This document shows positions 1 through 56,761 of a stretch of 56,761 nt of DNA, in pieces. A program made the position numbers and the translations under genes. The stretch lies in contig CAYTAR010000007.1 in assembly GCA_964436015.1 (NCBI GenBank), positions 1 through 56,761 of the forward strand, in the 5' to 3' direction. The number at the start of each line of letters is the position of its first letter. Positions within the stretch are counted from its first letter, which is position 1. Origin of the DNA: an uncultured Candidatus Saccharibacteria bacterium. GTDB lineage: Bacteria; Patescibacteriota; Minisyncoccia; Phycocordibacterales; GCA-2401445. The notes beneath the pieces were generated by a model that had not been told where the DNA came from, searched no databases, and saw nothing but the letters and a program-made list of their open reading frames with translations.

Positions 1-1
1 A

Positions 2-883
2 TTGGGTTGGGGTTTGGGTGGTGCCGGTGTATTCGTATGCGCCGATGTCCCAGGCTCCATTTTGAGGACGGGAGGTTCCGTCTTTATCCTTACATAACTC
101 TGGAACAGTAGAACAGTGTGAGGAAAGATCCTGCCCCTTATTTATCGCCACTGTATCATTAGAAGAAAGCCTAAAATTATTATCACTAGCGAATTGCTGA
201 TATTTTACGAAAGAGGGCTTCATCTGTGTAGAGCTATTCGGCTCTTGATTCTTTATCCAATCTGCAACAGAATAATTTCCTCTGTAAGAAACATACTGTC
301 TACCAGATACCGGATGATAATAAATATTATTATCAAATTCCCAAGAAGCATCATTGAAACCTGCAGCATTATCTATATGAAAAACCGGGTGCGGAGAACC
401 GTATCCTACGTTATAGAATATATTATTCTTTATTTCATTACCGATTCCAGTAGTGTTATTATCTGTACCGAAACTAAATCTTATTGGGCGATACAAACTC
501 ACATTGTCAATAAATACATTGTTAAATATCTTTAGATTATCAAAAGATACTATAGTTCCAGAGTTATTGTACATTCTTATGTACTCAGGATACTGATCTA
601 CTTGTTCCTCTATTCTAAATATATTATTGAAAATCCATATATTGTGTCGTCTTTCATTTGTACCCCATGAAGCAGGTTGCACTACAGCATCTCCAACATT
701 AATGAATTCGTTATTGAATATCTTTAGATAATTTCCTGGTACCTGTAAAGTATCCTGATGTTGTGTAGAGGTATACACGCTACTTGTTTTTGTTGTTTTA
801 AAAACATTATTATAAATACTCAAACTTCCCCCTCCTTGTATGCCGTCTGCCCCCCATATGAGCCAGTAGGGTTCTCTGGTGGT
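2..883 (-). CDS. Beta-helix repeat segment, 3'-partial, no start codon of its own
   Basis: My manual translation is open from 883 to the window edge: GADGIQGGSLSIYNNVF...IFNNEFINV...IFNNIFRIE...IFNNVFIDN...IKNNIFYNV...NGAWDIGAYEYTGTTQTPTQ. It is absent from the ORF track because it lacks an ATG and a stop. Confidence 0.65.
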
Positions 884-2043
884 CTAGCTCCATTTTTTAA
901 TAGTTCTATTTTGTTATTATAGATACGGTTAACATCCCAATTAGAGATGGGCGATGCTATATATACAGCCGCGTCACCTCGTATACCATTCATCACGTTA
1001 TCATGAATGTCCACATAAGATGAAGATGTAAATTTTATACCATTATTTATATTTTGGAATGTTAAATATTTAATCTCAACATTTTCTACATTACTTCCAG
1101 AAATACCTATAGCTTTTATTCTATCCAGATAATTAGCAAAGTTTTGTATATAGAAACTAGATACACCATTTACACTTCCATCAATAACCACATTGCTTTT
1201 GGTTAATTTAATAGCCCATCCAGAAGCTTGCTCGCCTCTATCAGAATAGTCAAAAATAACTCTTCCGTTATGACCAGCGTCTTGGCCAACACGAATAGTT
1301 ACAGGATTACCTTTTATACCACTAGATCCTATCTCCCAAGATTCTGTATATGTTTTAGAATTAGTTCCTCCAGATATATACAAAGTATGTCCAGGTTTTA
1401 TAAGAGACCAATTGATAGCAGAGAAGCTAGTATATGCATTATTCCATGAAGTTCCATTGTTAAGTCCTTGCGCATCTTTATCTACATACCACATGCTTCC
1501 ATTATTTATCGTGCCAGATATAGTATTAGACTCTCCTGTTCCTACATACTCGTATGCACCAATATCCCAGTTAGTACCACGAGGATTATCTAGGTAATCT
1601 GTAGAAAATCCTAATGAGCTTAAGTTTTTACCTGCACCTATAGCTCTACTTCCCTCTTTGAGTCTAAAGTCTCCTGCTTGCCAGTTAACGAATAGTTGAT
1701 CTGGGGTAACTCCACCGTTTATGCTCGCACTGTCTACAGTCATATTAGACTTTGAAGAGTCATCTAGATCTGTGATTATGTTGTTACCAGCCTCAAAGCT
1801 TCCACAACATCCAGAGTATGCACCTCCTCCAGCTTCGTTACCTCCCATACGGATGAAGAGGTTGTTGAAGACGCGGCCATTTGCCGCAACACCTTTTGTA
1901 TCAGATGAATTATATTTCAATCCTGTACTCTGTGAAGATTTACCTAATACAGTGTTGTTGTAGAAGGATACATCTGGTATATAAGCATTTACCTGAATCC
2001 GACTATCGATGAAAAGATTATTTCTGAATGTCCAGTTACCCAT
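820..2043 (-). CDS. Right-handed parallel beta-helix repeat protein segment
   Basis: Repeated rungs are seen (RNNLFIDS, FYNNTVLG, VFNNLFIR, AGNNIITD, IYNNKIEL). WDIGAYEY closes one beta-helix unit, and WYVDKDAQGLNNGTSWNNAYTS opens a second. Confidence 0.7.
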   Translation of the reverse strand: MGNWTFRNNLFIDSRIQVNAYIPDVSFYNNTVLGKSSQSTGLKYNSSDTKGVAANGRVFNNLFIRMGGNEAGGGAYSGCCGSFEAGNNIITDLDDSSKSNMTVDSASINGGVTPDQLFVNWQAGDFRLKEGSRAIGAGKNLSSLGFSTDYLDNPRGTNWDIGAYEYVGTGESNTISGTINNGSMWYVDKDAQGLNNGTSWNNAYTSFSAINWSLIKPGHTLYISGGTNSKTYTESWEIGSSGIKGNPVTIRVGQDAGHNGRVIFDYSDRGEQASGWAIKLTKSNVVIDGSVNGVSSFYIQNFANYLDRIKAIGISGSNVENVEIKYLTFQNINNGIKFTSSSYVDIHDNVMNGIRGDAAVYIASPISNWDVNRIYNNKIELLKNGARPPENPTGSYGGQTAYKEGEV

Positions 2044-2113
2044 CGGGCGTTTTCATAGAGCGTTCCAGTACCACCTTTTTCTAGGTTAGCTAACTGTGCA
2101 TTTGAATTTTTAA

Positions 2114-3037
2114 TTATATTTTTTTCAAAAACAATACCCTCTGCTCTAGTGGTAGCTGAAACCCCAAAAACCTGTATGTTGATATTTCTGGCTCATCTAC
2201 AACAGTAGGAGATTCAGGTTGAGTAATTACAGGATCTTCTATCACCTCTAGTTCACCTCCACCTAGAGCATATAGACCTTCTACATCAGAAAGAGTGAGT
2301 GCTCTGTTATAGATACGAACATCGTCTACTGAACCATTGAAGTGACCCGTTGGAGTACTATCACAGGCTCTACCTATACAGATATTATTAATACTGAGGC
2401 CAACGGATCTAGATATTTGTCTGTCTAAGACACCATCTACGTATAGCCTATGAATATTATCAGCTCCAACACCGAAAGCTACTGTCACATGATGCCACTC
2501 ACCATCATTTATGGGAGTATTACCTAGTTCAACTGTGGCGTTTGTTAGATACACAGCAACTACCCCTCCAGAACCTATGCCTATACTTTTATATGCAGTA
2601 GAACTATTTGAACTATACAGCCCTGCTATCTGTCCGCCGGAAGCAGTGGTTCTAACCCATGCAGATATAGAGAACGGGTATGCAGTTATGCCAGGGTTAT
2701 TTGAATATATTAAATAGTCATCTGTACCATCGAACTGGAGCGCTCCTCCTATTGCACCTGAAGTTTGAGAGGCTCCGTTAATAACTGCGTTTTTCCCATT
2801 CCCTGAAGAGTCAGTAGCAGTACCATCATCAAATGTATAATGCGTAACTAACCCAGAACCCGCTCCACTTACCTGCGCAAGATTGTTGGTTTGAGTGAGA
2901 AGCGAGAGTGTCTGTTCGCGGAGCGAGTTCAAGAGTGTTGCGATGTCGTCAAGTATGGAGGCGTTGGCTTGAATTGGCGAGAGGAGAAAACTAATGCCTA
3001 GTAAAAAAGAACCCGTATAGATATATATTGATTTCAT
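2114..3037 (-). CDS. Secreted LamG / concanavalin A-like lectin domain protein (N-terminal segment of the composite gene)
   Basis: Signal peptide MKSIYIYTGSFLLGISFLLSPIQANA. A Laminin_G_3-like core is present (LQFDGTDDYL, FSISAWVR, GEWHHVTVAF, LYVDG, GSVDDVRIYNRALT). The ATG overlaps the stop of the upstream MBL gene (ATGA). Confidence 0.75.
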   Translation of the reverse strand: MKSIYIYTGSFLLGISFLLSPIQANASILDDIATLLNSLREQTLSLLTQTNNLAQVSGAGSGLVTHYTFDDGTATDSSGNGKNAVINGASQTSGAIGGALQFDGTDDYLIYSNNPGITAYPFSISAWVRTTASGGQIAGLYSSNSSTAYKSIGIGSGGVVAVYLTNATVELGNTPINDGEWHHVTVAFGVGADNIHRLYVDGVLDRQISRSVGLSINNICIGRACDSTPTGHFNGSVDDVRIYNRALTLSDVEGLYALGGGELEVIEDPVITQPESPTVVDEPEISTYRFLGFQLPLEQRVLFLKKI

Positions 3038-3903
3038 TCACCTATAGTACCATGTGTCACTACCTGAGTTCCATCACTTATAAAGGTAATAGTGCCCGTT
3101 TCCGCCGTGGAAAATACCTCAATATCAAACGTTGAAAACGTATCTAGCACTTCTTTATGTGGATGACCGTATGAATTACTTTTGCTCGCAGAAATAACTG
3201 CGCTTTTCGGACTGACTGTACGCACAAATAAACCACTGCTTGAAGTTTTTGAGCCATGATGCCCCGCTTTCAATACAGTACTCTGTAGAGCAGGACCATC
3301 AAGCGACACTAGGTATTCCTCAATTTTTTTTGAGGCATCACCGGTAAACATAAACGCCGTTTCTCCAAAAACAAGCATTGCAACAATTGAACCATCATTT
3401 GTTTCAACCGTTGAAACATTTCTGTCGGGAAATAGTATGTATAACAGAGCGCCCTCTCCTAAATCAAACATCTGCCCTCGACGCGCAATAACATATTCAG
3501 AATTTTCACGAATACGTCGCTCTTTGTATCCTTCATATGCTCCCGTATCAGACTCGACACCAGTATCAACACTAGTACCCACCTCATACGCGTCATACAC
3601 AAACGGCAACCCACCAATATGATCCAGATCCGGATGTGTTGCAATAACCATGTCTATACTCTTATCGTAAAAGGGCATCACCCGAGAAAGCTCTTGCAAG
3701 ACAAGCTCACTCTTCCCTCCATCAATCAATACTTGTACACCACTGGGGGATTGAATAAATATCGCGTCTCCTTGCCCAACATCAAGGAATGATACTGAAA
3801 GAACATCCAACTGCGACTGCGCAAGCGCACTCCACGCAACTACGTTTGCAACAATAATAACTATAAAAAATATCCCGAGTACTCTAAAGTGACCCATACT
3901 CAC
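3034..3903 (-). CDS. Membrane-anchored metallo-beta-lactamase-fold hydrolase, ComEC C-terminal-domain type
   Basis: N-terminal TM helix. LDVGQGDAIFIQSP, ATHPDLDHIGG and KAGHHGSKTSS match the Lactamase_B domain normally fused to ComEC/Rec2. Confidence 0.8.
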   Translation of the reverse strand: MSMGHFRVLGIFFIVIIVANVVAWSALAQSQLDVLSVSFLDVGQGDAIFIQSPSGVQVLIDGGKSELVLQELSRVMPFYDKSIDMVIATHPDLDHIGGLPFVYDAYEVGTSVDTGVESDTGAYEGYKERRIRENSEYVIARRGQMFDLGEGALLYILFPDRNVSTVETNDGSIVAMLVFGETAFMFTGDASKKIEEYLVSLDGPALQSTVLKAGHHGSKTSSSGLFVRTVSPKSAVISASKSNSYGHPHKEVLDTFSTFDIEVFSTAETGTITFISDGTQVVTHGTIGE

Positions 3904-3952
3904 AGTATACCGCTATGCTATACTGACACCACTAGTAGTAACGTATTATTCT

Positions 3953-4549
3953 ATGCAACAATTTCAAGCAAAAACATTCAATATCCCGAAACTAATAGGT
4001 ATTAGCGAGAAAACTATCCAAGAGCACCTTATGCTGTATCAAGGATACGTAAAACATGCGAACCACATACTTGGGCTTATACAAGAACTTCAAAAAGATA
4101 CCGAAAAGCACGCCTACGCAATCAATGAACTCAGAAGGCGCTTCAGTTTTGAATGGGGAGGAATGAGAAACCATGAGTACTACTTTGAATCTCTCACAGG
4201 AGGACCACTTCCTCTATCCCCTCAAAGCACCCTCTCCGTTGCGTTGAGTGAGGAATTTGGAGACTTTGAGACTTGGCTTTCCAACTTTAAGGCACTCGCG
4301 CTAACTCGCGGAATTGGATGGGCAATGCTCTCTTACGACCAAAAGACAAAACGTCTTATGCAAACATGGGTTGATGAGCAACACCTAGGACAACTAATTG
4401 ATACGAAACCGATTCTCGCGCTAGACATGTGGGAACACTCCTTTGTCGCTGATTACCTACCGTCAGGTAAAAAACAGTATGTGGAAGACTTCTTCAAAAA
4501 TATAAACTGGAGCATCATAGAGAATAATTTTACTTCAGAAACTGTTTAA
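3953..4549 (+). CDS. sod: Fe/Mn-family superoxide dismutase
   Basis: C-terminal LDMWEHSFVADY plus NINW motif. Candidate metal ligands are H25, H74, D158 and H162. Confidence 0.8.
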   Translation: MQQFQAKTFNIPKLIGISEKTIQEHLMLYQGYVKHANHILGLIQELQKDTEKHAYAINELRRRFSFEWGGMRNHEYYFESLTGGPLPLSPQSTLSVALSEEFGDFETWLSNFKALALTRGIGWAMLSYDQKTKRLMQTWVDEQHLGQLIDTKPILALDMWEHSFVADYLPSGKKQYVEDFFKNINWSIIENNFTSETV

Positions 4550-4559
4550 AATCTCGCGT

Positions 4560-4670
4560 CCACCTAAAACAACAGTATTTCGAGCGAAAAACGAGCTGGA
4601 GCTTGAGCCATATTGATATATGGTGAGGGCGAAGCGACGTTTTGTAGCCGAAATAGGGGTGTTTTGGCGG
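4560..4670. terminator. Long imperfect hairpin between convergent sod and comEC
   Basis: The 4560-4593 arm is partly complementary to 4638-4670 (about 24 of 33 positions). The apical stem is ccatat/atatgg at 4608-4623. Confidence 0.35.
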
Positions 4671-4712
4671 ACGAGCTGAGCTTGTGTATGAGTTATGTTT
4701 TGCGTCAAGGTT

Positions 4713-6245
4713 TTAAACAGTTTCTTGGCTTCTCATCAGTAATTTTTCATCATTTGGGTACGAGGAAGTTTTTTGTCTCCTAGATACATACCAATAAAAC
4801 GCACACAGTAACACATACAAAACGACAATCAATAGCGTGCTTGGAATACCAACCGTAACAGACGCAAACGGCAAAGTTCCAAACACAGTTACAACACGAA
4901 GTACGTACTCAAGAAGCACGAACGTTGCTATTACAAATGGAGTAGCGAGTGTCTCTGAAATCAATCCAAGTACTCCCGCCACAAAAGAGGTAAACATTGC
5001 GGGAGGAATTATTCCAAGAGCAAGCACATTCACTGGTACTGATACGAGAGATAATTCGCCCGAAAATGAAAGTATCATTGGCAATACTGCAATCTGCGTT
5101 GCAACCGTTGCACCAACTATTTCACGAATGGAGGTGTACCTTATCCTGCGTAGGAATCGCACCACAAGAGGTGCACCATAAATAAGCCCGAAAGAAGCAA
5201 TGAAGCTGAGCTGAAATGAGGGGTCGGACACGAGTAGGTATGGATTAACACAAACCATGAGTATCCCTGCTAAAACTAGCGCTCTCCCAATCATGTAGGT
5301 ATTGCCTGTTGCGCGAGCGAGAAGCGCTAGAAGTGACATGATGCTCGCGCGAATAACAGTAGCAGTTAATCCAGTGATTACCGCAAATAGAACAATTGCG
5401 AGAACTGCGCACACCAACGACAAACGGTATGGAAACAACACTCGAACTATCCTCATGATTCCCTCCGCTACAATTGTTACGTTATACCCTGACAACACAA
5501 TAATGTGAATCAAACCAGTAATTCTAAAAAGCTCAATTAAGCGCTCACCCAGTGACGACTCTACCCCAAGTAGAATACCTCCAGCAAGCGATGCGTGTGG
5601 TTCAGGAAGAAGCTCTCTCAATTTAGAAAGAAAAATATATTTCCCTTGTATCAGTGTCCGTCTAATACTGGGACTGAATTCCCCCGTAGCAACAACTGAA
5701 TGTGGCTCAAGAATATACCGCACCCCCTTTGCTTTTAAGTATGAAGGATAATCAAAAAACGTTCCCGTATCGGTTATAAAACCCTCCGGATAAGAAAAAA
5801 CACCCGTAATCAAAAGTTCATCCCCGTACATATACTCGGGAAAACGATCTACTCTCATTCGTGCCCGTACTATCGGAGCATCCTCATGAGTACGTAACGC
5901 AACAATGTATCGCGCATGTGTTTCCGTACTATCTACTTCTGAAACAACACGAGCGAGAACTCGCATCTCTTCTCCAACAGAAACACGTCCTTGTTCAAAT
6001 ACGTAGTTAGCAACATACATTCGTGCACTTCCTACAGTGAATGCAGACAAAAGGACCGCACTTACAATACACACCGTCCGAGCTCTTTTTGTAGATACAA
6101 CTATTGGTAGCACGAATACACTCACTCCTATACACACACCCAGTAACAAAAATACCCAGAGATGTATCTGGATATAATGAGATACTATAATTCCTCCTCC
6201 GAACGCACTCGCCCATACGGTGAGCTCAGTAAGGGAAATTCGCAT
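4713..6245 (-). CDS. comEC: ComEC/Rec2 DNA internalisation channel, membrane portion only (no MBL domain)
   Basis: An N-terminal OB-like region (DUF4131-type) is followed by a polytopic Competence-domain membrane region. The protein ends after the last TM helices. Confidence 0.8.
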   Translation of the reverse strand: MRISLTELTVWASAFGGGIIVSHYIQIHLWVFLLLGVCIGVSVFVLPIVVSTKRARTVCIVSAVLLSAFTVGSARMYVANYVFEQGRVSVGEEMRVLARVVSEVDSTETHARYIVALRTHEDAPIVRARMRVDRFPEYMYGDELLITGVFSYPEGFITDTGTFFDYPSYLKAKGVRYILEPHSVVATGEFSPSIRRTLIQGKYIFLSKLRELLPEPHASLAGGILLGVESSLGERLIELFRITGLIHIIVLSGYNVTIVAEGIMRIVRVLFPYRLSLVCAVLAIVLFAVITGLTATVIRASIMSLLALLARATGNTYMIGRALVLAGILMVCVNPYLLVSDPSFQLSFIASFGLIYGAPLVVRFLRRIRYTSIREIVGATVATQIAVLPMILSFSGELSLVSVPVNVLALGIIPPAMFTSFVAGVLGLISETLATPFVIATFVLLEYVLRVVTVFGTLPFASVTVGIPSTLLIVVLYVLLCAFYWYVSRRQKTSSYPNDEKLLMRSQETV

Positions 6246-6248
6246 ACA

Positions 6249-6935
6249 TTACTTCTCGCTCCACAAACGCATCAACTCGTCCGCTTCTTTCTCTGAATAC
6301 ACCTTTTTGTACTTCACGTTTTTCTTACCAGCAACTTCTGCTTTGCACTCATCCCATGTTTTATGCACCTTTCCAAGATTGTTATAAAAACTAACATACC
6401 CATACACAGGACCTTTTTTTTCTTTTACTAGCCCCGCTTCAGGAATGGTGGGCGGTATTGGGTAACCTTCGCGACTCCCATGATATAAATCTACCGAAAG
6501 ACCTTCCGCAAAATCACTCGCAATCGCATCTACCCGTTCATTTGCAGGCGTTCCTTGATGACCTGCGACGTATACCCATTTAACTTTACGCATCCTTGTT
6601 TCCGAAACGAGCATGCTCCACAAATCTTTATTAAGCACTTCTTGTTTTGTTTTTGTCACCCATCCATTTTTCTCCCACCCATACACCCACATGGTAATCC
6701 CCTGTATCACGTATCGTGAATCAGAGTATATGGTAACTGGTAAACCCGAAGGAATTTCTCGAAGCGCCATAATTCCTGCGAGTAATTCCATTCTATTATT
6801 TGTCGTATGCTCCTCTCTTCCGCCAATTTCAACAACAGTGTCTGGTTCGAATATGAGACCTCCATACCCACCAGGCCCAGGATTTCCTTTAGATGCACCG
6901 TCGGTAAATACCGTGTACTCTCTCATTGTATTCAT
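6249..6935 (-). CDS. rnhA: Ribonuclease HI with a C-terminal hybrid-binding (Cauli_VI-like) domain
   Basis: DEDD residues sit in FTDGAS, NNRMEL, YSDS and NERVD. The C-terminus YGYVSFYNNLGKVHKTWDECKAEVAGKKNVKYKKVYSEKEADELM resembles the RNase H1 HBD. The start is chosen at MNTMREY; the ORF track extends to 7037. Confidence 0.85.
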   Translation of the reverse strand: MNTMREYTVFTDGASKGNPGPGGYGGLIFEPDTVVEIGGREEHTTNNRMELLAGIMALREIPSGLPVTIYSDSRYVIQGITMWVYGWEKNGWVTKTKQEVLNKDLWSMLVSETRMRKVKWVYVAGHQGTPANERVDAIASDFAEGLSVDLYHGSREGYPIPPTIPEAGLVKEKKGPVYGYVSFYNNLGKVHKTWDECKAEVAGKKNVKYKKVYSEKEADELMRLWSEK

Positions 6936-7098
6936 GCTACTAGTATACCAAATAAAAAGGTCGGAGCGCGTTGCGCCCCGACCAGTGATGAACCATATAA
7001 GCGTCCAACTAAGAAGTGCTGAGAGGAAGGAGTTCAATCAACCCCCCGAAAAACATCCCATTGAATACTTACATGGTAAAAGTACTATAACTTATTTT

Positions 7099-8778
7099 TT
7101 AGTATACGTCAATAACCCGAACTCGAACTTCAGGAGCCCTTCCAAAATGGCTCTTTTCAATAGTTCCAACAATAGTTCGTGTATCACCGGGAGAAACATC
7201 AAAGTCATTTTTAAAGAATACTATACCTTTAAGGGGAGCATACCCTTGTCGCTTAATTCGAAATTCAGTGTGTTCCTTTTGTTTTCCAAAAAAAGATACG
7301 CCTTCCAACGTAACATTCTCAAACATGAATATCGGCTTAGGATTCCCTTGGCCAAATGGAGCCAGTTTTGAAATCCGATTATACAAATCAAACGTAACTT
7401 CTTCGGGTGGCAAGTATGCATCCACAATACCCATTTCATCTTTCAATACAGGGTCAATAGACGCATCGATAAGTGCCTCCTCGAGCCCGAGCACTCCTGT
7501 CTCAGTTAACACAAAACCCCCAGACATAGCATGTCCACCAAAATTACTAAAAATTCCTTCTCGCACCCGAGACATCAACTCAAATACATTTGTACCAATT
7601 GGAGAACGGCACGATCCCTTAATATCACCTGACCCTCCTCTCCCCCACACAAACGCGGGAACGCCGTACTCATCAACCAATTTATTTGCGAGCAATCCCG
7701 CAAGAGATGGTTTCCAATGTGGATTTCCAATAACTACCACCTTTTTCTTTTCTCCTTCACTCAACCGCTTATGGACCTCTTTCATCATACTAACAACCAT
7801 CTGTTTTCTCTCTTTGTTAATCTTCTCTAAATGATTTACAGCAAGCTCCGCATCTTCCGGGGTTGTTGCTGACAGCATGTTAAACGCATCAATGGGATGC
7901 CCCATACGTGACGCAGCGTTGATTCTAGGAGAAATAGTAAAACCAATATCATCTTCAGTCACCACATCTGGCTTAATTCTATTTTTAGCAAATAGCGCCT
8001 TAAGCCCTGGTCTGCGTGTCTTGCGCAATACCTTTAATCCGTAATGCGCCAATGTTCTATTCTCGCCAACCAGAGGAACCATGTCAGAGATTGTTGCGAT
8101 ACCCACCATATCAAGGAGCCACTTCTCCCACCCTGCTTTAATTCCCCAATCACGATACGCAAGCAACCCTTGCACTACTTTGAAAATAACACCAGAACCA
8201 CACAAGTCTCCGTATGGGTACGTGCATGATACATGCTTTGGATTCACAATAGAGTACGCAGGAGGAAGGTTTCCACCAGGTAAGTGATGATCAGTAATAA
8301 TAACATCCATACCTCGTGATTGGGCATACTCTACCTCAGTAACATCCGCAATCCCACAATCAATAGTTACCACAAGAGATACTCCTTTTTCTCGCAATTC
8401 ATCAAGCGCTAATACATTCAACCCAAAACCCTCATCATTTCGGTGTGGTATATACACCACAATATTTTTATATCCAATTTTTCTAAAAAAATCATAAAAA
8501 ATTACACTCCCGGGGACTCCGTCTGCATCATAGTCACTGTAAATTCCAATAGTCTCGTTGGTATCAATTGCCTTTGCAATACGAGAAACTGCCTCAGTCA
8601 TTCCAAACAACTTTTCGTGGTGATGAGTATGATTTTCATATTGAGGAAATAGAAATGCTTCTGCTTCCTCCTGTGTTCGTATTCCCCTATAGTAGAGTAA
8701 TTTTTTAACCAGACTATCATATGTTCCGAGCGCTGTATGCGCATCTTCTGGAATTGACTCCCGAACCCTATATTGCAT
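7099..8778 (-). CDS. recJ: Single-stranded-DNA-specific exonuclease RecJ
   Basis: DHH-family motifs are present (YSDYDADG, VITDHH, GGHAMSGG) and the length is typical. Confidence 0.9.
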   Translation of the reverse strand: MQYRVRESIPEDAHTALGTYDSLVKKLLYYRGIRTQEEAEAFLFPQYENHTHHHEKLFGMTEAVSRIAKAIDTNETIGIYSDYDADGVPGSVIFYDFFRKIGYKNIVVYIPHRNDEGFGLNVLALDELREKGVSLVVTIDCGIADVTEVEYAQSRGMDVIITDHHLPGGNLPPAYSIVNPKHVSCTYPYGDLCGSGVIFKVVQGLLAYRDWGIKAGWEKWLLDMVGIATISDMVPLVGENRTLAHYGLKVLRKTRRPGLKALFAKNRIKPDVVTEDDIGFTISPRINAASRMGHPIDAFNMLSATTPEDAELAVNHLEKINKERKQMVVSMMKEVHKRLSEGEKKKVVVIGNPHWKPSLAGLLANKLVDEYGVPAFVWGRGGSGDIKGSCRSPIGTNVFELMSRVREGIFSNFGGHAMSGGFVLTETGVLGLEEALIDASIDPVLKDEMGIVDAYLPPEEVTFDLYNRISKLAPFGQGNPKPIFMFENVTLEGVSFFGKQKEHTEFRIKRQGYAPLKGIVFFKNDFDVSPGDTRTIVGTIEKSHFGRAPEVRVRVIDVY

Positions 8779-8809
8779 ATATCACACATACTACCATATA
8801 CTTAGATAC

Positions 8810-9229
8810 ATGACTGAAACCGTATTTTCAAAAATTATTACCCGCGAAATTACAGCGGACATTGTGTACGAAGATGAAGCAGTTCTGGCCTTTTTGGATA
8901 TAAATCCCGTTAATTTTGGACACACTCTCGTCATTCCAAAAAAGTACTACAAAAATATTTTTGATATGCCTCGTGAAGAATTCTCATACCTCATGGGAAT
9001 CGTCCACATGCTCGCGCCCGTCATTAAAAAAGCAGTGGAGGCGGGGGGGATACATATTGGAATGAACAATGAAGCACCTGCTGGGCAGGTGGTATTTCAT
9101 GCGCACGTACACATCGTGCCACGTAGTGAAGGAGATGGGTACGCGCATTGGAAACGGGCACAACCTATTCCAATTAACGAACACGCGGTAGCGGGTGAAC
9201 GTATACGAGAAGTACTCACTTCAAAGTAA
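8810..9229 (+). CDS. HIT-family nucleotide hydrolase/transferase
   Basis: Histidine triad HAHVHIVPR. Confidence 0.9.
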   Translation: MTETVFSKIITREITADIVYEDEAVLAFLDINPVNFGHTLVIPKKYYKNIFDMPREEFSYLMGIVHMLAPVIKKAVEAGGIHIGMNNEAPAGQVVFHAHVHIVPRSEGDGYAHWKRAQPIPINEHAVAGERIREVLTSK

Positions 9230-9233
9230 AAGA

Positions 9234-10358
9234 CTATACGAGAGCATCAATACCCGGTAGTGATTCATTCGCAAGATACTCAAGCATCGCCCCTCCACCA
9301 GTTGATACAAAGGTGAATTTATCTAAAAGATTAAGTGTTTGTATTGCCGCAACAGTATCCCCTCCTCCTACTATTGATATAGCTCCACTTTCTGCAATCA
9401 TGCGCGCAAGCTCAAGCGTTGCTTCTGTATACCCTTGCTCATACCCGCCGAGCGGACCATTCCATAGTACCATTCCCGCCTTTTCAATATGTCCCTTAAG
9501 AAGCGAGAGTGTTTCGGGCCCTGCGGAATCAACTACCCTATCTGTATTTTGAATATCTTTTGGATGTGCAAACATATACTCATTCCCTCGTTTAATTCGC
9601 ATATCAAGTGGACGGATAACATTATGTGCAGAAAGCACACGTGAAAAATCAAAATCCCCTTTTGAGTACGCAGAAGTATCTCCCACATGAACACCCTCTG
9701 CAACACACAAATCATTTGCAATCACCCCTCCAGCAAACACCATATCTGCATGTGGCATAAACTTCTCTATGAGAGGAAGTTTTGTTTCTGTTTTTGCTCC
9801 TCCGAGTAAAAAAACAAAAGGGTGAACCGGATTAAATACTTTTGAAAGGTGCTCAATTTCTTTTGCGAGTTGGAATCCCATGTACGATGGGAGGTGGCGT
9901 GTAATCGCAACCACTGATGCATGCGCACGATGTGATACCGCGAATGCATCATTTACATATATATCGCCGAAGGACGCCCACTCTCGTGCGAATTCTTCAT
10001 TATTTTGTACCTCTCGCTCATCTTTGCGCAGGTTTTCAAACATCACCACCTCGCCCTCTTTTTGTACACCACACACCTCACGAGCACGCGCCCCCCCATG
10101 CTCAAGGATAAAGGTCACTGAAAACTTTTGAGATAGAAAATCAGCAATGGGCTTAAGTGATTCAGATCCGTCTCTTCCGAGATGACTTATAATACAAACT
10201 TTTGCACCTTGTTGTGTTAGATACTCAATTGTGGGAATAGTACTCAGAATGCGGTAGGTATCACCAATCACCCCATTGATAATGGGTACATTAAAATCGG
10301 CGCGAAGTAGCACGCGCATTCCCCGTATATTTTCTACTTCAGTGATATGACGTGGCAT
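9234..10358 (-). CDS. pgk: Phosphoglycerate kinase
   Basis: RADFNVP at the N-terminus and STGGGA near the C-terminus. Confidence 0.9.
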   Translation of the reverse strand: MPRHITEVENIRGMRVLLRADFNVPIINGVIGDTYRILSTIPTIEYLTQQGAKVCIISHLGRDGSESLKPIADFLSQKFSVTFILEHGGARAREVCGVQKEGEVVMFENLRKDEREVQNNEEFAREWASFGDIYVNDAFAVSHRAHASVVAITRHLPSYMGFQLAKEIEHLSKVFNPVHPFVFLLGGAKTETKLPLIEKFMPHADMVFAGGVIANDLCVAEGVHVGDTSAYSKGDFDFSRVLSAHNVIRPLDMRIKRGNEYMFAHPKDIQNTDRVVDSAGPETLSLLKGHIEKAGMVLWNGPLGGYEQGYTEATLELARMIAESGAISIVGGGDTVAAIQTLNLLDKFTFVSTGGGAMLEYLANESLPGIDALV

Positions 10359-11143
10359 TATGAAGAAATTACTTTAGTACCAGCGAGTAAAATATCAGTG
10401 AAACTCTTTGCGGATAAGCTTTTTCCACCCACGAGAAGCCCGTTAACTTCGCCTTCACGCATTAGTGCTTCAGCATTTTCTGGAGCAACAGAGCCACCGT
10501 AGAGCACTGGTGCGCGCAATACAGAATTTTTCTTGTAGATATCTTTAAGCACTTTTCTAATGTACAACACCATCTGATGTACCCCGTGCGCATCAAGCGC
10601 GCTTTCTGATCCTTTTCCAATAGCCCATACTGGTTCATACGCGATAAGGACATGAGAAAAACCGGTATAGGTAACTTTTGCAAGCGCAGTACGAAGCTGT
10701 GTTTCAATCACACCTAGATACGACCCCTGCTCATCCCTTTCAGACTCACCGATACAGAGAATCACCGTAACTCCCGCCTGTACTGCCCGAGACACCTTTC
10801 TCGAAACGTCAGTATCACTCTCACCCATCACTCTTCGTTCAGAATGCCCGATAATAACATGCTCAATTCCCATACTTTTAAGCATTGGAATACTTATCTC
10901 ACCCGTAAATGCACCACTGTCCTCAAAATATACATTCTGAGCCCCAACAAAAAATTGTGTGCTTTTTTTATACAATTCACGAAGTGGAGCTATATACACC
11001 GCCGGAGGACAGACGATAGTGGTAACCCCCCTCGCCTTCTTTGAATTCTCTTTTACCGAACGAAATAAATCTTTTGCTTCAGTTAGTGTTGATGGATTGA
11101 GCTTCCAATTTGCCACAATATACATTCTTTTTTGTTCGTCCAT
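10358..11143 (-). CDS. tpiA: Triosephosphate isomerase
   Basis: ANWKLN, IGHSERR and AYEPVWAIG motifs. Confidence 0.92.
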   Translation of the reverse strand: MDEQKRMYIVANWKLNPSTLTEAKDLFRSVKENSKKARGVTTIVCPPAVYIAPLRELYKKSTQFFVGAQNVYFEDSGAFTGEISIPMLKSMGIEHVIIGHSERRVMGESDTDVSRKVSRAVQAGVTVILCIGESERDEQGSYLGVIETQLRTALAKVTYTGFSHVLIAYEPVWAIGKGSESALDAHGVHQMVLYIRKVLKDIYKKNSVLRAPVLYGGSVAPENAEALMREGEVNGLLVGGKSLSAKSFTDILLAGTKVISS

Positions 11144-11197
11144 GGTGGCATTGTACCATGTGAAAGTGGGGTATGACTATGCCCCAAAACAGCACCC

Positions 11198-12616
11198 CTA
11201 CTTCACTTCTTCCCACGAAATAGTTGTGTACTGGTCACTCGTCAATGGAAAACTAGGAGGCGGGCTATAAAGGAGGTTTGCATCATAATTAATATTTCGT
11301 ATTTGATACCCCGTGCCGTCGGTATATGCAAAACCGTACCGTTGACTTGTTGCGAGCATTCCGTATAAGGTAATTGTGTCTTTGGTGTGGTTAGGACTGC
11401 ATGAACCCGAATAGTAGAATCGACCCACTCTTCCGTTTTGGGCAATAATTGCAGCATCAATTCGTAAATCATCCTGACTCACCAACCCAACATTGAAATT
11501 ATTCTGAGCTATTAATCCAATATTGTCACTTCCATCATAGTTTGTGTACAGTAAATCATTGTTCACGGTAATACTTGTTCGCGTTGATGCATTATCTGGA
11601 AACCGTCCAGACGCAATAGTGAGTCGCGCGCTATCTATTTGACCCTCAACCCACACATGATCTTCAAAAAAGATTAGTCCGTTGGAGGGTAGTGGGTTAT
11701 TTGAGGAAAGCAGAGTTTGAGAATTAACACTCCATGTCCCCCATCCAGTCTGAGAACTGCTACACCAATTTGGAGGAGCAATGGTCGTATTCACCCGATA
11801 CACATCAAACGTATCATCTGTCTTAAGTAAAATTCTATACCCAAGAGCTCCAGAATTTGCGTAGTAGTACCCATCCGCCTGTGCATTTGATTTTATGATT
11901 GCCAAGTCGGTTGATATCCCAACAAAATCAATGGCTGGCAATGGAAACATGCGTCCCGCTTGAAACACATCTGTGCGATTGGGAACTGACGCTGGAGGAA
12001 GTGGGTCTACAGGAGGCAGGTGTGTATGTACACCAAACTCGTTTCCACCGCTATGATCAGGGTCATCATACGATGCAACAGCGCTACTCACCACATTGTG
12101 TGCTAATCCATCAAAACGGATACCTCCATTTGAATGAATTGGTCCAAAAATTTCAGTTCCCTCACCGAAACGCATTACACTGTTGGCAGCTACCGCAAAA
12201 CGCGCAAGAGAAGGAATTGCCAGTTGCGCTTTAATCGCCCGTTCAACACTTGGGTTAGATAGCACTGTTCCGGTTGATGTGATAGTCACGATAGTAGACC
12301 CAATTGGTGGTGGCTCAATGGTGAGCGCAAACTGCCCGATCACCGTATTAAACCGATCAACATAGTCATGTACGTACGGACCTGGAGCACCGGTCCCGTC
12401 GGTATAGTCAGTTGGCGCATGTGCTAAGTGCCATCGGTAATACTCAATACCCGCCTCGGCAATTTGAAACGCCTGCTCTCGATCAGCAACATTTCGTGCA
12501 AGATTGATAGTAGATACCGCAATGGTAACCAACGCGGTAATAAGCATGACGGCAATTGAGCCGAATATAATCATGTTGAGCAGAATGAGTCCTTGCTGTG
12601 TTTTTTTCTTTCTCAT
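11198..12616 (-). CDS. PilX-N-like type IV pilus-associated protein
   Basis: N-terminal hydrophobic anchor followed by QAFQIAEAGIEY (PilX_N-like). It overlaps the upstream pseudopilin gene. Confidence 0.55.
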   Translation of the reverse strand: MRKKKTQQGLILLNMIIFGSIAVMLITALVTIAVSTINLARNVADREQAFQIAEAGIEYYRWHLAHAPTDYTDGTGAPGPYVHDYVDRFNTVIGQFALTIEPPPIGSTIVTITSTGTVLSNPSVERAIKAQLAIPSLARFAVAANSVMRFGEGTEIFGPIHSNGGIRFDGLAHNVVSSAVASYDDPDHSGGNEFGVHTHLPPVDPLPPASVPNRTDVFQAGRMFPLPAIDFVGISTDLAIIKSNAQADGYYYANSGALGYRILLKTDDTFDVYRVNTTIAPPNWCSSSQTGWGTWSVNSQTLLSSNNPLPSNGLIFFEDHVWVEGQIDSARLTIASGRFPDNASTRTSITVNNDLLYTNYDGSDNIGLIAQNNFNVGLVSQDDLRIDAAIIAQNGRVGRFYYSGSCSPNHTKDTITLYGMLATSQRYGFAYTDGTGYQIRNINYDANLLYSPPPSFPLTSDQYTTISWEEVK

Positions 12617-13230
12617 AAATTATCTTTCAAATTTCGCGCCATAACATGCGTGGTGAGAGTAATTTCTGGCTGTGCGTCTGTGGTATCCGCATCAAGAAAT
12701 AGTGTTACTTTTACCAACCGCACCTCGGATGTCGTCACGGGTTGAGTAAGCGGAGCCCCTCCCACCCCTGTATAAGACTCATCATAATAGGTAAAAATAG
12801 GAGTAGGTGTTGATGTTGCGTTCTTCACATGAGTAATAACTGACTGAACAGTCTCACTCCCCGTATACTGAAGTGGACTACCCGTAGGAATGAGCACCGC
12901 TCGATACAATACTTCATTATCAAGATAGTACCGAACACGCTCTACCACCCCATCATAATCAGCATCAACATAAAAAGTGAGTGTACTCGTACCCACGGTT
13001 CCAAATGGATACGAGCCCGTCTCAGATGGCACCACTGAACGAATCTCAGCTGTAAATTTTCTCATAAACAATAAACCCTTCTGCTGTAAATCTAAATTAT
13101 TAGTAAACAGCCGTTGAAAGGAGAATACATCCACTTGAAAAGCAGCGACAATGCCCGAAAGCATTCCAATAATTGCCACCACGACGAGCATCTCAACCAA
13201 GGTAATTCCTTTTTGTGAATTAATACGCAT
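12613..13230 (-). CDS. Prepilin-type N-terminal cleavage/methylation domain protein (pseudopilin)
   Basis: The leader MRINSQKG is followed by ITLVEMLVVVAIIGML. Confidence 0.8.
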   Translation of the reverse strand: MRINSQKGITLVEMLVVVAIIGMLSGIVAAFQVDVFSFQRLFTNNLDLQQKGLLFMRKFTAEIRSVVPSETGSYPFGTVGTSTLTFYVDADYDGVVERVRYYLDNEVLYRAVLIPTGSPLQYTGSETVQSVITHVKNATSTPTPIFTYYDESYTGVGGAPLTQPVTTSEVRLVKVTLFLDADTTDAQPEITLTTHVMARNLKDNL

Positions 13231-13231
13231 A

Positions 13232-15028
13232 CTAATTGGGTAACAAATTAATCGTGTAGTTAAACCACGGGCCGTTTATCTCAACCATGTCATTCCATGT
13301 TTGGTACCCACTCTTACTTGCGGTAATGGTGTACGTTCCGTTTGCAAGTCCACCAAAATTCACCTGTCCTGGAGGGGTACATGATGACGTAAAGGTAAAG
13401 AACACATCTGACACATTCGGCGTTAATGTCGTACTTGCGGTTGAGAGGTACGCCATGTAACGAAGATACTGATCATTATCATGTATCGTGTGTATGTTTG
13501 AATCACTTGTTGTGTAATACGTTGCACTTGTCCCATCAGGGCCAAGGTAGTTCCATGTGGCATTATCGTTGTTAGTTGCTAATTGAAAACGAACGGAGTC
13601 ATCTCCCACCCCTACCGGCTGAGAAAGCGGAGTCCAGAGTAAGTTATAAAAATTAGCAGGACCTCCAGTATCAAACGTAGAAGATTCAAGATAACCAGAC
13701 GACTCGTATATTCCCAAAAATTGATCCAACTTCATTTCTCCCACCGGAGCATCGGTATCAACTCTCCCATCAGTGGTTGCATACATTGTCTCATCAACAA
13801 AATCAGTTTGTCCTGGACCACCCGACCAGTCAGTCTGTCGCACAAATCCTTGTCCAGTTACCCGAGACTCATTGTATGCACCTCCATTATCAAGGGTAAC
13901 AGTCACATCAGTGAGTGGTAAACCAGTTGCTCCGTCTTTTACGGTTACTAACAGTCGTTGCGGTTCACTTGCTTCAACAATTAATTCAATCTGCTGGGTT
14001 GAACCTGGATTTAACTCAACAGGAAGTATCGGACTTGAACCGACCAAGTCATACGAACCATCAGTAACCGCGAGTGTGTAGGTATCCCAATCCAAACCGG
14101 TATACTCTCGCAATCCCGATCCATTGGTGCTTGAAGTGGTTGAAAACTTATAAATATCAGGATTTCCTACAAGTTTTGTGCCTTCCATACTAAACGCAAC
14201 GTTTGGAACCGCAGTACACGTATCGGTAAGTGTTCTAATTGACGCCGTGCTCGCTTCATCAATAACAAAACTGAGCTGGGTAACATTTTGTACGACAACG
14301 GTTGCGTGGGGCTTGAACGGATCTGGGTTTTGAGGCGCCCCCGGAGCATAGGTCCTGTCACTCGTGTACCCCGCCTTTGTCACACTCACCTCCCACGCTT
14401 CAAGCGCAGGAGGAGCATCGACTAGTTGGTACAACCCATTTGCGTCAGTTACATCATCCACCACTATTGGAGTTCCCGTATTATTTTCAATATGTACATT
14501 TGCACCCTGAACCGGCACCCCGTTTGCATCAAAAACACGTACGAACAATGCCCCGTTACTTGAGTTTGTCTCAAGTCCACGAGGAGATGCGCGAGCGGTC
14601 AACGTCAAAGGAGTGAAATTCTTACAGGTAGGACAGCCAATCTCAATATCAATTGATTTATAATCTGCGGGAGAAAGATCATTCGGAGTTCCTCCAATCA
14701 CCCCATCAAAAGGGTCATCAACGTTTCGTATGGTGGTGGTAGTAAAATAGGTTGTTCCATTTCTCTCAAATGTTTGCACATAGGGAATTACACCAGCAGG
14801 AATTCCCAATAAAACCCCAATCTGATCATACGGCAAGTTCCGAATACTCTCTATGTGCTCATTCACAAGCGCGAGCGCAATAGTACGTTGTCTCGTAAGA
14901 GTTACTACTTCAAGAATATTCACATACGATGAATACACCGTTATGGTTACAATAGAAAAAACAAACACAGTAACCAGCATCTCAACTAAGGTAAATCCTT
15001 TCTTCTGTATGTGTGTCTTATATAGCAT
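13232..15028 (-). CDS. Large (598 aa) prepilin-type protein with carboxypeptidase-regulatory-like beta-sandwich domains
   Basis: KKGFTLVEMLVTVFVF at the N-terminus. VFDANGVPVQGANVHIE...DANGLY and GTYTITASKSGYQT are CarboxypepD_reg-like. Confidence 0.75.
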   Translation of the reverse strand: MLYKTHIQKKGFTLVEMLVTVFVFSIVTITVYSSYVNILEVVTLTRQRTIALALVNEHIESIRNLPYDQIGVLLGIPAGVIPYVQTFERNGTTYFTTTTIRNVDDPFDGVIGGTPNDLSPADYKSIDIEIGCPTCKNFTPLTLTARASPRGLETNSSNGALFVRVFDANGVPVQGANVHIENNTGTPIVVDDVTDANGLYQLVDAPPALEAWEVSVTKAGYTSDRTYAPGAPQNPDPFKPHATVVVQNVTQLSFVIDEASTASIRTLTDTCTAVPNVAFSMEGTKLVGNPDIYKFSTTSSTNGSGLREYTGLDWDTYTLAVTDGSYDLVGSSPILPVELNPGSTQQIELIVEASEPQRLLVTVKDGATGLPLTDVTVTLDNGGAYNESRVTGQGFVRQTDWSGGPGQTDFVDETMYATTDGRVDTDAPVGEMKLDQFLGIYESSGYLESSTFDTGGPANFYNLLWTPLSQPVGVGDDSVRFQLATNNDNATWNYLGPDGTSATYYTTSDSNIHTIHDNDQYLRYMAYLSTASTTLTPNVSDVFFTFTSSCTPPGQVNFGGLANGTYTITASKSGYQTWNDMVEINGPWFNYTINLLPN

Positions 15029-16235
15029 CGGTAAGCGAATAAATCGGTGTAATCATGGCGAGCGCGAAGAACCCAACCGCGCCACCTATAAACACCATTA
15101 GAAATGGCTCAATGATGGTAGACATATCTTTTGTTTTTCTATCAACTTCTTCTTCGTAAAACGACGCAAGGTTGGTGAGCATTTCTGAGAGTTTTCCTGT
15201 TTCTTCACCCACACTCATCATTTCACCCACAAGAATCGGGTACAGTTTTTCATGCTCAACAAAAACAGACGACATGGTAATACCTTTTGGAATTGCATTT
15301 TCTGCTTTTTCAATAACATCTTTAAAGTAGCTGTTCTGCACCACATCTTTGGTGATAGACATTGCGTGGACCACATCAACTCCAGCAGACAGGAGGGACG
15401 AGAGTGTACGAGCCATACGAGCAGAATTTGTCTCACGCACAATCGTTCCAATAATCGGAAAGTGGAGGAATACAAATTCAAACCCCCTTCGTGTTTCTGG
15501 TTTTCGATACAACCCGTATATAGAAGCAAAAAATATAGTCATACCCGCAAGCATGAGTGCGAGGTGATCCTTAAATAAGTCACTCACAAAAATTACTAAC
15601 TGTGTTGATGCAGGCAGTTCAACTTCCACTTCTTTAAATGTTTCAGTGAGTGTGGGAACAATGTAGATAAGCATTAAGATAGCAATAATGACCATCACAC
15701 ACACAATAATGGCAGGATACGTCATTGCACCGCGAATTTTTTTCTTCAATGAGTGTGCACGGTGCATCTGAAGCGCAACGATTCCCAACGCATCGGACAA
15801 TCCTCCACTCTCTTCTCCTGCGCGAACCATAGCAATAAACAGTGAAGAGAATACTCTCGGGTACTGGGAAAGCGCTTCATGAAAAGACTTTCCCTCGTTA
15901 ATGCGCGCCTCAACATCACGGAGAATATGTTTAAAACGGGGGTTGTGCGCTTGTCGCTCAAGCACTGAAAGTGCGCGCCCGAGAGATAGTCCGGCAGTTA
16001 GCATCGCACTTAAATTTCGCGCAAAATTTATCTTTTCATCCATGCTTACCGTGCCGATCTTCTCCGCCCACTCACGGAAGCCTCCTGCTGAGAATTTTTT
16101 CTTCCCTGAAGTAACTGAAACGAGCATGTCGCCTTGCACACGAAGCGCGCGTGCGAGTGCAAACTTATCTTCCGCCTCAAGTACCCCCTCGTACGGTTCA
16201 CCGTTTTTCTTTATTGCTTTGTAGTGAAATTTCAT
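15018..16235 (-). CDS. pilC: Type IV pilus / T2SS platform protein PilC (GspF family)
   Basis: Two GspF-type repeats and three TM segments, adjacent to the PilB ATPase gene. Confidence 0.88.
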   Translation of the reverse strand: MKFHYKAIKKNGEPYEGVLEAEDKFALARALRVQGDMLVSVTSGKKKFSAGGFREWAEKIGTVSMDEKINFARNLSAMLTAGLSLGRALSVLERQAHNPRFKHILRDVEARINEGKSFHEALSQYPRVFSSLFIAMVRAGEESGGLSDALGIVALQMHRAHSLKKKIRGAMTYPAIIVCVMVIIAILMLIYIVPTLTETFKEVEVELPASTQLVIFVSDLFKDHLALMLAGMTIFFASIYGLYRKPETRRGFEFVFLHFPIIGTIVRETNSARMARTLSSLLSAGVDVVHAMSITKDVVQNSYFKDVIEKAENAIPKGITMSSVFVEHEKLYPILVGEMMSVGEETGKLSEMLTNLASFYEEEVDRKTKDMSTIIEPFLMVFIGGAVGFFALAMITPIYSLTDAI

Positions 16236-16236
16236 A

Positions 16237-17991
16237 CTATTCAGATATCACACGTAATACTTCCTCAATAGTTGTTTGCCCTTGAACTGCTTTGAAAATA
16301 CCATCCTCAATCATGGTCATCATGCCCTCTTTCTTTGCCTGAGCCTCAATTTTATCTCCCGTCGCACCCGCCATTACTAAGTCACGAATAGTTGGGGTGA
16401 TTTTCAATACTTCGTAAATTCCAACACGCCCCTTGTATCCATCGGGTGATTCATTATTTGGTTTTGGTCTAAAAAAAGGAACGTCTTCCCACGAAACACC
16501 TTTTTCAACAATTTTTTCATCTTTCAAATGTCGCAGTACATTATCCAAGTCAACACTTTTACCAAGTACCTCCACCTCATCTTTAGTAAGTGTGTATTTT
16601 TCTTTCACATCACACAGTTTTCGAATAAGGCGCTGCCCAATAACCACTTTGAGTGTTGATACGAGCAAAAAGGGTTCCACTTTCATATCAATGAGTCGTG
16701 GTATTGCGCCAGCAGAAGAGTTGGTGTGAAGTGTTGAAAGCACCAAGTGCCCCGTAAGGGCCGCGTTAACCGCAAGCGCTGAAGTCTCACCATCTCTAAT
16801 TTCACCCACCATAATAATATCTGGATCTTGACGCAGGAGTGAACGCAATCCTTGAGAGAATGTAAACCCAATTTCAGGCTTTACCTGTGTTTGATTAACC
16901 CGCTTCATCTGGTACTCAACCGGATCTTCCACCGTGGAAATGTTCACGTCAGGAGTGTTTAGAATATCAAGCATAGTATAGAGCGTAGTGGTCTTTCCCG
17001 ATCCAGTTGGGCCGGTTGTAAGTATCATACCGGTCTTCTGCTTCGTCGCATCATGTAAATGTTCAAGCGAAGTTCCGTGGAAACCAAGCCCCTCAAGCGA
17101 ATATCCTTCTGCATTGTCACGAAGCAGACGCATCACCACTTTTTCACCATAGTAAATAGGCAAAATTGAAACACGGAAAGACACCCGCTCACGGTTCATT
17201 TCCATTTTAAACCTTCCATCTTGAGGAAGTCTTTTTTCATCCAACTTCAAATTTGAGAGCACTTTAATACGCGCAGTAATACCCGCAGCAGCTTCCTTTG
17301 GGAGCGTCATTGCGTCATGCAAAATGCCGTCAATTCGGTACCGCACCACCATCTGCTCTTCCATCGGTTCAATGTGTATATCAGACGCGTTTTGAATAAT
17401 TGCATGCTTGAGAAGCGTATCCACAATACGCATTACCGGAAGGTCTTCCGCCATTTTCTTCAAATCACTCTCACTCATTCCCTCACCATCAACGCTGTCT
17501 TGAATCGCCTTGAGTTGTGCAGACTCCTTCTGAATAATATCTCCGAACTCAACCTTCAAGCTCTTCTGGTACTGGAGCAGAATATGCTTCATAGACTCAC
17601 GGTCAGTCAACCGAGGTGCAATTTTCAATTTTACCTTCTTTTTTACAAAATCAATTGCCGAGAGATCGTCCGTATCAAGCATGGCTACTTCAAGCACATC
17701 CTCCTTTTTTGCAAATGCAACAATGTTGTGGTTCCGTGCAATTGGTTCAGGAATGAGCGACAAAATCTCAAAATCAATTTTCTGATTTACCAAATTTACG
17801 AATGGAATACCCAACAAATATGCCTGAACACGGCCCAAATCATCCTCAGAAATCATACTGTGCTTTAGTAGCAACTTTGACACAGGAGTTTTGAGCTCTT
17901 TGGCTTCTTTTTGAACCTCATCAAATGCATCACTTGTTACCAAGCTCGCATCTACGAGAAATTTTTTTAATTGAGCATCTTCAACAATCAT
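16237..17991 (-). CDS. pilB: Type IV pilus assembly ATPase PilB (GspE family)
   Basis: Walker A GPTGSGKTTT, a GspE N-terminal domain, and an Asp box/His box region. Confidence 0.92.
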   Translation of the reverse strand: MIVEDAQLKKFLVDASLVTSDAFDEVQKEAKELKTPVSKLLLKHSMISEDDLGRVQAYLLGIPFVNLVNQKIDFEILSLIPEPIARNHNIVAFAKKEDVLEVAMLDTDDLSAIDFVKKKVKLKIAPRLTDRESMKHILLQYQKSLKVEFGDIIQKESAQLKAIQDSVDGEGMSESDLKKMAEDLPVMRIVDTLLKHAIIQNASDIHIEPMEEQMVVRYRIDGILHDAMTLPKEAAAGITARIKVLSNLKLDEKRLPQDGRFKMEMNRERVSFRVSILPIYYGEKVVMRLLRDNAEGYSLEGLGFHGTSLEHLHDATKQKTGMILTTGPTGSGKTTTLYTMLDILNTPDVNISTVEDPVEYQMKRVNQTQVKPEIGFTFSQGLRSLLRQDPDIIMVGEIRDGETSALAVNAALTGHLVLSTLHTNSSAGAIPRLIDMKVEPFLLVSTLKVVIGQRLIRKLCDVKEKYTLTKDEVEVLGKSVDLDNVLRHLKDEKIVEKGVSWEDVPFFRPKPNNESPDGYKGRVGIYEVLKITPTIRDLVMAGATGDKIEAQAKKEGMMTMIEDGIFKAVQGQTTIEEVLRVISE

Positions 17992-18084
17992 AGTTCACCA
18001 CGTTGGTTGACTTAATTATAGCAGAGTGTTCTCAGTAAAAAATGCTCGCATGTGTACATGCGAGCATTTTTTATATTTATTTTT

Positions 18085-21000
18085 TTAGAATTCCTCTACG
18101 TTTGGTTTCGGCGGGAGAACAATCACTCGAACATTGTTCGTACATTCATCAAAATTTCCTCCTCCGTCCGTTACTCTTGCCACTCCAGTCTTTGTGCCTG
18201 TTGTATTATACAAGACTGATACTACAGGTGTAGTCGCGCCATTAAGAGGTGTACTACCCGTCCATAAATAACTATAAGAACCATCATCAACAGGAGATGG
18301 AGTAACCTGCCAATCAACTCTCTCACCTAAACGAACTTCCACTGTACCCGAATCCCTCCATTCACCACCTGAAGATGGTCTCACCACACACGTAACATCA
18401 GTTAATCCACCTCCTCCACCGTTTATGAAAAGATGTGCATAGTTTGTTATCCAAGGCAATGAAGTGTCGGTAGGTCTGCACTCAACCCCAAAAAGTTTGT
18501 TCGCATTTGGAGCCTGAATTCCTGAAGTTGTATAATTGCCAGTTATATTGCCATATGTATCCCAATTTTCATATCCAGCACCAGTAATTGGATGACACAC
18601 CGATACTCCCGATGCAACCCATTCAAGAGTTACTTGATTGTTGTCATTATTTCCACCATTAGCACTATCATACGCAACAACTAAGCGTTCTCCTGCATTG
18701 TCTGCTTCAATATACGCACCATCGCTTGCAAGTTTTGGTTTTATTTTAAGAGATACTTGCGCAGCGCCTTGATTCACAGTAACTGGACAACTCGCTGATT
18801 CTGGCGACATCTGCCCGTCCGCTGACCTAATTTGAATATAGGCATTTTGGAGACCTTGAGTTAAGTACGTTCTAACGAACGAGTTAATTGTGCTAACTGG
18901 AAGGTATCCTGTTGTATAGTCACTAAAACGATATCGGAATGAATACGGTGCTTGCCCTCCAGTTACTGTACCCACACTCCCCTGATACTCAACCTGAGAT
19001 CCTGTATAAACTGGATTTGGTGACGCAGAACAAGAAGGTGTTCCCGTGATACAAAAATAGGAACTCCTTGCATCCGCGTATGCAGGCGAATTGGAATATG
19101 TTTTCACTCCTGCATTGTCAATGTAAGATTCAACAAAATAATAGTAGGTAGTGCCTTCATTACTTAACCCGCTATCAATATACTCTCCTTGTTGATAATA
19201 AGGTGCCCACGTGAGTCCAGGTTGAACTGCGCCTACAGCAAACTCGTCAATCTCAATCGCAGTGCTATAGTCATTTACTGTATTACGTTTAATCCTGTAC
19301 CCATCAACAAGAACACCATTTGATTCCCCCGCATAGTTATGAAATTCAAGTTCAATTTGCGCACCGCACGCCCCTGTTGACGCGCTGGCACTTGGCGTAT
19401 ACGGAATCACAACATCATCTTCAACAATATTCAAAGTGAGATAATTTGTTGGATATGTTCCCGAATCTGTTTGAATATTCCCATCAAATCTAATGCGGTA
19501 AGCATATCCATTACCAAGGTGTGTATTATTTGTGGTAATAGTCACTGGTCTGGTACAAGTAGGTGTACAAGTAACAGTACCAAATGACACACCTATATTA
19601 TAAGGCTTTGGAACAGAAGGCTCACTATCTAAAATCGTATGTGTAACTCCAACAGGTCCTGCGCTACCTGACAACCAGTTTGTTGCGACATTCACAACCG
19701 TTGAATCAGTTTGATTCATAGTGACGGAAGAAGGACTTAAGCTCAAATCATACTCAAACCCTCCCACCACATTAGTTGAGCAATTCGCTACTACACTATC
19801 AGATCCTGAAGTTATTGTTACTGAAGCATTTTTAGTGCCAGGCGTTGTGTAGATAACCGACCTTGTTTGATCAGTTCCACTCACCGCACCCGACCATGAG
19901 TACGTGTAAGAACCCGTTCCACCAGAAGGAACCGCTGACCACTGTACCGTGGTGCCTGTCTGCCCTTGTTGAATTGTTGCAGGTGAAGGATTTGCACTAC
20001 ATGTTGCAGTAAGAACAGGGTCCACATTAACCGTGCCACTACACTGAGCACGGCTTGCTCCGGCATTTGCGGTAATGGTCGCGATTGCGTGTTGTGATGT
20101 CGGGGTGTAGTACGTCTTCACCGCAGTAGACTCCGAACCGGTTAAACTACTTGAACCCGACCACGAGTACGTATAAGGACCACTTACATTAAAAGGAGTC
20201 ACCGACCATGTAACAGACTCTCCCGTCTCAACATTTGGCGATGAAGGACTTACCGTACAGGTTAGTGGTGTTGGGTCTGGAGTAAGGGTATCCACGCAAG
20301 AAGTGAGAGTTCCGTATACTTTTGATGCAAAATCGTACAACGCGCTTTCATAGCTTGCTTCTGAAGCGGGTGCTACAAACGGAGGAGGAGTTCCCTCTAC
20401 CACTGAATAGGTGCGTACTTCGTATGTGTTTGGGTCATTATAGACAAGTTTTGCGGCATTCAATTCAGAAAGTGATCCCCGAGATACCGACTCCCAATTC
20501 GTGGTTGTTACAATTCCAGAAAGAGCGGTTGGCACCGAGTCTAATACCAATGATCTTCCTCGTATAGGATCAGGAATTGGACCCGAAGTTATTGACTCCG
20601 TAATTGTTGAAGGAGTTTCTGAGGTGGGGGTTTTTACATTTCCTATATTTGAACTCGTTTGTGAGTATGCGCCACTTCCTCCACTTACTGATTCCTTGTA
20701 GTATTCAATCACGCCACACCCGCTATTAACGAATGGTCCCGCGACACGCGCTCCAGTATTTTTATTTACAATCACACTTATTGGGTGAAGGGGTGTTTGC
20801 ACCGTATTGTCTGCCCCACCACTCGGGACATTTACTGACTGAATATTATTACCATTACTTGTGATTGAAGTTATTGCTCTTGGATTGGGACCAAATGACG
20901 CTGATGCAACCGTGGCATTCATTCCCGTACTGTAAGTTGAGGACTGAAACAGAGTGGAAAGGGGTGTTCCAGTTAGCGCGGGAAAACTGTACGCGCCTCC

Positions 21001-21513
21001 GCCACCAACACTCAGCCATGATTCACTAGCTGAACCAATAGTCGCGATCATCGCGCGTGGATTTAAGTTTGCGGAAAATGTCCATGCAGTACCACCGCAG
21101 TAATTATTCAAAATATCGGTAAGGTTATTCGGATACGTACTTACCCGTGTAGAGTAAAAACCACCAATCAAAACAAACGCTTCATCAAACGTTGAGCCCG
21201 CTTGGTATACTCGCGTATCCGCCTGAATACCGTATGCCTCGGTAAATTGAGGACTTGCATCATTTTCAAGCGTAATATTTACTTGTGCAGAAACAGGCCC
21301 ACTCGCAGAAACACTTGCTTCGCCAGTATGTTGTGCATTACCTACGATTGAACCATCAGACCCAGACCCTAAGGTAGGAGAACACGTAACGTAACTGTAT
21401 CCTGAGTACGAACCCCCGAACGAAATAGCGTGTATGTCATGCACCGGCAAAAAAATAGCAACAGCAAAAAGAACAACCGCCAGGCTGTAAAATGTAAAAT
21501 TAAATTTTTTCAT
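18085..21513 (-). CDS. Giant secreted protein with Cys-bracketed Ig/PKD-like repeat modules
   Basis: Signal peptide MKKFNFTFYSLAVVLFAVAIFLPVHDIHA; I start at this Met, while the track ORF starts at 21534. Modules of about 80 aa share YTYSWSG / YSYLWTG. Confidence 0.7.
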   Translation of the reverse strand: MKKFNFTFYSLAVVLFAVAIFLPVHDIHAISFGGSYSGYSYVTCSPTLGSGSDGSIVGNAQHTGEASVSASGPVSAQVNITLENDASPQFTEAYGIQADTRVYQAGSTFDEAFVLIGGFYSTRVSTYPNNLTDILNNYCGGTAWTFSANLNPRAMIATIGSASESWLSVGGGGAYSFPALTGTPLSTLFQSSTYSTGMNATVASASFGPNPRAITSITSNGNNIQSVNVPSGGADNTVQTPLHPISVIVNKNTGARVAGPFVNSGCGVIEYYKESVSGGSGAYSQTSSNIGNVKTPTSETPSTITESITSGPIPDPIRGRSLVLDSVPTALSGIVTTTNWESVSRGSLSELNAAKLVYNDPNTYEVRTYSVVEGTPPPFVAPASEASYESALYDFASKVYGTLTSCVDTLTPDPTPLTCTVSPSSPNVETGESVTWSVTPFNVSGPYTYSWSGSSSLTGSESTAVKTYYTPTSQHAIATITANAGASRAQCSGTVNVDPVLTATCSANPSPATIQQGQTGTTVQWSAVPSGGTGSYTYSWSGAVSGTDQTRSVIYTTPGTKNASVTITSGSDSVVANCSTNVVGGFEYDLSLSPSSVTMNQTDSTVVNVATNWLSGSAGPVGVTHTILDSEPSVPKPYNIGVSFGTVTCTPTCTRPVTITTNNTHLGNGYAYRIRFDGNIQTDSGTYPTNYLTLNIVEDDVVIPYTPSASASTGACGAQIELEFHNYAGESNGVLVDGYRIKRNTVNDYSTAIEIDEFAVGAVQPGLTWAPYYQQGEYIDSGLSNEGTTYYYFVESYIDNAGVKTYSNSPAYADARSSYFCITGTPSCSASPNPVYTGSQVEYQGSVGTVTGGQAPYSFRYRFSDYTTGYLPVSTINSFVRTYLTQGLQNAYIQIRSADGQMSPESASCPVTVNQGAAQVSLKIKPKLASDGAYIEADNAGERLVVAYDSANGGNNDNNQVTLEWVASGVSVCHPITGAGYENWDTYGNITGNYTTSGIQAPNANKLFGVECRPTDTSLPWITNYAHLFINGGGGGLTDVTCVVRPSSGGEWRDSGTVEVRLGERVDWQVTPSPVDDGSYSYLWTGSTPLNGATTPVVSVLYNTTGTKTGVARVTDGGGNFDECTNNVRVIVLPPKPNVEEF

Positions 21514-21514
21514 A

Positions 21515-21892
21515 CTAATCTCGTGTGAGTGCATTAAAAATCTTTACTTGTTCTTCTGATGTAAAACCATAGGTAAGTATTTTCTCACCCTCTATCTTTC
21601 TAAATAGTTCTTGTTTTTCAACGTAGTTAAGCGGTGTTGGACTACTTACCATGAGTAAAATAGCTTCTTTTTCTTTCCCAATCCGCATTCTTTCCGCTTC
21701 CGCATCTGGTGCAGTAGCTTGTGGAGTGGTTTCGTTCATGTCTCCCTTATTCATTCCGCCTTTCATTGAAAAAACTCCGAGCACCACTCCCAACAGAACA
21801 AGTAGTACCACAAAGAGTGCGACCGGGTGCCCCTTCTTCGGATGTGTTTCTCCAAGCTCTACTCCAGACTGATTTATTTGTTCTTGTTCCAT
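21515..21892 (-). CDS. Small single-pass membrane protein, unknown function
   Basis: One TM helix (VALFVVLLVLLGVVLGVF). It appears coupled to the downstream giant protein gene. Confidence 0.5.
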   Translation of the reverse strand: MEQEQINQSGVELGETHPKKGHPVALFVVLLVLLGVVLGVFSMKGGMNKGDMNETTPQATAPDAEAERMRIGKEKEAILLMVSSPTPLNYVEKQELFRKIEGEKILTYGFTSEEQVKIFNALTRD

Positions 21893-21946
21893 AATAATTA
21901 TTAGATTGCTATTGACTTACATTATAAAAAGAAGTCTTGGGTTACA

Positions 21947-21997
21947 CAATGCACACATGTGCATAAAGCACGCGTAACTATCCACACCTTATGCACA
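21947..21997. promoter_or_regulatory. Cluster of DnaA-box-like 9-mers in a divergent intergenic region
   Basis: tgtgcataa at 21958-21966 is the reverse complement of TTATGCACA. ctatccaca lies at 21978-21986 and ttatgcaca at 21989-21997. Confidence 0.3.
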
Positions 21998-22091
21998 AAG
22001 AACATAGACAACGGTGTGCGCTATTGCGTCTAATAGAAGTAGAAACGCTGTTATTTGACAGCAAAACACTCAAATCATCATAAGGAAACAT

Positions 22092-23141
22092 ATGAAAAAA
22101 AATCCTTCCCGCCTACTAGCGGTGTTCATCGTTCTTTTTCTGTGCGTTTCCGTTAATGTGAAAGCACAACAAACGCTCTCAAAAACTGAGACATTTGTGG
22201 CAACATCCCCACAAACTCTTCCTTTCAGCTCAGCAGTAAAAGCAGAAGAAGAATTCAACCAGCAACTTTCGCTGGTTTCAATTGCAATATACTACGCGGG
22301 AGAACCGTCACAAAATGGCTTCTCTTATTTTGGAAAACACTGGCCGTATACACACAGAGTTGGGGGTGGAATGTATTCGCTTGGCGAACACTCTATCCAA
22401 GTGGTGGCGAACACTATTGATAACTACCTTAGTGCACGCATTGACAACTTTCTAGCGGTAGCAGGAAGTGAGCCAAACGAAACATCATTCCTTATTACCG
22501 CATCTTTCGTCAGCGACTTGGGAATGACGAAAATATCATACTACTCCCTCTTCAAAGAGTTCTCTCTTGCAAAGAACGGTAGTGGAACATGGCATGTTCC
22601 ACCAACTGTAACCTTTGAAGATTTTGTTGTCGTGGATCCTCTGCGTATTGGCTATAACATACCCCACATCAAACACGCGTCCGTACACTGGCGAAGAGAC
22701 GCTAATGAACCACCTTTCAGCGTGGAACATAGCGTTGAGAGTGAGAATGGTGTTTCGGGTGACGTGCTTGCCACAATACCTTCAAAAAACATTCTGCTCC
22801 TACCATTTCGATTTGCAGGGAAAGCAAACCGAGAAAACCTTCATGGTGAGTTCATCATTAAGTATTCGTCCGACGGGAAACTCACTGAAAAGTATGACGT
22901 TCAAACTGGTAAGAAAATAACCACAGAGCACGTACACCTTTCAATAGACGACATTGATGGAGGGCTCCGCCTCGTCATTCGCGGACAATGCGGTCCCGGT
23001 CCGGTTACGATTGAAAGCTCTTCGGACCTTGTGACATGGAGTGAAATTGCAACGTTCTCTAACTACTCTGGGCTGGTGGCTATCCCACTCCAGCAAAACG
23101 GAGAACGTCGTCTCTTCCGTGCACGCATGGAAGAAGAATAA
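22092..23141 (+). CDS. Secreted protein, unknown function
   Basis: Signal peptide MKKNPSRLLAVFIVLFLCVSVNVKAQ. A strong terminator follows. Confidence 0.65.
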   Translation: MKKNPSRLLAVFIVLFLCVSVNVKAQQTLSKTETFVATSPQTLPFSSAVKAEEEFNQQLSLVSIAIYYAGEPSQNGFSYFGKHWPYTHRVGGGMYSLGEHSIQVVANTIDNYLSARIDNFLAVAGSEPNETSFLITASFVSDLGMTKISYYSLFKEFSLAKNGSGTWHVPPTVTFEDFVVVDPLRIGYNIPHIKHASVHWRRDANEPPFSVEHSVESENGVSGDVLATIPSKNILLLPFRFAGKANRENLHGEFIIKYSSDGKLTEKYDVQTGKKITTEHVHLSIDDIDGGLRLVIRGQCGPGPVTIESSSDLVTWSEIATFSNYSGLVAIPLQQNGERRLFRARMEEE

Positions 23142-23149
23142 CAGCACGA

Positions 23150-23177
23150 GGCCTCGCGCATGCGCGAGGCCTTTTTT
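23150..23177 (+). terminator. Rho-independent terminator
   Basis: ggcctcgcg-catg-cgcgaggcc followed by T6. Confidence 0.8.
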
Positions 23178-23340
23178 GTTTTTCCACTTTATTTCTCCAC
23201 TTTAATTTTTGATTTATTCCAAACCAAAAACCCTTTCCAAAAATAATCAGACTCCATAGGAGCATCCTACGTACTAAAAAAATTATGTCACTTTTCTCTT
23301 TTTACTAAACTTATCTTAGAAATCAGAGCTTAGAAATCAC

Positions 23341-23364
23341 TATCTTACGATATATCGTAAGATA
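23341..23364. repeat. Perfect 24-bp palindrome tatcttacgatatatcgtaagata (copy 1 of 2)
   Basis: It is self-complementary by inspection. A near-identical copy lies at 48141-48170. Confidence 0.85.
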
Positions 23365-23434
23365 TGGGTTTCCAAACAAAAAACCCACTTAAGAATTTCT
23401 CTTTTCTTTCTTATCTCTATTTTCAGCTTACATT

Positions 23435-23462
23435 CTAATCTCTGGTCTCCAATCTCTTATCT
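23435..23462. repeat. Degenerate 7-bp tandem repeat (4 units, ctaatct-like)
   Basis: ctaatct ctggtct ccaatct cttatct. Confidence 0.7.
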
Positions 23463-23545
23463 CTGTTTACCTTCACCTTTTCCCTAAGCTCAAGCTTGGG
23501 GAAAATTATATACACGAGACTTTTTGTTTTGTGCATTTCAAAATA

Positions 23546-23686
23546 CTAACGCACTATCACAAAAAGAGCGATAAATACGATACAGAGAATAACGACCAAC
23601 ACAATACGCCCATGATGCCCCTTTGGGTGATATTCAGGTGCCTGTTTGGGCTTAAAGTGAAATGGATTGAGTGGGTGTAAGTCCAT
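23546..23686 (-). CDS. Possible 46-aa membrane peptide
   Basis: My manual translation gives MDLHPLNPFHFKPKQAPEYHPKGHHGRIVLVVILCIVFIALFVIVR, with a C-terminal TM helix. It falls below the ORF-track length cutoff. Confidence 0.3.
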   Translation of the reverse strand: MDLHPLNPFHFKPKQAPEYHPKGHHGRIVLVVILCIVFIALFVIVR

Positions 23687-23773
23687 ATATATATCCTAAC
23701 ACATACAGACCCAACAAAAAGAGCTAAAGTGCGAATACATATTTTGAGAAAAATTACACCACATCCCTCTTTT

Positions 23774-23839
23774 CCCTATTTCCTATTTCCTATTTCCTTT
23801 GAGTCTAATCTCTAATCTCCAATCTCTAATCTCTAATCT
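23774..23839. repeat. Two adjacent 7-bp tandem repeat tracts
   Basis: ycctatt occurs 3 times at 23774-23794, then ctaatct/ccaatct occurs 5 times at 23805-23839. Confidence 0.8.
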
Positions 23840-23956
23840 CCCCTCCTTATAAAGCAATCTCTTTGGAGGAATTTATCGCGATTAAACCTTGATAAGGTGC
23901 TATATATACGCATTACCAACAATAGAGTGTTTTATGTTGTGCACTAGTAGAAACTG

Positions 23957-23986
23957 TTGACAAATAGCTCATAATCCTGCTATCAT
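23957..23986 (+). promoter_or_regulatory. Candidate sigma70-type promoter for nusA
   Basis: TTGACA at 23957-23962, an 18-nt spacer, then TATCAT at 23981-23986. Confidence 0.35.
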
Positions 23987-24061
23987 TTATATACGACGGA
24001 AATGGAAGTATGGTTCGCCCAAACGGCGGGCTTATTTTTTTATCAAATAACACAGTAATTT

Positions 24062-25303
24062 ATGTTTGACTTAAAAGTAATTAACTCAGTACTAGAGCAA
24101 TTAGAGCAAGAACGTGGTATTCCTCGTGAACGAATCATTGAGGCTATTGAAATGGCGCTCGCCACTGCATACAAAAAAGAGTATGGGAAAAAAGGGCAGA
24201 TAGTACGCGCCCATTTTGACCTTGCGACAGGAGGTGCCGAGTTTATACAAGTAAAAATCGTAGTTGATGAATCTAGGGTACGTATTGTTCCTGAAGGTGA
24301 AGAAGAGGTAGCGGTAGATCCAAGTGACGAGCGAGTACGTTACAACCCTGAACACCACATCATGCTTGAAGATGCGCGCAAAATAAAAAAGGATGCTCAG
24401 CTTGATGATGAACTCCTCTTCCCTCTTGAAAACAAAGGTGACTATGGACGAATTGCAGCGCAAACCGCAAAGCAAGTGATCATCCAGAAAATCCGAGAAG
24501 CGGAGAAGGTGTCAGTAATGGGAGAATACGGCCAGAGAGAAGGAGAAATCGTATCAGGAACCGTACAAAGAATTGATAGAGGAAACATCTTCATTGACCT
24601 GTCTCGAGCTACTGGCGTGCTTCCACACGACGAACAAATTCCAGGCGAGAGGTACAAACAAGGAGAGCGAATTCGCGCATACCTGTACCGCGTAGAAGAG
24701 ACTCCCCGAGGGCTATTCTTAAAACTCTCTCGATCTCACCCACAGTTTCTTAAGCGACTCTTTGAAATAGAAGCACCTGAAATAGCAAACGGAACAGTTG
24801 AAATCAAAGCAGTTGCTCGTGAACCAGGTTCCCGATCAAAAATTGCTGTATCAACAAACGACGAACACATTGACCCAATTGGTGCGCTGGTTGGGCAACG
24901 AGGAGTCCGTGTTTCAACAGTTATGAGTGAACTCAATGGAGAAAAAATCGATATTATTGAATGGTCTGAAAATACAGAATCTTTCATAGAAGACGCGCTT
25001 TCTCCCGCAAAGGTACAGAGTGTCACCCTTAATCAGGACAACCATATCGCAACCGTAAAGGTACTTGCTGACCAACAGTCGCTTGCGATTGGAAAAGGTG
25101 GACAGAATGTACGCCTTGCTGCAAAACTTACCGGATGGAAAATTGATATCCACTCAGTTGATGCAGATGGAAATCCAGTTGCTGACACAAAAAGTCCTAT
25201 CCTCAAAAAAGAAATTGAGACGGTAGAGTCTCCAGCAACATCCGAGAAAGAGAGTGATGTACCTGCAGAAGAACATTCAGAAAAAACTTCTTCAAACGAG
25301 TAG
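24062..25303 (+). CDS. nusA: Transcription termination/antitermination factor NusA
   Basis: N-terminal domain, S1 (GEIVSGTVQRID) and two KH domains (GQRGVRV, GKGGQNVRLA), plus an acidic tail. Confidence 0.92.
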   Translation: MFDLKVINSVLEQLEQERGIPRERIIEAIEMALATAYKKEYGKKGQIVRAHFDLATGGAEFIQVKIVVDESRVRIVPEGEEEVAVDPSDERVRYNPEHHIMLEDARKIKKDAQLDDELLFPLENKGDYGRIAAQTAKQVIIQKIREAEKVSVMGEYGQREGEIVSGTVQRIDRGNIFIDLSRATGVLPHDEQIPGERYKQGERIRAYLYRVEETPRGLFLKLSRSHPQFLKRLFEIEAPEIANGTVEIKAVAREPGSRSKIAVSTNDEHIDPIGALVGQRGVRVSTVMSELNGEKIDIIEWSENTESFIEDALSPAKVQSVTLNQDNHIATVKVLADQQSLAIGKGGQNVRLAAKLTGWKIDIHSVDADGNPVADTKSPILKKEIETVESPATSEKESDVPAEEHSEKTSSNE

Positions 25304-25330
25304 TTATTATCAAACTAACACAAACGATGT

Positions 25331-25867
25331 ATGAACCTATGGCATGAAATATCATTAGGAGACGCTGTTCCTGAAGAATTCAACGCAATTGTTGAAATTC
25401 CAAAGGGCTCAAACAATAAATACGAGATAGACAAAACCACTGGACTCATCGCTCTTGACCGTGCTAATTACTCAAGTCACCCATACCCATTTGACTACGG
25501 GTTTGCACCTCAAACACTCTGGGAAGATAATGACCCTCTCGATGTGGTTATTTTGAGTACATTTCCTCTTCACCCAGGAATCTTAGTCCGAGTGCGTCCT
25601 GTTGGAGTGATTGAAATGATTGATTCAGGAGAGTCTGATTATAAAATCATAAGTGTACCAGTAGATGATAAACGCTGGGCTGATGTACAAGACTTAAAAG
25701 ACGTGAACAAACACACCCTCAAGGAATTCCAACACTTCTTTGAAACCTACAAGCACCTCAAAGGAAAGGGAGATGTTGTTGAAATAAAGGCATTTAAAGA
25801 CAAAAAAAGTGCAATTGAAGCAATTAAACGCTCCATCACGCTCTACAACGAAAAGTACGCTAAATAA
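25331..25867 (+). CDS. ppa: Inorganic pyrophosphatase (family I)
   Basis: EIPKGSNNKYE and DNDPLDVVIL motifs. Confidence 0.92.
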   Translation: MNLWHEISLGDAVPEEFNAIVEIPKGSNNKYEIDKTTGLIALDRANYSSHPYPFDYGFAPQTLWEDNDPLDVVILSTFPLHPGILVRVRPVGVIEMIDSGESDYKIISVPVDDKRWADVQDLKDVNKHTLKEFQHFFETYKHLKGKGDVVEIKAFKDKKSAIEAIKRSITLYNEKYAK

Positions 25868-25870
25868 AAT

Positions 25871-25901
25871 AAAAAAACCGTCATTACGTGACGGTTTTTT
25901 T
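25871..25901 (+). terminator. Rho-independent terminator
   Basis: ccgtca-ttacg-tgacgg flanked by an A-run and a T-run. Confidence 0.75.
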
Positions 25902-25987
25902 ATTTTATGTACTTTCAAAACTCTCCACAAATACTTCCCTATCTTGTATACTGTGTATAAGAATTATTTTTAATCCACATCTAATCC

Positions 25988-26638
25988 ATGAAGACTTTAC
26001 CTACAAAAGTGGCCTACACCACACTTCTCATATTGGGGTTTCTCATATTGAGTACAAGTAACCACGTTTCCGCACAAGTAAACACTCAACAAAGAGACAC
26101 CCAAACGACCAGAGAAGAGCTACAAACACAACGTGCTGAAAATAAAGATGAATTAACAGAAAGAAAAAAGGTTCTACAAAATAACATTGAAGAAAAGCGC
26201 GAAACCACAGCTGAGAAGCTTCAACAAGTGTCTCAAAGCCGTAATGAGCGCATAGAACAATACGTACACCGTGTGATTCAACGGTTTGAAAGCGCGATAG
26301 AGCGCATAGAGATGTTTGTATACAGAATAGATTCTAGAAAAGAAAAACTTATTGCACGTGGACTTTCTTTTCCAAAAACAGACCAAGCACTGCTTGCGGT
26401 TGAAGCAAGCTTAAGTACGGCGCGCACATCAGTAAGTGAGGCACTCGATCTTGGGTCAAACATACTTCAAAACGAAAACCCGCGAGCTGTTTTTAGTGAA
26501 ATGAAATCAACCCTTCGCTCCGCCCACCAAGACATAAAAGAAGCACACTCAGCAGTAACTCGTGCGGTCCAAACACTTTCCGAAGAGCTTGAGGAACAGT
26601 CTGGTACACAACAGTCAACCACTACCCCGAATAATTAA
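25988..26638 (+). CDS. Secreted alpha-helical/coiled-coil protein, unknown function
   Basis: Signal peptide ending VSAQ. The body is rich in charged heptad-like sequence. Confidence 0.55.
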   Translation: MKTLPTKVAYTTLLILGFLILSTSNHVSAQVNTQQRDTQTTREELQTQRAENKDELTERKKVLQNNIEEKRETTAEKLQQVSQSRNERIEQYVHRVIQRFESAIERIEMFVYRIDSRKEKLIARGLSFPKTDQALLAVEASLSTARTSVSEALDLGSNILQNENPRAVFSEMKSTLRSAHQDIKEAHSAVTRAVQTLSEELEEQSGTQQSTTTPNN

Positions 26639-26656
26639 TAGTAGTACACTACACAT

Positions 26657-27031
26657 ATGAACGAAGAAATAAAAAACGAACAGCCTGAATTAGAAAACCA
26701 GATACCAACGACGCAGGACTCGCTGTCGTCAAAGGAAGGTACGCTGGGACCTATCGTCGGATCAGTCATTGTTATTATTGTACTCATCCTCGGTGGGATA
26801 TTCTTTTGGACTGAACGGGCAGAGAAGGTAACCAATACTCAAAACGAGACATCCTCAGAAGAAGCAGGGTCTCCGGTCCCCACATCAGATTCAACCGTCA
26901 CTGAGCTGGAAACCCAAAGCGAGGGAGATGAAATTGCAGATATACAAGCAGATATAGCAAATACAAATTTAGATAATCTTGATGAAGAACTTGGTGCTAT
27001 TGAAGCCGAACTAAACGCTGAAGTACAATAA
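26657..27031 (+). CDS. Small single-pass acidic membrane protein
   Basis: TM helix IVGSVIVIIVLILGGIFFW and an acidic C-terminal tail. Confidence 0.5.
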   Translation: MNEEIKNEQPELENQIPTTQDSLSSKEGTLGPIVGSVIVIIVLILGGIFFWTERAEKVTNTQNETSSEEAGSPVPTSDSTVTELETQSEGDEIADIQADIANTNLDNLDEELGAIEAELNAEVQ

Positions 27032-27041
27032 TCCACGTGTT

Positions 27042-27072
27042 AAAAAAACCTCTTACTCCATAAGAGGTTTTT
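27042..27072 (+). terminator. Rho-independent terminator
   Basis: acctctta-ctcca-taagaggt followed by T5. Confidence 0.7.
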
Positions 27073-27111
27073 GCTTGCGTAATTTTAAAAATACGATACA
27101 CTGCAAGAACT

Positions 27112-28149
27112 ATGTCAAAAAATACATACCACACCTGCGATATAAAAGAACTTCCAGGTTCACAAATTGAAATAACTGCTAGTATTTCTCCCGAACAATT
27201 CGGAAGTTACAAAAAGAAGGCTCTTGCTAAACTCAACGAATCTGTTTCTATTGACGGCTTTAGAAAGGGGCATGTCCCCGAACACGTACTCACTCAAAAG
27301 GTGGGTAATGAAACTGTACTCTATGAAATGGCAGACTACGCAATTCGCGATGCATACAGAGCAATTGTTGCTGATAAAAATATAGAAGCACTGGGAACGC
27401 CAAATATTACCATAACAAAAATTGCAGAAGGTAACCCACTTGAATTCAGGGCGCTTACGCTAGTCATGCCGACAGTGACACTCCCTGACTACACCGCCAT
27501 TGCAAAAAAAGTGTGTGCAGAAAAAGACGATACTGAGGTAACTGAAGACGAGTACGCAAAAACCATCACCCGCATTAAAGAAATGCACGCAAAAAAACCG
27601 ACTGAAAACGAAGCAGAAAAACCATCACTTCCAGAAATCACTGATGAATTTGTTAAAACGTTGGGCGACTTCTCAAACGTTGCTGATTTTGAAGAAACAA
27701 TCAGAGGCGGATTGAAAAAAGAGAAAGAAATACAAGCACGTGAAAAAAAGCGTCTTGCAATTGCTGAGCAACTAATTGAGAAAACAAAGGTTGAAGTTCC
27801 AGAGGTTTTTATCAACTCTGAATTAGAAAAACTATTCGCAACCTTCCTTGATAATGTTAAACGTTCAGGAATGACGCTTGAATCATACCTTGAACACGCA
27901 AAGAAAACTGAGGAAGAAATCCGAACATCAATGAAGCCGGATGCGCTTAAACGAGCAAAACTTCACCTTGCGCTTGGAGCAATTTCAAAAAAAGAAAACA
28001 TCAGCGCTGACCCAAAACATGTTGAAGAGGAAACAAATCATCTCCTTGAACACCATAAAGACGCAGACAAAGAGCGCGCATACCTCTACGTACTCAACGC
28101 ACTCACCAATGAGGCGGTGTTTCGTTTTCTTGAAGAAGCAAAAAAATAA
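27112..28149 (+). CDS. tig: Trigger factor lacking the central PPIase domain
   Basis: N-terminal ribosome-binding signature GFRKGHVP. The sequence passes directly from the N-domain linker to the C-terminal arm region (LPEITDEFVKTLG). It is 345 aa, against about 430 aa for the canonical protein. Confidence 0.85.
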   Translation: MSKNTYHTCDIKELPGSQIEITASISPEQFGSYKKKALAKLNESVSIDGFRKGHVPEHVLTQKVGNETVLYEMADYAIRDAYRAIVADKNIEALGTPNITITKIAEGNPLEFRALTLVMPTVTLPDYTAIAKKVCAEKDDTEVTEDEYAKTITRIKEMHAKKPTENEAEKPSLPEITDEFVKTLGDFSNVADFEETIRGGLKKEKEIQAREKKRLAIAEQLIEKTKVEVPEVFINSELEKLFATFLDNVKRSGMTLESYLEHAKKTEEEIRTSMKPDALKRAKLHLALGAISKKENISADPKHVEEETNHLLEHHKDADKERAYLYVLNALTNEAVFRFLEEAKK

Positions 28150-28160
28150 CCCTAGAAAAA

Positions 28161-28856
28161 CTACCTTCCAAAGAACACTGACGAAAGCCCAGCAATAACG
28201 GCTGTTTCAGCTCGAAGTGTATTACTACCAAAAGATGCAAGTGGTATTCCTTTTTCTTTTATGAAAACTCGTTCCGTCTCACTCCACCCACCTTCAGGTC
28301 CTATAATTACCATATCAATAGTTTCTTTCTGAGAAAGTGTTTGAATGGGCGTTCCCTCTCTATCAAAACACACTGCATGTACTGACGGTTCTATGTGTGT
28401 AAACAAAATTGGCTCACTCACCGTGGGAATGCTTCCCCACCCAGACTGCTCACTCGCTTCTATAATTACCTTACATGCCCTCTCCATTGAAAGCTCTTTT
28501 TTCTCCGTTCGCTCAGTGATCAGTGGAATAATATGTGTTACTCCGAGCTCAACAGCTTTTTCAAGTACAAAATCGGTGTGTGATCCTTTTAACATCCCAA
28601 AACAAAGCGTCATTCTACGAGTTCGCGCTCCTGCACTGCTTTCATTTTTTGCACACACAGAAAGCTGTGCACTCTTTTTAGTTAACTCAATAATTTCACA
28701 CTCATAATCATAGTCGCGTCCATCAAATAAAATAACTCGATCTCCTGTCTTATACCGAAATACTCTTCCCCACTGGTATATGTGGGGTTCGTGTGTATAC
28801 GAAAAGTTTCCAGCTTCTGGAATTACTATAGGTGAGTAAAAACGATGTAGTCTCAT
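28161..28856 (-). CDS. rsmE: 16S rRNA (uracil1498-N3)-methyltransferase RsmE family
   Basis: MRLHRFY start and IGPEGGWSETE motif. Confidence 0.85.
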   Translation of the reverse strand: MRLHRFYSPIVIPEAGNFSYTHEPHIYQWGRVFRYKTGDRVILFDGRDYDYECEIIELTKKSAQLSVCAKNESSAGARTRRMTLCFGMLKGSHTDFVLEKAVELGVTHIIPLITERTEKKELSMERACKVIIEASEQSGWGSIPTVSEPILFTHIEPSVHAVCFDREGTPIQTLSQKETIDMVIIGPEGGWSETERVFIKEKGIPLASFGSNTLRAETAVIAGLSSVFFGR

Positions 28857-28884
28857 ACCGTGAGTATACCGAAAGTATTTTTTA

Positions 28885-28921
28885 AAGCAAAAACTCCCTT
28901 CGCGAAGCGAAGGGAGTTTGA
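28885..28921 (-). terminator. Rho-independent terminator of the 88-aa gene
   Basis: A 13-bp stem aaactcccttcgc/gcgaagggagttt with loop gaa. A T-run follows on the minus strand. Confidence 0.7.
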
Positions 28922-28943
28922 ATTATCCGAACGAACATCTCAT

Positions 28944-29210
28944 TCAATAGCGGTTCCGTTTCCACACGTGGTTCAGAAGCAACGCTCCAAAAAAAATGAG
29001 TAGGAACTGTCCAAAAAGGAACAAAAACCCTGAACCAAATCCAACCACTGCGTCCATGAACCGAATCCGAATGACATCGTACCGGTTGCACAAAGCAAGA
29101 ATAACCGGTAAGAAGATGAAGATAAGAATCACGATACTCAAGGCAATACGCCCCTTTGTTGGCTCAAGCCAAAGACGGGGCTTTCCGTAGTGAATGCGTT
29201 TTGATTTCAT
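28944..29210 (-). CDS. Small two-TM membrane protein
   Basis: Two hydrophobic helices, and the gene has its own terminator. Confidence 0.45.
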   Translation of the reverse strand: MKSKRIHYGKPRLWLEPTKGRIALSIVILIFIFLPVILALCNRYDVIRIRFMDAVVGFGSGFLFLFGQFLLIFFGALLLNHVWKRNRY

Positions 29211-29279
29211 AGAACTACCGCCAGCATACGATAGGTTATGGTGCTTGTCAAATAGACCCCTTTGTGGTATACTACTAAG

Positions 29280-29870
29280 ATGGAACCAATAAAAAATTAC
29301 ACACTCGTACCAACAGTGATTGAGAAAACACAGTTTGGTGAACGAGCGTATGACATTTATTCACGGCTATTAAAAGATCACATCATCTTTTTGGGAGGTC
29401 CTATTGATGACCACACCGCAAATATTATTATCGCCCAGCTCCTCTTTCTACAATCAGAGGATGCAAAAAAGGACATTTCGCTCTATATCAACTCTCCTGG
29501 TGGCTCGGTAACTGCCGCTCTTGCAATACTTGATACGATGAACCTCATCAAGAACGATGTGGCCACATTTTGTGTCGGTATTGCAGCATCCGCAGGTGCA
29601 GTACTACTATCTGCTGGAAAGAAAGGTAAACGATTTGCACTCCCTAATGCTGAAATAATGATTCATCAACCATGGGGTGGGGTTCAAGGACAGGCAACTG
29701 AAATTGAAATAACCGCGCGACAGATACTTAAAACCCGTGAGAAACTTAACAAAATACTTGCGAAAGCAACTGGTCAGGATGTCAAAAAGGTTGAAAAAGA
29801 CGTTGAGCGCGACTACTACATGAGCGCCGATGAGGCTAAAAAGTACGGTATTATTGACTCAGTTCTCTAA
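29280..29870 (+). CDS. clpP: ATP-dependent Clp protease proteolytic subunit
   Basis: [17 protein letters not shown] (catalytic Ser) and MIHQP (His). The ATG at 29280 is preferred over the TTG at 29262. Confidence 0.92.
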
Positions 29871-29874
29871 CGTG

Positions 29875-29904
29875 AAAAAAACTCCGCCCAAGCGGAGTTT
29901 TTTT
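29875..29904 (+). terminator. Rho-independent terminator
   Basis: aactccgc-ccaa-gcggagtt followed by a T-run. Confidence 0.8.
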
Positions 29905-30116
29905 ATCACATATAGACAATACATAAAATTTACGTTATCATTTGAAAGTTAGCTGTAATTTTAATTATCACTTGCGTTTGATGAACGAGGTGCGAAGACG
30001 TGGTTATTCAACCGGAGACATCCGATATACTGATACACTCAATGTTTTTTTCATTTAGTCTTATTTTGAATATCAAAACGAACCGAGATCGCTAAACGCG
30101 AGTTTAACAACCGCGT

Positions 30117-31646
30117 ATGACATTAAAAATTGTGCTCCTTATTGGAGTATTCGCAACCCTTTTTGGTGTTGCAGCTGGATACTTTCTCCGCCTCATTATA
30201 TCAATGGGAAAGAGAGGGTCCATGGAGCTTGAAATCAAGCAGATGATGCTTGAAGCTCGAGAAGAAGCAAAGAAAATTGTAGGGGAAGCTGAGAAAAAAG
30301 CTGAAGAAGCACTCCGACTTTCTCGCATAGAGGTTAAAGAAAAAGAGGAAAAAGCAAAGAAAACAGAGGAACGACTTATTAAAAAGGAAGAACTTTTAGA
30401 TAAGCGCCAGATTGATATTGATAGTGAAGTTGAGCATATAAAGGAGAAAATTACGGAAATAAAAACAATCCGTGAGAAAACAGGGAAGCTTGAACAGGAG
30501 AAACTAGCCGAGCTTGAACGAGTTGCTCGCCTCTCTCAAGAAGAAGCGAAGAATAAGCTTCTAGAAGTTGTAGAGAAAAATGCTGAAGAAGACCTTATGG
30601 TTCGTGTTCAGAAGCTTGAACTCCAAGCTGAAGAGCGACTAGAACGCCGCGCACAGGAAATACTTACAACGTCCGTTCAGAGACTTTCAAATTCTGTTGC
30701 GCCAGATATCATGTCTACCAACATCACTATTCCTTCAGACGAGTTGAAGGGCAAGATTATTGGTAAAGAAGGAAGAAATATCAAAGCATTTGAACGAGCA
30801 AGCGGTGTTGAAGTAATTGTAGATGACACCCCAGGGGTGATTACCATATCTTCATTTGACCCGATTCGTCGTCAGGTCGCACGTCTCGCTCTTGAAAACC
30901 TTATACTTGATGGACGTATTCAACCCGCACGTATTGAAGAAGCGGTTGAAAAAGCACGACAAGAGATAAGCAAAATAACCAAAGAAAAAGGGGAACAGGC
31001 GGTGTACGAATGTGGAATATACAACCTTGACCCACGAATTGTTTCTATTCTAGGACGACTCTACTTTAGAACAAGTTATGGGCAAAATGTGCTTCAGCAC
31101 TCTATTGAAATGGCACACATCGCAGGCATGCTTGCTGAAGAACTAGGTGCAGACGTTGCGGTGGCTAAAACTGGAGCGCTGGTGCACGACATAGGAAAGG
31201 CACTTGATCACGAAGTACAAGGAACGCACGTTGAAATCGGAAGACGCATCCTTCAAAAATTTGGTGCGAGTGAAAAAATTATTCAAGCTATGGAAGCTCA
31301 CCACGAAGAGTACCCATATGTCACTCTTGAATCAAGAATTGTTCAAGCAGCTGACGCAATTTCTGGCTCTCGACCAGGCGCACGACGGGATTCGGTTGAA
31401 AACTATCTCAAACGACTAAGTGACCTGGAAGGCATCGCAAACTCATTTGAAGGTGTAGATAAGTCATACGCGCTTCAAGCAGGACGTGAAATTCGCATCT
31501 TTATTCACCCTGAGAAAGTGACCGACTTACAGGCAAAAGAAATGGCGAGAAATATAGCACTCCGTATTGAACAAGAACTCAAATACCCTGGAGAAATCAA
31601 GGTAAATGTGATACGAGAGACTCGATGTATTGAATTCGCACGGTAA
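30117..31646 (+). CDS. rny: Ribonuclease Y
   Basis: N-terminal TM helix, coiled coil, KH domain (GKIIGKEGRNIK) and HD domain (LVHDIGKA). Confidence 0.92.
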   Translation: MTLKIVLLIGVFATLFGVAAGYFLRLIISMGKRGSMELEIKQMMLEAREEAKKIVGEAEKKAEEALRLSRIEVKEKEEKAKKTEERLIKKEELLDKRQIDIDSEVEHIKEKITEIKTIREKTGKLEQEKLAELERVARLSQEEAKNKLLEVVEKNAEEDLMVRVQKLELQAEERLERRAQEILTTSVQRLSNSVAPDIMSTNITIPSDELKGKIIGKEGRNIKAFERASGVEVIVDDTPGVITISSFDPIRRQVARLALENLILDGRIQPARIEEAVEKARQEISKITKEKGEQAVYECGIYNLDPRIVSILGRLYFRTSYGQNVLQHSIEMAHIAGMLAEELGADVAVAKTGALVHDIGKALDHEVQGTHVEIGRRILQKFGASEKIIQAMEAHHEEYPYVTLESRIVQAADAISGSRPGARRDSVENYLKRLSDLEGIANSFEGVDKSYALQAGREIRIFIHPEKVTDLQAKEMARNIALRIEQELKYPGEIKVNVIRETRCIEFAR

Positions 31647-31656
31647 TATCTGCCCT

Positions 31657-31690
31657 AAAAATACCCCTCATTTCGAGGGGTATTTTTATT
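31657..31690 (+). terminator. Rho-independent terminator
   Basis: atacccctc-atttc-gaggggtat followed by T4. Confidence 0.75.
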
Positions 31691-31721
31691 TCATGATAAA
31701 AAAGAATGTTCGTCAAGGGTA

Positions 31722-31749
31722 TTGCGCCGAAATATCCCTTTTATATAAT
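31722..31749 (+). promoter_or_regulatory. Candidate promoter for hup
   Basis: TTGCGC, a 16-nt spacer, then TATAAT at 31744-31749. Confidence 0.35.
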
Positions 31750-31835
31750 ACATATTGAGTTTACCCAATAACGGATAAACACTGCGGTCGAGAATCGGTC
31801 GATTGCTAATTACAAATTAGTTTCATACACAACAT

Positions 31836-32108
31836 ATGAACAAGCAAGCACTTGTTGATGTCGTACACGGTATCGTCAATGGAACCAAGGTTCAAGCTGA
31901 ACAAGTGGTAGACGGCGTTATTGATGCGATCGTAAACAGTCTGAAGAAAGGAGATGAGGTTTCTATCTCAGGTCTCGGTATCTTTTCAGTAAAAGCACGT
32001 GCAGCTCGCCAAGCTCGTAACCCACGAACTGGAGAGACTATTGACGTGCCAGCAATGAAGGTTCCAAAGTTCCGCCCTGCAAAGGCGCTCAAAGACGCGG
32101 TAAAATAG
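31836..32108 (+). CDS. hup: HU-family DNA-binding protein
   Basis: GFGSF-like GLGIFSV and RNPRTGE arm motif; 90 aa. Confidence 0.92.
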   Translation: MNKQALVDVVHGIVNGTKVQAEQVVDGVIDAIVNSLKKGDEVSISGLGIFSVKARAARQARNPRTGETIDVPAMKVPKFRPAKALKDAVK

Positions 32109-32118
32109 TTATCCGTAC

Positions 32119-32150
32119 AAAAAACCCCGCAGTTAGCGGGGTTTTTTGTT
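32119..32150. terminator. Bidirectional terminator between convergent genes
   Basis: aaaaccccgc-agtta-gcggggtttt. Confidence 0.8.
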
Positions 32151-32166
32151 TTCTACTATGTAGATT

Positions 32167-32922
32167 CTATTGAACCTCTACAACTCCCTCTCCGACATCA
32201 ACTGTGGTGCTTGAAATTGACTGTAGAGCGTTTGTTATATCATCAAGCGTTACATCACCCACAAAATCAAAATTATTCACAAATGCCTCAAATTGAGCCA
32301 AATGGACCTTTGTCTGCTCAGTTATCACATCAGATGACCAGAAGACAAGGTTGAATGAAATATCACCTCGCTCAAACAGGTAGCTCACTGAACGCATTCC
32401 AGCAGGAAGTTCATTGCTTTCATTCGTAAATACTGTTTCAACTCGGAATGCAGGGTGTCCGGCATCAGTTACCACATCCTTTGTTGTTGTTTTAAGCGAC
32501 ACGAGATCCTTAAGATCTGGATTATTTGCAAGATTTGCATTGAATTGTGCCTCGTTCACCTCTAGAGACGCTTTGTACTGCTCTATGGTTACTGGTCCAG
32601 CATCCACCACAATATACCCCTCTCCAGCTATTATTTCATTCGCAGTTTCGTCAGTGAAAATGTTTTCAGATGTTCCATACGCAAGTGCGGTCAAATTTCC
32701 TTCATTTGGAAACTGAAACCAAGAGTTTGGATGTTTAAGTGAGTACCCAAGGAACGGATGTGAGTATGTATTCCAATCAGCAGTTGAAACTTTTGGTTCG
32801 CCATTAGGAAATACAATAAATAATCCCACGACAATTCCAACCGCAAGCACTCCGAGCAAGAATGGCCCCTTACTTTTTTCCGCTTTCATTGATGTACTTG
32901 TTGTATCTTGTTGTTCTGTCAT
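32167..32922 (-). CDS. Membrane-anchored/secreted protein, unknown function
   Basis: One TM helix (FLLGVLAVGIVVGLFIVF) followed by a globular region. Confidence 0.55.
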   Translation of the reverse strand: MTEQQDTTSTSMKAEKSKGPFLLGVLAVGIVVGLFIVFPNGEPKVSTADWNTYSHPFLGYSLKHPNSWFQFPNEGNLTALAYGTSENIFTDETANEIIAGEGYIVVDAGPVTIEQYKASLEVNEAQFNANLANNPDLKDLVSLKTTTKDVVTDAGHPAFRVETVFTNESNELPAGMRSVSYLFERGDISFNLVFWSSDVITEQTKVHLAQFEAFVNNFDFVGDVTLDDITNALQSISSTTVDVGEGVVEVQ

Positions 32923-33164
32923 ATGTCTATAACTATATTACTAAAATCAATACATGAGTTTCCTCATTCCGCCAACTATACCACATATCACGGTTAGGTA
33001 AAATACACCTCAATGATTAACAGGTATATTTACACTTTTACATTGCAAAAAGAAATTATTCTACAACATTTATCTTTTCCACAAGCCAGACTCGCACGAA
33101 GACTCCGGCTTTCGCGACTTTGTTTTATTACTCACGAAGTGATTAGAAAACAAGAAGGACCCTT

Positions 33165-33581
33165 GTGGTGATTCTCCCTACCCGCAACATAAATATAGTC
33201 GCAAAATGCTCTCGCATTTTGCTTGTTATTTTTGTGCTTAAAAAGCATAAGAGGGAGAATCGGTCACAGATAATTTTGCTGACCTGCCTTTGCCGGCAGG
33301 CAGGTGTAAAAATTTTGCGACCTGATAATGTTCATTTCTACTTTAATAATGGAGTGTAGAGAATCGGTCACGAGTTACTAAGTCTGCTCATGCACTTCGT
33401 GCATTGCGCGGACTAAGTACTCGCGACCCCGCCTCGTCTGTTTCCGCTTTGAGCAAAAACCTCAAACAGAAACATGACTGCGGCTTTCGATTCTCCACGC
33501 AAGCAAAGAAGTTTGCTTGCTCTACTCCGCACCGCAAACAAAATTACCGTATTCCTGTTCGGAATACGGTAATTTTGGCGG
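33165..33581 (-). repeat. Composite structured element trailing tRNA-Gly(TCC), carrying tRNA T-arm-derived sense and antisense blocks
   Basis: About 160 nt (33417-33581) is roughly 93% identical by eye to 47834-47991. The antisense T-arm block is at 33486-33496. Sense 3'-end copies are at 33356-33371 and 33252-33267. An inverted 17-nt tRNA 3' copy is at 33170-33186. Confidence 0.8.
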
Positions 33582-33652
33582 TGCGGGTAGGGAGAATCGA
33601 ACTCCCGTATACTGCTTGGAAGGCAGTCATTCTACCACTAAACTATACCCGC
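33582..33652 (-). tRNA. tRNA-Gly (anticodon TCC), no encoded CCA
   Basis: Cloverleaf: acceptor GCGGGTA/TACCCGC, anticodon arm ACTGC-CTTCCAA-GCAGT, T arm GGGAG-TTCGATT-CTCCC, discriminator A. Confidence 0.9.
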
Positions 33653-33680
33653 AGTAGACAGTACTATACCAAAAACCTGT

Positions 33681-33727
33681 AAAAAACAAAATCCCCGATG
33701 CTTGCGCCTCGGGGATTTTGTTTTTTT
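33681..33727 (-). terminator. Rho-independent terminator of the 198-aa gene
   Basis: An 11-bp stem aaaatccccga/tcggggatttt flanked by an A-run and a T-run. Confidence 0.75.
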
Positions 33728-33985
33728 AATTACTCAGCTGAATCATCGCCCGCTACCTCCTCTTCTTCTCCACCCTCTTCATCATTTCGGAAAACAGTCT
33801 TTGTGTATGAGATCATACGTTATTGTATATAACTGGAAGATACGCACCGATGCACATACTCCCAAATTACTGATAAATCCTGGCTGATGACTACACAACC
33901 AAGAACATTATAAGTGTACATACTGGTGGTTAAAAGTCAATCATTTCCAAGTCTACAAAAAGCAAAAAAGCTATGTATAGAGCCG

Positions 33986-34582
33986 TTATACTGGTTCTCG
34001 GTAGGGGTCAGTAGAGACAGTGGGTGCTTCTGGCGACTGCTCCTTTTTATCTACTGAAGGAACAGAGATATTTCCCGAGAGTTTCTGCTCATGTATCGGC
34101 TTTAGAGACTCAGGGCGTGGCACAGTGACCGAAGAAGCGATTCCCGCAGAAACAGGACTCTCAGAAGTAGTAGTTTGAGGGCTTGAGTACACTGGAGCAG
34201 GATTGGACGCTCTAGGGTGAGTTTGCTCATTGGTTTGATTTTCCTCCACCGCAACATGGGAATCACCGTGAAGCTCACGCATGCGTTCACGGAGCGTAGA
34301 GAATATTTTTTCGTTGATCTCTCCCGCTATAGTGTTGATAGTGGCTGGGTCTAACTTCAACTCATTTTTCAGGTGTGTAATAAATTCACGAGCAGGGGTA
34401 AGTCCTAAAATAACGTATCCGGTTTCATTAGAAAGTGTCGCTATCTGCTCATTGGTTAGATTATGCGCATCAGCTATTTCATACAACAGGTCGTGCGCAG
34501 GTAGATCAGTAACCGCAATACGTAAATCTTCTGGCAGTTGCGCATATTTATCCCGCAATATATCAATTGAAAATCGTGCCAT
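33986..34582 (-). CDS. Hypothetical protein with a low-complexity P/S/T-rich C-terminus
   Basis: Last gene of the minus-strand cluster 40554-33986. I recognised no motif. Confidence 0.5.
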   Translation of the reverse strand: MARFSIDILRDKYAQLPEDLRIAVTDLPAHDLLYEIADAHNLTNEQIATLSNETGYVILGLTPAREFITHLKNELKLDPATINTIAGEINEKIFSTLRERMRELHGDSHVAVEENQTNEQTHPRASNPAPVYSSPQTTTSESPVSAGIASSVTVPRPESLKPIHEQKLSGNISVPSVDKKEQSPEAPTVSTDPYREPV

Positions 34583-34681
34583 AGGTGCTTAGTTACTTAT
34601 TAATCACTATCTTTTGAACTTAACTTTTCTTTAATCGCTTCCAACTGTTCTTTTATATCTACACCTGAATCTGCAGTCGGC

Positions 34682-36511
34682 TCAACTTTTTTTTCTTGCT
34701 TCACGAATTTTATTAACATCTGCCCTTATGTCTTCCCGTATCTTTGCAATTTGCTTTAACGCATCACGTCTCTCTTTTATCAAAGCACTCTTTTGTGCCT
34801 CTATGCGAGAAATATCATCCTCGTATCTCTTTTTATCTCCTGATGGCGCTCCAAGTTTTTCTTTTTCAAGATTCTTAATCTCCTCATCAACCTTTTGAGC
34901 CTCACTTTGCAAACGCGCCTCTTCGGAACGCAACTCACTTTGCTCTTCCCGACGACCTTTGTACTTACCAGAGAAAGATAATTTCATTTTTCTTAAATTA
35001 TCCTCTTTTTGAAGCTCCTGATTTTCAGTTTTCGCCCTATCTTTCTGGTATGTATTAATAGCATCCTGCCTTCCTTTAGATTTTATTCCAAGATTAAGTG
35101 CCCCTCTGTTGAGATTATCCATGTACTGCTTTTCCCGCACATCACCTCCAGGACCCTTCGCAAGAAACTCCCTTTGTTTTTTAATATTTTTTGCCCTATC
35201 TTCTGCCGCTTTGGTATATCCACCTTTTCTACCGCCAAAACTTGCTCCTGAAACTGCTCCGGTTGCATTTAGAAGCATTCCTCCCATCGTAGGGTTACGA
35301 GCAGTGAATCCTTTCAGTGCTCCACCCAATTTATCAGCCCCAAACCCAAGAGTATTTCTCCCCACAAAACCTCCTGTATTCTTTGCATAACTTATTGTTT
35401 TTTGCCTCGCCTTCTGCACCATACTGTTTGCCATACCACTTCCAATCGCGCCCACTTTCACTGAAATAAGAAGTGCTCCCAATATAAATGAAATTATCAG
35501 AACATAATTTAACAAAACACCAGTAACACCTGCACTTGTTCCTTGAACAAACGCAGCAGTAAAATTTTGTGGTGGATTAAACTGTGCTATTAATCCATTT
35601 AGCACACTCAGTGCAACAAAGAGTAACGCAAAGAAAAGGGGTGGAAAGAGAAGTTGTTTTGTAAGTTGATCCCACCACTGACTCGCATACTTCTGCGACC
35701 ACGGCAGTATCCATGCGAGAAACATTAGCGGAGAAAGTACCATGAGGAAAATCAATACTACAAACCGTGCAGTAAGTGTAATACCCATTACCACAAACGT
35801 AAACGCAAGAACAAGCATTACACCAACACCACCCATTGTCGCTATACCAAACTTCATTACATCTTTTAATACTTCAGCTGTGGCAGCAAGAGGTGCTGCA
35901 CCAGCATTAAACGCGGCTGCTGAATCTACACTGTACGCTGTACCAACGTTCGTCATTGTGAGCAACATTGCTGATAAGCTTTTCGCCGGCTCTTGGGTAG
36001 GAGTAGTAAGTACCGCATTATAAAACTGCACTGTCACCACATTTGAAATATCAATGAGTGCCTTCGTGAACACTAAACTGAAATTCATAAGAACTGCAGC
36101 GAGCACCACGCGCGCAAGCAGTGTCCGCGCTTGGTATCGGTCAATCTGAAGAATGGTTGCAATCGCAATAAAGAGGATAGTGAAGATGAAGAACATATTT
36201 GCTATGTCCCTAAACTTTGACCACGCAATATCTATTGCAGCAACTTTATTAATGTATGTATTCATCTGCACAATGGTGATATTAATCACACCATCAAGAA
36301 ACGCGCCGGTTATCCAGAGTGCGAATGCAAAAATACTCATTACAACATTCATTATCTCCTTTATTCCCCATTCAAATCCCGCTATCAAACCAGCTTCAAT
36401 CCAACCAGCCCATGAGCCACCACCTGCTTCTGCCGCCTCAACAAGTCCAGTCGGCATCAATACCGCCCCGAGAAGTACTGTTATTAAAATGAATGTTTTA
36501 AGAAATTTCAT
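34682..36511 (-). CDS. Polytopic membrane protein with TrbL/VirB6-like topology and a Lys/Glu-rich coiled-coil tail
   Basis: A signal-like N-terminus is followed by at least 8 hydrophobic helices, then about 180 aa of charged coiled coil. The VirB6 assignment rests on topology only. Confidence 0.6.
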   Translation of the reverse strand: MKFLKTFILITVLLGAVLMPTGLVEAAEAGGGSWAGWIEAGLIAGFEWGIKEIMNVVMSIFAFALWITGAFLDGVINITIVQMNTYINKVAAIDIAWSKFRDIANMFFIFTILFIAIATILQIDRYQARTLLARVVLAAVLMNFSLVFTKALIDISNVVTVQFYNAVLTTPTQEPAKSLSAMLLTMTNVGTAYSVDSAAAFNAGAAPLAATAEVLKDVMKFGIATMGGVGVMLVLAFTFVVMGITLTARFVVLIFLMVLSPLMFLAWILPWSQKYASQWWDQLTKQLLFPPLFFALLFVALSVLNGLIAQFNPPQNFTAAFVQGTSAGVTGVLLNYVLIISFILGALLISVKVGAIGSGMANSMVQKARQKTISYAKNTGGFVGRNTLGFGADKLGGALKGFTARNPTMGGMLLNATGAVSGASFGGRKGGYTKAAEDRAKNIKKQREFLAKGPGGDVREKQYMDNLNRGALNLGIKSKGRQDAINTYQKDRAKTENQELQKEDNLRKMKLSFSGKYKGRREEQSELRSEEARLQSEAQKVDEEIKNLEKEKLGAPSGDKKRYEDDISRIEAQKSALIKERRDALKQIAKIREDIRADVNKIREARKKS

Positions 36512-36517
36512 GCTGAA

Positions 36518-38602
36518 TTAAAATTGCGGAACCGGAAAACCATACACCTGCACCTCACCCAATCCAAACGAAGTGCCGTTAGCTTGCTGTATACGGACAT
36601 AGTCTGCTGAGAAGAATTCTGGAACCTGAACAATAATTGAGCCGTTTGATTCCACCCGCGTACCACTTGGAATGTCTATTACACGAAAATCAGATCCTCC
36701 TCGCATACCAGCTACTGTGGAATTATTCAATCCAATTGCATCTGGTGTTTCGCTCGCCGCAAGTACCACTTTCAAATTTTGAAGATTCGGAGGAAGGAGC
36801 TCTCCTGGAGAAACCTCGCCAGTTATTGGGAATATCCTCACTTCTGTAACTCGCACCGGTGTGTTGTATGAGATTCCAAACCATGGTTCAGAATATGCAG
36901 TTGCTTCATCTGTAACGAATGCCGGCCATGGAGCAGTTATTTTGGTATCACTTCGCGGTTGAGTATTTTCTGTTTTACCGTCTACAAGGTTCGTGAGTGG
37001 GTACGTAACAGGATTACCACCTTCCCATGTATGAGCGAGCAATCCTGATGAAGAAAGCGTTCCCGCATTTGCGATATTTCTAGACTCTGGAACAGGAACA
37101 CCGTATACTTCTACTTCAGCTAGTCCTAACCAATTATAATCTTCAACACTGCATGAGCCCCTATTTACCCTTACATATCTGATTGGTGTTTCTCTCAATT
37201 CCTCCGGAATAGAGATCACAAAATGGGTACGCCCAGAATCAGGAGAAAGAATAGAAGTAGAATAGACAAGTGAAGTTGGTGTAGTTATAGGGTCTTGAGT
37301 AAAAAACGCTACGGAAAATGAACTTGAAGCGTCAGCTCCTAAAGCCTTACAAGTTGAACTATCGTTTCCTATTTGTGACCTATGAATATGAACTTCTCCA
37401 ATAAGGTAATCATCTAGCAAATCAACTTGCCACCATGCAGGCATTGCATTTCTACCTGTGCGCGATGGGTCATTTCTTCTCGTACCATCCGTCGCATTAT
37501 CAGAAATATAATCATCATAGCGACTCGATTGATGTGTCGGTTTATTAAAAGCAACATTCTGTGCCATCCCTGTATACAAAGACCCCGTCCCCAGTGGAAT
37601 ATCCACCTCAACATTATCCACTTCACCGGTATTTGTTCGTGAATCTCCATCAGCATCACTAATAAAACTTGGTGTATTGAACGTATAACTGCCAGTTCCT
37701 CCTCCTGCACCCGCAAGACCATTAAATGCAGAACTCAAAAGCGTATTCATCAGCGCTCCGATAATTTCACTAATCTCATCTGCAATCTCAAGACGACGCT
37801 GTCCTGAGCCGACCGCGTTGTTAAGTTGGGTTTCAACAAACGCTCCTGGGGTTTCAATGTATCCTTCTATATCTGTTGCAGAGAGAAAACCTCGTCCCCA
37901 GTTAAGCTGATCTTTGAGAAGTTCTGATTCACGTGATATACGAAAAGTGAGTTCACGGTCAGCGGCAAGGTATGACGAGTACACATTATTGTTGGGCTCA
38001 AGCGCGACATTGTAAAATGCATCCAAACTGGCGATTTCACCTGAGGTCACATTACGGGCAATTTCATCCAATGTACATGCGCCAGCCGTCGTATATCCTC
38101 CGCTTCCAAAACTGAAGTCTAAACTCAATGCAAATTTGATTGAAAGATCAAACGAATCACACAAAAACCCTAATCCAAGTTCATCAATAAAATCCGCAGC
38201 TACGTTGTTTGCAGCGCTTGCAAACAACCCCCCTGGATCAGTTACAAACCCTGGATTTCCTTCAAAACCACTGTTAATCCACGAGACCATCTGCTGTCCT
38301 ATCATGTCTATAATGGTGTTAATGAGCGCAAACACCACACCGTCAAGTACAGTCTCTTTAATTTGAAGTGTTACGCTTGATTGTGCTGTCGCTGCTGTAG
38401 CGACTCCTACTGGAATATCGACAGTATTGACCGGAAGCGCTGATTCCACACGATAAGGCAAAGAAAAAAAGAATGCACTTGCAAAAAACAAGAGTAGAAT
38501 TGACACAAACATTCTATGCATTTTTTTTATGTTTCTCACCACAGAAGTATCAGATACATTATATCGCATGCAAAAAGAGGTAACCACCCGTACCCTGTTC
38601 AA
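36518..38602 (-). CDS. Membrane-anchored surface protein with two C-terminal discoidin (F5/8 type C)-like domains
   Basis: ATDG...PAWWQVDL...IGEVHIH and LVDGKTEN...PWFGISY...VTEVRIF patterns. The real start may be the internal MHRMFVS at about 38521, because the annotated start overlaps the upstream gene. Confidence 0.65.
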   Translation of the reverse strand: MNRVRVVTSFCMRYNVSDTSVVRNIKKMHRMFVSILLLFFASAFFFSLPYRVESALPVNTVDIPVGVATAATAQSSVTLQIKETVLDGVVFALINTIIDMIGQQMVSWINSGFEGNPGFVTDPGGLFASAANNVAADFIDELGLGFLCDSFDLSIKFALSLDFSFGSGGYTTAGACTLDEIARNVTSGEIASLDAFYNVALEPNNNVYSSYLAADRELTFRISRESELLKDQLNWGRGFLSATDIEGYIETPGAFVETQLNNAVGSGQRRLEIADEISEIIGALMNTLLSSAFNGLAGAGGGTGSYTFNTPSFISDADGDSRTNTGEVDNVEVDIPLGTGSLYTGMAQNVAFNKPTHQSSRYDDYISDNATDGTRRNDPSRTGRNAMPAWWQVDLLDDYLIGEVHIHRSQIGNDSSTCKALGADASSSFSVAFFTQDPITTPTSLVYSTSILSPDSGRTHFVISIPEELRETPIRYVRVNRGSCSVEDYNWLGLAEVEVYGVPVPESRNIANAGTLSSSGLLAHTWEGGNPVTYPLTNLVDGKTENTQPRSDTKITAPWPAFVTDEATAYSEPWFGISYNTPVRVTEVRIFPITGEVSPGELLPPNLQNLKVVLAASETPDAIGLNNSTVAGMRGGSDFRVIDIPSGTRVESNGSIIVQVPEFFSADYVRIQQANGTSFGLGEVQVYGFPVPQF

Positions 38603-39524
38603 AACTTATTCCTCTTGAATTATAAAAGAAGGCAATCTGATTAAAATCTCGTACCATAGTTTCAAGTGTTTTTTGATACGCACTTACCGCATACACTGCA
38701 CGAAGAGGGTCTTTAAGCGCGAAACTCATATCAAAAATATGTTTCTGCATTCCCATGTATGTATTAACAAGTGACACGTGCGTATTGAGTAGCTCAGATG
38801 GTACGATGACTTGCTTGGACTCTGATGCGATTTTTGCGTAAATGGTGCTAATTTTTGCGATTTTTTCAGTCTCAGTAAGACCTCCTCCATTAACTGCCTT
38901 TTGAAGTAATTGCAGCTCATTTCCTTCTCGTGATTCATTTCTTATTAATACCTGACCCATCTCCTCGGCATATACACGCAAAGTCACATCGTTTGTTTGA
39001 GTAGTTTTCACATCATTTACCGTATACAAAGAGGGCGACTCTTCGCCTATTTGTACCTGCCGAGCGATTGAATTTGCAATGAAATCGGGCGTCACTGCCA
39101 CTCCAGCATTCTTTAGCTCCAAATATTCAACAAAAGCGGTCTGCGCGAGCTTCTCTGTCTCGCTTTCACCTGAATTTGTTATGATTTTTGACACATCAAG
39201 TGTTTCAGTTTCTGCGTTTATAAAATCATTGGGGCCGGGTTTCCGCGGATCACGACCAAGTAGCACCTCTTCCCCGTCCAAAGTCCCATCCCCGTCAGTG
39301 TCGGGGTTTTGTGGATCAGTTTTCCAAAGTGCCTCTTCCCAGTCAGTAAGTCCGTCATTATCACTATCTTTCGAGCTTAAATCGGAAACAATTGCGGGAG
39401 CAAGGGTGTCATTAACCACCACATCTCCCGTATGTGAAGAAAAGAGAAAAAATGAAATACCTAGAAGTGCACATGCAATTCCAATTGCAATAAAAACTCG
39501 TGTAGTTGGGCGCATGCTCACCAT
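38559..39524 (-). CDS. Membrane-anchored protein with a thrombospondin-type-3-like calcium-binding repeat (paralog B)
   Basis: DSDNDGLTDWEEALWKTDPQNPDTDGDGTLDGEEVLLGRDPRKPGPND. Confidence 0.65.
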   Translation of the reverse strand: MVSMRPTTRVFIAIGIACALLGISFFLFSSHTGDVVVNDTLAPAIVSDLSSKDSDNDGLTDWEEALWKTDPQNPDTDGDGTLDGEEVLLGRDPRKPGPNDFINAETETLDVSKIITNSGESETEKLAQTAFVEYLELKNAGVAVTPDFIANSIARQVQIGEESPSLYTVNDVKTTQTNDVTLRVYAEEMGQVLIRNESREGNELQLLQKAVNGGGLTETEKIAKISTIYAKIASESKQVIVPSELLNTHVSLVNTYMGMQKHIFDMSFALKDPLRAVYAVSAYQKTLETMVRDFNQIAFFYNSRGISFEQGTGGYLFLHAI

Positions 39525-39612
39525 CTATATATTGTACCTCGTCATACGCAAAAAGCTCGTGGAAAAGGAGCATAAAAAACTTCCTAGAGGCTTTTTCCTT
39601 TTGGATGAATTA

Positions 39613-40554
39613 CTACTGTTTTAGTGCTTGGGCAAATTGCGTGAAGAAATATGCCGGTTCATTTGCCTGAAACACCACGCCTTCTTTATCAAAATACAGA
39701 GCAAGTGCTTTCAGTGAATCATTCATTTGTAATGCAGAATTTACATATAACATATAGGTTTCTTGTCCAATATCTCCCGCAAACTTCTCCTCTGAAAAGA
39801 GGGTGATGTTCTCTGTATACCCTTTAATAGAATTAAAAAGTCCCATATGTTCTGTTTCAACATTTGTAGGTCGCTCTAGTGCAAAAACTGAATTCGCCAA
39901 ATTCATGTAGTCCGCAACCATTTCCTCAACCCGTTCTCGCACGCTTTCACTCACCCCTGAAGACTCAAGTAACATAGTGAATGTACGATTGTATACCTCA
40001 GTATTTTTGGAAATTGACAAAAACAAAGAGGCAAGCTTGTTACCGTAATCGTGGCGCGCGTCAAAAATAGGTTCCTCTTTCGGTTTGGATACACTGATTA
40101 AAGGAGATGGTTGCGTAACTTGCACTTTCTCTCGTATCGTCGCGTAGTCTGGATTAGTTACCAGTAGTGAGTTTTCTCCCACATCATCGGGGCCAGGCTT
40201 AAGCGGATTCCTCCCCAAAAGCACTTCATCTCCGTCAGATGTACCGTCCCCATCAGTGTCAGGGTTATTTGGGTCGGTTTTCCAGAGACGCTCCTCCCAA
40301 TCAGCCAACCCGTCATTGTCTGAATCACGTACCGACTGCACTCCACCCTCTTCCACAACGGGATTCTCAGTATTACTTTGATTATTTAAAACAACTTCAG
40401 AGTCAGAACTACTCCTTGAACCCAGCACTAACAAAAGCAGTACCCCGAAACCAACAACAAGTACCACAATTCCTATGAGAACCAAAAAACGCTTTTGGTG
40501 TGTGGTATTAAGTAGTACGCTATCCCCGTTTATTTCATGTTCTTTTTCTTCCAT
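39613..40554 (-). CDS. Membrane-anchored protein with a thrombospondin-type-3-like calcium-binding repeat (paralog A)
   Basis: DSDNDGLADWEERLWKTDPNNPDTDGDGTSDGDEVLLGRNPLKPGPDD. The architecture matches the downstream paralog. Confidence 0.65.
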   Translation of the reverse strand: MEEKEHEINGDSVLLNTTHQKRFLVLIGIVVLVVGFGVLLLLVLGSRSSSDSEVVLNNQSNTENPVVEEGGVQSVRDSDNDGLADWEERLWKTDPNNPDTDGDGTSDGDEVLLGRNPLKPGPDDVGENSLLVTNPDYATIREKVQVTQPSPLISVSKPKEEPIFDARHDYGNKLASLFLSISKNTEVYNRTFTMLLESSGVSESVRERVEEMVADYMNLANSVFALERPTNVETEHMGLFNSIKGYTENITLFSEEKFAGDIGQETYMLYVNSALQMNDSLKALALYFDKEGVVFQANEPAYFFTQFAQALKQ

Positions 40555-40589
40555 ATAGTATTCTATAGAGTATACTACTAGTATAACCT

Positions 40590-40946
40590 ATGAATTACAT
40601 TCGTCACACAATCACCTCTGGATTACTTTTTATCTTTACGTTTATTTTTGCACTACTCCCAACTTCAAGTGCATACGCACAAATACCGTTTGGTGGTTAT
40701 GTTACTTTTGTGAATCCTATTTGCCAAATTCCTCCGGGACTTCTTGTGTATCAGACGCCCGCAGGAGGACCAGCAATACTCTTCTATATGTATGGAACAC
40801 CGTTTGGCGTTCCTCCTACTCCAGGACTTGGGATGTTGGGTATAGCACTCGCCTCTCCTATACCTTGTATGTTCTACTGTGGTATTTCAGTGTGTACCGC
40901 AGGAGTAGGAACGTTAATCAGTTTTGTTAAAGTGGCTGGTACTTAA
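40590..40946 (+). CDS. Small secreted/membrane Cys-containing protein
   Basis: Signal peptide ending SSAYAQ, then a hydrophobic Gly/Pro-rich body. Its 3' end overlaps the rsmA 3' end. Confidence 0.45.
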   Translation: MNYIRHTITSGLLFIFTFIFALLPTSSAYAQIPFGGYVTFVNPICQIPPGLLVYQTPAGGPAILFYMYGTPFGVPPTPGLGMLGIALASPIPCMFYCGISVCTAGVGTLISFVKVAGT

Positions 40947-41718
40947 TCCTTTGTGCAATTTCAAACCACACAGAAAGCGGGACATCCTCCGCGCGAACTA
41001 GTGGAGAAAGTGAATATTGTTTAAGGAGCGCGATAAGCGCTTCTTTTTCTATGAGTGACTCAAGATTATTCACTAACTGTTTTCGTTTGCTCTTGAAACC
41101 CGCTCGTACCGCAACAAAAAAATTATGCTCGTGCGCGGGTGATTTGAATTGATTCTTTGAAATACCTCCTACGTAGAGTATTGCGGAGTCCACTTTTGGC
41201 GGAGGAGAAAAACTCCCCGCCTTCACTGTTTCAATGTATTCAGGAACTCCGTATGCTTTAACCGAGAGTGATAAAATACTTTCTTTCCCGTCACGAGAGA
41301 CGATCCGTTCCGCAACTTCTTTTTGAACGAGCAGTACCGCCTGTGTGGGTTGAACTGATCCCGAAAGGAACATTCGCAGAATTGCACCGGTAATGTAGTA
41401 CGGAATATTTGCAACCAGCACAAACGGAGTCTGTGCGTATTCAGCAGTAGAAATTTTTAAAATATCACCATGCACTACTGTTAGTCGTTTCTCGGAAATT
41501 TCTTTTTTAAATTTTTCATGTAGAAGCGGAATGAGTACATCATCTTTTTCCACTGCAACAACTTTTGCACCTGTGTTAAGTAACTCCTGAGTCAACACTC
41601 CTTCTCCCGGACCAATTTCAAATACCACATCGCGTGCGCTCAAGCGAGCACAAGAAATAATTGTTGCAAGTGCTTTTTTTGAACGAAGAAAATGTTGCCC
41701 TAATGATTTCTTTCTCAT
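40927..41718 (-). CDS. rsmA: 16S rRNA (adenine1518/1519-N6)-dimethyltransferase
   Basis: LGQHFL and EIGPGEGVLT SAM motifs. Confidence 0.9.
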   Translation of the reverse strand: MRKKSLGQHFLRSKKALATIISCARLSARDVVFEIGPGEGVLTQELLNTGAKVVAVEKDDVLIPLLHEKFKKEISEKRLTVVHGDILKISTAEYAQTPFVLVANIPYYITGAILRMFLSGSVQPTQAVLLVQKEVAERIVSRDGKESILSLSVKAYGVPEYIETVKAGSFSPPPKVDSAILYVGGISKNQFKSPAHEHNFFVAVRAGFKSKRKQLVNNLESLIEKEALIALLKQYSLSPLVRAEDVPLSVWFEIAQRIKYQPL

Positions 41719-41722
41719 ACAT

Positions 41723-43657
41723 TTATTCTAGATACACCACACGCTCGGAGGACACATGAGGTTCAGGTTCATACAAACAAAGTGATGCATCAATATCATT
41801 AAAATATTCTGAAGGAGCACTCACTATCGTTGAACCAAACACGGTTCTCATTTGTGCATAGGAAAGATACACTTGCTTCTTCGCACGAGTAAGTGCGACA
41901 TAAAAAAGTCTACGCTCTTCTTCGCGGTCTCTAACTGAATTACTCTCATCTGTTTTGTACGGAAACAATCCTTCCTCAAGACCGGTGATGAAGACATGTT
42001 CAAACTCAAGTCCCTTTGATGCGTGAACCGTCATCAACTTTACACCCCCATCGGTACTTTTCAAACTATCCTGATCGCTCGCAAGAATTGCACTTTCCAA
42101 AAATTCATCGACCGAAGTATCAGGAGGGAGCGCATCAAATCGTGATGCAACGTTTCCAAGCTCAATGATGTTTTGTAGACGCTCTCGATCATCCTCATCT
42201 CCCTCCTCAAGGTGCTTTGTAATACCAGTTACGTCAGATACAAACTGAATGAGTTCGGAAGGTTTTTTTACTTTGCTCGCTCGCTCAATAGACTGAAGAA
42301 GAACTCGAAACTCCTCTACTCTCTTTTTCATTGCGGGAGTAAGTTCACTCTCTCTTCCTGCAACTATTTTTATGAGTGTCGTTTTCCCGATACCTCGAGG
42401 CGGCACATTGATCACCCGCTCAAGGTCCGATACCCCGTTCGGGTTTCGAGCGAGCCTAATGAATGAGATGATATCTTTTACTTCAGCTCTATCAAAAAAT
42501 TTTGTACCAAGAACCTGATACGGAATACCTGCGCGAAGAAAAGATTCTTCCAAAGCACGTGATTGAAAATTCGCACGATACAGTACTGCAACCTCATGCG
42601 GGGGTACGCCTCCTCTGATTAACCCCGAGACTTTTTCCGCAACGACATTTCCTTCGTGCTGTGCGTCACCGCACGCAAAAATACAAACCGCATCACCTAC
42701 TCCATTCTGAGTAAATAATTTTTTTTCTCTCCGATGGATATTTTTTTCAATCACACTATTTGCTACAGAAAGAATGGTTTGTGTTGAACGGTAGTTCTCC
42801 TCTAAGAGCACGGTTGTCGCGCCGGGAAAATCTGTTTCAAAATTGAGAATATTTTTTACATTTGCTCCCCGCCACCCATAGATGGTTTGATCAGCATCAC
42901 CCACTACACACACATTTAAATGTTTCTCCCCGAGGAGACGAATAAGTTCATACTGAACCTGATTCGTATCTTGGTATTCATCCACATGTAAATACCTCCA
43001 TGCATTTTGGAAATACGTTCGTGCTGGCTCATCACGCTTGAGAAGCTCTAGGGTTTCAAGAAGGAGATCATCAAAATCGAAAGCATTTTCCTTCTTTAAC
43101 AGTGTTTCATACTGCTCCCATATAGAAGACACAAGCTCTTCACGATACCCCGACAACCCACGATGACGGAACGAGGTGAGTGAGACCGCGTTACCTTTCT
43201 CACGCGAAATCAGTGAGAGAAACATTTTGGGATCATATTCTTTCGGATCCAAATCCTCTGCTTTGATTGCACGTTTCATTGCGCGAAGAGAATCATCTCT
43301 ATCAAAAATACTAAAATATTTTGTACGTCCCACCTTGTGTGATTCTTGCCGCAAGATATGAATACACAACCTATGGAAAGTTGAAACAAAAGGTCGGGAC
43401 TCTGTACTCACCGGAAAATTCATCAGCGGTGTATTTGAAAGTAGCACATCAACCCGCTCTCGCATTTCACGTGCCGCTTTGTTGGTAAAAGTAATAGCAA
43501 GAATGTGTGTTGGATCGACCCCCTTGCGAATTATATTTTGAATTCGATGAGTGATTGTTTTTGTCTTACCAGCTCCTGCTCCGGCAATGATGACCAGAGG
43601 TCCCTCGGTGGTTTCAACCGCTCTTCTTTGTTCTGAATTTAATATATCTTCTTTCAT
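41723..43657 (-). CDS. UvrD/PcrA/Rep-family ATP-dependent DNA helicase
   Basis: AGAGAGKTKT Walker A, DEYQDTN, and the VHASKGLEF and YVALTRAK motifs. Confidence 0.9.
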   Translation of the reverse strand: MKEDILNSEQRRAVETTEGPLVIIAGAGAGKTKTITHRIQNIIRKGVDPTHILAITFTNKAAREMRERVDVLLSNTPLMNFPVSTESRPFVSTFHRLCIHILRQESHKVGRTKYFSIFDRDDSLRAMKRAIKAEDLDPKEYDPKMFLSLISREKGNAVSLTSFRHRGLSGYREELVSSIWEQYETLLKKENAFDFDDLLLETLELLKRDEPARTYFQNAWRYLHVDEYQDTNQVQYELIRLLGEKHLNVCVVGDADQTIYGWRGANVKNILNFETDFPGATTVLLEENYRSTQTILSVANSVIEKNIHRREKKLFTQNGVGDAVCIFACGDAQHEGNVVAEKVSGLIRGGVPPHEVAVLYRANFQSRALEESFLRAGIPYQVLGTKFFDRAEVKDIISFIRLARNPNGVSDLERVINVPPRGIGKTTLIKIVAGRESELTPAMKKRVEEFRVLLQSIERASKVKKPSELIQFVSDVTGITKHLEEGDEDDRERLQNIIELGNVASRFDALPPDTSVDEFLESAILASDQDSLKSTDGGVKLMTVHASKGLEFEHVFITGLEEGLFPYKTDESNSVRDREEERRLFYVALTRAKKQVYLSYAQMRTVFGSTIVSAPSEYFNDIDASLCLYEPEPHVSSERVVYLE

Positions 43658-43686
43658 GCACGGTTACTATATCACACTCACCGTGA

Positions 43687-44973
43687 GTGATATACTACAG
43701 CATACATATGGTTACATTGCTTGAAAAAATAATTGAGTTTCTAGCGACCGCAATTGTTTCGTTACTCATTACGCTCGGCTTCATCACGGTACCAGAACAC
43801 ACTGAGAGTCGTGTGGATTTTGAAAACAACATGGTGACAACACACACCTCTTCTTCTACAGCAGAAAAAATAATTACTGAAACTACTCCGGATAGAGGAA
43901 ATGAAAATAGTGTTCTCTCCGCCGACACGGAAACCGAAAATAACTCCCCACCCCCCCTGAAGGAAGAGGAGGTGAGAGTAGAGGTTGTGCCTATAATTAC
44001 ACAGAGTCCAAACAGCTCAACTGATTTAGTTCAAACTGTCAAAACTACTGAGGAAAAAAATACACCCACTGAAACACTCTTGAGTGAGAATACACTTCCA
44101 ACATTTGAAACGGTAGATTTACAAGATGTGAATACGCGTGCACGTTCCGCACTAGTAAATATTTTTTGTAGAAGCGACGGAAGCGGAAACACGCAATCAA
44201 TTGTTGGAAGTGGAATCATCATCGACCCCCGAGGAATTATTTTAACAAATGCACACGTCGCTCAATTTTTACTTTTGAAAGATGCCCCCCAGAAAAACGC
44301 TCTCGACTGTACGATTAGAATGCATGATCCAGCTACCCCACTGTACCGAGCGGATCTGCTCTATATATCTCCGTCATGGATAGAAGAAAATGCAACCATG
44401 CTAACTAACGAGCGACCAACAGGTACTGGGCAATTTGATTTTGCATTTCTCTATATCACCGAGCACGTAAACCAGAGCCAGACTCTCCCCTCTTCATTCC
44501 CCTTCCTCACACCCAACACAACCCACGAACTCACACTCGAGCAACAAGTACTAGTTGCCGGATATCCAGCGGGCTTCTTAAGTGGAAGTGACATTGAAAG
44601 AAATCTGTACAGTGCATCTTCGTACGTCACGGTTGAAGAATTGTTCACTTTTTCAGAAACAACTATTGATCTCGTATCTCTCTCAGGAAGTATTGTTGCA
44701 CAACGAGGCTCATCGGGAGGAGCTGTCGTTTCCATAAACAAGCAACAAGTTGAAGGTATTATCACGACCGTTGCTGACGCGCCAGAAACAAAAGATAGAC
44801 GCTTGCGAGCAATTACCATATCACACATTGATGACACCTTGTTCAAGGAAGCACAGATACGAATTCCATTTCTTCTAGGGAGCAACCTTAAAGAAACTGC
44901 TCAGTCATTTGAAGAGTTAGTTGGTGGCACACTCAGAAAAAAACTAGTAGACGTTCTCTATCCTCAGCAGTAA
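43687..44973 (+). CDS. Membrane-anchored trypsin-like (S1C/HtrA-like) serine protease without a PDZ domain
   Basis: GSGIIIDPRGIILTNAHV (His) and GSSGGAVV (Ser), with an N-terminal TM helix. Confidence 0.75.
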   Translation: MIYYSIHMVTLLEKIIEFLATAIVSLLITLGFITVPEHTESRVDFENNMVTTHTSSSTAEKIITETTPDRGNENSVLSADTETENNSPPPLKEEEVRVEVVPIITQSPNSSTDLVQTVKTTEEKNTPTETLLSENTLPTFETVDLQDVNTRARSALVNIFCRSDGSGNTQSIVGSGIIIDPRGIILTNAHVAQFLLLKDAPQKNALDCTIRMHDPATPLYRADLLYISPSWIEENATMLTNERPTGTGQFDFAFLYITEHVNQSQTLPSSFPFLTPNTTHELTLEQQVLVAGYPAGFLSGSDIERNLYSASSYVTVEELFTFSETTIDLVSLSGSIVAQRGSSGGAVVSINKQQVEGIITTVADAPETKDRRLRAITISHIDDTLFKEAQIRIPFLLGSNLKETAQSFEELVGGTLRKKLVDVLYPQQ

Positions 44974-44978
44974 TATTT

Positions 44979-46133
44979 TTACGCGTTCAACTTTTGAAGC
45001 GATACGTGGAGTGTTTGTGTTGGGAAAGCTATTGATACACCTAAGTGCGCGAGAGCATCTTTAAGCGCAAAATTAAATTCTTGTTGAATATCCATGTACG
45101 TATTGTAATCGGGAGAAATAACATAGTAGACCACCTCAAAAATAAGTGCGGATTCGCCAAATGATGCAAAGTGCGTTCTGTCAAAACGCGCATTCGTAAG
45201 ATGGGTGACTATGCGCTCCACTGATTTATTTACTTCTTTAAGTTTCTCACTTGGTGTTCCATACTCGACACCAAACTGAGTTACCACTCTTCGCTCTTGT
45301 AATTTTTTAAAATTTTGAACACGAGAACTCATCAACTCTTGATTTGAAACTACAATCTCTTCACCTTGAAGTGCGCGTATTCGTGTTGTTTTAATTCCAA
45401 TACGCTCAACTACACCCATAGAATTTCCAACAACAATAAAGTCCCCTTCGGTAAACGGTTTATCAAAACGGATAGCAAAAGATGCGAAGAGATCGCTTAA
45501 GATACTCTGCAGTGCAATCGCAATCGCCAAACCTCCAACACCCAAACCTGCAATGAGTGAAGTGATTTCGACTCCAATATTTGAGAGTATGGTAAGAAAA
45601 CCAAAAAGCCACAATAAACCAGTCCCTATCTTCCCTACATTTACCAGTGCAATTTTAGAACCCGGGTCATTCTGTTTTTTTGTGAGTGTACTGAGGAAAT
45701 ATTTTAGGAGCACATCTCCAATTTTTACACCATAGTACACCACCCACACGGTGATAATAAAAGAAAGAGCCCGACTCAATGGTAATGGAAGTGAAAGAAA
45801 CTGAACTATTAAATAGAATGAAAGAAATGAGTAAAATGGCGGACGAAATGTTTCAACAATATGTACTAACACATCATCAACATCAGTTTTTGTCTTTTGA
45901 GCAAAAACTTTAAAGCGTGCGACCAATGCGCGCTGAATCACTTTGAACATCAGTATAAGGATAAGAATCCCTACCAATGCCGCTACATATTCCTTAAATG
46001 TGTTCCCTAATACTTCATACTGCCACAAAGGTGCGTCCATACCGGGAATATTTGCGACTGTTGTTTTAAACATTTCAATGTAGTTCATAAAGAATATATT
46101 CATTAAGCTGACAAGTACTACACAGTTAAACAA
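44979..46133 (-). CDS. MscS-family mechanosensitive channel
   Basis: TM3-beta domain signature: GLGVGGLAIAIALQ ... GDFIVVGNSMGVVERIGIKTTRIR. Confidence 0.88.
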   Translation of the reverse strand: MFNCVVLVSLMNIFFMNYIEMFKTTVANIPGMDAPLWQYEVLGNTFKEYVAALVGILILILMFKVIQRALVARFKVFAQKTKTDVDDVLVHIVETFRPPFYSFLSFYLIVQFLSLPLPLSRALSFIITVWVVYYGVKIGDVLLKYFLSTLTKKQNDPGSKIALVNVGKIGTGLLWLFGFLTILSNIGVEITSLIAGLGVGGLAIAIALQSILSDLFASFAIRFDKPFTEGDFIVVGNSMGVVERIGIKTTRIRALQGEEIVVSNQELMSSRVQNFKKLQERRVVTQFGVEYGTPSEKLKEVNKSVERIVTHLTNARFDRTHFASFGESALIFEVVYYVISPDYNTYMDIQQEFNFALKDALAHLGVSIAFPTQTLHVSLQKLNA

Positions 46134-46199
46134 CCAAGTACTTCCCTGTCAAATAGGTTCTCGTTATTATGTAGGAGTAAAGTAGTATATTCTATATAT

Positions 46200-46505
46200 A
46201 TGATATACAACAAACTTGTCAGGGATCGCATTCCGGAAATCATCAAAAACAAGGGAGAAAAAGCTATTTACCACACCGCAAGTGAAGCTGAGTATAAAGA
46301 AAAACTTATTGAGAAACTCTCTGAAGAAACACAAGAGTACATTCGCAGTGAAGACGTTTCCGAACTCGCCGATATACTTGAAGTTATTTATTCCCTTGCC
46401 TCACTCTCTAAAGTTTCATCTGAAACACTTGAAAAAATACGAATCGACAAAGCCCAGAAACGGGGCTCATTTAAGGAAAAAATTATCCTTGAAGAGACTC
46501 TATAA
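46200..46505 (+). CDS. MazG-like all-alpha NTP pyrophosphohydrolase (PRA-PH-like)
   Basis: The YNKLVRDRIPEII start and EExxEY / ELADILEV acidic motifs are typical of this small family. Confidence 0.6.
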   Translation: MIYNKLVRDRIPEIIKNKGEKAIYHTASEAEYKEKLIEKLSEETQEYIRSEDVSELADILEVIYSLASLSKVSSETLEKIRIDKAQKRGSFKEKIILEETL

Positions 46506-46667
46506 CCAGATCCATTTTGTATTCAGTAAGCACTGGATACCCTATTTCTATACACTAAAAACAAACGATACAGGCGAAAGCAGTGTTTCTTAGGTAAAAA
46601 TATAGTTTAAACTATAGAATAAACATTTTCGCCAGAATCTCCCTCAACTCACATTTTCTCGTCAGAA

Positions 46668-46894
46668 AATATGGTTTGGGCACCGGCTCGTTGTTGCTCG
46701 AAGCTCGCAACATACTCCGCTGGTCGCTCTCGTGCACAATCTCACTTCGTTCGCTTGTGCCCTCGGACAGAATCAAACCTTACAGGTTCAGTACCCCAAT
46801 TGGATTTTTTCTTCGCCCTTCAGGCTCAAAAAAATGCTCAATCGGGCTTCGAATCCCGGGCGAAAGCGTACCCACGCTTTCTCGCAATTTGATG
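46668..46894 (-). repeat. Structured element trailing tRNA-Pro, with an antisense Pro T-arm block and a foreign tRNA 3'-end fragment
   Basis: ttcgaatcccgg at 46848-46859 (plus strand) is antisense relative to the minus-strand tRNA. A hairpin lies at 46860-46885. A tRNA-like 3' fragment at 46756-46779 (minus sense ggtttgattctgtccgagggcaca) does not match any tRNA in the window. Confidence 0.7.
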
Positions 46895-46967
46895 TCGGAG
46901 CGCCGGGATTCGAACCCGGAGTCATCTGCTCCCAAAGCAGACATGTTAGCCGTTACACCACGCTCCG
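46895..46967 (-). tRNA. tRNA-Pro (anticodon TGG), no encoded CCA
   Basis: Acceptor CGGAGCG/CGCTCCG, anticodon arm TCTGC-TTTGGGA-GCAGA, T arm CCGGG-TTCGAAT-CCCGG. Confidence 0.9.
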
Positions 46968-47020
46968 ATACAATTCAACTACGCTAGTCTAGCATACTGA
47001 ATGCAAAACGCCAGTACTTT

Positions 47021-47044
47021 TATAAAGGACATATGTCCTTTATA
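47021..47044. promoter_or_regulatory. Perfect 24-bp palindrome tataaaggacatatgtcctttata
   Basis: It is self-complementary and abuts the yraN stop codon. The half-site ATAAAGGACAT recurs at 47555-47613 and 50649-50690. Confidence 0.6.
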
Positions 47045-47461
47045 CTACCCCACGTTTACATTTTTTATGTGACGAACCCTTGCAACTCTATTTTGAGTAT
47101 CCAAGCGAACAATTAGCGCATCTAATCTCCATTCTGTTTCATCAGAAACATTATTTTCTAGGAGATAACTCCTAATGGTGCGAGTAAGTCTATCTATTTT
47201 CTTCCTATGTATATTCTCCTCAATACTATATATGCCATCAACACTCGTTACACGTGGAACATACAGTTTTTCAGTTTTTACCTCAACAAAAACCATTATT
47301 CTCTTTTCACGTGCAACAATATCTATTTCTCCCCACTTCTTTCTATAATTTCTGGCAATAACTGAAAACCCCTTTCTGGAAAGGAAGATCTCAGCAATAT
47401 CCTCACCGATTCTCCCAAACTTCATTTTGTCGGTTTCCCGTGAAATATTATTTGTATCCAT
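47045..47461 (-). CDS. yraN: YraN (UPF0102) family endonuclease-like protein
   Basis: GRIGEDIAEIFLSRKGF...NYRKKWGEIDIVA...MVFVEVKT signature. Confidence 0.85.
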   Translation of the reverse strand: MDTNNISRETDKMKFGRIGEDIAEIFLSRKGFSVIARNYRKKWGEIDIVAREKRIMVFVEVKTEKLYVPRVTSVDGIYSIEENIHRKKIDRLTRTIRSYLLENNVSDETEWRLDALIVRLDTQNRVARVRHIKNVNVG

Positions 47462-47629
47462 ATTTATAATAATACTATACCAACCTTGTTACACATGTAA
47501 CATTGTTTCATGTGAAACACACATATTTGTGTGATTGTCAAATATATGGCTCAAAATAAGGACATTTTGTCAAAGTCGTGTTATAAAAAGACAGCTAGCC
47601 ACATGTCTTTTATTCACATATCCACTGAG

Positions 47630-47638
47630 TTATCCACA
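47630..47638 (+). promoter_or_regulatory. Perfect DnaA-box 9-mer TTATCCACA
   Basis: Exact consensus, 17 nt from the degenerate ATAAGGACAT/ATGTCTTTTAT inverted repeat. Confidence 0.35.
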
Positions 47639-47746
47639 GTTTTGTGGTTAAAAAAGAGGATAACGATGTAGAGTAGGGTACTTTTCTGGCTTTAAGGGTA
47701 ATTGTAAATTAACTTTGTTTCCCTTTATTTTATCAATACTTAGAGG

Positions 47747-47752
47747 TATAAT
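47747..47752 (+). promoter_or_regulatory. Candidate -10 box for tRNA-Gly(GCC)
   Basis: TATAAT lies 10 nt upstream of the mature tRNA 5' end. I saw no convincing -35. Confidence 0.4.
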
Positions 47753-47762
47753 TGCTTTCACT

Positions 47763-47833
47763 GCGGGTATGGTTTAGTGGTAGAACACGTCCTTGCCAAG
47801 GACGAGTCGGGGGTTCGATTCCCCCTACCCGCA
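47763..47833 (+). tRNA. tRNA-Gly (anticodon GCC), no encoded CCA
   Basis: Acceptor GCGGGTA/TACCCGC, anticodon arm CGTCC-TTGCCAA-GGACG, T arm GGGGG-TTCGATT-CCCCC. Confidence 0.92.
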
Positions 47834-48059
47834 CCGCCAAAATTACCGTATTCTTAACAGAATACGGTAATTTTGCTTGCGGTGCGGAGTAGAGCAAGCA
47901 AACTTCTTTGCTTGCGTGGGGAATCGAAAGCCGCAGTCATGTTTCTGTTTGAGGCTTTTGCTCAAACAGAAACAGACGAGGCGGGGTCGCGGAAATTTTG
48001 CGCCTGCCGGCAAAGGCAGGTCAGCAAAATTATCTGTGACCGATTCTCTACCCGCACCA
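47834..48059 (+). repeat. Structured element trailing tRNA-Gly(GCC)
   Basis: Hairpins at 47839-47874, 47894-47915, 47941-47973 and 47994-48031. The antisense T-arm block ggggaatcgaa is at 47918-47928. The conserved box gaggcggggtcgcg is at 47978-47991. The terminal sense copy gtgaccgattctctacccgcacca is at 48036-48059. Confidence 0.8.
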
Positions 48060-48136
48060 CAAAAAGTAAGTAGATAGCGAGTTATTTGGTTATAAAAAGT
48101 TATGACCGATTCTTCATATCTCCAAATACATATTTA

Positions 48137-48174
48137 AAAGCATATCTTACGCTATATCGTAAGATATGCTTTTA
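48137..48174. terminator. 38-bp hairpin/palindrome (copy 2 of the cttacg...cgtaag palindrome), a likely bidirectional terminator between convergent tRNA units
   Basis: aaaagcatatcttacg-ctatat-cgtaagatatgctttt: 16-bp arms with A4/T4 flanks. Confidence 0.6.
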
Positions 48175-48278
48175 TGATGTTAATTATAGGTTTTAAGGTA
48201 AATAGGGAAGTAGACTGTTAAAAAATACCTACTTGATTTTCCTGTACCGCCCACCAGCAATGCTGCTAGTACACTAGT

Positions 48279-48650
48279 CTTCAAATCCCGGACGAAAGCG
48301 TCCCCACGCTTTCTCGGGTACAAAATATGGCTAAAAATATAGAGTTTGTGCCCCCGCCAGGATTCGGTCACAAGTTACTGAGGATTTTGCTAGTGAGTAC
48401 ACTTCAAAATCCAAAGTACTCGCGACCCCGCCTCGCTGTCGCAGAGCGACATGCTCCGGCTTTCGAATCCTGACGCAGTGTGTGCAGACACACTGCTTCG
48501 GGAAACATGTGCCCCCGCCAGGATTCGAACCTCTCGGAAACCCACGGTTTTCCGACGGGTAAAGCCCTGCCTTCCTCCACGGGAAACCGCAGGTTTCCCG
48601 ACCCCTTCCTGTTCGAATCCTGGCGGAACACGCCTCGCTACGCTCGTCTG
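48279..48650 (-). repeat. Array of elements trailing tRNA-Arg, with three direct copies and two antisense copies of the tRNA-Arg T-arm/acceptor 3' end
   Basis: tgcccccgccaggattcg occurs at 48651-48668 (in the tRNA), 48510-48527 and 48349-48366. Antisense blocks are at 48611-48626 and 48462-48472. A copy of the Pro-type module lies at 48279-48316. Confidence 0.85.
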
Positions 48651-48722
48651 TGCCCCCGCCAGGATTCGAACCCAGAATAACGGTTCCGAAGACCGTTGTG
48701 ATATCCATTTCACCACAGGGGC
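48651..48722 (-). tRNA. tRNA-Arg (anticodon TCG), no encoded CCA
   Basis: Acceptor GCCCCTG/CGGGGGC (one G-U pair), anticodon arm ACGGT-CTTCGGA-ACCGT, T arm CTGGG-TTCGAAT-CCTGG (two G-U pairs). Confidence 0.85.
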
Positions 48723-48745
48723 GAGCTTAGACATCATACGACACA

Positions 48746-50275
48746 TTGGTCATTTTGCCAAAGGTATACTACAATTATCACGTGAATAATTCTACTGTTT
48801 CAATTGAGTTCTCCATACCAGCACCAGTCAAACATGTAGCTGAAACGTTGCAAAAAGCAGGATTTGAGGCTTTTTTAGTTGGAGGATGTGTTCGTGATCT
48901 CTTTTTGAATAAAAAACCTAAAGATTGGGATATAACAACAAATGCACGCCCGGAACAAATAACCGCCTTGTTTCCTCATACTTTTTATGAAAATGACTTC
49001 GGAACCGTTGGTGTTGTTACTGAAAACACAGAAGATGAAACACTTGCTACCATTGAAGTTACGACATATCGCCTTGAAGCGGAGTATTCAAACAACAGAC
49101 ATCCTGACATGGTCCGTTTTAGTGACACATTACAAGATGATTTAAAAAGAAGAGACTTTACCTTTAATGCACTCGCATACGATACTCAAACTAACACAAT
49201 ACATGACTACTACAACGGCATAGCCGATTTACGCTCGCAAGTGGTTCGTACCGTAGGGAACCCAACTGAGCGATTTGGGGAAGACGCACTTCGTATTATG
49301 AGGGCCGTACGGCTTGCGGTGGAGCTACGCTTTTCAATTGAACCCGAGACTGAACGTGAGATTGCAAATATGGCTCAAAACATAACTACAATTGCGATTG
49401 AGCGTATCCGAGATGAGCTTTCTCGGATCCTACTTTCGCCCAATCCACAGTACGGAATAGAGCTATTGCATAAGGTAGGAGTACTTATATACATCATTCC
49501 AGAACTTATTGAAACACGAGGAATTGAGCAGGGAGGTATACACTCATTTGATGTGTGGGAACATTTACTTAAAACACTCCAGCATTCAGCTGACAAACAG
49601 TGGCCTTTGCACATACGGCTGGCGAGCTTATTTCATGATATAGCCAAACCGGAAACACGAAGGTCTGGAGGAAAGAATAAGGAATGGACCTTTTTTGGAC
49701 ATGAGGTTGTTGGGGCACGAAAAACAAAAACTATTCTTGAACGTTTAAAGTACCCAAAAGCTATTATCACCCGTGTGGTTACCTTGGTTCGTTGGCATAT
49801 GTTTTTTTCTGATACCGAACAAATAACACTATCGGCAGTAAGAAGAATGATCGCAAACGTGGGGGAAGAGAATATATGGGACCTTATGAATGTGCGTATT
49901 TGTGACAGAATAGGGACCGGAAGACCGAAAGAAGACCCTTTCAGATTAAGAAAATATCACGCAATGATTGAGGAAGCACTTCGCGATCCTCTATCAGTTC
50001 GCATGCTTGCCTTACGCGGAGAAGATATCATTGAAATAACCAATTCAAAACCTGGTCCACACATTGGCTTAATTCTACACGCACTCCTCGAAGAGGTACT
50101 TGATAATCCTGAGAAAAACACCAAAGAAATTCTCTCAAAGAGAGCACTAGAACTCTATGCGCTACCCCAAAATATGCTTACAGAGCTTGGCGAAAAGGGG
50201 AAAATAAGGCAAAAGGAAGAAGACAGTGCTGAATCAAAGAAAATCCTTGCGAAATATAAAGTATTGAAAAAGTAG
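48746..50275 (+). CDS. cca: CCA-adding tRNA nucleotidyltransferase with an HD domain
   Basis: GGCVRD and DWDITT nucleotidyltransferase motifs, RDFTFNA, and HD (LFHDIAKP). The true start may be the GTG at 48782. Confidence 0.88.
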   Translation: MVILPKVYYNYHVNNSTVSIEFSIPAPVKHVAETLQKAGFEAFLVGGCVRDLFLNKKPKDWDITTNARPEQITALFPHTFYENDFGTVGVVTENTEDETLATIEVTTYRLEAEYSNNRHPDMVRFSDTLQDDLKRRDFTFNALAYDTQTNTIHDYYNGIADLRSQVVRTVGNPTERFGEDALRIMRAVRLAVELRFSIEPETEREIANMAQNITTIAIERIRDELSRILLSPNPQYGIELLHKVGVLIYIIPELIETRGIEQGGIHSFDVWEHLLKTLQHSADKQWPLHIRLASLFHDIAKPETRRSGGKNKEWTFFGHEVVGARKTKTILERLKYPKAIITRVVTLVRWHMFFSDTEQITLSAVRRMIANVGEENIWDLMNVRICDRIGTGRPKEDPFRLRKYHAMIEEALRDPLSVRMLALRGEDIIEITNSKPGPHIGLILHALLEEVLDNPEKNTKEILSKRALELYALPQNMLTELGEKGKIRQKEEDSAESKKILAKYKVLKK

Positions 50276-50382
50276 CAATTTTACGCAAATGCAAGATATA
50301 AATAGTATTAGATTCTCAACTCAGTTATAAAAATCTTCGTAGTACTTCCGACTTTCACACTCTCACTCTACGTCGCTCATAA

Positions 50383-50472
50383 AAAAACCGCCGTAGCTAG
50401 TTAAAACAAAAGGAGAAATTTGATTGAGTAACGCGTGCCTTCGTTATTCAATGTTTTAGCTGGGCGGTTTTT
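50383..50472. terminator. About 90-nt imperfect hairpin downstream of cca
   Basis: aaaaaccgccgtagctagttaaaac pairs with gttttagctgggcggttttt. An inner stem pairs attgagtaacg with cgttattcaat. Confidence 0.4.
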
Positions 50473-50648
50473 AACCGCATAAGTATACGTGTAATGTTAC
50501 GATGATCGATATGTGGTGCCATATGATATGGCTGTATCTCGTGTATTTTTGTGTACTTGTGCAGTTGTAAGAGTGGGTGAGACTCTTATTAAAATGTGTA
50601 AAGAACTGAAATATGTCTGACGTAATAATACACCTCTATAAAAGACAC

Positions 50649-50703
50649 GTAAAGGACATACTGTGGATAACAAAGTTGCATGTCCTTTATATGGGTGTAT
50701 AGT
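50649..50703 (+). promoter_or_regulatory. Candidate promoter/operator: TAAAGGACAT inverted repeat enclosing a perfect DnaA-box 9-mer
   Basis: taaaggacat at 50650-50659 and atgtccttta at 50680-50689. tgtggataa lies at 50662-50670. TTGCAT at 50676-50681, a 16-nt spacer, then TATAGT at 50698-50703. Confidence 0.45.
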
Positions 50704-50721
50704 GAAAAAGGAGGCTACGCT

Positions 50722-50865
50722 ATGTATAAACCAATCCCCCATGCACCGCCTGAAAAATGGCGAAAGTACGGAAGGAAACTTCACTCTCTCTGGAGAGCAC
50801 TATCTCACGCAACAGAACGAGGTGACTTGAAAAAAGCCCTTAGCATTGCACGAAAGTTGTCGTGA
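50722..50865 (+). CDS. Small basic 47-aa protein, unknown function
   Basis: ATG is preceded by AAGGAGG at 50708-50714. The product is MYKPIPHAPPEKWRKYGRKLHSLWRALSHATERGDLKKALSIARKLS. It has its own candidate promoter and a downstream hairpin. Confidence 0.5.
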   Translation: MYKPIPHAPPEKWRKYGRKLHSLWRALSHATERGDLKKALSIARKLS

Positions 50866-50871
50866 ATACAC

Positions 50872-50899
50872 AAAAGGCCTGCTACTTAGCGGGCCTTTA
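50872..50899. terminator. Hairpin between the convergent small ORF and xth
   Basis: aaaggcc, a 12-nt loop, then ggccttt. Confidence 0.45.
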
Positions 50900-51667
50900 C
50901 TATGCAAGGGTAATACTTACCGGGCAATGATCAGAACCAAGGATATCATCGTGTATATTTGCCGAGGTGATACTTTCTTGCAGAGACTTACTTACAAAAA
51001 AGTAATCAATCCTCCACCCCACATTTCGTTCTCGAGCGCGAGTTTTCATATCCCAGTATGAGTATTTTTGCTCAACTAATCCATGTTTTAGCCGGAACGT
51101 ATCAATAAACCCTGCGTTCACCACCGCATCAATCCATGCACGCTCAACAGGAAGAAACCCTGTATTCTCAACATTTTCTTTTGGTCGAGCGAGGTCAATT
51201 TCAGTATGAGCTGTATTTATATCTCCGCAAAAAATTACATCAAATCCTTTTCGTTCCAACTCTTTCACATAACTTAAAAAAGCGTCATAGTAGCGTAATT
51301 TATACGCCAAACGTTCAGGTCCGCCACCTCCATTAGGAAAATATACCGTAATAAAAGCAAGCGACTCAAAGAAAAGTGTTATTTGCCTACCTTCTTGATC
51401 AAGTTCTTCAACCCCTAAACCATACTCGACCGAATCAGGCTCCATCTTTGTATATACTGCCGTTCCGCTATATCCCTTGCGTGTTTTTGATGAATTAAAA
51501 TATGCGTTGTACCCCTGTGGATGAGTGAGTTCCTCTGGAAGTTGAGTTGCTTCGGCTTTTGTCTCCTGAAGAGCTAAGATATCTGGCTGTTCATTCCAAA
51601 ACCAATCAAAACAATTCTTTTTGTGACACGCACGTATACCGTTAACATTCCATGAATACATTTTCAT
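50900..51667 (-). CDS. xth: Exodeoxyribonuclease III (AP endonuclease)
   Basis: SWNVNGIRA, LQETK, GDINTAH and SDHCPV motifs. Confidence 0.92.
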   Translation of the reverse strand: MKMYSWNVNGIRACHKKNCFDWFWNEQPDILALQETKAEATQLPEELTHPQGYNAYFNSSKTRKGYSGTAVYTKMEPDSVEYGLGVEELDQEGRQITLFFESLAFITVYFPNGGGGPERLAYKLRYYDAFLSYVKELERKGFDVIFCGDINTAHTEIDLARPKENVENTGFLPVERAWIDAVVNAGFIDTFRLKHGLVEQKYSYWDMKTRARERNVGWRIDYFFVSKSLQESITSANIHDDILGSDHCPVSITLA

Positions 51668-51692
51668 ACAGCAATCCTATCATGTGACCGTA

Positions 51693-51726
51693 CATAAAAA
51701 AACCGATTGACTCACGTCAATCGGTT
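51693..51726 (-). terminator. Rho-independent terminator of the 96-aa gene
   Basis: An 11-bp stem aaccgattgac/gtcaatcggtt, followed by T8 on the minus strand. Confidence 0.8.
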
Positions 51727-52015
51727 AGAAGGGGAACTGGAGTTGTTTTGCGACGGGTGACTCTTCTATCCCACAGAGGGTGAACTCTTCTTCCTGCTCA
51801 ATCAGCTCTATGCCCAACTGGCGGGTAAGTAAGATGAGCGCACGTTCATCTTTTTTTTGACAGAAAACCGTTGGTGGGGAAAAAGAGACTTTTACGTCAA
51901 TTTTGTTGTCCAGAACCTGTTTAAGGTCTGCAAGCATTTGTTCAGGACCCCTAAGAGAGAAACCTGAGCAGTGAGTAACGGTAAACGTTACCCAATGTGT
52001 CATGTTTCTCGTCAT
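51725..52015 (-). CDS. Hypothetical 96-aa protein
   Basis: The ORF has its own strong terminator. I recognised no motif. Confidence 0.45.
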   Translation of the reverse strand: MTRNMTHWVTFTVTHCSGFSLRGPEQMLADLKQVLDNKIDVKVSFSPPTVFCQKKDERALILLTRQLGIELIEQEEEFTLCGIEESPVAKQLQFPF

Positions 52016-52102
52016 ATTTTATTGCGTTAACTGTGTGGAACTATCAATGTTTAATTCATTTTTAGCACAAAAAAACATTATTGTCAAAACTTTATTCATC
52101 GA

Positions 52103-53020
52103 TTATTGTTTTCTTTTATTATGAAAATTCTTGTGTATATCTCGCAAATGCTTATCAGTAACATGAGTGTATATTTGAGTGGTTCCAATATGGGCGTGCC
52201 CCAAAAGAGCCTGTACACTTCTCAAATCAGCCCCATTGGAAAGCAGATCTGTTGCAAATGAGTGGCGCACCACATGGGGAGTAACTTTTTTTGAAATACC
52301 TGCCTTAATTGCGTAATATTTCACGATACGCTCAACAGAACGAGATGTAATACGTGACAAGGGGAGAGAATTGCTCTTTGAAACCCCAACAAACAACGCA
52401 TCACTCATATCTTTCCTTTTTTCCAAGTATGAACGAACAGCTACTTTAGCCTGAGTAGAAAGAAATACCACCCTTATTTTATCTCCTTTTCCACGAACAG
52501 AAAGTTCATCTCTTCCAAGATCAATATCTCTGTTCAATGAACATAGCTCAGAAACACGCAGGCCTGTTGAAAAAAGAAGTTCAAGTATTGCTTTATCCCT
52601 CAACGACTTAACATCCGTATCTTGCGGAGCATTGAGCAACCTCTCTAATTCATCACTCGTAATCAAATCAAGTGAACGCTCAGAAACCTTCGCGAGCTCA
52701 ATTCGCTCAGGAGGAAGTGACGCAACTCCGCGCTTCAACAAGTACTTTAAAAAAGACCGGAGCGCAATCAAATAATAATTTTGTGTCTTTCGTTTTAACA
52801 TACCCCCTCCACCATTACTACTTGGTGCAGGTTGGCGATTTAGCCACAAACGAAACTCCCTGATACATTCATCAGTAATATCTTTTGGGCTTTTGAGCTT
52901 TGTGTGCTCTAAAAATCGTTCTAGATAACGATCATAGTTGGCAACCGTTTTTAAACTACGGCCTTTCTCTATTTCCACATATTCTAAAAACTCCTGTTTG
53001 TAGCGTTTTAATTCATTCAT
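52103..53020 (-). CDS. XerC/XerD-type tyrosine site-specific recombinase
   Basis: N-terminal SAM-like domain. Catalytic residues appear in LRVSEL (R), HVVRHSFAT (HxxR) and LGHAHIGTTQIYTHV (H...Y). Confidence 0.88.
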   Translation of the reverse strand: MNELKRYKQEFLEYVEIEKGRSLKTVANYDRYLERFLEHTKLKSPKDITDECIREFRLWLNRQPAPSSNGGGGMLKRKTQNYYLIALRSFLKYLLKRGVASLPPERIELAKVSERSLDLITSDELERLLNAPQDTDVKSLRDKAILELLFSTGLRVSELCSLNRDIDLGRDELSVRGKGDKIRVVFLSTQAKVAVRSYLEKRKDMSDALFVGVSKSNSLPLSRITSRSVERIVKYYAIKAGISKKVTPHVVRHSFATDLLSNGADLRSVQALLGHAHIGTTQIYTHVTDKHLRDIHKNFHNKRKQ

Positions 53021-53180
53021 TATCTTCAGTACTATAGGTACATTGTAGCAGAGTTACCGTACAGCTTATGCATGTGAACTTGCTTATATTTACCTTGCAT
53101 ACAATGCCCCTTAGAACCCATTCCAACCTCAAACTACGCACCCCCTTGCTTTTATGATGCATTTATGCTATGGTTGACGC

Positions 53181-53444
53181 ATGCTGACAAAACGAAAAAA
53201 GAGTAAGGCTATAGTAATTGGAGCGAAACACGAGAAGGACACCGGTTCTTCTGCGGTCCAAATTTCAATACTTACAAAGAAAATTGACGAACTTTCGTCA
53301 CATTTAAAGGAGCATCGAAAAGACGTTCATTCACGTCGTGGTCTTTTGCAGATGGTAGCGGACAGAAGAAAGCACCTTTCTTATCTTAAGAAAAAGGATG
53401 CAAAAACATACGCAACCATTACAAAAAAATTAGACCTTAAATAA
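53181..53444 (+). CDS. rpsO: 30S ribosomal protein S15
   Basis: GSSAVQISILTKKI...HLKEHRKDVHSRRGLL signature. Confidence 0.92.
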   Translation: MLTKRKKSKAIVIGAKHEKDTGSSAVQISILTKKIDELSSHLKEHRKDVHSRRGLLQMVADRRKHLSYLKKKDAKTYATITKKLDLK

Positions 53445-53471
53445 TTCGCTTCTAGGCGAATTATTTGTTTT
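53441..53471 (+). terminator. Hairpin after rpsO
   Basis: ataattcgc-ttctag-gcgaattat followed by a T-rich run. Confidence 0.6.
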
Positions 53472-53542
53472 ATACATTCATCATTTTGTGTGTCAGCACA
53501 TTATTACCATTCCTCATTAGGAATATAGTATATAGTTAAACT

Positions 53543-54073
53543 ATGACGGTTATTAAACATAAAGATCAGCGTGTCGGAATTTTTATTGACGCGCAAAACC
53601 TATACCACAGTGCAAAGCATTTGTACGGTTCAAAAGTAAATTTTGGTGCAATAGTAAAAGATGTACTCGGAGATCGTGCGTTGGTGCGAGCCCTTGCATA
53701 CGCCATCACCACAGAAGGTGGGGATGAAAAGGCGTTTCTTGATGCACTTACTAAAGCGGGTATTGAAACTAGAACAAAAGACCTCCAGGTATTTTCAGGT
53801 GGAGCAAAGAAAGCAGATTGGGACGTTGGACTTGCAGTAGATGCTATTAAAATGGCACCCAAATTAGACTCAATCATACTTATGTCAGGCGATGGAGATT
53901 TTATACCCCTTGTGGAGTACCTACAAACAAATGAGGGATGCCAGGTTGAAGCGGTGTCATTCGGAAAATCAACATCAAGCAAACTACGTGAAGCAGTTGA
54001 TGATTTTTTTGACCTCGATCAAAACCCTAGTGCGTACCTGATAAATCTTCGTCCACATAAAAAGAAAAAATAA
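53543..54073 (+). CDS. NYN-domain (LabA/DUF88-like) predicted ribonuclease
   Basis: VGIFIDAQNLYHS and MSGDGDFIPLVEYLQ motifs. Confidence 0.8.
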   Translation: MTVIKHKDQRVGIFIDAQNLYHSAKHLYGSKVNFGAIVKDVLGDRALVRALAYAITTEGGDEKAFLDALTKAGIETRTKDLQVFSGGAKKADWDVGLAVDAIKMAPKLDSIILMSGDGDFIPLVEYLQTNEGCQVEAVSFGKSTSSKLREAVDDFFDLDQNPSAYLINLRPHKKKK

Positions 54074-54098
54074 AAAGACCGCTCATGCGGTTTTTTTA
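54074..54098 (+). terminator. Short terminator-like hairpin
   Basis: gaccgc-tcat-gcggt followed by T7. Confidence 0.55.
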
Positions 54099-54211
54099 TT
54101 GTCTATTAGAGCTATATATGGTACATTTTTATCATTATATATAACAAACTCGCCCTCAGATATACAGGTTTTATATAAAAATCTGCAATCTGAGGAGGAG
54201 TAAACATCATT

Positions 54212-56347
54212 ATGCAAAAAACATCGTACACTCTTGAGATTGGCAGTAAAACACTTACTGCTGAGTTTATTGATCTTGCTGATCAAGCGCATGGAAGCGT
54301 ATTACTCCGCTATGGAAACTCTGCAGTGCTCGCAACGGCAGTTATGAACCCTGAAACAAGGGAAGGTCAGGGCTTCTTTCCACTCACGGTTGAATTTGAA
54401 GAGCGCTTTTATGCAGCAGGTAAGATTGGAGGAAACAGATTTCAACGCCGTGAAGGACGACCCAGTGATGAGGCGATACTCTCAGCGCGTATTGTTGATC
54501 GAACAATCAGACCACTTTTTGAAAGCCATATTAGGAATGAAATACAAGTAATTATCACCGTACTCTCGATTGACCAAGATGATCCTGATGTACTTGGAGT
54601 AATTGCCTCTTCACTTGCTCTTGGGACATCACACATACCATGGAATGGTCCCGTTTCAGCGGTGCGCATTGGAAAGAGAAAGGAATCGTCAACACTTGAA
54701 GTAAATCCAACATATCTCTACCGAGACAATACAGATGCAGAATTTGAGCTTGTCGCTTGTGGCAAAGATGGGCGCATCAACATGATTGAGTTTGGTGGCA
54801 ACCAAATCCCAGAACAAGAAGCACTCCGCGCACTCAAGACAGCATCGATAGAGATTGAGAAAATTCAAGCGTGGCAACATAAAATAATCTCAGAACGAGG
54901 CAAAGCAAAAGCAATAATTCCAAAACCAACTGTCGCACCAGAAATAACTGCTCTTTTTGAAAAACACATACAACCAAAACTTGAGAACGCGGTCTTCTCG
55001 GGTCCAGGAAAAGAAGGAATTTATTCACTACATAAGGAATGGAAAAGCCTTTTTTCAGAACAGTTTCCTGATGCAGATAGTTATGTAAGAGAAGATCTTT
55101 TTGAAAGCTCAATAAACGACATACTGCACACAGAAGCGATACAGAATAATCGTCGCGCAGATGGAAGGAAGATGACTGAAGTACGCCCACTTTTCGCACA
55201 AGCTGGAGGTATTTCACCCATTATCCATGGCTCAGGTACTTTTTATCGTGGAGGAACGCATATTCTCTCTATAGCAACTTTAGGTGGCCCACAAGACAAA
55301 ATGACTCTTGAGAGTATTGAACACCAAGAAGAACGTGCGAAACGCTACATGCACCATTACAATTTTCCTCCATTTTCAGTAGGAGAAACGGGTAGAGTTG
55401 GTGGGTTTAATCGACGAATGATAGGTCACGGAGCTCTTGCTGAAAAAGCACTCGTTCCTGTTTTACCTCCTGTTGAAAAATTTCCCTATACTATTCGAGT
55501 AGTAAGTGAAGCAATGGCATCCAACGGCTCAACCTCTATGGGTTCCGTGTGCGGATCAACCCTTGCACTCATGGACGCTGGAGTTCCTATAACAGAGCCA
55601 GTTGCGGGCATTGCGTCTGGACTCATGATGCTTGATGAAAAAAACTACAAAGTTCTCACGGATATTCAGGGACCTGAGGACCATCACGGAGATATGGATT
55701 TTAAAGTCGCTGGAACTAAGAACGGTATTACCGCAATACAAATGGATGTAAAAGTAAACGGTATTCCACTAGAAATACTCACTGAAGCATTTGAACACGC
55801 ACGCCTCGCAAGGCTACACATCATGGAAACATTGCTCTCAGCAATTCCTGAACCTAGAAAAAACATTTCTCCTAATGCTCCTAAAATTGTTTCTCTCACG
55901 ATAAAACCTGATCAAATAGGATTAGTTATCGGTGGTGGAGGAAAAACAATTAATGAAATACGCGAAAAAACCGGAACTGAAATAGATATTGAAGATTCAG
56001 GTGTAGTGTATATTACTGGGAAAGGGGAAGGTCCAGAAAAAGCCCGCGCCATTATTGAAGCAATGACCCACACCTACTCACGAGGGGAAAAGGTGCAAGG
56101 TGAAGTAGTTCGTATTGTTGAGTTTGGAGCATTTGTTAAAATTAGTTCAACAGCAGAGGCGTTACTTCATGTATCTGAAATTGCGCCATTTAGAATTGAA
56201 AAAACATCCGATGTTTTGCGTGTAGGTGAATCATTACCACTGATTGTGAAAGAAGTTGATGAAAAAGGCAGGGTAAAAGTTTCACTTAAAGACGCAGACC
56301 CAGAATATATGAAGAGAAAGGGAATAGAACCTAAACCTCGTTCATAA
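54212..56347 (+). CDS. pnp: Polyribonucleotide nucleotidyltransferase (PNPase)
   Basis: Two RNase PH domains, KH (IGGGGKTINEI) and S1 (GEVVRIVEFGAFVKI). A GAGGAGG Shine-Dalgarno lies upstream. Confidence 0.93.
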   Translation: MQKTSYTLEIGSKTLTAEFIDLADQAHGSVLLRYGNSAVLATAVMNPETREGQGFFPLTVEFEERFYAAGKIGGNRFQRREGRPSDEAILSARIVDRTIRPLFESHIRNEIQVIITVLSIDQDDPDVLGVIASSLALGTSHIPWNGPVSAVRIGKRKESSTLEVNPTYLYRDNTDAEFELVACGKDGRINMIEFGGNQIPEQEALRALKTASIEIEKIQAWQHKIISERGKAKAIIPKPTVAPEITALFEKHIQPKLENAVFSGPGKEGIYSLHKEWKSLFSEQFPDADSYVREDLFESSINDILHTEAIQNNRRADGRKMTEVRPLFAQAGGISPIIHGSGTFYRGGTHILSIATLGGPQDKMTLESIEHQEERAKRYMHHYNFPPFSVGETGRVGGFNRRMIGHGALAEKALVPVLPPVEKFPYTIRVVSEAMASNGSTSMGSVCGSTLALMDAGVPITEPVAGIASGLMMLDEKNYKVLTDIQGPEDHHGDMDFKVAGTKNGITAIQMDVKVNGIPLEILTEAFEHARLARLHIMETLLSAIPEPRKNISPNAPKIVSLTIKPDQIGLVIGGGGKTINEIREKTGTEIDIEDSGVVYITGKGEGPEKARAIIEAMTHTYSRGEKVQGEVVRIVEFGAFVKISSTAEALLHVSEIAPFRIEKTSDVLRVGESLPLIVKEVDEKGRVKVSLKDADPEYMKRKGIEPKPRS

Positions 56348-56418
56348 AAAAGCAAAATACACAGTAGTTATTAACGCACGAAATTGCGTACACTCTCACT
56401 GCACGGTATCCTATATAT

Positions 56419-56761
56419 ATGGATACTTCTGAAAATGAACAAATTGGTGTTTCTGGCGAGGATATTATAGAAAGAATAAAAAAAACTGAAGAACCTCAGG
56501 TAAAAAATACCAGCCAACCAAAAATCCCTCCTCCAACACCGACTAGTGGCACTGTTCGTCGTCTCCGAACATACGACGATGATCTTGCGCGTATCATGCG
56601 AAAAGAAAAACCGAGCGTGGTAAGTATTGCCATAAAAGAACAGGAACGCAAACGAGTCTTGAGCACACCACCTAAAACACCTATCGTTAAAAATGAAAAA
56701 CCACACCCAGCTCCAGCTCCAGCTCCAGCTCCAGCTCCAGCTCCAGCTCCAGCTCCAGCTC
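56419..56761 (+). CDS. 5'-partial view of a protein with a Pro-Ala repeat; it runs off the right edge
   Basis: My manual translation gives MDTSENEQIGVSGEDIIERIKKTEEPQ...KNEKPHPAPAPAPAPAP with no stop before the window end. It is missing from the ORF track for that reason. Confidence 0.55.
   Translation, partial: MDTSENEQIGVSGEDIIERIKKTEEPQVKNTSQPKIPPPTPTSGTVRRLRTYDDDLARIMRKEKPSVVSIAIKEQERKRVLSTPPKTPIVKNEKPHPAPAPAPAPAPAPAPAPA
56707..56761 (+). repeat. Hexanucleotide tandem repeat (ccagct), at least 9 units, truncated by the window edge
   Basis: Direct reading. It encodes (Pro-Ala)n in the frame of the partial CDS. Confidence 0.9.

What the first reader, a model, noticed from the sequence alone, without database searches (positions are those of the whole stretch)
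33165..33581. Second copy of the element behind tRNA-Gly(TCC): the scaffold is about 93% identical, but the antisense block has co-varied with its own tRNA, and units are nested
In tRNA-sense orientation, 33581-33417 aligns almost base for base with 47834-47991. The hairpin stems are the same and the loops differ. The antisense block here is ggagaatcgaa (plus-strand ttcgattctcc, 33486-33496). It matches the TCC tRNA T arm (CTCCC) rather than the GCC one (CCCCC), so the single G-to-A difference tracks the host tRNA.

The locus then contains two successive units. Each ends in ygtgac|cgattctc, a sense tRNA 3' fragment (plus-strand 33356-33371 and 33252-33267). The second unit reuses the cctgccggcaaaggcagg hairpin seen in the GCC element. 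This looks like serial insertion at the same T-loop junction, or deletion between junctions.

The far end (33170-33186) is a perfect 17-nt copy of the tRNA 3' end (gattctccctacccgca) in inverted orientation. The roughly 400-bp block is therefore bracketed by inverted tRNA-end repeats. An 11-mer of the junction (gagaatcggtc) also occurs at 31790-31800, in the hup leader.
Basis: seen in the sequence. Interest (0 to 1): 0.7.

Follow-up and report, generated by a model that had tools for sequence, protein, structure and literature searches.

The report
Guide-bearing mini-elements behind tRNA genes
The block behind tRNA-Gly(TCC) is an array of a small, protein-less, tightly folded element found behind tRNA and tmRNA genes across Patescibacteria and Elusimicrobia; each copy carries a stretch antisense to its own tRNA's T-loop and 3' end, and it looks like an undescribed, base-pairing-guided mobile element.

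Summary
The unit at 33366-33579 is one of at least 127 copies of one scaffold (family F1). I found it in 119 genome loci from Saccharibacteria, other Patescibacteria and Elusimicrobia. It always lies 3' of a tRNA or tmRNA gene and in the same sense.

In tRNA sense the order is: tRNA, optional terminator, anti-acceptor block, optional hairpin P3, antisense T-loop/T-stem block, AGCCGSAG, P2, CGAGGCGG, P1 (GGUCGC...GUGAC), then a displaced tRNA 3' fragment starting at C56.

The antisense block matches its own tRNA for at least 11 nt in 73 of 106 copies, against about 3% in shuffled pairings. This holds over 37 tRNA species plus tmRNA. The structure is strand-specific and covaries. No Rfam family, linked ORF or paper matches it.

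Several unrelated scaffold families share the same layout. Different families occupy the same tRNA in different genomes, or the site is empty.

Best reading (confidence 0.45): a non-autonomous, T-loop-specific mobile element that recognises or synapses with its target by base pairing, as a single strand, probably RNA. The mobilising activity is unknown. A recent segmental duplication is rejected.

The parts
33580..33652 (-). Host gene tRNA-Gly(TCC). Its 3' part from T54 is the sequence mirrored by the element.
   Evidence: ARAGORN; Rfam tRNA, 74 bits.
33539..33577 (-). T1: perfect 17-bp hairpin flanked by an A-run and a T-run, like a bidirectional intrinsic terminator. It forms the tip of the long palindrome between the tRNA 3' end plus trailer and its complement.
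   Evidence: I2 and I3. The same stem occurs at 47838-47875. The hairpin is optional in other loci.
33520..33535 (-). Anti-acceptor block. The plus strand reads ctctactccgcaccgc; on the tRNA-sense strand it is complementary to CTACCCGCACCGC, the acceptor 3' strand plus trailer.
   Evidence: I3. Generality: 17.7 of 21.3 nt of the tRNA 3' part pair with the downstream stretch in 98 units.
33500..33519 (-). P3, an optional branch hairpin inserted between the anti-acceptor and anti-T blocks.
   Evidence: The stem varies, and the loop GCAG (plus strand) / CUGC (tRNA sense) recurs in many loci.
33486..33496 (-). Antisense T-block (the 'guide'). On the tRNA-sense strand it reads GGAGAAUCGAA, complementary to U54-C64 of tRNA-Gly(TCC).
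   Evidence: at least 11 nt contiguous match in 73/106 units, against 2.7% in controls.
33478..33485 (-). J1, AGCCGCAG in tRNA sense. GCC pairs with GGC of J2 (helix P2a). The remainder forms a conserved G/A-rich internal loop.
   Evidence: Invariant columns in A2. P2a changes to GAC/GUC in variant scaffolds in L034 and L064.
33437..33477 (-). P2, a variable hairpin with covarying base pairs.
   Evidence: pair 22-33 is CG 82, UA 13, GC 12; pair 23-32 is CG 43, GC 34, AU 7.
33429..33436 (-). J2, CGAGGCGG in tRNA sense; invariant.
33366..33428 (-). P1 hairpin, GGUCGC...GUGACC, with an invariant G.U. It ends at the junction GUGAC|C56, between 33367 and 33366.
   Evidence: pairs 48-60, 49-59 and 50-58 covary, and pair 46-62 is G.U in 110/110. 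The tRNA-sense strand folds better in 111/113 units.
33354..33366 (-). Displaced tRNA 3' fragment 1 (CGATTCTCTACAC in tRNA sense). It pairs with the guide to close a three-way junction.
   Evidence: helix 1 is 85% paired, and 83-99% paired over the first 6 pairs next to the junction.
33262..33322 (-). 5'-truncated second unit. It has only a P1 hairpin, of the type present in the GCC element, plus its junction.
   Evidence: (D1). Similar 3'-end-only remnants occur in L059, L065, L100, L107 and L110.
33252..33262 (-). Displaced tRNA 3' fragment 2 (CGATTCTCCCT in tRNA sense).
33201..33222 (.). Terminator-like hairpin distal to the array. It may be the original tRNA terminator.
33170..33186 (-). 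Contiguous 17-nt antisense copy of the tRNA 3' end. I read it as the guide block of an older, decayed unit.
   Evidence: I1. Contiguous 16-20-nt guides without P3 occur in L026, L034 and L040.
33086..33118 (-). Degenerate J1/P2/J2 remnant (in tRNA sense: GTCGCGAAAGCCGGAGTCTTCGTGCGAGTCTGG). It marks the far end of the array.
   Evidence: D2 (33101-33114 against 33476-33489).
47836..48059 (+). Sister F1 unit behind tRNA-Gly(GCC). Parts: T1 47838-47875, anti-acceptor 47879-47894, P3 47895-47914, guide 47918-47928, J1 47929-47936, P2 47937-47976, J2 47977-47984, P1 47985-48041, distal fragment 48041-48059.
48347..48508 (-). F1 unit in the tRNA-Arg(TCG) array. Parts: distal fragment 48347-48366, P1 48366-48426, core 48421-48435, guide 48462-48472 (TTCGAATCCTG on the plus strand).

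Best explanation
The block is an array of one complete unit, one 5'-truncated unit and older remnants. The units belong to a small (about 150-250 nt), ORF-less, site-specific mobile element that colonises the T-loop / 3' end of tRNA and tmRNA genes.

The active form is a single strand in tRNA sense, more likely RNA than ssDNA. It folds into a three-way junction. One arm is an 11-nt (up to about 20-nt) segment antisense to U54-N64 and the acceptor 3' strand of the target. The other two arms are P2 and P1. The element's 3' end (GUGAC) lies at the junction, directly next to position C56 of whatever strand is paired to the antisense arm.

Shown: each unit is flanked on one side by a complete tRNA 3' part and on the other by a displaced copy starting exactly at C56.

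Inferred: base pairing places the element's 3' end at the U55|C56 bond of a target; the element is joined there; and the tRNA 3' part is duplicated or supplied so that the gene stays intact. New insertions would go next to the functional tRNA and push older units outward, where they decay or are truncated.

Unknown: the joining and copying activity. It must act in trans. Candidates are a reverse transcriptase acting on a SINE-like RNA, a recombinase acting on a folded strand, or catalysis by the conserved core itself.
For: (1) Same scaffold at many targets. I found 127 F1 units in 119 loci plus the window; 98 lie 27-115 nt from a tRNA. Hosts cover 37 tRNA species plus tmRNA.

(2) Guide-target match. 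At least 11 nt are contiguous in 69% of units, against 2.7% for shuffled pairings. Paralogous units within one genome keep P2 (38/40, 35/37, 42/45 identical) while the guide differs at 3, 3 and 1 of 11 positions, in step with their tRNAs where the host tRNA could be checked.

(3) Invariant junction. GUGAC|C56 is followed by a tRNA 3' fragment that is identical over 18 nt in 28 of 89 cases and near-full in 29 of 89.

(4) Signs of repeated insertion. There are tandem arrays (L063 with three units, L113, L057, L190) and 3'-end-only remnants.

(5) Sporadic occupancy. In an element-blind sample, only 22 of 153 tRNAs carry an antisense T-block. The same tRNA-Arg(TCG) carries F1, F2, F3 or other scaffolds in different genomes, or is empty as in L032 and L017.

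(6) Strand-specific, covarying structure. The tRNA-sense strand is more stable in 111/113 (P1) and 112/122 (P2) units. P1 has 190 G.U pairs on that strand against 38 on the other. The loop GCGAAGC occurs 29 times against 1 for its complement. Of all cells, 93.4% are paired, against 81.8% when shuffled (0 of 500 shuffles reach it) and 32-42% when slid.

(7) Not a known RNA and not an island. There is no Rfam hit and no recurrent neighbouring ORF other than housekeeping genes.
Against: No mobilising protein or reverse transcriptase was found in the window or near the units.

No presence/absence difference was seen between near-identical contigs. Mobility is therefore inferred only from deep comparisons.

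The Gly(GCC) unit is present in 7 of 9 syntenic Saccharibacteria loci whose YraN proteins are only 30-50% identical to the window's. That points to long retention or a function in place.

In L107 a unit sits behind tRNA-Gly with the Arg-type guide of its neighbour. A mismatch is therefore tolerated, and gene conversion shapes the guides.

Many units lie behind a strong intrinsic terminator. This argues against abundant tRNA-sense RNA.

How guide and 3' copy are re-specified for a new tRNA is unexplained.
Confidence: 0.45

Rival explanations
1. Miniature integrative element moved by a recombinase acting in trans on a folded single-strand attachment site. This would resemble integron attC or CTX-phage attP, or a CIME left by a tRNA-targeting island. 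The antisense block would not be a guide that searches for targets. It would be the second arm of a hairpin whose first arm is the element-borne tRNA 3' end. The protein would recognise the universal T-loop sequence GTTCRANYC.
For: The whole tRNA 3' part plus trailer is mirrored as one long quasi-palindrome with T1 at its tip.

The direct repeats usually end at the tRNA 3' end, within about 2 nt, as att cores do.

T1, the trailer and the body are shared by the TCC and GCC units, so the transposed block starts at or before the tRNA end.

Hairpin loops such as GCGAAGC are, from my own knowledge, known as unusually stable DNA mini-hairpins (count).

The junction position differs by family (52|53, 54|55, 55|56), like different att identity blocks.
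Against: No integrase is linked to the units, and only 1 hit was found in 2.9 million viral contigs.

Two G.T mismatches within 3 bp of the P1 base (one invariant, one in about half of units) are more natural as G.U pairs in RNA.

The anti-acceptor block, P3 and T1 are optional, while the 11-nt block directly fused to the scaffold is constant.

The 5'-truncated remnants are not expected from conservative site-specific recombination.
Confidence: 0.2
2. Host-serving cis-acting RNA in the tRNA trailer. The layout is an alternative-pairing switch with three parts: A is the tRNA 3' part, B is the antisense block, and A' is the downstream fragment. B pairs either with the tRNA, blocking its folding or marking it for decay, or with A', held by the P1/P2 junction. 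The junction could sense a ligand or protein and so tune maturation of that tRNA.
For: The guide is better conserved than the distal fragment at the same positions: 0.92-0.97 against 0.66-0.87 identity at C56+4 to +7.

The unit is retained at tRNA-Gly(GCC) across deep divergence.

The MFE and centroid folds of the full precursor show the two competing pairings at similar energy.

Many units have no terminator between tRNA and guide, so they would be co-transcribed.
Against: Only 14% of tRNAs are occupied, and the occupied ones are scattered.

Several unrelated scaffold families occur at the same tRNA, or the site is empty.

There are arrays, tandem copies and truncated remnants.

The distal fragment A' is decayed or interrupted in about a third of units.

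tmRNA and 37 different tRNAs are hit without any functional pattern.
Confidence: 0.15
3. By-product of replication or repair at tRNA terminators. Snap-back or template-switch synthesis from the terminator hairpin would create the inverted copy of the tRNA 3' end. Quasi-palindrome correction would keep it matched. The 'scaffold' would be merely a recombining repeat.
For: The layout S - reverse complement of S - S, where S is the tRNA 3' part, is what two template switches would give. The palindrome is continuous through T1. Gene conversion between neighbouring units is seen in L107.
Against: About 35 nt of core are identical from Saccharibacteria to Elusimicrobia, alongside covarying helices.

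The junction is invariant.

The inverted copy stops exactly at T54 and is fused to the scaffold in every unit.

Several distinct scaffold families each have their own fixed junction.
Confidence: 0.07
4. Recent segmental duplication of one Gly locus including its tRNA, with the G/A change a hitch-hiking substitution. This is the refuting scenario the first reader named.
For: The two units are 92% identical and share T1 and the trailer.
Against: The tRNA bodies are only 40/52 identical 5' of the T-loop and have different anticodon arms. The same covariation holds in more than 70 independent copies at 37 tRNA species.
Confidence: 0.02

Closest known systems
tRNA/tmRNA-targeting integrative elements (tyrosine-integrase islands, prophages) and their integrase-less derivatives (CIMEs)
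   Same: They insert in the 3' part of a tRNA or tmRNA gene and restore the gene with an element-borne copy. The displaced 3' fragment remains as a direct repeat. Tandem accretion occurs at one tRNA.
   Different: The element here is 150-250 nt with no integrase nearby. It has a conserved folded core, a strand-specific structure, and an internal antisense copy of the target that covaries with 37 different tRNAs.
Dada DNA transposons of eukaryotes (insert into tRNA/snRNA genes and carry a gene fragment that keeps the gene intact; PMC8869645, abstract seen)
   Same: Target-gene-specific insertion that avoids inactivating the RNA gene.
   Different: From my own knowledge, Dada elements encode a DDE transposase and have terminal inverted repeats and short target-site duplications. 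None of these is seen here.
Group II (and group I) introns: target choice by EBS/IBS or IGS base pairing, and joining of the RNA 3' end to the target by reverse splicing
   Same: An internal guide pairs with the sequence flanking the insertion point. The element's 3' end is joined exactly at the paired site. A bulged A lies 9 nt from the 3' end in P1. 5'-truncated copies exist.
   Different: There is no Rfam intron hit and no domain V/VI or group I core. There is no intron-encoded protein. The guide pairs mainly with the 3' side of the junction. The host gene is not interrupted.
IS110/IS1111 bridge (seek) RNAs
   Same: A structured non-coding RNA of about 150-200 nt carries a programmable segment matching the target, and another part (the P1 base) pairs with the element's own end.
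   Different: There is no DEDD/serine recombinase ORF in or near the units. The flanking repeat is 18-30 bp of tRNA sequence, rather than the 2-nt core I recall for IS110. There is one contiguous guide on one strand rather than split left and right guides in two loops.
Integron attC sites and CALIN arrays; CTX-phage folded attP
   Same: Strand-specific folded single-strand sites with free sequence but conserved structure. Arrays grow at one entry point. The recombinase acts in trans.
   Different: No R/L boxes were seen here, the target is a tRNA T-loop, and a conserved three-way-junction core is present.
SINE/LINE-type target-primed retroposition; primer-binding sites of LTR retroelements
   Same: Non-autonomous elements with a fixed 3' junction, variable 5' ends and flanking direct repeats of variable length. 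They depend on the promoter of an RNA gene. About 18-22 nt are complementary to a tRNA from the T-loop to its 3' end, as in a PBS.
   Different: As far as I know, no bacterial SINE-like system has been described. No reverse transcriptase was found nearby. The complementarity follows the gene's trailer (CCGC) rather than the mature CCA end.

Membership tests
Any Rfam 15 RNA family (including hammerhead, twister, twister-sister, pistol, hatchet, HDV-like and hairpin ribozymes, group I/II introns, HEARO/omega RNAs, tRNA-like RNAs) | Covariance-model match at or near the gathering score. | tested here: not met
   At the gathering threshold, only tRNA (window) and tRNA plus tmRNA (13 related loci) were found. 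At E <= 10 around both Gly loci, only weak sub-threshold hits to unrelated families appeared.
Integrase-mediated tRNA-targeting island / CIME | Direct repeat of the tRNA 3' part flanking the insert. | tested here: met
   The distal fragment starts at C56. It is identical over 18 nt in 28 of 89 cases and near-full in 29 of 89.
Integrase-mediated tRNA-targeting island / CIME | Integrase gene inside the insert, or a related integrase-bearing element with the same att arms. | tested here: not met
   No recombinase cluster was found among ORFs within 4 kb of 127 units. The recombinase genes seen in L042 and L046 belong to separate islands. Only 1 hit was found in viral contigs.
Group II intron | Domain V/VI, a GUGYG 5' end, an intron-encoded RT, and interruption of the host gene. 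| tested here: not met
   There is no Rfam hit and no ORF. The tRNA is intact.
IS110/IS1111 (bridge/seek RNA elements) | A DEDD-type recombinase ORF adjacent to the ncRNA, with a 2-nt core duplication. | tested here: not met
   The units are 150-250 nt and have no ORF. The repeats are 18-30 nt or longer.
IS110/IS1111 (bridge/seek RNA elements) | An ncRNA segment that covaries with the target sequence. | tested here: met
IS200/IS605 and PATE derivatives / omega RNA | Subterminal hairpins at both ends, a short (4-5 nt) target motif with no duplication, and tnpA/tnpB in autonomous copies. | tested here: not met
   There is a long tRNA repeat on both sides. No TnpA/TnpB appears among neighbours. 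There are no IS605-orfB or HEARO hits.
Integron attC | Imperfect palindrome with R''-L''/L'-R' boxes (GTTRRRY) and extrahelical bases, with IntI in the genome. | not tested
   A palindrome formed by the tRNA 3' part and its complement is present. R/L boxes and IntI were not searched for. Whole genomes are not available here.
Self-cleaving or self-ligating ribozyme (new class) | Site-specific cleavage or ligation at GUGAC|C in vitro. | not testable with these tools
   Only indirect support: a three-way junction with about 35 invariant nucleotides and the junction at the helix intersection.
SINE-like retroposon | An RNA intermediate and reverse transcription; a fixed 3' end with 5' truncations; variable flanking repeats. 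| tested here: inconclusive
   5'-truncated remnants and variable repeat lengths (18 to 57 nt) are seen. No RT was found, and there are no expression data.

The most novel reading that the evidence does not exclude
The conserved three-way junction is a catalytic or RNP core of a new class of RNA-guided homing element. A tRNA-promoter-driven trailer RNA would use its antisense arm to pair with the T-loop / 3' end of a tRNA gene or transcript. It would join its own 3' end (GUGAC) to C56 and be fixed in DNA by a host or borrowed polymerase. This would be a programmable, protein-coding-free 'bacterial SINE with a guide', present in several scaffold families across Patescibacteria and Elusimicrobia.
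Probability: 0.2. Interest if true: 0.95.

Novelty: categorically new. Interest (0 to 1): 0.82.

Why it matters
If the reading is right, tRNA and tmRNA genes of the candidate phyla radiation and Elusimicrobia host a whole superfamily of tiny, ORF-less elements. Their target specificity would be written in about 11-20 nt of antisense sequence fused to a conserved folded core.

That would add a new kind of nucleic-acid-guided mobility, next to group II introns, IS110 bridge RNAs and OMEGA/CRISPR systems. It would do so in organisms with very small genomes and few classical transposons.

It would also explain three things seen here: tRNA-gene fragments, rearrangements of tRNA clusters (the tRNA-Gly(GCC) inversions), and much of the 'intergenic' sequence behind tRNAs in these genomes.

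The invariant core and the simple guide rule make the idea directly testable. If a joining activity exists, it could be reprogrammed.

Even under the rival regulatory reading, it would be an unusual case of tRNA-specific antisense control.

Tried and rejected
Known RNA families. Four Rfam searches gave nothing except tRNA and tmRNA.

Linked protein. I clustered 1343 ORFs within 4 kb of the units. Only housekeeping neighbours recur: LepA, CCA-adding enzyme, YraN and others.

YraN enrichment. YraN appears in 10 loci. This turned out to be conserved synteny of a tRNA cluster, not a link to the element.

Window genes. Pfam on 40 window ORFs shows no RT, transposase or nuclease candidate apart from ordinary repair and housekeeping genes and a XerC/D-like recombinase at 52103-53020.

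Phage origin. One hit in the viral collection.

Strain-level empty sites. Exact-protein look-ups for HU and YraN found nothing on record. The metagenome scan with the CCA enzyme gave only relatives at 66% identity or less. The near-identical contig pairs I inspected showed no unit polymorphism: the L123/L124 difference is an unrelated island.

Hammerhead-like topology. The junction strand lengths (3-4, 2, 0) do not fit the 7, 3, 1-2 that I recall for the hammerhead core; rejected on that reasoning.

Retroviral-PBS-like priming by mature tRNA. The antisense block follows the genomic trailer, not CCA.

Distal fragment ending in a post-transcriptional CCA. Seen in only 3 of about 20 intact cases; not supported.

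L046 as an autonomous copy. A 4.2-kb segment with a large serine recombinase lies between the tRNA and the guide. No such arrangement recurs, so I treat it as an unrelated insertion.

Literature. Eight searches, including one for the core sequence itself, found no description. Subscription journals are not covered.
Full report
1. WHAT IS IN THE WINDOW

The window has four tRNA genes: Gly-TCC 33580-33652(-), Pro-TGG 46894-46967(-), Gly-GCC 47763-47835(+) and Arg-TCG 48650-48722(-). The genes around them are housekeeping: type IV pilus genes, ComEC, RecJ, RNase H, PGK, TIM, NusA, RNase Y, HU, a TrbL-like protein and the CCA-adding enzyme. GC content is about 42%. This fits a Saccharibacteria-type genome.

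The two Gly-linked blocks are 92.1% identical over 165 columns. The 11-mers ttcgattctcc (33486-33496) and ttcgattcccc (reverse complement, 47918-47928) each equal the T-loop plus T-stem 3' strand of their own tRNA. GAGAATCG|GTCAC recurs at 33255-33267 and 33359-33371. A perfect inverted 17-mer of the tRNA end lies at 33170-33186. GAGAATCGGTC occurs four times against 0.02 expected.

A third copy of the same scaffold lies in the tRNA-Arg array (48347-48508). Its 11-mer is TTCGAATCCTG, which matches tRNA-Arg.

2. IT IS A LARGE FAMILY

By my count of the record titles these are:
- 43 Saccharibacteria
- 45 other Patescibacteria
- 15 Elusimicrobia
- 12 unclassified MAGs
- 4 others, of which L036 lacks the rest of the structure and is probably a chance match.

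Of 127 units, 109 have a tRNA gene beside the antisense block, and in 98 the gap is 27-115 nt. Several units without a tRNA sit next to tmRNA genes beside smpB. Rfam confirms tmRNA in L005 and L016.

3. THE ANTISENSE BLOCK TRACKS THE HOST

I counted contiguous identity from T54. At least 11 nt match the unit's own tRNA in 73 of 106 units. The figure is 2.7% when units are paired with tRNAs from other loci. Thirty-seven tRNA species are represented.

The match covers the 7-nt T-loop plus 4-5 nt of the T-stem 3' strand. Beyond an optional hairpin (P3) it resumes on the acceptor 3' strand. When the stretch from T54 to the end of the block is folded alone, 17.7 of 21.3 nt of the tRNA 3' part pair with the downstream sequence.

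Paralogous units in one genome keep P2 almost unchanged (38/40, 35/37, 42/45 identical). Their guides differ at 3, 3 and 1 of 11 positions, in step with their tRNAs where the host tRNA could be checked.

It is not a hitch-hiking change in a segmental duplication. The two Gly tRNAs are 40/52 identical 5' of the T-loop and have different anticodon arms.

4. ANATOMY AND STRAND

Written in tRNA sense, the order is:
- tRNA
- optional terminator-like hairpin T1
- anti-acceptor block
- optional P3
- NNNNGAAUCGAA (the antisense T-block)
- AGCCGSAG (J1)
- P2
- CGAGGCGG (J2)
- P1 (GGUCGC...GUGAC)
- then a tRNA 3' fragment starting at C56.

The hairpins are far more stable on the tRNA-sense strand: 111 of 113 units for P1 and 112 of 122 for P2. 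P1 has 190 G.U pairs on that strand against 38 on the other. The loop GCGAAGC occurs 29 times against 1 for its complement.

I built a gap-free alignment of 110 units, with hairpin tips replaced by AAAA linkers. On it, 93.4% of cells pair, against 81.8% in shuffles (0 of 500 reach the observed value) and 32-42% when partners are slid. Compensatory changes occur in P1, in the base of P2 and in the helix between guide and distal fragment. The 3-bp helix GCC/GGC becomes GAC/GUC in variant scaffolds.

The result is a three-way junction. The element's last base (C of GUGAC) abuts C56 of whatever strand is paired with the guide. About 35 core nucleotides are invariant, but the search pattern itself required 22 of them.

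5. SIGNS OF INSERTION

The fragment after GUGAC is a displaced tRNA 3' end. It is identical over 18 nt in 28 of 89 units, near-full with small indels at positions 59-63 in 29, and decayed or interrupted in the rest. It usually ends within 2 nt of the tRNA 3' end, but some repeats reach 30-57 nt.

Arrays and exact tandem copies occur (L063, L113, L057, L190). So do remnants that keep only the 3' strand of P1, the junction and a T-loop fragment: window 33262-33322 and 48102-48115, and also L059, L065, L100, L107 and L110.

I also took a sample chosen without regard to the element: 80 metagenomic loci encoding relatives of the window's CCA enzyme. There, 22 of 153 tRNAs carry an antisense T-block with at most 1 mismatch within 260 nt.

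These belong to at least five or six different scaffold families with the same layout and family-specific junctions at 52|53, 54|55 or 55|56. Two of these families are also in the window: F2 behind tRNA-Pro and at 48280-48325, and F3 at 48532-48649.

In the conserved cluster Arg(TCG)-Gly(GCC)-yraN-Pro-Gly(TCC), the Arg gene carries F1, F2, F3 or other variants in different genomes, or nothing. Gly(GCC) carries F1 in 7 of 9.

6. WHAT IT IS NOT

There is no Rfam family. No recurrent neighbouring ORF exists other than housekeeping genes. No RT or transposase lies in the window. It is essentially absent from viral contigs. Eight literature searches, including one for the core sequence, found no description.

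7. INTERPRETATION

Shown:
- a widespread, strand-specifically structured, ORF-less element
- fused on its 3' side to C56 of a displaced tRNA fragment
- preceded by a segment antisense to the functional tRNA's T-loop and 3' end
- sporadic occupancy, with several families at one site.

Inferred (confidence 0.45): it is a non-autonomous mobile element that targets T-loops. Base pairing of the antisense arm places the element's 3' end at U55|C56.

The active strand is more likely RNA. The evidence is the G.U pairs at the base of P1 (one invariant), GNRA-like loops, and a position in the tRNA transcription unit. The fixed 3' junction with 5' truncations and variable repeats resembles target-primed retroposition or partial reverse splicing.

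A folded-ssDNA attachment site moved by a recombinase in trans is the main rival (0.2). It is favoured by the continuous palindrome through the terminator and by repeats that end at the tRNA end.

A host regulatory switch (0.15) is favoured by better conservation of the guide than of the distal fragment, and by retention at Gly(GCC). It fits poorly with arrays, truncations, multiple families and 14% occupancy.

Gene conversion between units clearly occurs. In L107 the Gly unit carries the Arg guide of its neighbour. Recombination between units probably also explains the inversions of tRNA-Gly(GCC) in the window, L064 and L110.

8. OPEN POINTS

- The mobilising activity is unknown.
- How the guide is re-specified for a new tRNA is unknown.
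- RNA versus ssDNA is unresolved.
- No strain-level insertion polymorphism was seen.

The tests that would settle these points are listed under decisive next steps.

Noticed in passing
window 46756-46893 and 48280-48325: A second scaffold family (F2) lies behind tRNA-Pro. Its layout is: antisense block, GCCCGAUUG, hairpin, CAAUUGGGGUACUGA, hairpin with a CUGUAAG loop, then the junction. Its guide matches tRNA-Pro, but its displaced fragment (46756-46776) is Arg-like, which suggests recombination between units. An orphan F2 guide plus hairpin lies at 48280-48317. The same family occurs in L034, L121, L133, L190 and L199.
   Followed up: partly
window 48532-48649: A third scaffold family (F3) lies directly behind tRNA-Arg. 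It has a contiguous 16-nt antisense block (48611-48626) and a displaced fragment that keeps the whole T-loop (48509-48531). The same family occurs behind tRNA-Pro in L124.
   Followed up: partly
window 31790-31800: A fourth copy of GAGAATCGGTC lies between the RNase Y gene and hup. On the minus strand it reads ..CGAC|CGATTCTCGACCGCA, a decayed junction plus a Gly-like 3' fragment with no tRNA present. It is probably a relic of a lost tRNA or unit.
   Followed up: partly
window 46894-48722; L107, L034, L091, L032, L017, L064, L110, L103: The cluster tRNA-Arg(TCG) / tRNA-Gly(GCC) / yraN (UPF0102) / tRNA-Pro / tRNA-Gly(TCC) is conserved next to the CCA-adding enzyme gene. tRNA-Gly(GCC) with its unit is inverted relative to tRNA-Arg in the window, L064 and L110.
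   Followed up: partly
L005, L016, L052, L088: F1 units sit behind tmRNA genes (next to smpB), with guides matching the tmRNA T-loop. In L016 the displaced fragment has a 20-nt insertion replacing the T-stem 3' strand.
   Followed up: partly
L046 (between the tRNA-Ser gene and the F1 guide) and L042: In L046 a 4.2-kb segment encoding a large serine recombinase separates tRNA-Ser(GCT) from its F1 guide and scaffold. In L042 an island with a tyrosine integrase is inserted in the anticodon loop of the tRNA next to a unit. I treat both as separate mobile elements, but L046 could be checked as a possible cargo-carrying form.
   Followed up: partly
L016, L017, L035, L047 (displaced fragments): Displaced tRNA fragments often carry 13-20-nt insertions right after CGA(G), or 1-2-nt deletions at positions 59-63. 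The acceptor part stays intact. The lesions thus remove complementarity to the variable part of the guide.
   Followed up: no
loci L001-L119, tRNA 3' flanks: Most host tRNA genes lack an encoded CCA and are followed by C-A and then an A-rich run (..N73-CA-AAA..). Displaced fragments often share this CA.
   Followed up: no
window 52103-53020: A 305-aa XerC/D-type tyrosine recombinase (Phage_integrase plus SAM-like N domain) lies 3.4 kb from the tRNA-Arg array. It is probably the housekeeping Xer protein, and no link to the units was found.
   Followed up: no

What the first reader, a model, noticed from the sequence alone, without database searches (positions are those of the whole stretch)
47834..48059. 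Hairpin-rich 226-nt element behind tRNA-Gly(GCC) carries an antisense copy and a terminal sense copy of the host tRNA's T-arm/3' end
The sequence directly after the tRNA discriminator is ordered as follows.
- A perfect 15-bp hairpin (47839-47874).
- A 9-bp hairpin (47894-47915).
- An 11-nt block, ggggaatcgaa (47918-47928). This is the exact reverse complement of the tRNA's own T-loop plus 4 nt of T-stem (ttcgattcccc).
- A 13-bp hairpin (47941-47973).
- A conserved box, gaggcggggtcgcg (47978-47991).
- A nested hairpin (47994-48031).
- Finally gtgac|cgattctctacccgcacca (48036-48059). This repeats the tRNA from T-loop position C56 to the acceptor 3' end and, unlike the gene itself, reads CCA after the discriminator.

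The antisense block can also pair with the terminal sense copy using only Watson-Crick and G-U pairs. Sense duplication starting in the T-loop is the classic footprint of T-loop-type integrase att sites. However, this unit is far too small to encode anything. Its antisense guide-like block is also not part of known att architecture. Candidate explanations:
- a miniature non-autonomous integrative element;
- an element that folds as single-stranded DNA to rebuild a duplex att site, as in CTX-phage-like logic;
- a structured tRNA trailer RNA that sequesters the T arm.
Basis: partly seen in the sequence, partly recalled or inferred. Interest (0 to 1): 0.75.

Follow-up and report, generated by a model that had tools for sequence, protein, structure and literature searches.

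The report
Tiny tRNA-matched cassettes behind tRNA genes
The 226-base stretch is one copy of a large, apparently undescribed family of protein-less, hairpin-built DNA cassettes that sit in the T-loop of tRNA genes of Patescibacteria (CPR bacteria), each carrying a spare tRNA 3' end and its exact reverse complement, and they look like a new kind of miniature mobile element whose mover is unknown.

Summary
All four tRNA genes in the window are followed by homologous small units. Each unit has the tRNA 3' end (S, from T-loop C56), a hairpin (L), a reverse complement of S ("anti"), a conserved structured core, and a second sense copy of S.

- **Spread.** One 26-nt core motif found 78 loci, and every named one is a Patescibacteria genome. 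The units sit 109-185 nt behind tRNAs for 14 amino acids, and once at the end of a protein gene.
- **Host matching.** The anti block follows each host tRNA, including the variable T-loop positions.
- **Structure.** The core folds as a three-way junction with strong covariation and an invariant G:U pair.
- **Turnover.** The same tRNA-Gly(GCC) is empty in some relatives and carries different variants in others. Units form mixed tandem arrays, and units specific for one tRNA sit in another tRNA's array.
- **No known match.** There is no ORF, no Rfam family, no copy on viral contigs and no paper.

My best reading is a non-autonomous cassette inserted in the T-loop. It replaces the tRNA 3' end and is moved in trans on a folded single strand. 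The mobility is well supported; the mechanism is inferred. A functional trailer RNA and an RNA-mediated route remain open.

The parts
47763..47835 (+). Host tRNA-Gly(GCC). Its last 22 nt (47814-47835, T-loop to 3' end) are sense copy S1, read here as the first segment of the unit.
   Evidence: ARAGORN and Rfam; sequence.
47838..47875 (+). Hairpin L: a 17-bp perfect stem with a 4-nt loop, forming the tip of the long S1:anti hairpin.
   Evidence: Inverted repeat I4; folds. Nearly identical in the Gly(TCC) unit and in L001.
47879..47894 (+). Antisense copy of the acceptor 3' strand plus 4 trailer nt (gcggtgcggagtagag).
   Evidence: Read from the sequence. It pairs with 47825-47838 in the minimum-energy fold.
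47894..47915 (+). 9-bp side hairpin (gcaagcaaacttctttgcttgc) that splits the antisense copy. Its sequence is conserved in type-A units of other species.
47918..47928 (+). Antisense copy of the T-loop plus 4 nt of T-stem (ggggaatcgaa).
   Evidence: Exact reverse complement of 47814-47824; 4 hits against 0.03 expected. 16 of 22 type-A copies have an 11/11 match to their own upstream tRNA.
47940..47974 (+). Variable hairpin 3: a 14-bp perfect stem.
   Evidence: Inverted repeat I20; fold. Each homologue has its own hairpin here.
47978..47991 (+). Conserved box GAGGCGGGGTCGCG. Its 3' half is the 5' strand of the terminal hairpin.
   Evidence: Conserved in alignments A1 and A2. The GGT of the box pairs with the ACC at the right end in 20 of 20 sequences.
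47985..48041 (+). Terminal hairpin closed by GGTCGCG/TGTGACC. The right end of the unit is GTGAC (48036-48040).
   Evidence: RNAalifold gives 13 pairs, 10 of them with compensatory changes. GTGACCGANTC occurs 4 times in the window against 0.06 expected.
48041..48059 (+). Terminal sense copy S2 (cgattctctacccgcacca). It is a decayed copy of a Gly 3' end with the ctccc-type T-stem seen in relatives, followed by CCA.
   Evidence: family D9. Relatives carry the ctccc T-stem.
48060..48175 (+). Relics of further units: a second right end ttatgaccgattcttc at 48100-48115 and a 20-bp perfect palindrome at 48135-48174.
   Evidence: (D8, I3).
33351..33579 (-). Type-A unit behind tRNA-Gly(TCC) (33580-33652). 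Its anti block is ggagaatcgaa, matching that tRNA's ctccc T-stem.
33160..33350 (-). Two further decayed units: the 3' part of a type-A core plus GTGAC|cgattctccc (33253-33322), and a contiguous 20-nt antisense copy (33169-33188).
48508..48649 (-). First unit behind tRNA-Arg(TCG) (48650-48722). It has a third core type, its anti block ccgccaggattcgaac matches 16/16, and it ends at an exact 24-nt copy of the tRNA 3' end.
   Evidence: (D1, I7, I9).
48347..48507 (-). Second unit behind tRNA-Arg, of type A: anti block caggattcgaa, box GAGGCGGGGTCGCG, right end GTGAC|cgaatcctggcgggggcaca.
48200..48346 (-). Decayed type-B-like unit. Its anti block ccgggatttgaa pairs with the Arg T arm through two G:T wobbles.
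   Evidence: (D3, D4).
46780..46893 (-). Type-B unit behind tRNA-Pro (46894-46967): small hairpin, anti block cccgggattcgaa, GCCCGATTGAG, variable hairpin, CCAATTGGGGTACTGAACCTGTAAGG.
46660..46779 (-). Start of a unit specific for tRNA-Arg(CCT), namely S + L + anti-acceptor, followed by type-A core remains. It sits in the tRNA-Pro array.
   Evidence: A 40-nt block is 39/40 identical to the 3' end and unit start of tRNA-Arg(CCT) in L041.

Best explanation
The stretch is one unit of a family of ORF-less mobile cassettes, defined by their fold, that live in tRNA genes of Patescibacteria.

**What a unit contains**
- S: a replacement tRNA 3' end, starting in the T-loop at about C56.
- L: a hairpin, often terminator-like.
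- anti: the reverse complement of S, sometimes split by a small conserved hairpin.
- A conserved core of two or three hairpins. The last hairpin ends exactly where the next S begins.

**How it sits in the gene.** The unit lies inside the T-loop. The tRNA keeps working with the unit's own S. The displaced original 3' end remains as the terminal sense copy and decays.

**The fold.** On the tRNA-sense strand, S pairs with anti. Together with the core this makes a three-way junction that brings the two ends of the unit together, next to a duplex with the same sequence as the target.

**Inferred mechanism.** I infer that a protein supplied in trans recognises this folded junction plus the conserved GGTTCGA context of the T-loop, and exchanges strands there. 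Candidates are a host or helper recombinase or nuclease. This would give insertion, tandem arrays and excision. The fold could form on single-stranded DNA, for example DNA taken up by the competence system, or at a replication fork.

**Shown:**
- the anatomy;
- matching of anti to the host tRNA;
- covariation in the fold;
- presence/absence polymorphism;
- mixed arrays;
- movement of whole S+L+anti modules.

**Inferred:**
- the crossover point;
- the single-stranded intermediate;
- the trans-acting enzyme;
- how the antisense block is renewed.
For: **Ubiquity and specificity**
- All 4 tRNAs of the window carry units.
- The type-B core motif found 78 genome loci and none on viral contigs.
- The motif lies 109-185 nt behind a same-strand tRNA for 14 amino acids.
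- About 40 type-A copies occur in the same loci.

**Host matching**
- Type-B anti against the upstream tRNA gives 719 Watson-Crick pairs out of 840 cells.
- Within the T-stem, 73% of cells are Watson-Crick against 48% in permuted controls. Variable T-loop positions covary.
- For type A, 16 of 22 copies match 11/11.
- The window's Gly tRNA has a ggggg/ccccc T-stem with anti gggg. L001 and eight metagenome loci have gggag/ctccc with anti ggag.

**Fold**
- z = -15 for the focal element.
- Type-B three-way junction: 91% of cells paired against 77% shuffled; covariation 0.378 against 0.133 (0 of 500 shuffles); slid controls at most 0.10.
- Type-A terminal hairpin: 10 of 13 pairs have compensatory changes.
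- G:T outnumbers A:C 91 to 20 in the helices, so the tRNA-sense strand is the folded one.

**Mobility**
- tRNA-Gly(GCC) with the same 49-nt 5' sequence is empty in L082 and L088. It is filled with different variants in 8 loci.
- L002 has tRNA-Gly and tRNA-Arg only 34 nt apart.
- tRNA-Arg carries different core types in the window and in L001.
- Cores 96-100% identical sit behind different tRNAs of one genome, and also in different genomes.
- One unit lies at a protein-gene 3' end, where both copies encode SKAY-stop (L067).

**Unit definition**
- In two arrays, a foreign S matches the anti block after it, not the one before it.
- The direct repeat ends at the tRNA 3' end.
- Invaded tRNAs have normal stems.

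**No coding capacity and no nearby mover**
- The window encodes no transposase, reverse transcriptase or HUH enzyme. It has only a syntenic Xer-like recombinase, plus ComEC and type IV pilus genes.
Against: - No recombinase, nuclease or helper has been linked to the units.
- No circle, excision junction or autonomous version carrying an ORF was seen.
- The empty and filled alleles come from different species. The exact insertion point, and which sense copy is new, therefore cannot be read directly.
- Near-identical cores within one genome could come from gene conversion rather than new insertions.
- The core is conserved base for base across many species. It holds an invariant G:U pair, GAAA loops and tandem G-A motifs. 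That is more typical of a functional RNA than of a recombination site.
- The model does not by itself explain how anti and S get matched to a new tRNA.
- Most tRNAs in these loci carry some unit. Such prevalence could mean the host uses them.
Confidence: 0.45

Rival explanations
1. The unit is mainly a functional RNA. It would be co-transcribed with the tRNA or cut from its trailer. The antisense block would pair with the tRNA 3' half, or with the terminal sense copy to close a three-way junction. The RNA would then act on tRNA maturation, stability or decoying, or it would be a small ribozyme or protein-binding RNA. Its spread to many tRNAs would be secondary.
For: - Core sequence is invariant over 33 alignment columns in 40 copies from many species.
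- One G:U pair is invariant in 39 of 40 copies.
- P3 is 100% paired, with 39 double changes.
- Hairpins are capped by GAAA or by GAG...CGAA motifs.
- G:T exceeds A:C on the tRNA-sense strand.
- The L hairpin of the focal unit has no T-run after it, so read-through from the tRNA promoter is likely.
- The antisense change A to G in the window keeps pairing with both sense copies.
- 60 of 163 tRNAs in the sampled loci clearly carry a unit and only 18 clearly lack one.
Against: - No Rfam family matches, even at E = 10.
- The terminal sense copy is decayed or shortened in more than half of the copies. It pairs with anti less well than the tRNA copy does: 65% against 86% Watson-Crick.
- Many L hairpins look like full terminators, which would stop transcription before the core.
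- A unit sits at a protein-gene end.
- Relatives with the same tRNA do without it.
- Arrays contain units for foreign tRNAs.
Confidence: 0.25
2. The units spread through an RNA copy. The transcript would end in the sense copy, which pairs with the antisense block like an acceptor/T minihelix. It would be trimmed and given CCA by the tRNA enzymes. It would then be reverse-transcribed and recombined into the matching tRNA gene. This resembles Neurospora retroplasmids or tRNA-derived retroposons (comparison from my own knowledge).
For: - 13 tRNA/downstream-copy pairs have CCA only in the downstream copy. None shows the reverse.
- CCA follows 17 of 57 downstream copies, against 19 of 151 tRNA genes overall.
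- The focal S2 reads CCA while the gene reads CCG.
- The direct repeat stops at the tRNA 3' end.
- The fold is RNA-like.
Against: - No reverse transcriptase is encoded in the window or seen recurrently in about 500 kb of loci.
- The antisense block copies genomic trailer bases (ccgc), not CCA.
- In arrays the sense copy belongs with the antisense block after it, so the unit does not end in its own matching sense copy.
- The CCA excess can also be explained if downstream copies are native gene ends.
Confidence: 0.1
3. No dedicated enzyme is involved. An insertion flanked by the whole tRNA on one side and a copy of its 3' end on the other can enter uninvaded alleles by RecA recombination after natural transformation. 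The antisense arm grows and is kept matched in place by template switching across the hairpin (quasi-palindrome correction).
For: - ComEC and a type IV pilus system are encoded in the window.
- tRNA sequences are shared across species. The same 49-mer occurred in 10 metagenome loci.
- The inverted repeat runs without a break from L through the locus-specific spacer into the acceptor.
- L089 holds a new and an old antisense block side by side.
- Differences between anti and S are mostly transitions that keep G:T pairs.
Against: - This does not explain the base-for-base conservation of the core and its covarying junction.
- It does not explain the precise unit boundaries at T54-C56.
- It does not explain the first arrival at new tRNAs or at a protein gene.
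- The 20-nt right arm is short for RecA-dependent exchange.
Confidence: 0.1
4. The units are scars of ordinary prophages or integrative elements that used a T-loop att site. What remains would be the two ends after internal deletion.
For: Direct repeats of the tRNA 3' end starting in the T-loop are the usual footprint of such elements (own knowledge).
Against: - About 120 copies are all 110-250 nt long, with the same ordered modules. None carries genes.
- A host-matched antisense block and a covarying junction are not parts of att scars.
- No copy was found on viral contigs.
Confidence: 0.03

Closest known systems
Phage, ICE and genomic-island integration into tRNA genes at the T-loop by tyrosine integrases (own knowledge; Williams 2002 classification)
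   Same: - The target is a tRNA gene.
- The direct repeat runs from the T-loop to the tRNA 3' end.
- The element-side copy keeps the tRNA intact.
- Tandem arrays of repeats occur.
   Different: - The unit has no integrase or any other gene and is only 110-250 nt long.
- Every unit carries a reverse complement of the att segment and a conserved three-way-junction core.
- One family serves at least 14 tRNA identities.
Folded single-strand recombination sites: integron attC and CTX-phage attP(+) (own knowledge)
   Same: - A site defined by structure on one strand, rebuilt by intrastrand pairing.
- The antisense arm lies just inside one end.
- The crossover is at the foot of a hairpin.
- Cassettes form tandem arrays.
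- No enzyme is encoded in the cassette or small element.
   Different: - The target is a tRNA T-loop, not attI or dif.
- The paired arms copy the target gene itself and differ per tRNA.
- The cassettes carry no ORF.
- No IntI was seen, and Xer involvement is untested.
Non-autonomous bacterial elements (MITEs, REP/BIME, and CIMEs derived from ICEs)
   Same: - Small, with no ORF.
- Rich in hairpins.
- Many copies per genome.
- Presumably moved in trans.
   Different: - There are no terminal inverted repeats and no short fixed target duplication.
- The target is strictly a tRNA T-loop.
- Each copy restores its target gene and carries a segment complementary to it.
Mobile elements that carry guides: IS110 bridge RNA, IS200/IS605 omega RNA, group II intron EBS (own knowledge)
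   Same: - A structured non-coding part of the element holds a segment complementary to the target.
- The guide differs between copies while the scaffold is conserved.
   Different: - No recombinase, TnpB or reverse transcriptase gene is present.
- A 20-nt target duplication is not made by those elements.
- The scaffold matches no Rfam family.
- The guide is complementary to a sequence that the element also carries in sense.
Neurospora mitochondrial retroplasmids and tRNA-derived retroposons (own knowledge)
   Same: A tRNA-like 3' end with CCA written into some DNA copies.
   Different: - No reverse transcriptase was found.
- The antisense block copies genomic trailer, not CCA.
- The unit boundaries do not fit a transcript that ends in its own sense copy.

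Membership tests
tRNA-integrating element with tyrosine integrase | The element encodes its own integrase. | tested here: not met
   The units are 110-250 nt with no ORF. About 120 copies were inspected. The only recombinase in the window is a syntenic Xer-like gene 4 kb away, and it is also present next to empty sites.
tRNA-integrating element with tyrosine integrase | A direct repeat of the tRNA 3' part flanks the element, with the proximal copy completing a working tRNA. | tested here: met
   Repeats start at T54-C56 and end at position 74-76. Invaded tRNAs have normal acceptor and T stems.
Integron cassette / attC | An imperfect hairpin folded from one strand, with recombination at its foot, and cassettes in arrays. 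| tested here: inconclusive
   The strand-specific fold, the unit boundary at the foot of the last hairpin and the arrays are all seen. Recombination itself was not observed.
Integron cassette / attC | An IntI integrase with attI and a promoter; cassettes carry ORFs; R-box GTTRRRY. | tested here: not met
   No IntI or attI was found in the window or loci. The cassettes have no ORF. The junction reads GGTTCGA, which does not fit GTTRRRY.
Xer-exploiting element (IMEX, CTX-type) | Integration at the chromosomal dif site by XerC/D. | tested here: not met
   The targets are tRNA T-loops and one gene end, not dif. Whether the Xer-like enzyme acts on them is not testable with these tools.
MITE | Terminal inverted repeats and a short fixed target-site duplication. 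| tested here: not met
   The two ends of the unit are not inverted repeats of each other. The duplication is about 20 nt or more and ends at the tRNA 3' end.
IS110-type element with bridge RNA | A DEDD/serine recombinase gene plus an RNA with two internal guide loops. | tested here: not met
   No such ORF is in the units, the window or the recurrent ORF clusters. The fold is a three-way junction, not two internal loops.
Known RNA families (self-cleaving ribozymes, group I/II introns, T-box, tmRNA and others) | A match to the family's covariance model. | tested here: not met
   With Rfam 15, only tRNAs reached the gathering score in the window and in five loci. Nothing credible appeared at E up to 10 over 46600-48800.
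Retroelement | A reverse transcriptase, and copies carrying post-transcriptional marks. | tested here: inconclusive
   No reverse transcriptase was found. There is a CCA excess in downstream copies, 13 to 0.

The most novel reading that the evidence does not exclude
The units are a guide-bearing mobile system that retargets itself and encodes no protein. The folded single strand (RNA or DNA) would use its antisense arm to find the T arm of a tRNA gene. It would present both of its ends to a host enzyme at a conserved three-way junction. The antisense and sense arms would be rewritten from each new target, so that one scaffold can colonise any tRNA. That would be a natural, programmable insertion device built from nucleic-acid structure alone.
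Probability: 0.2. Interest if true: 0.95.

Novelty: new variant of a known kind. Interest (0 to 1): 0.8.

Why it matters
If these are mobile cassettes, they show a way of targeting tRNA genes that needs no element-encoded protein. The cassette repairs its target with a carried copy and marks the site with a matching antisense arm. This is a design seen neither in att-site elements nor in MITEs.

They occupy a large share of the tRNA genes in a major, little-studied bacterial radiation. They therefore affect tRNA gene annotation, tRNA transcription and termination, and genome rearrangement in that group.

The base-for-base conserved junction with a free choice of flanking helix is a ready candidate for finding a new structure-specific recombinase, nuclease or RNA-binding partner. 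It might also serve as a programmable insertion tool.

If instead the RNA is functional, it would be a new tRNA-linked RNA class with a built-in tRNA-specific guide.

Tried and rejected
- **Rfam.** Searches at the gathering score and at E up to 10 found nothing but tRNAs.
- **Known RNA motifs by eye.** I compared the junction strands with hammerhead, group I and bulge-helix-bulge (BHB) intron readings. The junction strands (AAG, GUACUG, none) do not fit a hammerhead. The size is too small for self-splicing introns. The terminal copy is often dead, so splicing cannot be required.
- **Antisense block as a leftover of the tRNA 5' half.** Rejected. Where the tRNA stem has G:U pairs (tRNA-Arg T-stem ctggg/cctgg), the block is the Watson-Crick complement ccagg.
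- **Viral origin.** Three scans of viral contigs with type-A and type-B motifs gave only chance hits inside ORFs.
- **A mover gene nearby.** Thirty-two window ORFs and clusters of 531 ORFs from the loci were examined. They were housekeeping genes only, except for an HTH/LAGLIDADG-like ORF upstream of some tRNAs. That ORF is absent from the window.
- **Simple staggered-cut target duplication.** This does not explain the antisense arm or the foreign units in arrays.
- **Hairpin L as the tRNA's native terminator.** Downstream folding energies of tRNAs with and without units overlap, so the test was undecided.
- **Extra stem mismatches in invaded tRNAs.** None were found.
- **Exact-protein contig look-up for the UPF0102 gene.** Nothing was found.
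- **Literature.** Seven full-text searches, including the core sequences as words, found no description. One further query was rejected for syntax.
Full report
**1.

tRNA-Gly(GCC) lies at 47763-47835. The 226 nt after it contain, in order:
- a perfect 17-bp hairpin (47838-47875);
- a 9-bp hairpin (47894-47915);
- ggggaatcgaa (47918-47928), the exact reverse complement of the tRNA's T-loop plus four T-stem bases;
- a perfect 14-bp hairpin (47940-47974);
- the box gaggcggggtcgcg (47978-47991);
- a long terminal hairpin;
- gtgac followed by cgattctctacccgcacca (48036-48059).

The pattern GGRGAATCGAA occurs four times in the window, only at the two Gly tRNAs and in their two trailers, against 0.03 expected.

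The antisense copy therefore spans T54 to beyond the tRNA end and is interrupted by the 9-bp hairpin.

Folded as RNA or as DNA, the stretch from the T-loop to the terminal copy is about 15 standard deviations more stable than shuffled sequence. In the minimum-energy fold the tRNA 3' part pairs with the antisense copy in one Y-shaped hairpin.

**2. The element is not alone in the window.**

Every tRNA in the window has the same kind of trailer.
- **tRNA-Gly(TCC)** (33580-33652, minus strand) has a near-identical unit whose antisense block reads ggagaatcgaa, matching its own ctccc T-stem. Two further decayed units follow it.
- **tRNA-Arg** (48650-48722, minus strand) has two tandem units. Their antisense blocks are ccgccaggattcgaac (16/16 match) and caggattcgaa. 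Each unit ends in a copy of the Arg 3' end. A third, decayed unit follows.
- **tRNA-Pro** (46894-46967, minus strand) has a unit with a different core, which I call type B. Its antisense block is cccgggattcgaa.

The 815 nt between tRNA-Gly(GCC) and tRNA-Arg consist entirely of such units and their relics.

**3. Organism and context.**

The window is ordinary chromosome of a CPR bacterium.
- The CCA-adding enzyme next to tRNA-Arg is 76% identical to that of a Candidatus Paceibacterota MAG. Its other best hits are Parcubacteria/Minisyncoccia.
- The genes include ComEC, RNase H, RecJ, PGK, TIM, type IV pilus genes, NusA, trigger factor, ClpP, RNase Y, KsgA, UvrD, MscS, Xth, a Xer-like recombinase, a NYN protein and PNPase.
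- No transposase, reverse transcriptase or HUH enzyme is present.

**4. A family found across Patescibacteria.**

The type-B core CCAATTGGGGTACTGNNCCTGTAAGG was found exactly in 78 stretches of representative genomes. All named ones are Patescibacteria: Paceibacterota, Kaiser-, Nomura- and Zambryskibacteria, and MAGs labelled Saccharibacteria. It was found in no viral contig.

In more than 60 cases the motif ends 109-185 nt after a same-strand tRNA. The hosts are tRNAs for Arg, Pro, His, Glu, Gly, Ser, Trp, Val, Leu, Asp, Cys, Lys, Met and Thr.

In one case (L067) the unit sits at the 3' end of a protein gene whose last codons contain GGTTCGAA. There both copies encode Ser-Lys-Ala-Tyr-stop.

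A profile of the window's type-A units, the kind in the finding, found about 40 more copies in the same loci. They were often in arrays with type B. Other right-end types also exist (GAGAGTGAC|CGA and TTCCTGAC|CGA).

**5. The antisense block is matched to each host.**

- **Type B.** The 12 nt before GCCCGATTGAG pair with the upstream tRNA in 719 Watson-Crick and 32 G:T cells out of 840. Within the T-stem, 73% of cells are Watson-Crick against 48% when hosts are permuted. The variable T-loop positions covary: TTCAAGT with ACTTGAA, TTCGAGT with ACTCGAA, and so on.
- **Type A.** 16 of 22 copies have a perfect 11/11 complement 87-272 nt upstream.
- **Origin of the block.** It is a true complement of the 3' strand, not a copy of the tRNA's 5' strand. 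Where tRNA-Arg has two G:U pairs in its T-stem, the block is ccagg.
- **Three-way change.** The window's tRNA-Gly(GCC) has a ggggg/ccccc T-stem with anti gggg. The same tRNA in L001 and in eight metagenome loci has gggag/ctccc with anti ggag. The terminal copy in the window keeps the ctc-type sequence.
- **L089.** This tRNA also has ccccc, and its unit carries a new block GGGGAATCG directly in front of the old GGAGAATCGAA. That looks like templated patching rather than point mutation.

**6. The core is a conserved, covarying fold on the tRNA-sense strand.**

In 40 type-B copies the following three-way junction is supported:
- P1: antisense block with the terminal sense copy;
- P2: GCCCGATTG with CAATTGGG(G), continued by a variable hairpin;
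- P3: xyCCT-GTA-AGGy'x'.

The measures are as follows.

| Measure | Observed | Control |
|---|---|---|
| Cells paired | 91% | 77% shuffled |
| Covariation score | 0.378 | 0.133 shuffled (0 of 500 reach it); slid controls at most 0.10 |
| P3 | 100% paired, 39 double changes | - |
| One P2 pair | G:U in 39 of 40 copies | - |

Thirty-three alignment columns are invariant.

For type A, the terminal hairpin has 13 predicted pairs, 10 of them with compensatory changes. Its closing GGT/ACC is invariant, and the last C is C56 of the terminal copy.

Across helices, G:T outnumbers A:C by 91 to 20. The strand that folds is therefore the tRNA-sense strand, as RNA or as single-stranded DNA. Hairpin tips are GAAA or GAGC-GNA-GCGAA. 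These tip sequences are known to be stable in RNA and, as d(GCGAAGC), in DNA (own knowledge).

**7. The units turn over.**

I scanned metagenomes with the first 49 nt of the window's tRNA-Gly(GCC) and obtained ten loci.
- Two are empty (L082, L088).
- Eight carry different type-A variants.
- The L hairpins of the filled loci are unrelated to one another in sequence.

Further evidence of turnover:
- In L002, the relative with 65% identity in the CCA enzyme, tRNA-Gly and tRNA-Arg are 34 nt apart with no unit. The same assembly nevertheless has units elsewhere.
- tRNA-Arg carries a third-type unit plus a type-A unit in the window, but a type-B unit retargeted to Arg in L001.
- Cores 96-100% identical, variable hairpin included, sit behind different tRNAs of the same genome with different antisense blocks. 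Examples are Arg-CCT and Lys-CTT; Val and Gly; Glu and Ser. Identical cores also occur in different assemblies. This means either recent spread or gene conversion.

**8. What the unit is.**

Two arrays decide which sense copy belongs to which antisense block.
- In L001, the middle sense copy of the tRNA-Pro array is the 3' end of another tRNA (ttcaagtcctctctcgcgcaca). The antisense blocks after it (tgtgcgcgag, ggacttgaa) match it.
- In the window, the copy after the tRNA-Pro unit plus the next 40 nt is 39/40 identical to the 3' end, L hairpin and anti-acceptor block of the tRNA-Arg(CCT) unit of L041.

So S, L and anti travel together. The unit is [S - L - anti - core], beginning at T54-C56 and ending at the foot of the last hairpin (..AAGGy'x' or ..GTGAC).

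Three more observations fit this definition:
- Identity between the two sense copies falls to background after position 74-76, the tRNA end.
- The tRNAs in front of units have normal stems.
- In a unit read this way, the S:anti hairpin (capped by L), P2 and P3 form a three-way junction that is open exactly between the unit's two ends. The fold brings both junctions together beside a duplex with the sequence of the target.

**9. Most likely mechanism, and its limits.**

The anatomy is what one expects if a folded single strand recombines with a duplex target inside the stem. That would give a hybrid site, then the loop, then the antisense arm just inside one end, then the other hybrid site at the far end, and tandem arrays. 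This is the logic of CTX-phage attP(+) and of integron attC (own knowledge).

Because the units encode nothing and the core is conserved across many species, the enzyme should be supplied in trans. It should also be conserved in the phylum, or carried by a helper I did not see. The window offers only a syntenic Xer-like recombinase and a DNA-uptake system that delivers single strands. Neither is linked to the units by any test here.

**Shown:**
- the structure;
- host matching;
- covariation;
- polymorphism;
- modular movement.

**Inferred:**
- insertion in the T-loop, rather than after the tRNA;
- the single-stranded intermediate;
- the enzyme;
- renewal of the antisense arm, possibly by template switching across the hairpin.

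**10. Rivals.**

- **A functional RNA is a serious alternative.** In favour are the invariant core, the conserved G:U pair, the GNRA loops and probable read-through in the focal unit. Against it are decay of the terminal copy, terminator-like L hairpins, empty alleles, foreign units in arrays and the insertion at a protein gene.
- **An RNA-mediated route** is suggested by one asymmetry. CCA follows the discriminator only in the downstream copy in 13 pairs and never only in the tRNA gene. However, no reverse transcriptase was found, and the antisense arm copies genomic trailer, not CCA.
- **Spread by transformation and homologous recombination with in-place palindrome growth** explains some details but not the conserved junction.
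- **Scars of ordinary prophages** are excluded in practice by uniform size, order and lack of genes in about 120 copies.

**11. Comparison with known systems.**

The units share the T-loop-to-3'-end repeat with integrase-borne tRNA insertions. They share the strand-specific folded site and arrays with attC and CTX attP. They share the lack of genes with MITEs and CIMEs. They share a target-complementary segment on a conserved scaffold with bridge-RNA, omega-RNA and group II elements.

They fail a defining feature of each:
- no integrase or IntI;
- no dif target;
- no terminal inverted repeats;
- no recombinase, TnpB or reverse transcriptase;
- no Rfam model match.

Seven full-text searches, including the core sequences as words, found no description. 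Papers outside the searched library cannot be ruled out.

**12. Verdict.**

The finding is real, general and apparently undescribed. I classify it as a new variant of a known kind: a non-autonomous, site-specific integrative element. There is a fair chance that the way it works is new. I rate interest at 0.8.

Noticed in passing
L004 2062-2742, L011 3822-4505, L030 3074-3754, L032 4465-5154, L045 1797-2465, and six more loci: A roughly 225-aa ORF has an N-terminal HTH and a LAGLIDADG-like GLxLYWxEGxK...SNSDP region. It ends 3-40 nt before a same-strand tRNA gene, and in one case overlaps it. It occurs in 11 loci, five of them before tRNA-Gly(GCC). It looks like a free-standing homing-endonuclease-type gene tied to tRNA genes. 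It is absent from the window.
   Followed up: partly
window 48003-48023 and 33287-33307; L001 4283-4304; L056, L057, L080: A 20-24-nt GC-rich palindrome (CCTGCCTGCCGGCAGGCAGG, or gcctgccggcaaaggcaggt in the window) is inserted at different positions inside units. It even splits the conserved boxes. It is probably a separate tiny mobile palindrome.
   Followed up: no
151 tRNA genes in the window and L001-L081: Nearly all tRNA genes encode C, mostly CA, after the discriminator, but only 13% encode CCA. Downstream sense copies read CCA in 30%. In 13 pairs CCA is only in the downstream copy, and in none is it only in the tRNA gene.
   Followed up: partly
L053 (oriented minus, about 1-160) and L068 (oriented minus, about 2560-2680): Two type-B units have an upstream partner GGTTCGAGCGTGGTTGTATAGAYACACA, conserved in two assemblies. 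It is not a tRNA by ARAGORN or Rfam, so the nature of this target is unknown.
   Followed up: partly
L067 about 6990-7090: A type-B unit is inserted at the 3' end of a protein-coding gene (...W G S K A Y stop). The last five codons are duplicated, with a synonymous tac/tat difference, and the antisense arm is only 9 nt. This is a natural off-target event that could fix the insertion geometry if an empty orthologue were found.
   Followed up: no
window 48746-50275, 50900-51667, 52103-53020; L001; L002: The synteny tRNA-Pro / UPF0102 / tRNA-Gly / tRNA-Arg / CCA-adding enzyme / Xth-like nuclease / Xer-like recombinase / S15 / NYN / PNPase is conserved in relatives. tRNA-Arg is inverted in the window and L001 relative to L002.
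   Followed up: partly
window 48135-48174: A perfect 20-bp palindrome with no loop (taaaagcatatcttacgcta|tatcgtaagatatgctttta) lies between the two unit arrays. It is flagged as terminator-like on the minus strand.
   Followed up: no

What the first reader, a model, noticed from the sequence alone, without database searches (positions are those of the whole stretch)
48349..48650. tRNA-Arg(TCG) is followed by two more direct copies of its 3' end and two antisense copies, including a perfect 16-bp fold-back
The 18-mer tgcccccgccaggattcg (plus strand), which is tRNA-Arg positions C56 to A73, occurs three times in direct orientation: 48651-48668 (in the gene), 48510-48527 and 48349-48366.

Unit 1 lies between copies 1 and 2. 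It carries ccgccaggattcgaac (48515-48530) and its perfect inverted partner gttcgaatcctggcgg (48611-48626), separated by 80 nt. This fold-back would recreate a duplex copy of the tRNA T-arm/acceptor region.

Unit 2 lies between copies 2 and 3 and is homologous to the Gly elements. In order it has a hairpin, gt, an antisense T-loop block, aagccg.ag.catg, another hairpin, then gaggcggggtcgcgagtac. A 20-mer of that region is identical at 48416-48435 and 33417-33436. A further hairpin and agtaacttgtgac|cgaatcctggcgggggca complete the unit. In unit 2, both the antisense block (caggattcgaa) and the terminal sense block are Arg-specific rather than Gly-specific.

A shared scaffold whose two target-derived segments are swapped to match different tRNAs is hard to explain by simple local duplication. 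It suggests a retargetable element family.
Basis: partly seen in the sequence, partly recalled or inferred. Interest (0 to 1): 0.78.

Follow-up and report, generated by a model that had tools for sequence, protein, structure and literature searches.

The report
tRNA-homing structured mini-elements in Patescibacteria
The repeats after tRNA-Arg are successive insertions of small folded DNA elements that home to the T-loop of whichever tRNA or tmRNA gene their variable arm matches, forming a widespread, apparently undescribed family in Patescibacteria that can carry passenger genes.

Summary
The Arg locus is a nested array: tRNA-Arg, unit 1 (family F3), unit 2 (family F1), then a decayed F2 element.

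F1 is a real family. The elements lie after tRNAs of at least 19 isotypes and after tmRNA genes.

They share a three-way-junction core with strong covariation. A variable arm is complementary to the neighbouring tRNA from the T-loop onward. The direct repeat always starts at T55|C56, while its 3' end varies. Left and right trailers are sometimes diverged homologues, so the element carries its own tRNA 3' end and terminator.

Relatives carry 0 to 3 units at the same tRNA-Arg. A few units carry passenger genes and none carries a recombinase. There is no Rfam match, no copy in viral contigs and no paper found.

Best reading: integrase-less, cassette-like integrative elements recognised as a folded single strand, probably DNA, and moved by an unidentified trans-acting enzyme. 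The enzyme, the chemistry and the DNA-versus-RNA question remain open.

The parts
48650..48722 (-). tRNA-Arg(TCG). Its 3' part from C56 is direct-repeat copy 1 and is the integration target.
   Evidence: ARAGORN; Rfam tRNA model, 59.5 bits.
48733..48761 (-). Promoter-like site upstream of tRNA-Arg (TTGGCA, 17 nt, TATGAT).
   Evidence: Consensus scan, 10 of 12 matches. This is a consensus match only.
48510..48649 (-). Unit 1, family F3, the youngest insertion. It has a linker, an antisense arm at 48611-48626, an 80-nt core at 48531-48610 with two hairpins, and direct-repeat copy 2 at 48508-48531.
   Evidence: Perfect 16-bp inverted repeat. Fold z = -5.6 as DNA and -6.0 as RNA. Homologues follow tRNA-Arg in L085 and L118.
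48349..48509 (-). Unit 2, family F1. P0 hairpin 48468-48503; antisense arm / P1 5' strand 48464-48475; P2 48430-48460; P3 48367-48426; junction GTGAC|CGA at 48367/48366; P1 3' strand / direct-repeat copy 3 at 48347-48366.
   Evidence: Covariance-model hit 48350-48478, 99.1 bits. The minimum-energy fold gives the three-way junction, z = -5.9 as DNA and -7.6 as RNA.
48279..48316 (-). Decayed 5' part (P0 hairpin and antisense arm) of an older family-F2 element, now distal to units 1 and 2.
   Evidence: 92% identical to the start of the F2 element after tRNA-Pro (D5). It is orthologous to the single intact F2 element after tRNA-Arg in relative L239.
48135..48174 (-). First terminator-like hairpin downstream of the Arg array.
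   Evidence: Terminator scan. A 90% identical copy lies at 23341-23371.
47763..48057 (+). tRNA-Gly(GCC) at 47763-47835. A palindromic left end follows at 47836-47911, then an F1 element at 47912-48057 with antisense arm GGGGAATCGAA.
   Evidence: 81.2 bits. 97% identical over 107 nt to the Gly(TCC) element (I1).
33255..33652 (-). tRNA-Gly(TCC) at 33580-33652. A palindromic left end follows at 33503-33579, then an F1 element at 33350-33502 with antisense arm GGAGAATCGAA. A second, 5'-truncated F1 unit lies at 33255-33330.
   Evidence: 99.9 bits. 47 nt are 100% identical to 48002-48048 (I3). GTGACCGATTC occurs at 33257 and 33361.
46756..46967 (-). tRNA-Pro(TGG) at 46894-46967, followed by a family-F2 element at 46756-46893. 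The element has a P0 hairpin, antisense arm cccgggattcgaag and core CCCGAUUGAG...GGGGUACUGAACCUGUAA. A block resembling an Arg(GCG) tRNA 3' end follows it.
   Evidence: F2 copies also occur in L081 (two), L239 (three) and L085.
46630..46755 (-). Remnant of a fourth scaffold variant (GCGGAG - hairpin - CGAGCCGGUGCCCA...GAGGGAG|attctggcga), distal to the F2 element.
   Evidence: Read by eye. The same variant follows tRNA-Arg in L273/L278 (32.3 bits with the F1 model).

Best explanation
These are small, non-autonomous integrative elements, typically about 120-200 nt and occasionally 1-2 kb with passenger genes. They insert site-specifically into the T-loop of tRNA and tmRNA genes of Patescibacteria.

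Each mobile unit runs, 5' to 3' on the tRNA-sense strand, as follows:
- its own copy of the tRNA 3' part from C56, usually with a terminator hairpin;
- optional cargo;
- often a P0 hairpin;
- an arm antisense to that tRNA part;
- a conserved core (GAAA, P2, GG, P3) ending in GTGAC.

When this strand folds, the antisense arm pairs with the tRNA-derived block (P1). P1 stacks on P3 and P2 branches off opposite the junction. The strand-exchange point, core|C56, therefore sits at the branch point of a three-way junction.

Recombination with a tRNA gene at T55|C56 puts the element's block in place of the gene's 3' end, so the tRNA stays intact. The original 3' end is pushed downstream as a direct repeat that then decays. 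Repeated events build arrays with the youngest unit next to the gene. In the window this gives tRNA-Arg, unit 1 (F3), unit 2 (F1), then the F2 fossil.

Shown: family membership, structure with covariation, tRNA matching, a fixed left boundary, a carried 3' end, and presence/absence among relatives.

Inferred: the active form is folded single-stranded DNA, as for integron attC sites or CTX-phage attP. A trans-encoded enzyme performs the exchange; the candidates are a tyrosine recombinase such as the XerA-type enzyme, or an HUH enzyme. The antisense arm is what makes the scaffold retargetable.
For: Family and distribution.
About 110 are Patescibacteria of several classes.
- The covariance model finds 130 copies in 100 of those loci and exactly 3 in the window.
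- 111 of 182 tRNAs in the fetched loci are followed by an F1 copy, covering at least 19 isotypes. F1 also follows tmRNA genes.

Structure.
- RNAalifold gives a three-way junction.
- 88.5% of cells are paired, against 75.0% when shuffled and 35-38% when slid. There are 430 double-change cells against 153 when shuffled, reached by 0 of 500 shuffles.
- Variants flip P2a from GCC:GGC to GGC:GCC and re-pair the base of P3.
- The fold is better on the tRNA-sense strand.

Targeting.
- The antisense arm matches its own tRNA at 6.03 of 7 variable positions, against 3.78 when shuffled.
- It matches the upstream tRNA copy better than the downstream copy in 34 loci, equally in 37 and worse in 5.
- The Gly(TCC) and Gly(GCC) elements are 97% identical but differ A/G in the arm, in step with their tRNAs.

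Insertion.
- The left boundary of the direct repeat is T55|C56 in 40 of 40 cases. The right boundary varies from -11 to more than +31 nt relative to the tRNA end.
- Left and right trailers are sometimes diverged homologues that each keep a terminator hairpin (L067, L091, L010, L023, L069).
- Relatives with the same tRNA-Arg carry 0 units (L240, L276, L280, L283), 1 unit (L239, L275, L279, L284) or more, with the native trailer lying distal to the array.
- The L239 Pro array shows units shuffled between tRNA types.
- Cargo units carry Tmk, ThyX and an ANT(2'')-like nucleotidyltransferase (L108) or PRAI (L105), with no recombinase.

Single-stranded DNA.
- Hairpin loops are dominated by GNA triloops: 38, of which 24 are C-GAA-G, against 3 GNRA and 1 UNCG.
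- GCGAAGC occurs 28 times in 7 kb. From established knowledge, d(GCGAAGC) is a hyperstable DNA mini-hairpin.
Against: - No enzyme is identified. No recombinase or transposase is enriched next to the elements. The nearby XerA-type recombinase and YraN are explained by conserved synteny.
- No excised or circular form has been seen.
- The core has features that suit RNA equally well: tandem G.A pairs and a conserved G.U. The Arg array could be co-transcribed with the tRNA, because no terminator-like site is found on that strand before 48174.
- The loop statistic used DNA folding parameters and is indirect.
- How a unit acquires a new tRNA block together with a matching arm is not explained.
- In some arrays the downstream block seems to travel with the core (Gly loci, L081/L085). 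The simple model explains this only by invoking recombination between units.
- The apparent invariance of the core is partly an effect of searching with an exact pattern.
Confidence: 0.55

Rival explanations
1. The scaffold acts as RNA. It is transcribed, for example by read-through from the tRNA promoter. It then serves as a guide RNA or ribozyme whose antisense arm pairs with the T-arm of the matching tRNA gene or tRNA. The guide would direct a trans-encoded recombinase or nuclease, or an RNA-catalysed strand transfer followed by copying into DNA. This would work like bridge RNAs, omega RNAs or group II intron EBS-IBS targeting.
For: - The three-way junction has a GAAA strand, tandem G.A pairs next to P2 and a conserved G.U in P3. 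The structure exists only on the tRNA-sense strand.
- The RNA fold has z = -7.6.
- A promoter-like site lies at 48761-48733, and the first terminator-like site on that strand is at 48174-48135.
- The right junction is precise and the left extent variable. From established knowledge, this recalls retrohoming of linear group II introns.
Against: - No Rfam family matches, even at E up to 10.
- No IS110, TnpB, IscB or reverse-transcriptase gene is linked to the elements.
- Most units place a terminator-like hairpin between the tRNA and the core.
- Loops are GNA triloops rather than GNRA or UNCG.
- Diverged but intact left and right trailers argue for a DNA segment brought in from a relative.
Confidence: 0.2
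2. These are ordinary double-stranded att-site remnants. They would be leftovers of classical integrase-mediated integration of prophages or integrative elements into tRNA genes, or cis-mobilisable elements that keep only attL and attR and are moved by a conventional integrase recognising duplex DNA.
For: - The targets are tRNA and tmRNA genes at the T-loop.
- The 3' end is regenerated and direct repeats are left.
- Units accrete in tandem and sometimes enclose cargo. All of this is typical of tyrosine-integrase elements, from established knowledge and as in the ssrA islands described in PMC3146451 (listed).
Against: - Hairpins keep their pairing through compensatory changes on one strand. Duplex protein-binding sites do not require this.
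- Complete units are only about 120-200 nt and share one core across at least 19 tRNA types, whereas integrases are normally specific to one tRNA.
- No copy exists in 2.9 million viral contigs; all hits there were chance matches in coding sequence.
- No integrase lies within or beside the units.
Confidence: 0.12
3. It is a host cis-acting element of tRNA genes. The trailer structure would control termination, 3' processing or tRNA folding. The antisense arm would alternate between pairing with the tRNA 3' half and pairing with the downstream decoy copy.
For: - The arm stays complementary to the functional tRNA even where the downstream copy has decayed.
- The left end forms a long palindrome that includes the tRNA acceptor strand and a terminator-like hairpin.
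- All four tRNAs in the window carry such elements.
Against: - The element is absent from the same tRNA in close relatives (L240, L276, L280, L283).
- Units stack in arrays, decay, shuffle between tRNA types and enclose unrelated genes.
- In the fetched loci, which were selected for carrying at least one element, 71 of 182 tRNAs lack an F1 copy.
Confidence: 0.08

Closest known systems
Integron gene cassettes and their attC sites (IntI tyrosine recombinase)
   Same: - Arrays of units sit at a fixed primary site and each unit ends in a folded, strand-specific recombination site.
- Structure is conserved more than sequence.
- Some units are empty and some carry promoterless genes, including a nucleotidyltransferase of a resistance-gene type.
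- The recombinase is not inside the cassette.
- The inner arm of the site pairs with sequence that lies at the far left of the same unit in the linear array. This explains why the antisense arm matches the left copy.
   Different: - The primary site is any matching tRNA or tmRNA T-loop, not an attI next to intI.
- No IntI-type integrase was found.
- The site is a three-way junction with a long (9-21 nt) target-specific arm, not an R/L-box hairpin with GTTRRRY.
- The elements are restricted to Patescibacteria.
Tyrosine-integrase genomic islands, prophages and cis-mobilisable elements at tRNA/tmRNA genes
   Same: - Insertion is at the T-loop sublocation.
- The element supplies a replacement 3' end and terminator.
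- The original 3' end is displaced and forms a direct repeat.
- Units accrete in tandem.
   Different: - Units are 100-200 nt with no integrase.
- One conserved core serves at least 19 tRNA types.
- There is a covarying single-strand structure and an internal antisense copy of the target.
IS200/IS605 elements, their miniature derivatives, and REP/RAYT systems (HUH Y1 enzymes acting on folded single-stranded DNA)
   Same: - Subterminal hairpins sit on one strand only.
- The cleavage site is chosen by base pairing with an internal guide next to the hairpins, which is retargetable in IS608 (Targeting IS608, PMC5934647, listed).
- Non-autonomous copies are mobilised in trans.
- The active strand would be the lagging-strand template for three of the four window elements (inferred).
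   Different: - The guide is 9-21 nt rather than 4 nt.
- There is a long, variable direct repeat, whereas peel-and-paste leaves none.
- No TnpA or RAYT gene was seen.
- The predicted cleavage point lies in a stacked helix, not an unpaired stretch.
CTX-phage type elements that exploit Xer recombinases (folded single-stranded attP)
   Same: - Two inverted copies of target-like sequence, about 80-90 nt apart, fold into a duplex that mimics the chromosomal target.
- A host recombinase is used and the element encodes none.
- After integration one inverted copy stays internal, near one junction.
   Different: - The target is a tRNA gene rather than dif.
- The elements are tiny and are not phage genomes.
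- Use of Xer is untested.
IS110/IS1111 bridge (seek) RNAs and TnpB/IscB omega RNAs
   Same: A conserved structured scaffold is combined with exchangeable target-matching segments. In omega RNAs the scaffold sits at the element's right end and abuts flank-derived sequence.
   Different: - No DEDD recombinase, TnpB or IscB gene is linked.
- There is one contiguous guide instead of split loop guides.
- No Rfam match was found.
- The loop composition suggests DNA.

Membership tests
Integron cassette / attC | An IntI-type integrase (with the IntI-specific insertion) and an attI site lie next to the array. | tested here: not met
   The only tyrosine recombinase in the window (52103-53020) reaches the XerA-type model cut-off (248 bits against 220). 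It falls far below the integron-integrase models (133 against 265, and 73 against 435). No recombinase is enriched near about 110 loci.
Integron cassette / attC | Imperfect hairpin with R''/L''-L'/R' boxes, and crossover in G|TTRRRY. | tested here: not met
   The structure is a three-way junction with crossover at GTGAC|CGA (T55|C56). There is no GTTRRRY box.
Integron cassette / attC | Strand-specific folded recombination site, conserved in structure, at the 3' end of each unit of an array. | tested here: met
   Covariation is confined to one strand. Arrays and cargo units were found.
Tyrosine-integrase tRNA-targeting integrative elements | An integrase gene lies inside the element next to attL or attR. 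| tested here: not met
   Units of 120-200 nt have no ORF. Cargo units encode Tmk, ThyX, a nucleotidyltransferase and PRAI only.
Tyrosine-integrase tRNA-targeting integrative elements | Insertion within a tRNA or tmRNA gene, with regeneration of the 3' end and a direct repeat. | tested here: met
IS200/IS605 or REP/RAYT | A Y1 HUH transposase (TnpA or RAYT) in the element or genome. | tested here: inconclusive
   None was found among the window ORFs scanned or among recurrent neighbours. Whole genomes could not be searched.
IS200/IS605 or REP/RAYT | No target-site duplication; insertion 3' of a 4-5 nt target. | tested here: not met
   The direct repeat is 18 to more than 70 nt, with a fixed left end and a variable right end.
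IS110 bridge RNA / TnpB-IscB omega RNA | A linked recombinase or nuclease gene (DEDD-Tnp, TnpB or IscB) and the known RNA fold. | tested here: not met
   No such gene is in or beside the units. No Rfam hit, including HEARO and the other curated families.
Any curated RNA family, including self-cleaving ribozymes (Rfam 15) | Score at or near the family's gathering threshold. | tested here: not met
   Only the four tRNAs pass the threshold. At E up to 10 over 46500-48800 there were only noise hits far below their thresholds.
Xer-exploiting elements of the CTX-phage type | Integration at dif through a folded attP that mimics dif, catalysed by Xer. | not testable with these tools
   The fold-back of target-like arms is present, but the target is a tRNA gene. 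The dif site and Xer activity of these organisms are unknown.

The most novel reading that the evidence does not exclude
This would be a base-pair-programmed DNA insertion system. A conserved three-way-junction core and an exchangeable 9-21 nt arm position a strand-transfer reaction exactly at T55|C56 of whichever tRNA or tmRNA gene the arm matches. The reaction would be catalysed by an as yet unidentified small host enzyme, or by the nucleic acid itself. The element would be a natural, protein-gene-free, retargetable integration module with cassette-like gene capture, specific to Patescibacteria.
Probability: 0.3. Interest if true: 0.95.

Novelty: new variant of a known kind. Interest (0 to 1): 0.82.

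Why it matters
Patescibacteria have tiny genomes and few recognised mobile elements. Even so, a majority of the tRNA genes in the fetched loci carry these units, although those loci were selected for containing one.

If the antisense arm really sets the insertion site, the family is a compact and naturally retargetable integration module. It has no gene of its own, restores its target gene and can carry passenger genes. That would interest students of mobile-DNA mechanism and of gene flow in an uncultivated superphylum. It could also seed programmable insertion tools.

Even on the conservative reading, it is a large unannotated class of structured elements. These elements inflate intergenic regions, create partial tRNA copies and probably break assemblies in these genomes.

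Tried and rejected
- Local tandem duplication or slippage. Rejected: units 1 and 2 have unrelated cores, and each has homologues in other genomes.
- Known RNA families and ribozymes. No Rfam match at the gathering threshold or at E up to 10.
- Phage or plasmid attP origin. The F1 long pattern gave 0 hits in viral contigs. A relaxed F1 pattern, the F2 pattern and the bare 14-mer gave only chance matches in coding or high-GC sequence.
- A linked recombinase. Clustering 1578 ORFs from about 110 loci found only synteny genes such as the CCA-adding enzyme, YraN and PilM-like proteins. Cargo ORFs are metabolic.
- Fixed-stagger target-site duplication. Rejected because the right boundary of the direct repeat varies by more than 40 nt, and because left and right trailers can be diverged homologues.
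- Reading 48279-48316 as Pro-specific. Rejected after comparison with L239.
- Population comparison by exact protein look-up. The window's ExoIII-like protein is not on record. The nearest CCA-enzyme relative is only 76% identical. One population (L242-L250) lacks the tRNA at that position. The tRNA-anchored metagenome scan worked instead.
- Literature. Six searches found no description of these elements.

Full report
**Observation.** The 18-mer occurs three times in direct orientation, with none expected by chance. The two tRNA-proximal copies are identical over 24 nt. The 16-bp inverted repeat with an 80-nt spacer is perfect. The 22-nt identity with the Gly locus is real. tRNA-Arg(TCG) lies at 48650-48722 on the minus strand. 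One addition: the unit 1 antisense arm is just as complementary to the tRNA gene's own 3' end, 29 nt away, as to the downstream copy (I2).

**Anatomy in the window.** Read in tRNA-sense orientation, the locus is as follows.
- tRNA-Arg.
- Unit 1 (48649-48510): a linker, a 16-nt antisense arm, an 80-nt two-hairpin core, then the tRNA sequence from G53.
- Unit 2 (48509-48349): a P0 hairpin, the antisense arm CAGGATTCG, GAAA, P2, GG, a long P3 ending GTGAC, then the tRNA sequence from C56.
- A 38-nt fossil at 48316-48279.

All four tRNAs of the window carry such elements. Both tRNA-Gly genes carry unit-2-type elements that are 97% identical over 107 nt. The arm reads GGAGAATCGAA after Gly(TCC) and GGGGAATCGAA after Gly(GCC), each matching its own T-stem.

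**A widespread family (F1).** I made one exact-pattern scan of one genome per species with GAGGCGGGGTCGCG, a 35-65 nt gap, then GTGACCGA. About 110 come from Patescibacteria, including Saccharibacteria, Paceibacteria, Yonath-, Morani- and Campbellbacteria, WWE3 and Minisyncoccia. The rest are chance hits in high-GC genomes.

In these loci a same-strand tRNA lies upstream of the core, ending about 70-130 nt before the GAGGCGG motif. The bases after GTGAC repeat that tRNA from C56. The bases before the A-GCC motif are its reverse complement. A covariance model built from 91 copies finds exactly three copies in the window (99.9, 99.1 and 81.2 bits) and 130 in 100 loci.

111 of 182 tRNAs in the fetched loci are followed by a copy, covering at least 19 isotypes. 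Three apparently orphan copies sit after tmRNA genes. Unit 1 belongs to a second family, F3, with homologues after tRNA-Arg in L085 and L118. The element after tRNA-Pro and the fossil at 48279-48316 belong to a third family, F2. A fourth variant appears at 46630-46755 and in L273/L278. All share the same plan: antisense arm, GAA, a G/C-rich helix with GGAG, a GGGGU-type segment, a sharp boundary, then the tRNA block.

**Structure.** RNAalifold predicts a three-way junction. With P1 extended by hand, 88.5% of cells pair, against 75.0% when shuffled and 35-38% when slid. There are 430 double-change cells against 153, and no shuffle out of 500 reaches that. P3 keeps an invariant G.U five pairs from the junction, which is G.G in the L284 variant. 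Variants found later flip P2a from GCC:GGC to GGC:GCC and re-pair the base of P3, so part of the apparent sequence invariance was an effect of the search pattern.

The single-sequence fold of unit 2 reproduces the junction on the tRNA-sense strand, with z = -5.9 as DNA and -7.6 as RNA. The opposite strand folds less well. In this fold the continuous strand runs from the 3' side of P3 straight into the tRNA block, so the boundary GTGAC|C56 lies at the branch point opposite P2.

**Targeting.** At variable T-arm positions 59-65 the arm matches its own tRNA at 6.03 of 7 positions, against 3.78 +/- 0.12 for permuted pairs; none of 10000 permutations reaches that. It matches the upstream, functional copy better than the downstream copy in 34 loci, equally in 37 and worse in 5. 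The downstream copy often decays beyond a few bases while the arm stays intact.

**Evidence that these are insertions.**
- *Fixed left boundary.* The direct repeat starts at T55|C56 in 40 of 40 cases. Its right end ranges from inside the acceptor to more than 31 nt past the gene, and to about 70 nt with one mismatch in L058.
- *Carried 3' end.* In several loci the sequences after the left and right copies are diverged homologues that each keep a terminator hairpin (L067, L091, L010, L023, L069). The left copy and its terminator therefore arrived with the element from a related genome. They were not made by a fixed staggered cut.
- *Occupancy among relatives.* The syntenic locus of a 76%-identity relative (L239) has one F2 element after tRNA-Arg. 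Its remnant lies distal to units 1 and 2 in the window. A 65% relative (L240) has none. A metagenome scan anchored on the first 44 nt of this tRNA-Arg gave 14 loci. Arg-Gly spacers of 47 and 85 nt are empty, 202 nt holds a decayed element, and 280-691 nt hold one or more units. The native trailer is always distal.
- *Shuffling.* In L239 the Pro array reads Pro block, core, block of another tRNA, arm matching that other tRNA, core, Pro block. Units can therefore recombine into one another's junctions.
- *Cargo.* Three of 39 units with an intact repeat enclose 1.1-2.2 kb. The cargo is thymidylate kinase, ThyX and an ANT(2'')-like nucleotidyltransferase (L108), PRAI (L105) and an unknown membrane protein (L027). 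No recombinase is present.

**DNA or RNA?** For DNA: most units place a terminator-like hairpin between the tRNA and the core. Terminal loops are mainly GNA triloops (38, of which 24 are C-GAA-G), against 3 GNRA and 1 UNCG. GCGAAGC, known as a hyperstable DNA mini-hairpin, occurs 28 times in 7 kb, where fewer than one is expected. The sense strand of three of the four window elements would be the lagging-strand template, judged from GC skew; this is weak evidence.

For RNA: the tandem G.A pairs and the G.U pair suit RNA, and the Arg array has a promoter-like site with no terminator-like site until 48174. I consider DNA more likely, but this is not settled.

**Mechanism proposed.** This part is inferred. 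The mobile unit is the tRNA block with its terminator, optional cargo, the arm and the core. Folded as a single strand, arm and block form P1, which stacks on P3. A trans-acting enzyme exchanges strands at core|C56 with T55|C56 of a matching gene. This works like integron attC x attI recombination or CTX attP folding. The model explains four things:
- the arm matches the left copy, because they are one unit;
- the right copy decays;
- arrays grow at the tRNA-proximal end;
- cassette-like shuffling and cargo occur.

It does not explain how a new block and a matching arm are acquired together. One possibility is template-switch correction of the long quasi-palindrome formed by the tRNA end, the terminator and the arm. 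That would also account for the A/G difference between the two Gly elements.

**Enzyme.** None is identified. Neighbourhood clustering shows only synteny genes. The window's recombinase is XerA-type and is syntenic in relatives with and without elements. YraN is likewise syntenic.

**Comparison with known systems and novelty.** No Rfam family matches, there is no copy in 2.9 million viral contigs, and six full-text searches found no description. The behaviour at tRNA and tmRNA genes is that of classical integrative elements. The miniature size, the lack of an integrase, the covarying three-way junction, the internal target-complementary arm and the use of one core for at least 19 tRNA types are not. 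I file it as a new variant of a known kind, namely tRNA-targeting integrative or cassette elements. I put about 0.3 on it being a truly base-pair-programmed insertion system.

Noticed in passing
L102, L112, L017 (about 100 nt upstream of the F1 cores): F1 elements also sit directly after tmRNA (ssrA) genes, whose 3' end reads GGACGGGGGTTCGATTCCCCCCATCTCCA. The arm and block match the tmRNA T-arm.
   Followed up: partly
L085 5250-5280; L118 1915-1945: In F3 elements the downstream tRNA block is interrupted inside its T-loop by a GCGAAGC or GCAAAGC mini-hairpin (ttcga-agcgaagcg-tccaacc...).
   Followed up: no
window 33095-33186: An inverted 17-nt copy of the tRNA-Gly(TCC) 3' end (gattctccctacccgca on the + strand) lies about 390 nt downstream of that gene. 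A GAAAGCCGGAG-like remnant is next to it. This is probably a third, decayed layer, possibly inverted.
   Followed up: no
window 23341-23371 and 48136-48173: Two 90% identical copies of a 31-nt palindrome (TATCTTACG.TATATCGTAAGATA). The second is the terminator-like hairpin that closes the Arg array.
   Followed up: no
window 56707-56755: A perfect CCAGCT-based tandem repeat (12-nt register) at the very end of the window.
   Followed up: no
window 23427-23464 and 23797-23834: A 38-nt CTAATCTCT-rich repeat pair (84% identical), 370 nt apart.
   Followed up: no
P0 hairpins of F1 (e.g. window 48468-48503, L008, L019, L109, L113) and first hairpin of F3 (window 48575-48595): The loops share a CTGC motif (aaCTGCtt, CCTGCGG) across families. 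This may be a recognition or priming signal.
   Followed up: no
L242-L250: Contigs from many samples of one Paceibacteria population all begin about 776 nt upstream of the CCA-enzyme gene. This suggests a repeat or a variable region that breaks assemblies there.
   Followed up: no
window 52103-53020 and 47045-47461: A single XerA-type tyrosine recombinase and a YraN (UPF0102) nuclease lie close to the tRNA cluster. Both are syntenic in relatives whether or not elements are present.
   Followed up: partly
L284 2267-2417; L271 12990-13118: Two F1 variants differ in the supposedly invariant core. One has P2a flipped to GGC:GCC. The other has the base of P3 changed to GUCCGGCAG/CUGCGGGAC, with G.G at the position of the usual G.U. 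A non-Watson-Crick pair is therefore conserved at that position.
   Followed up: partly
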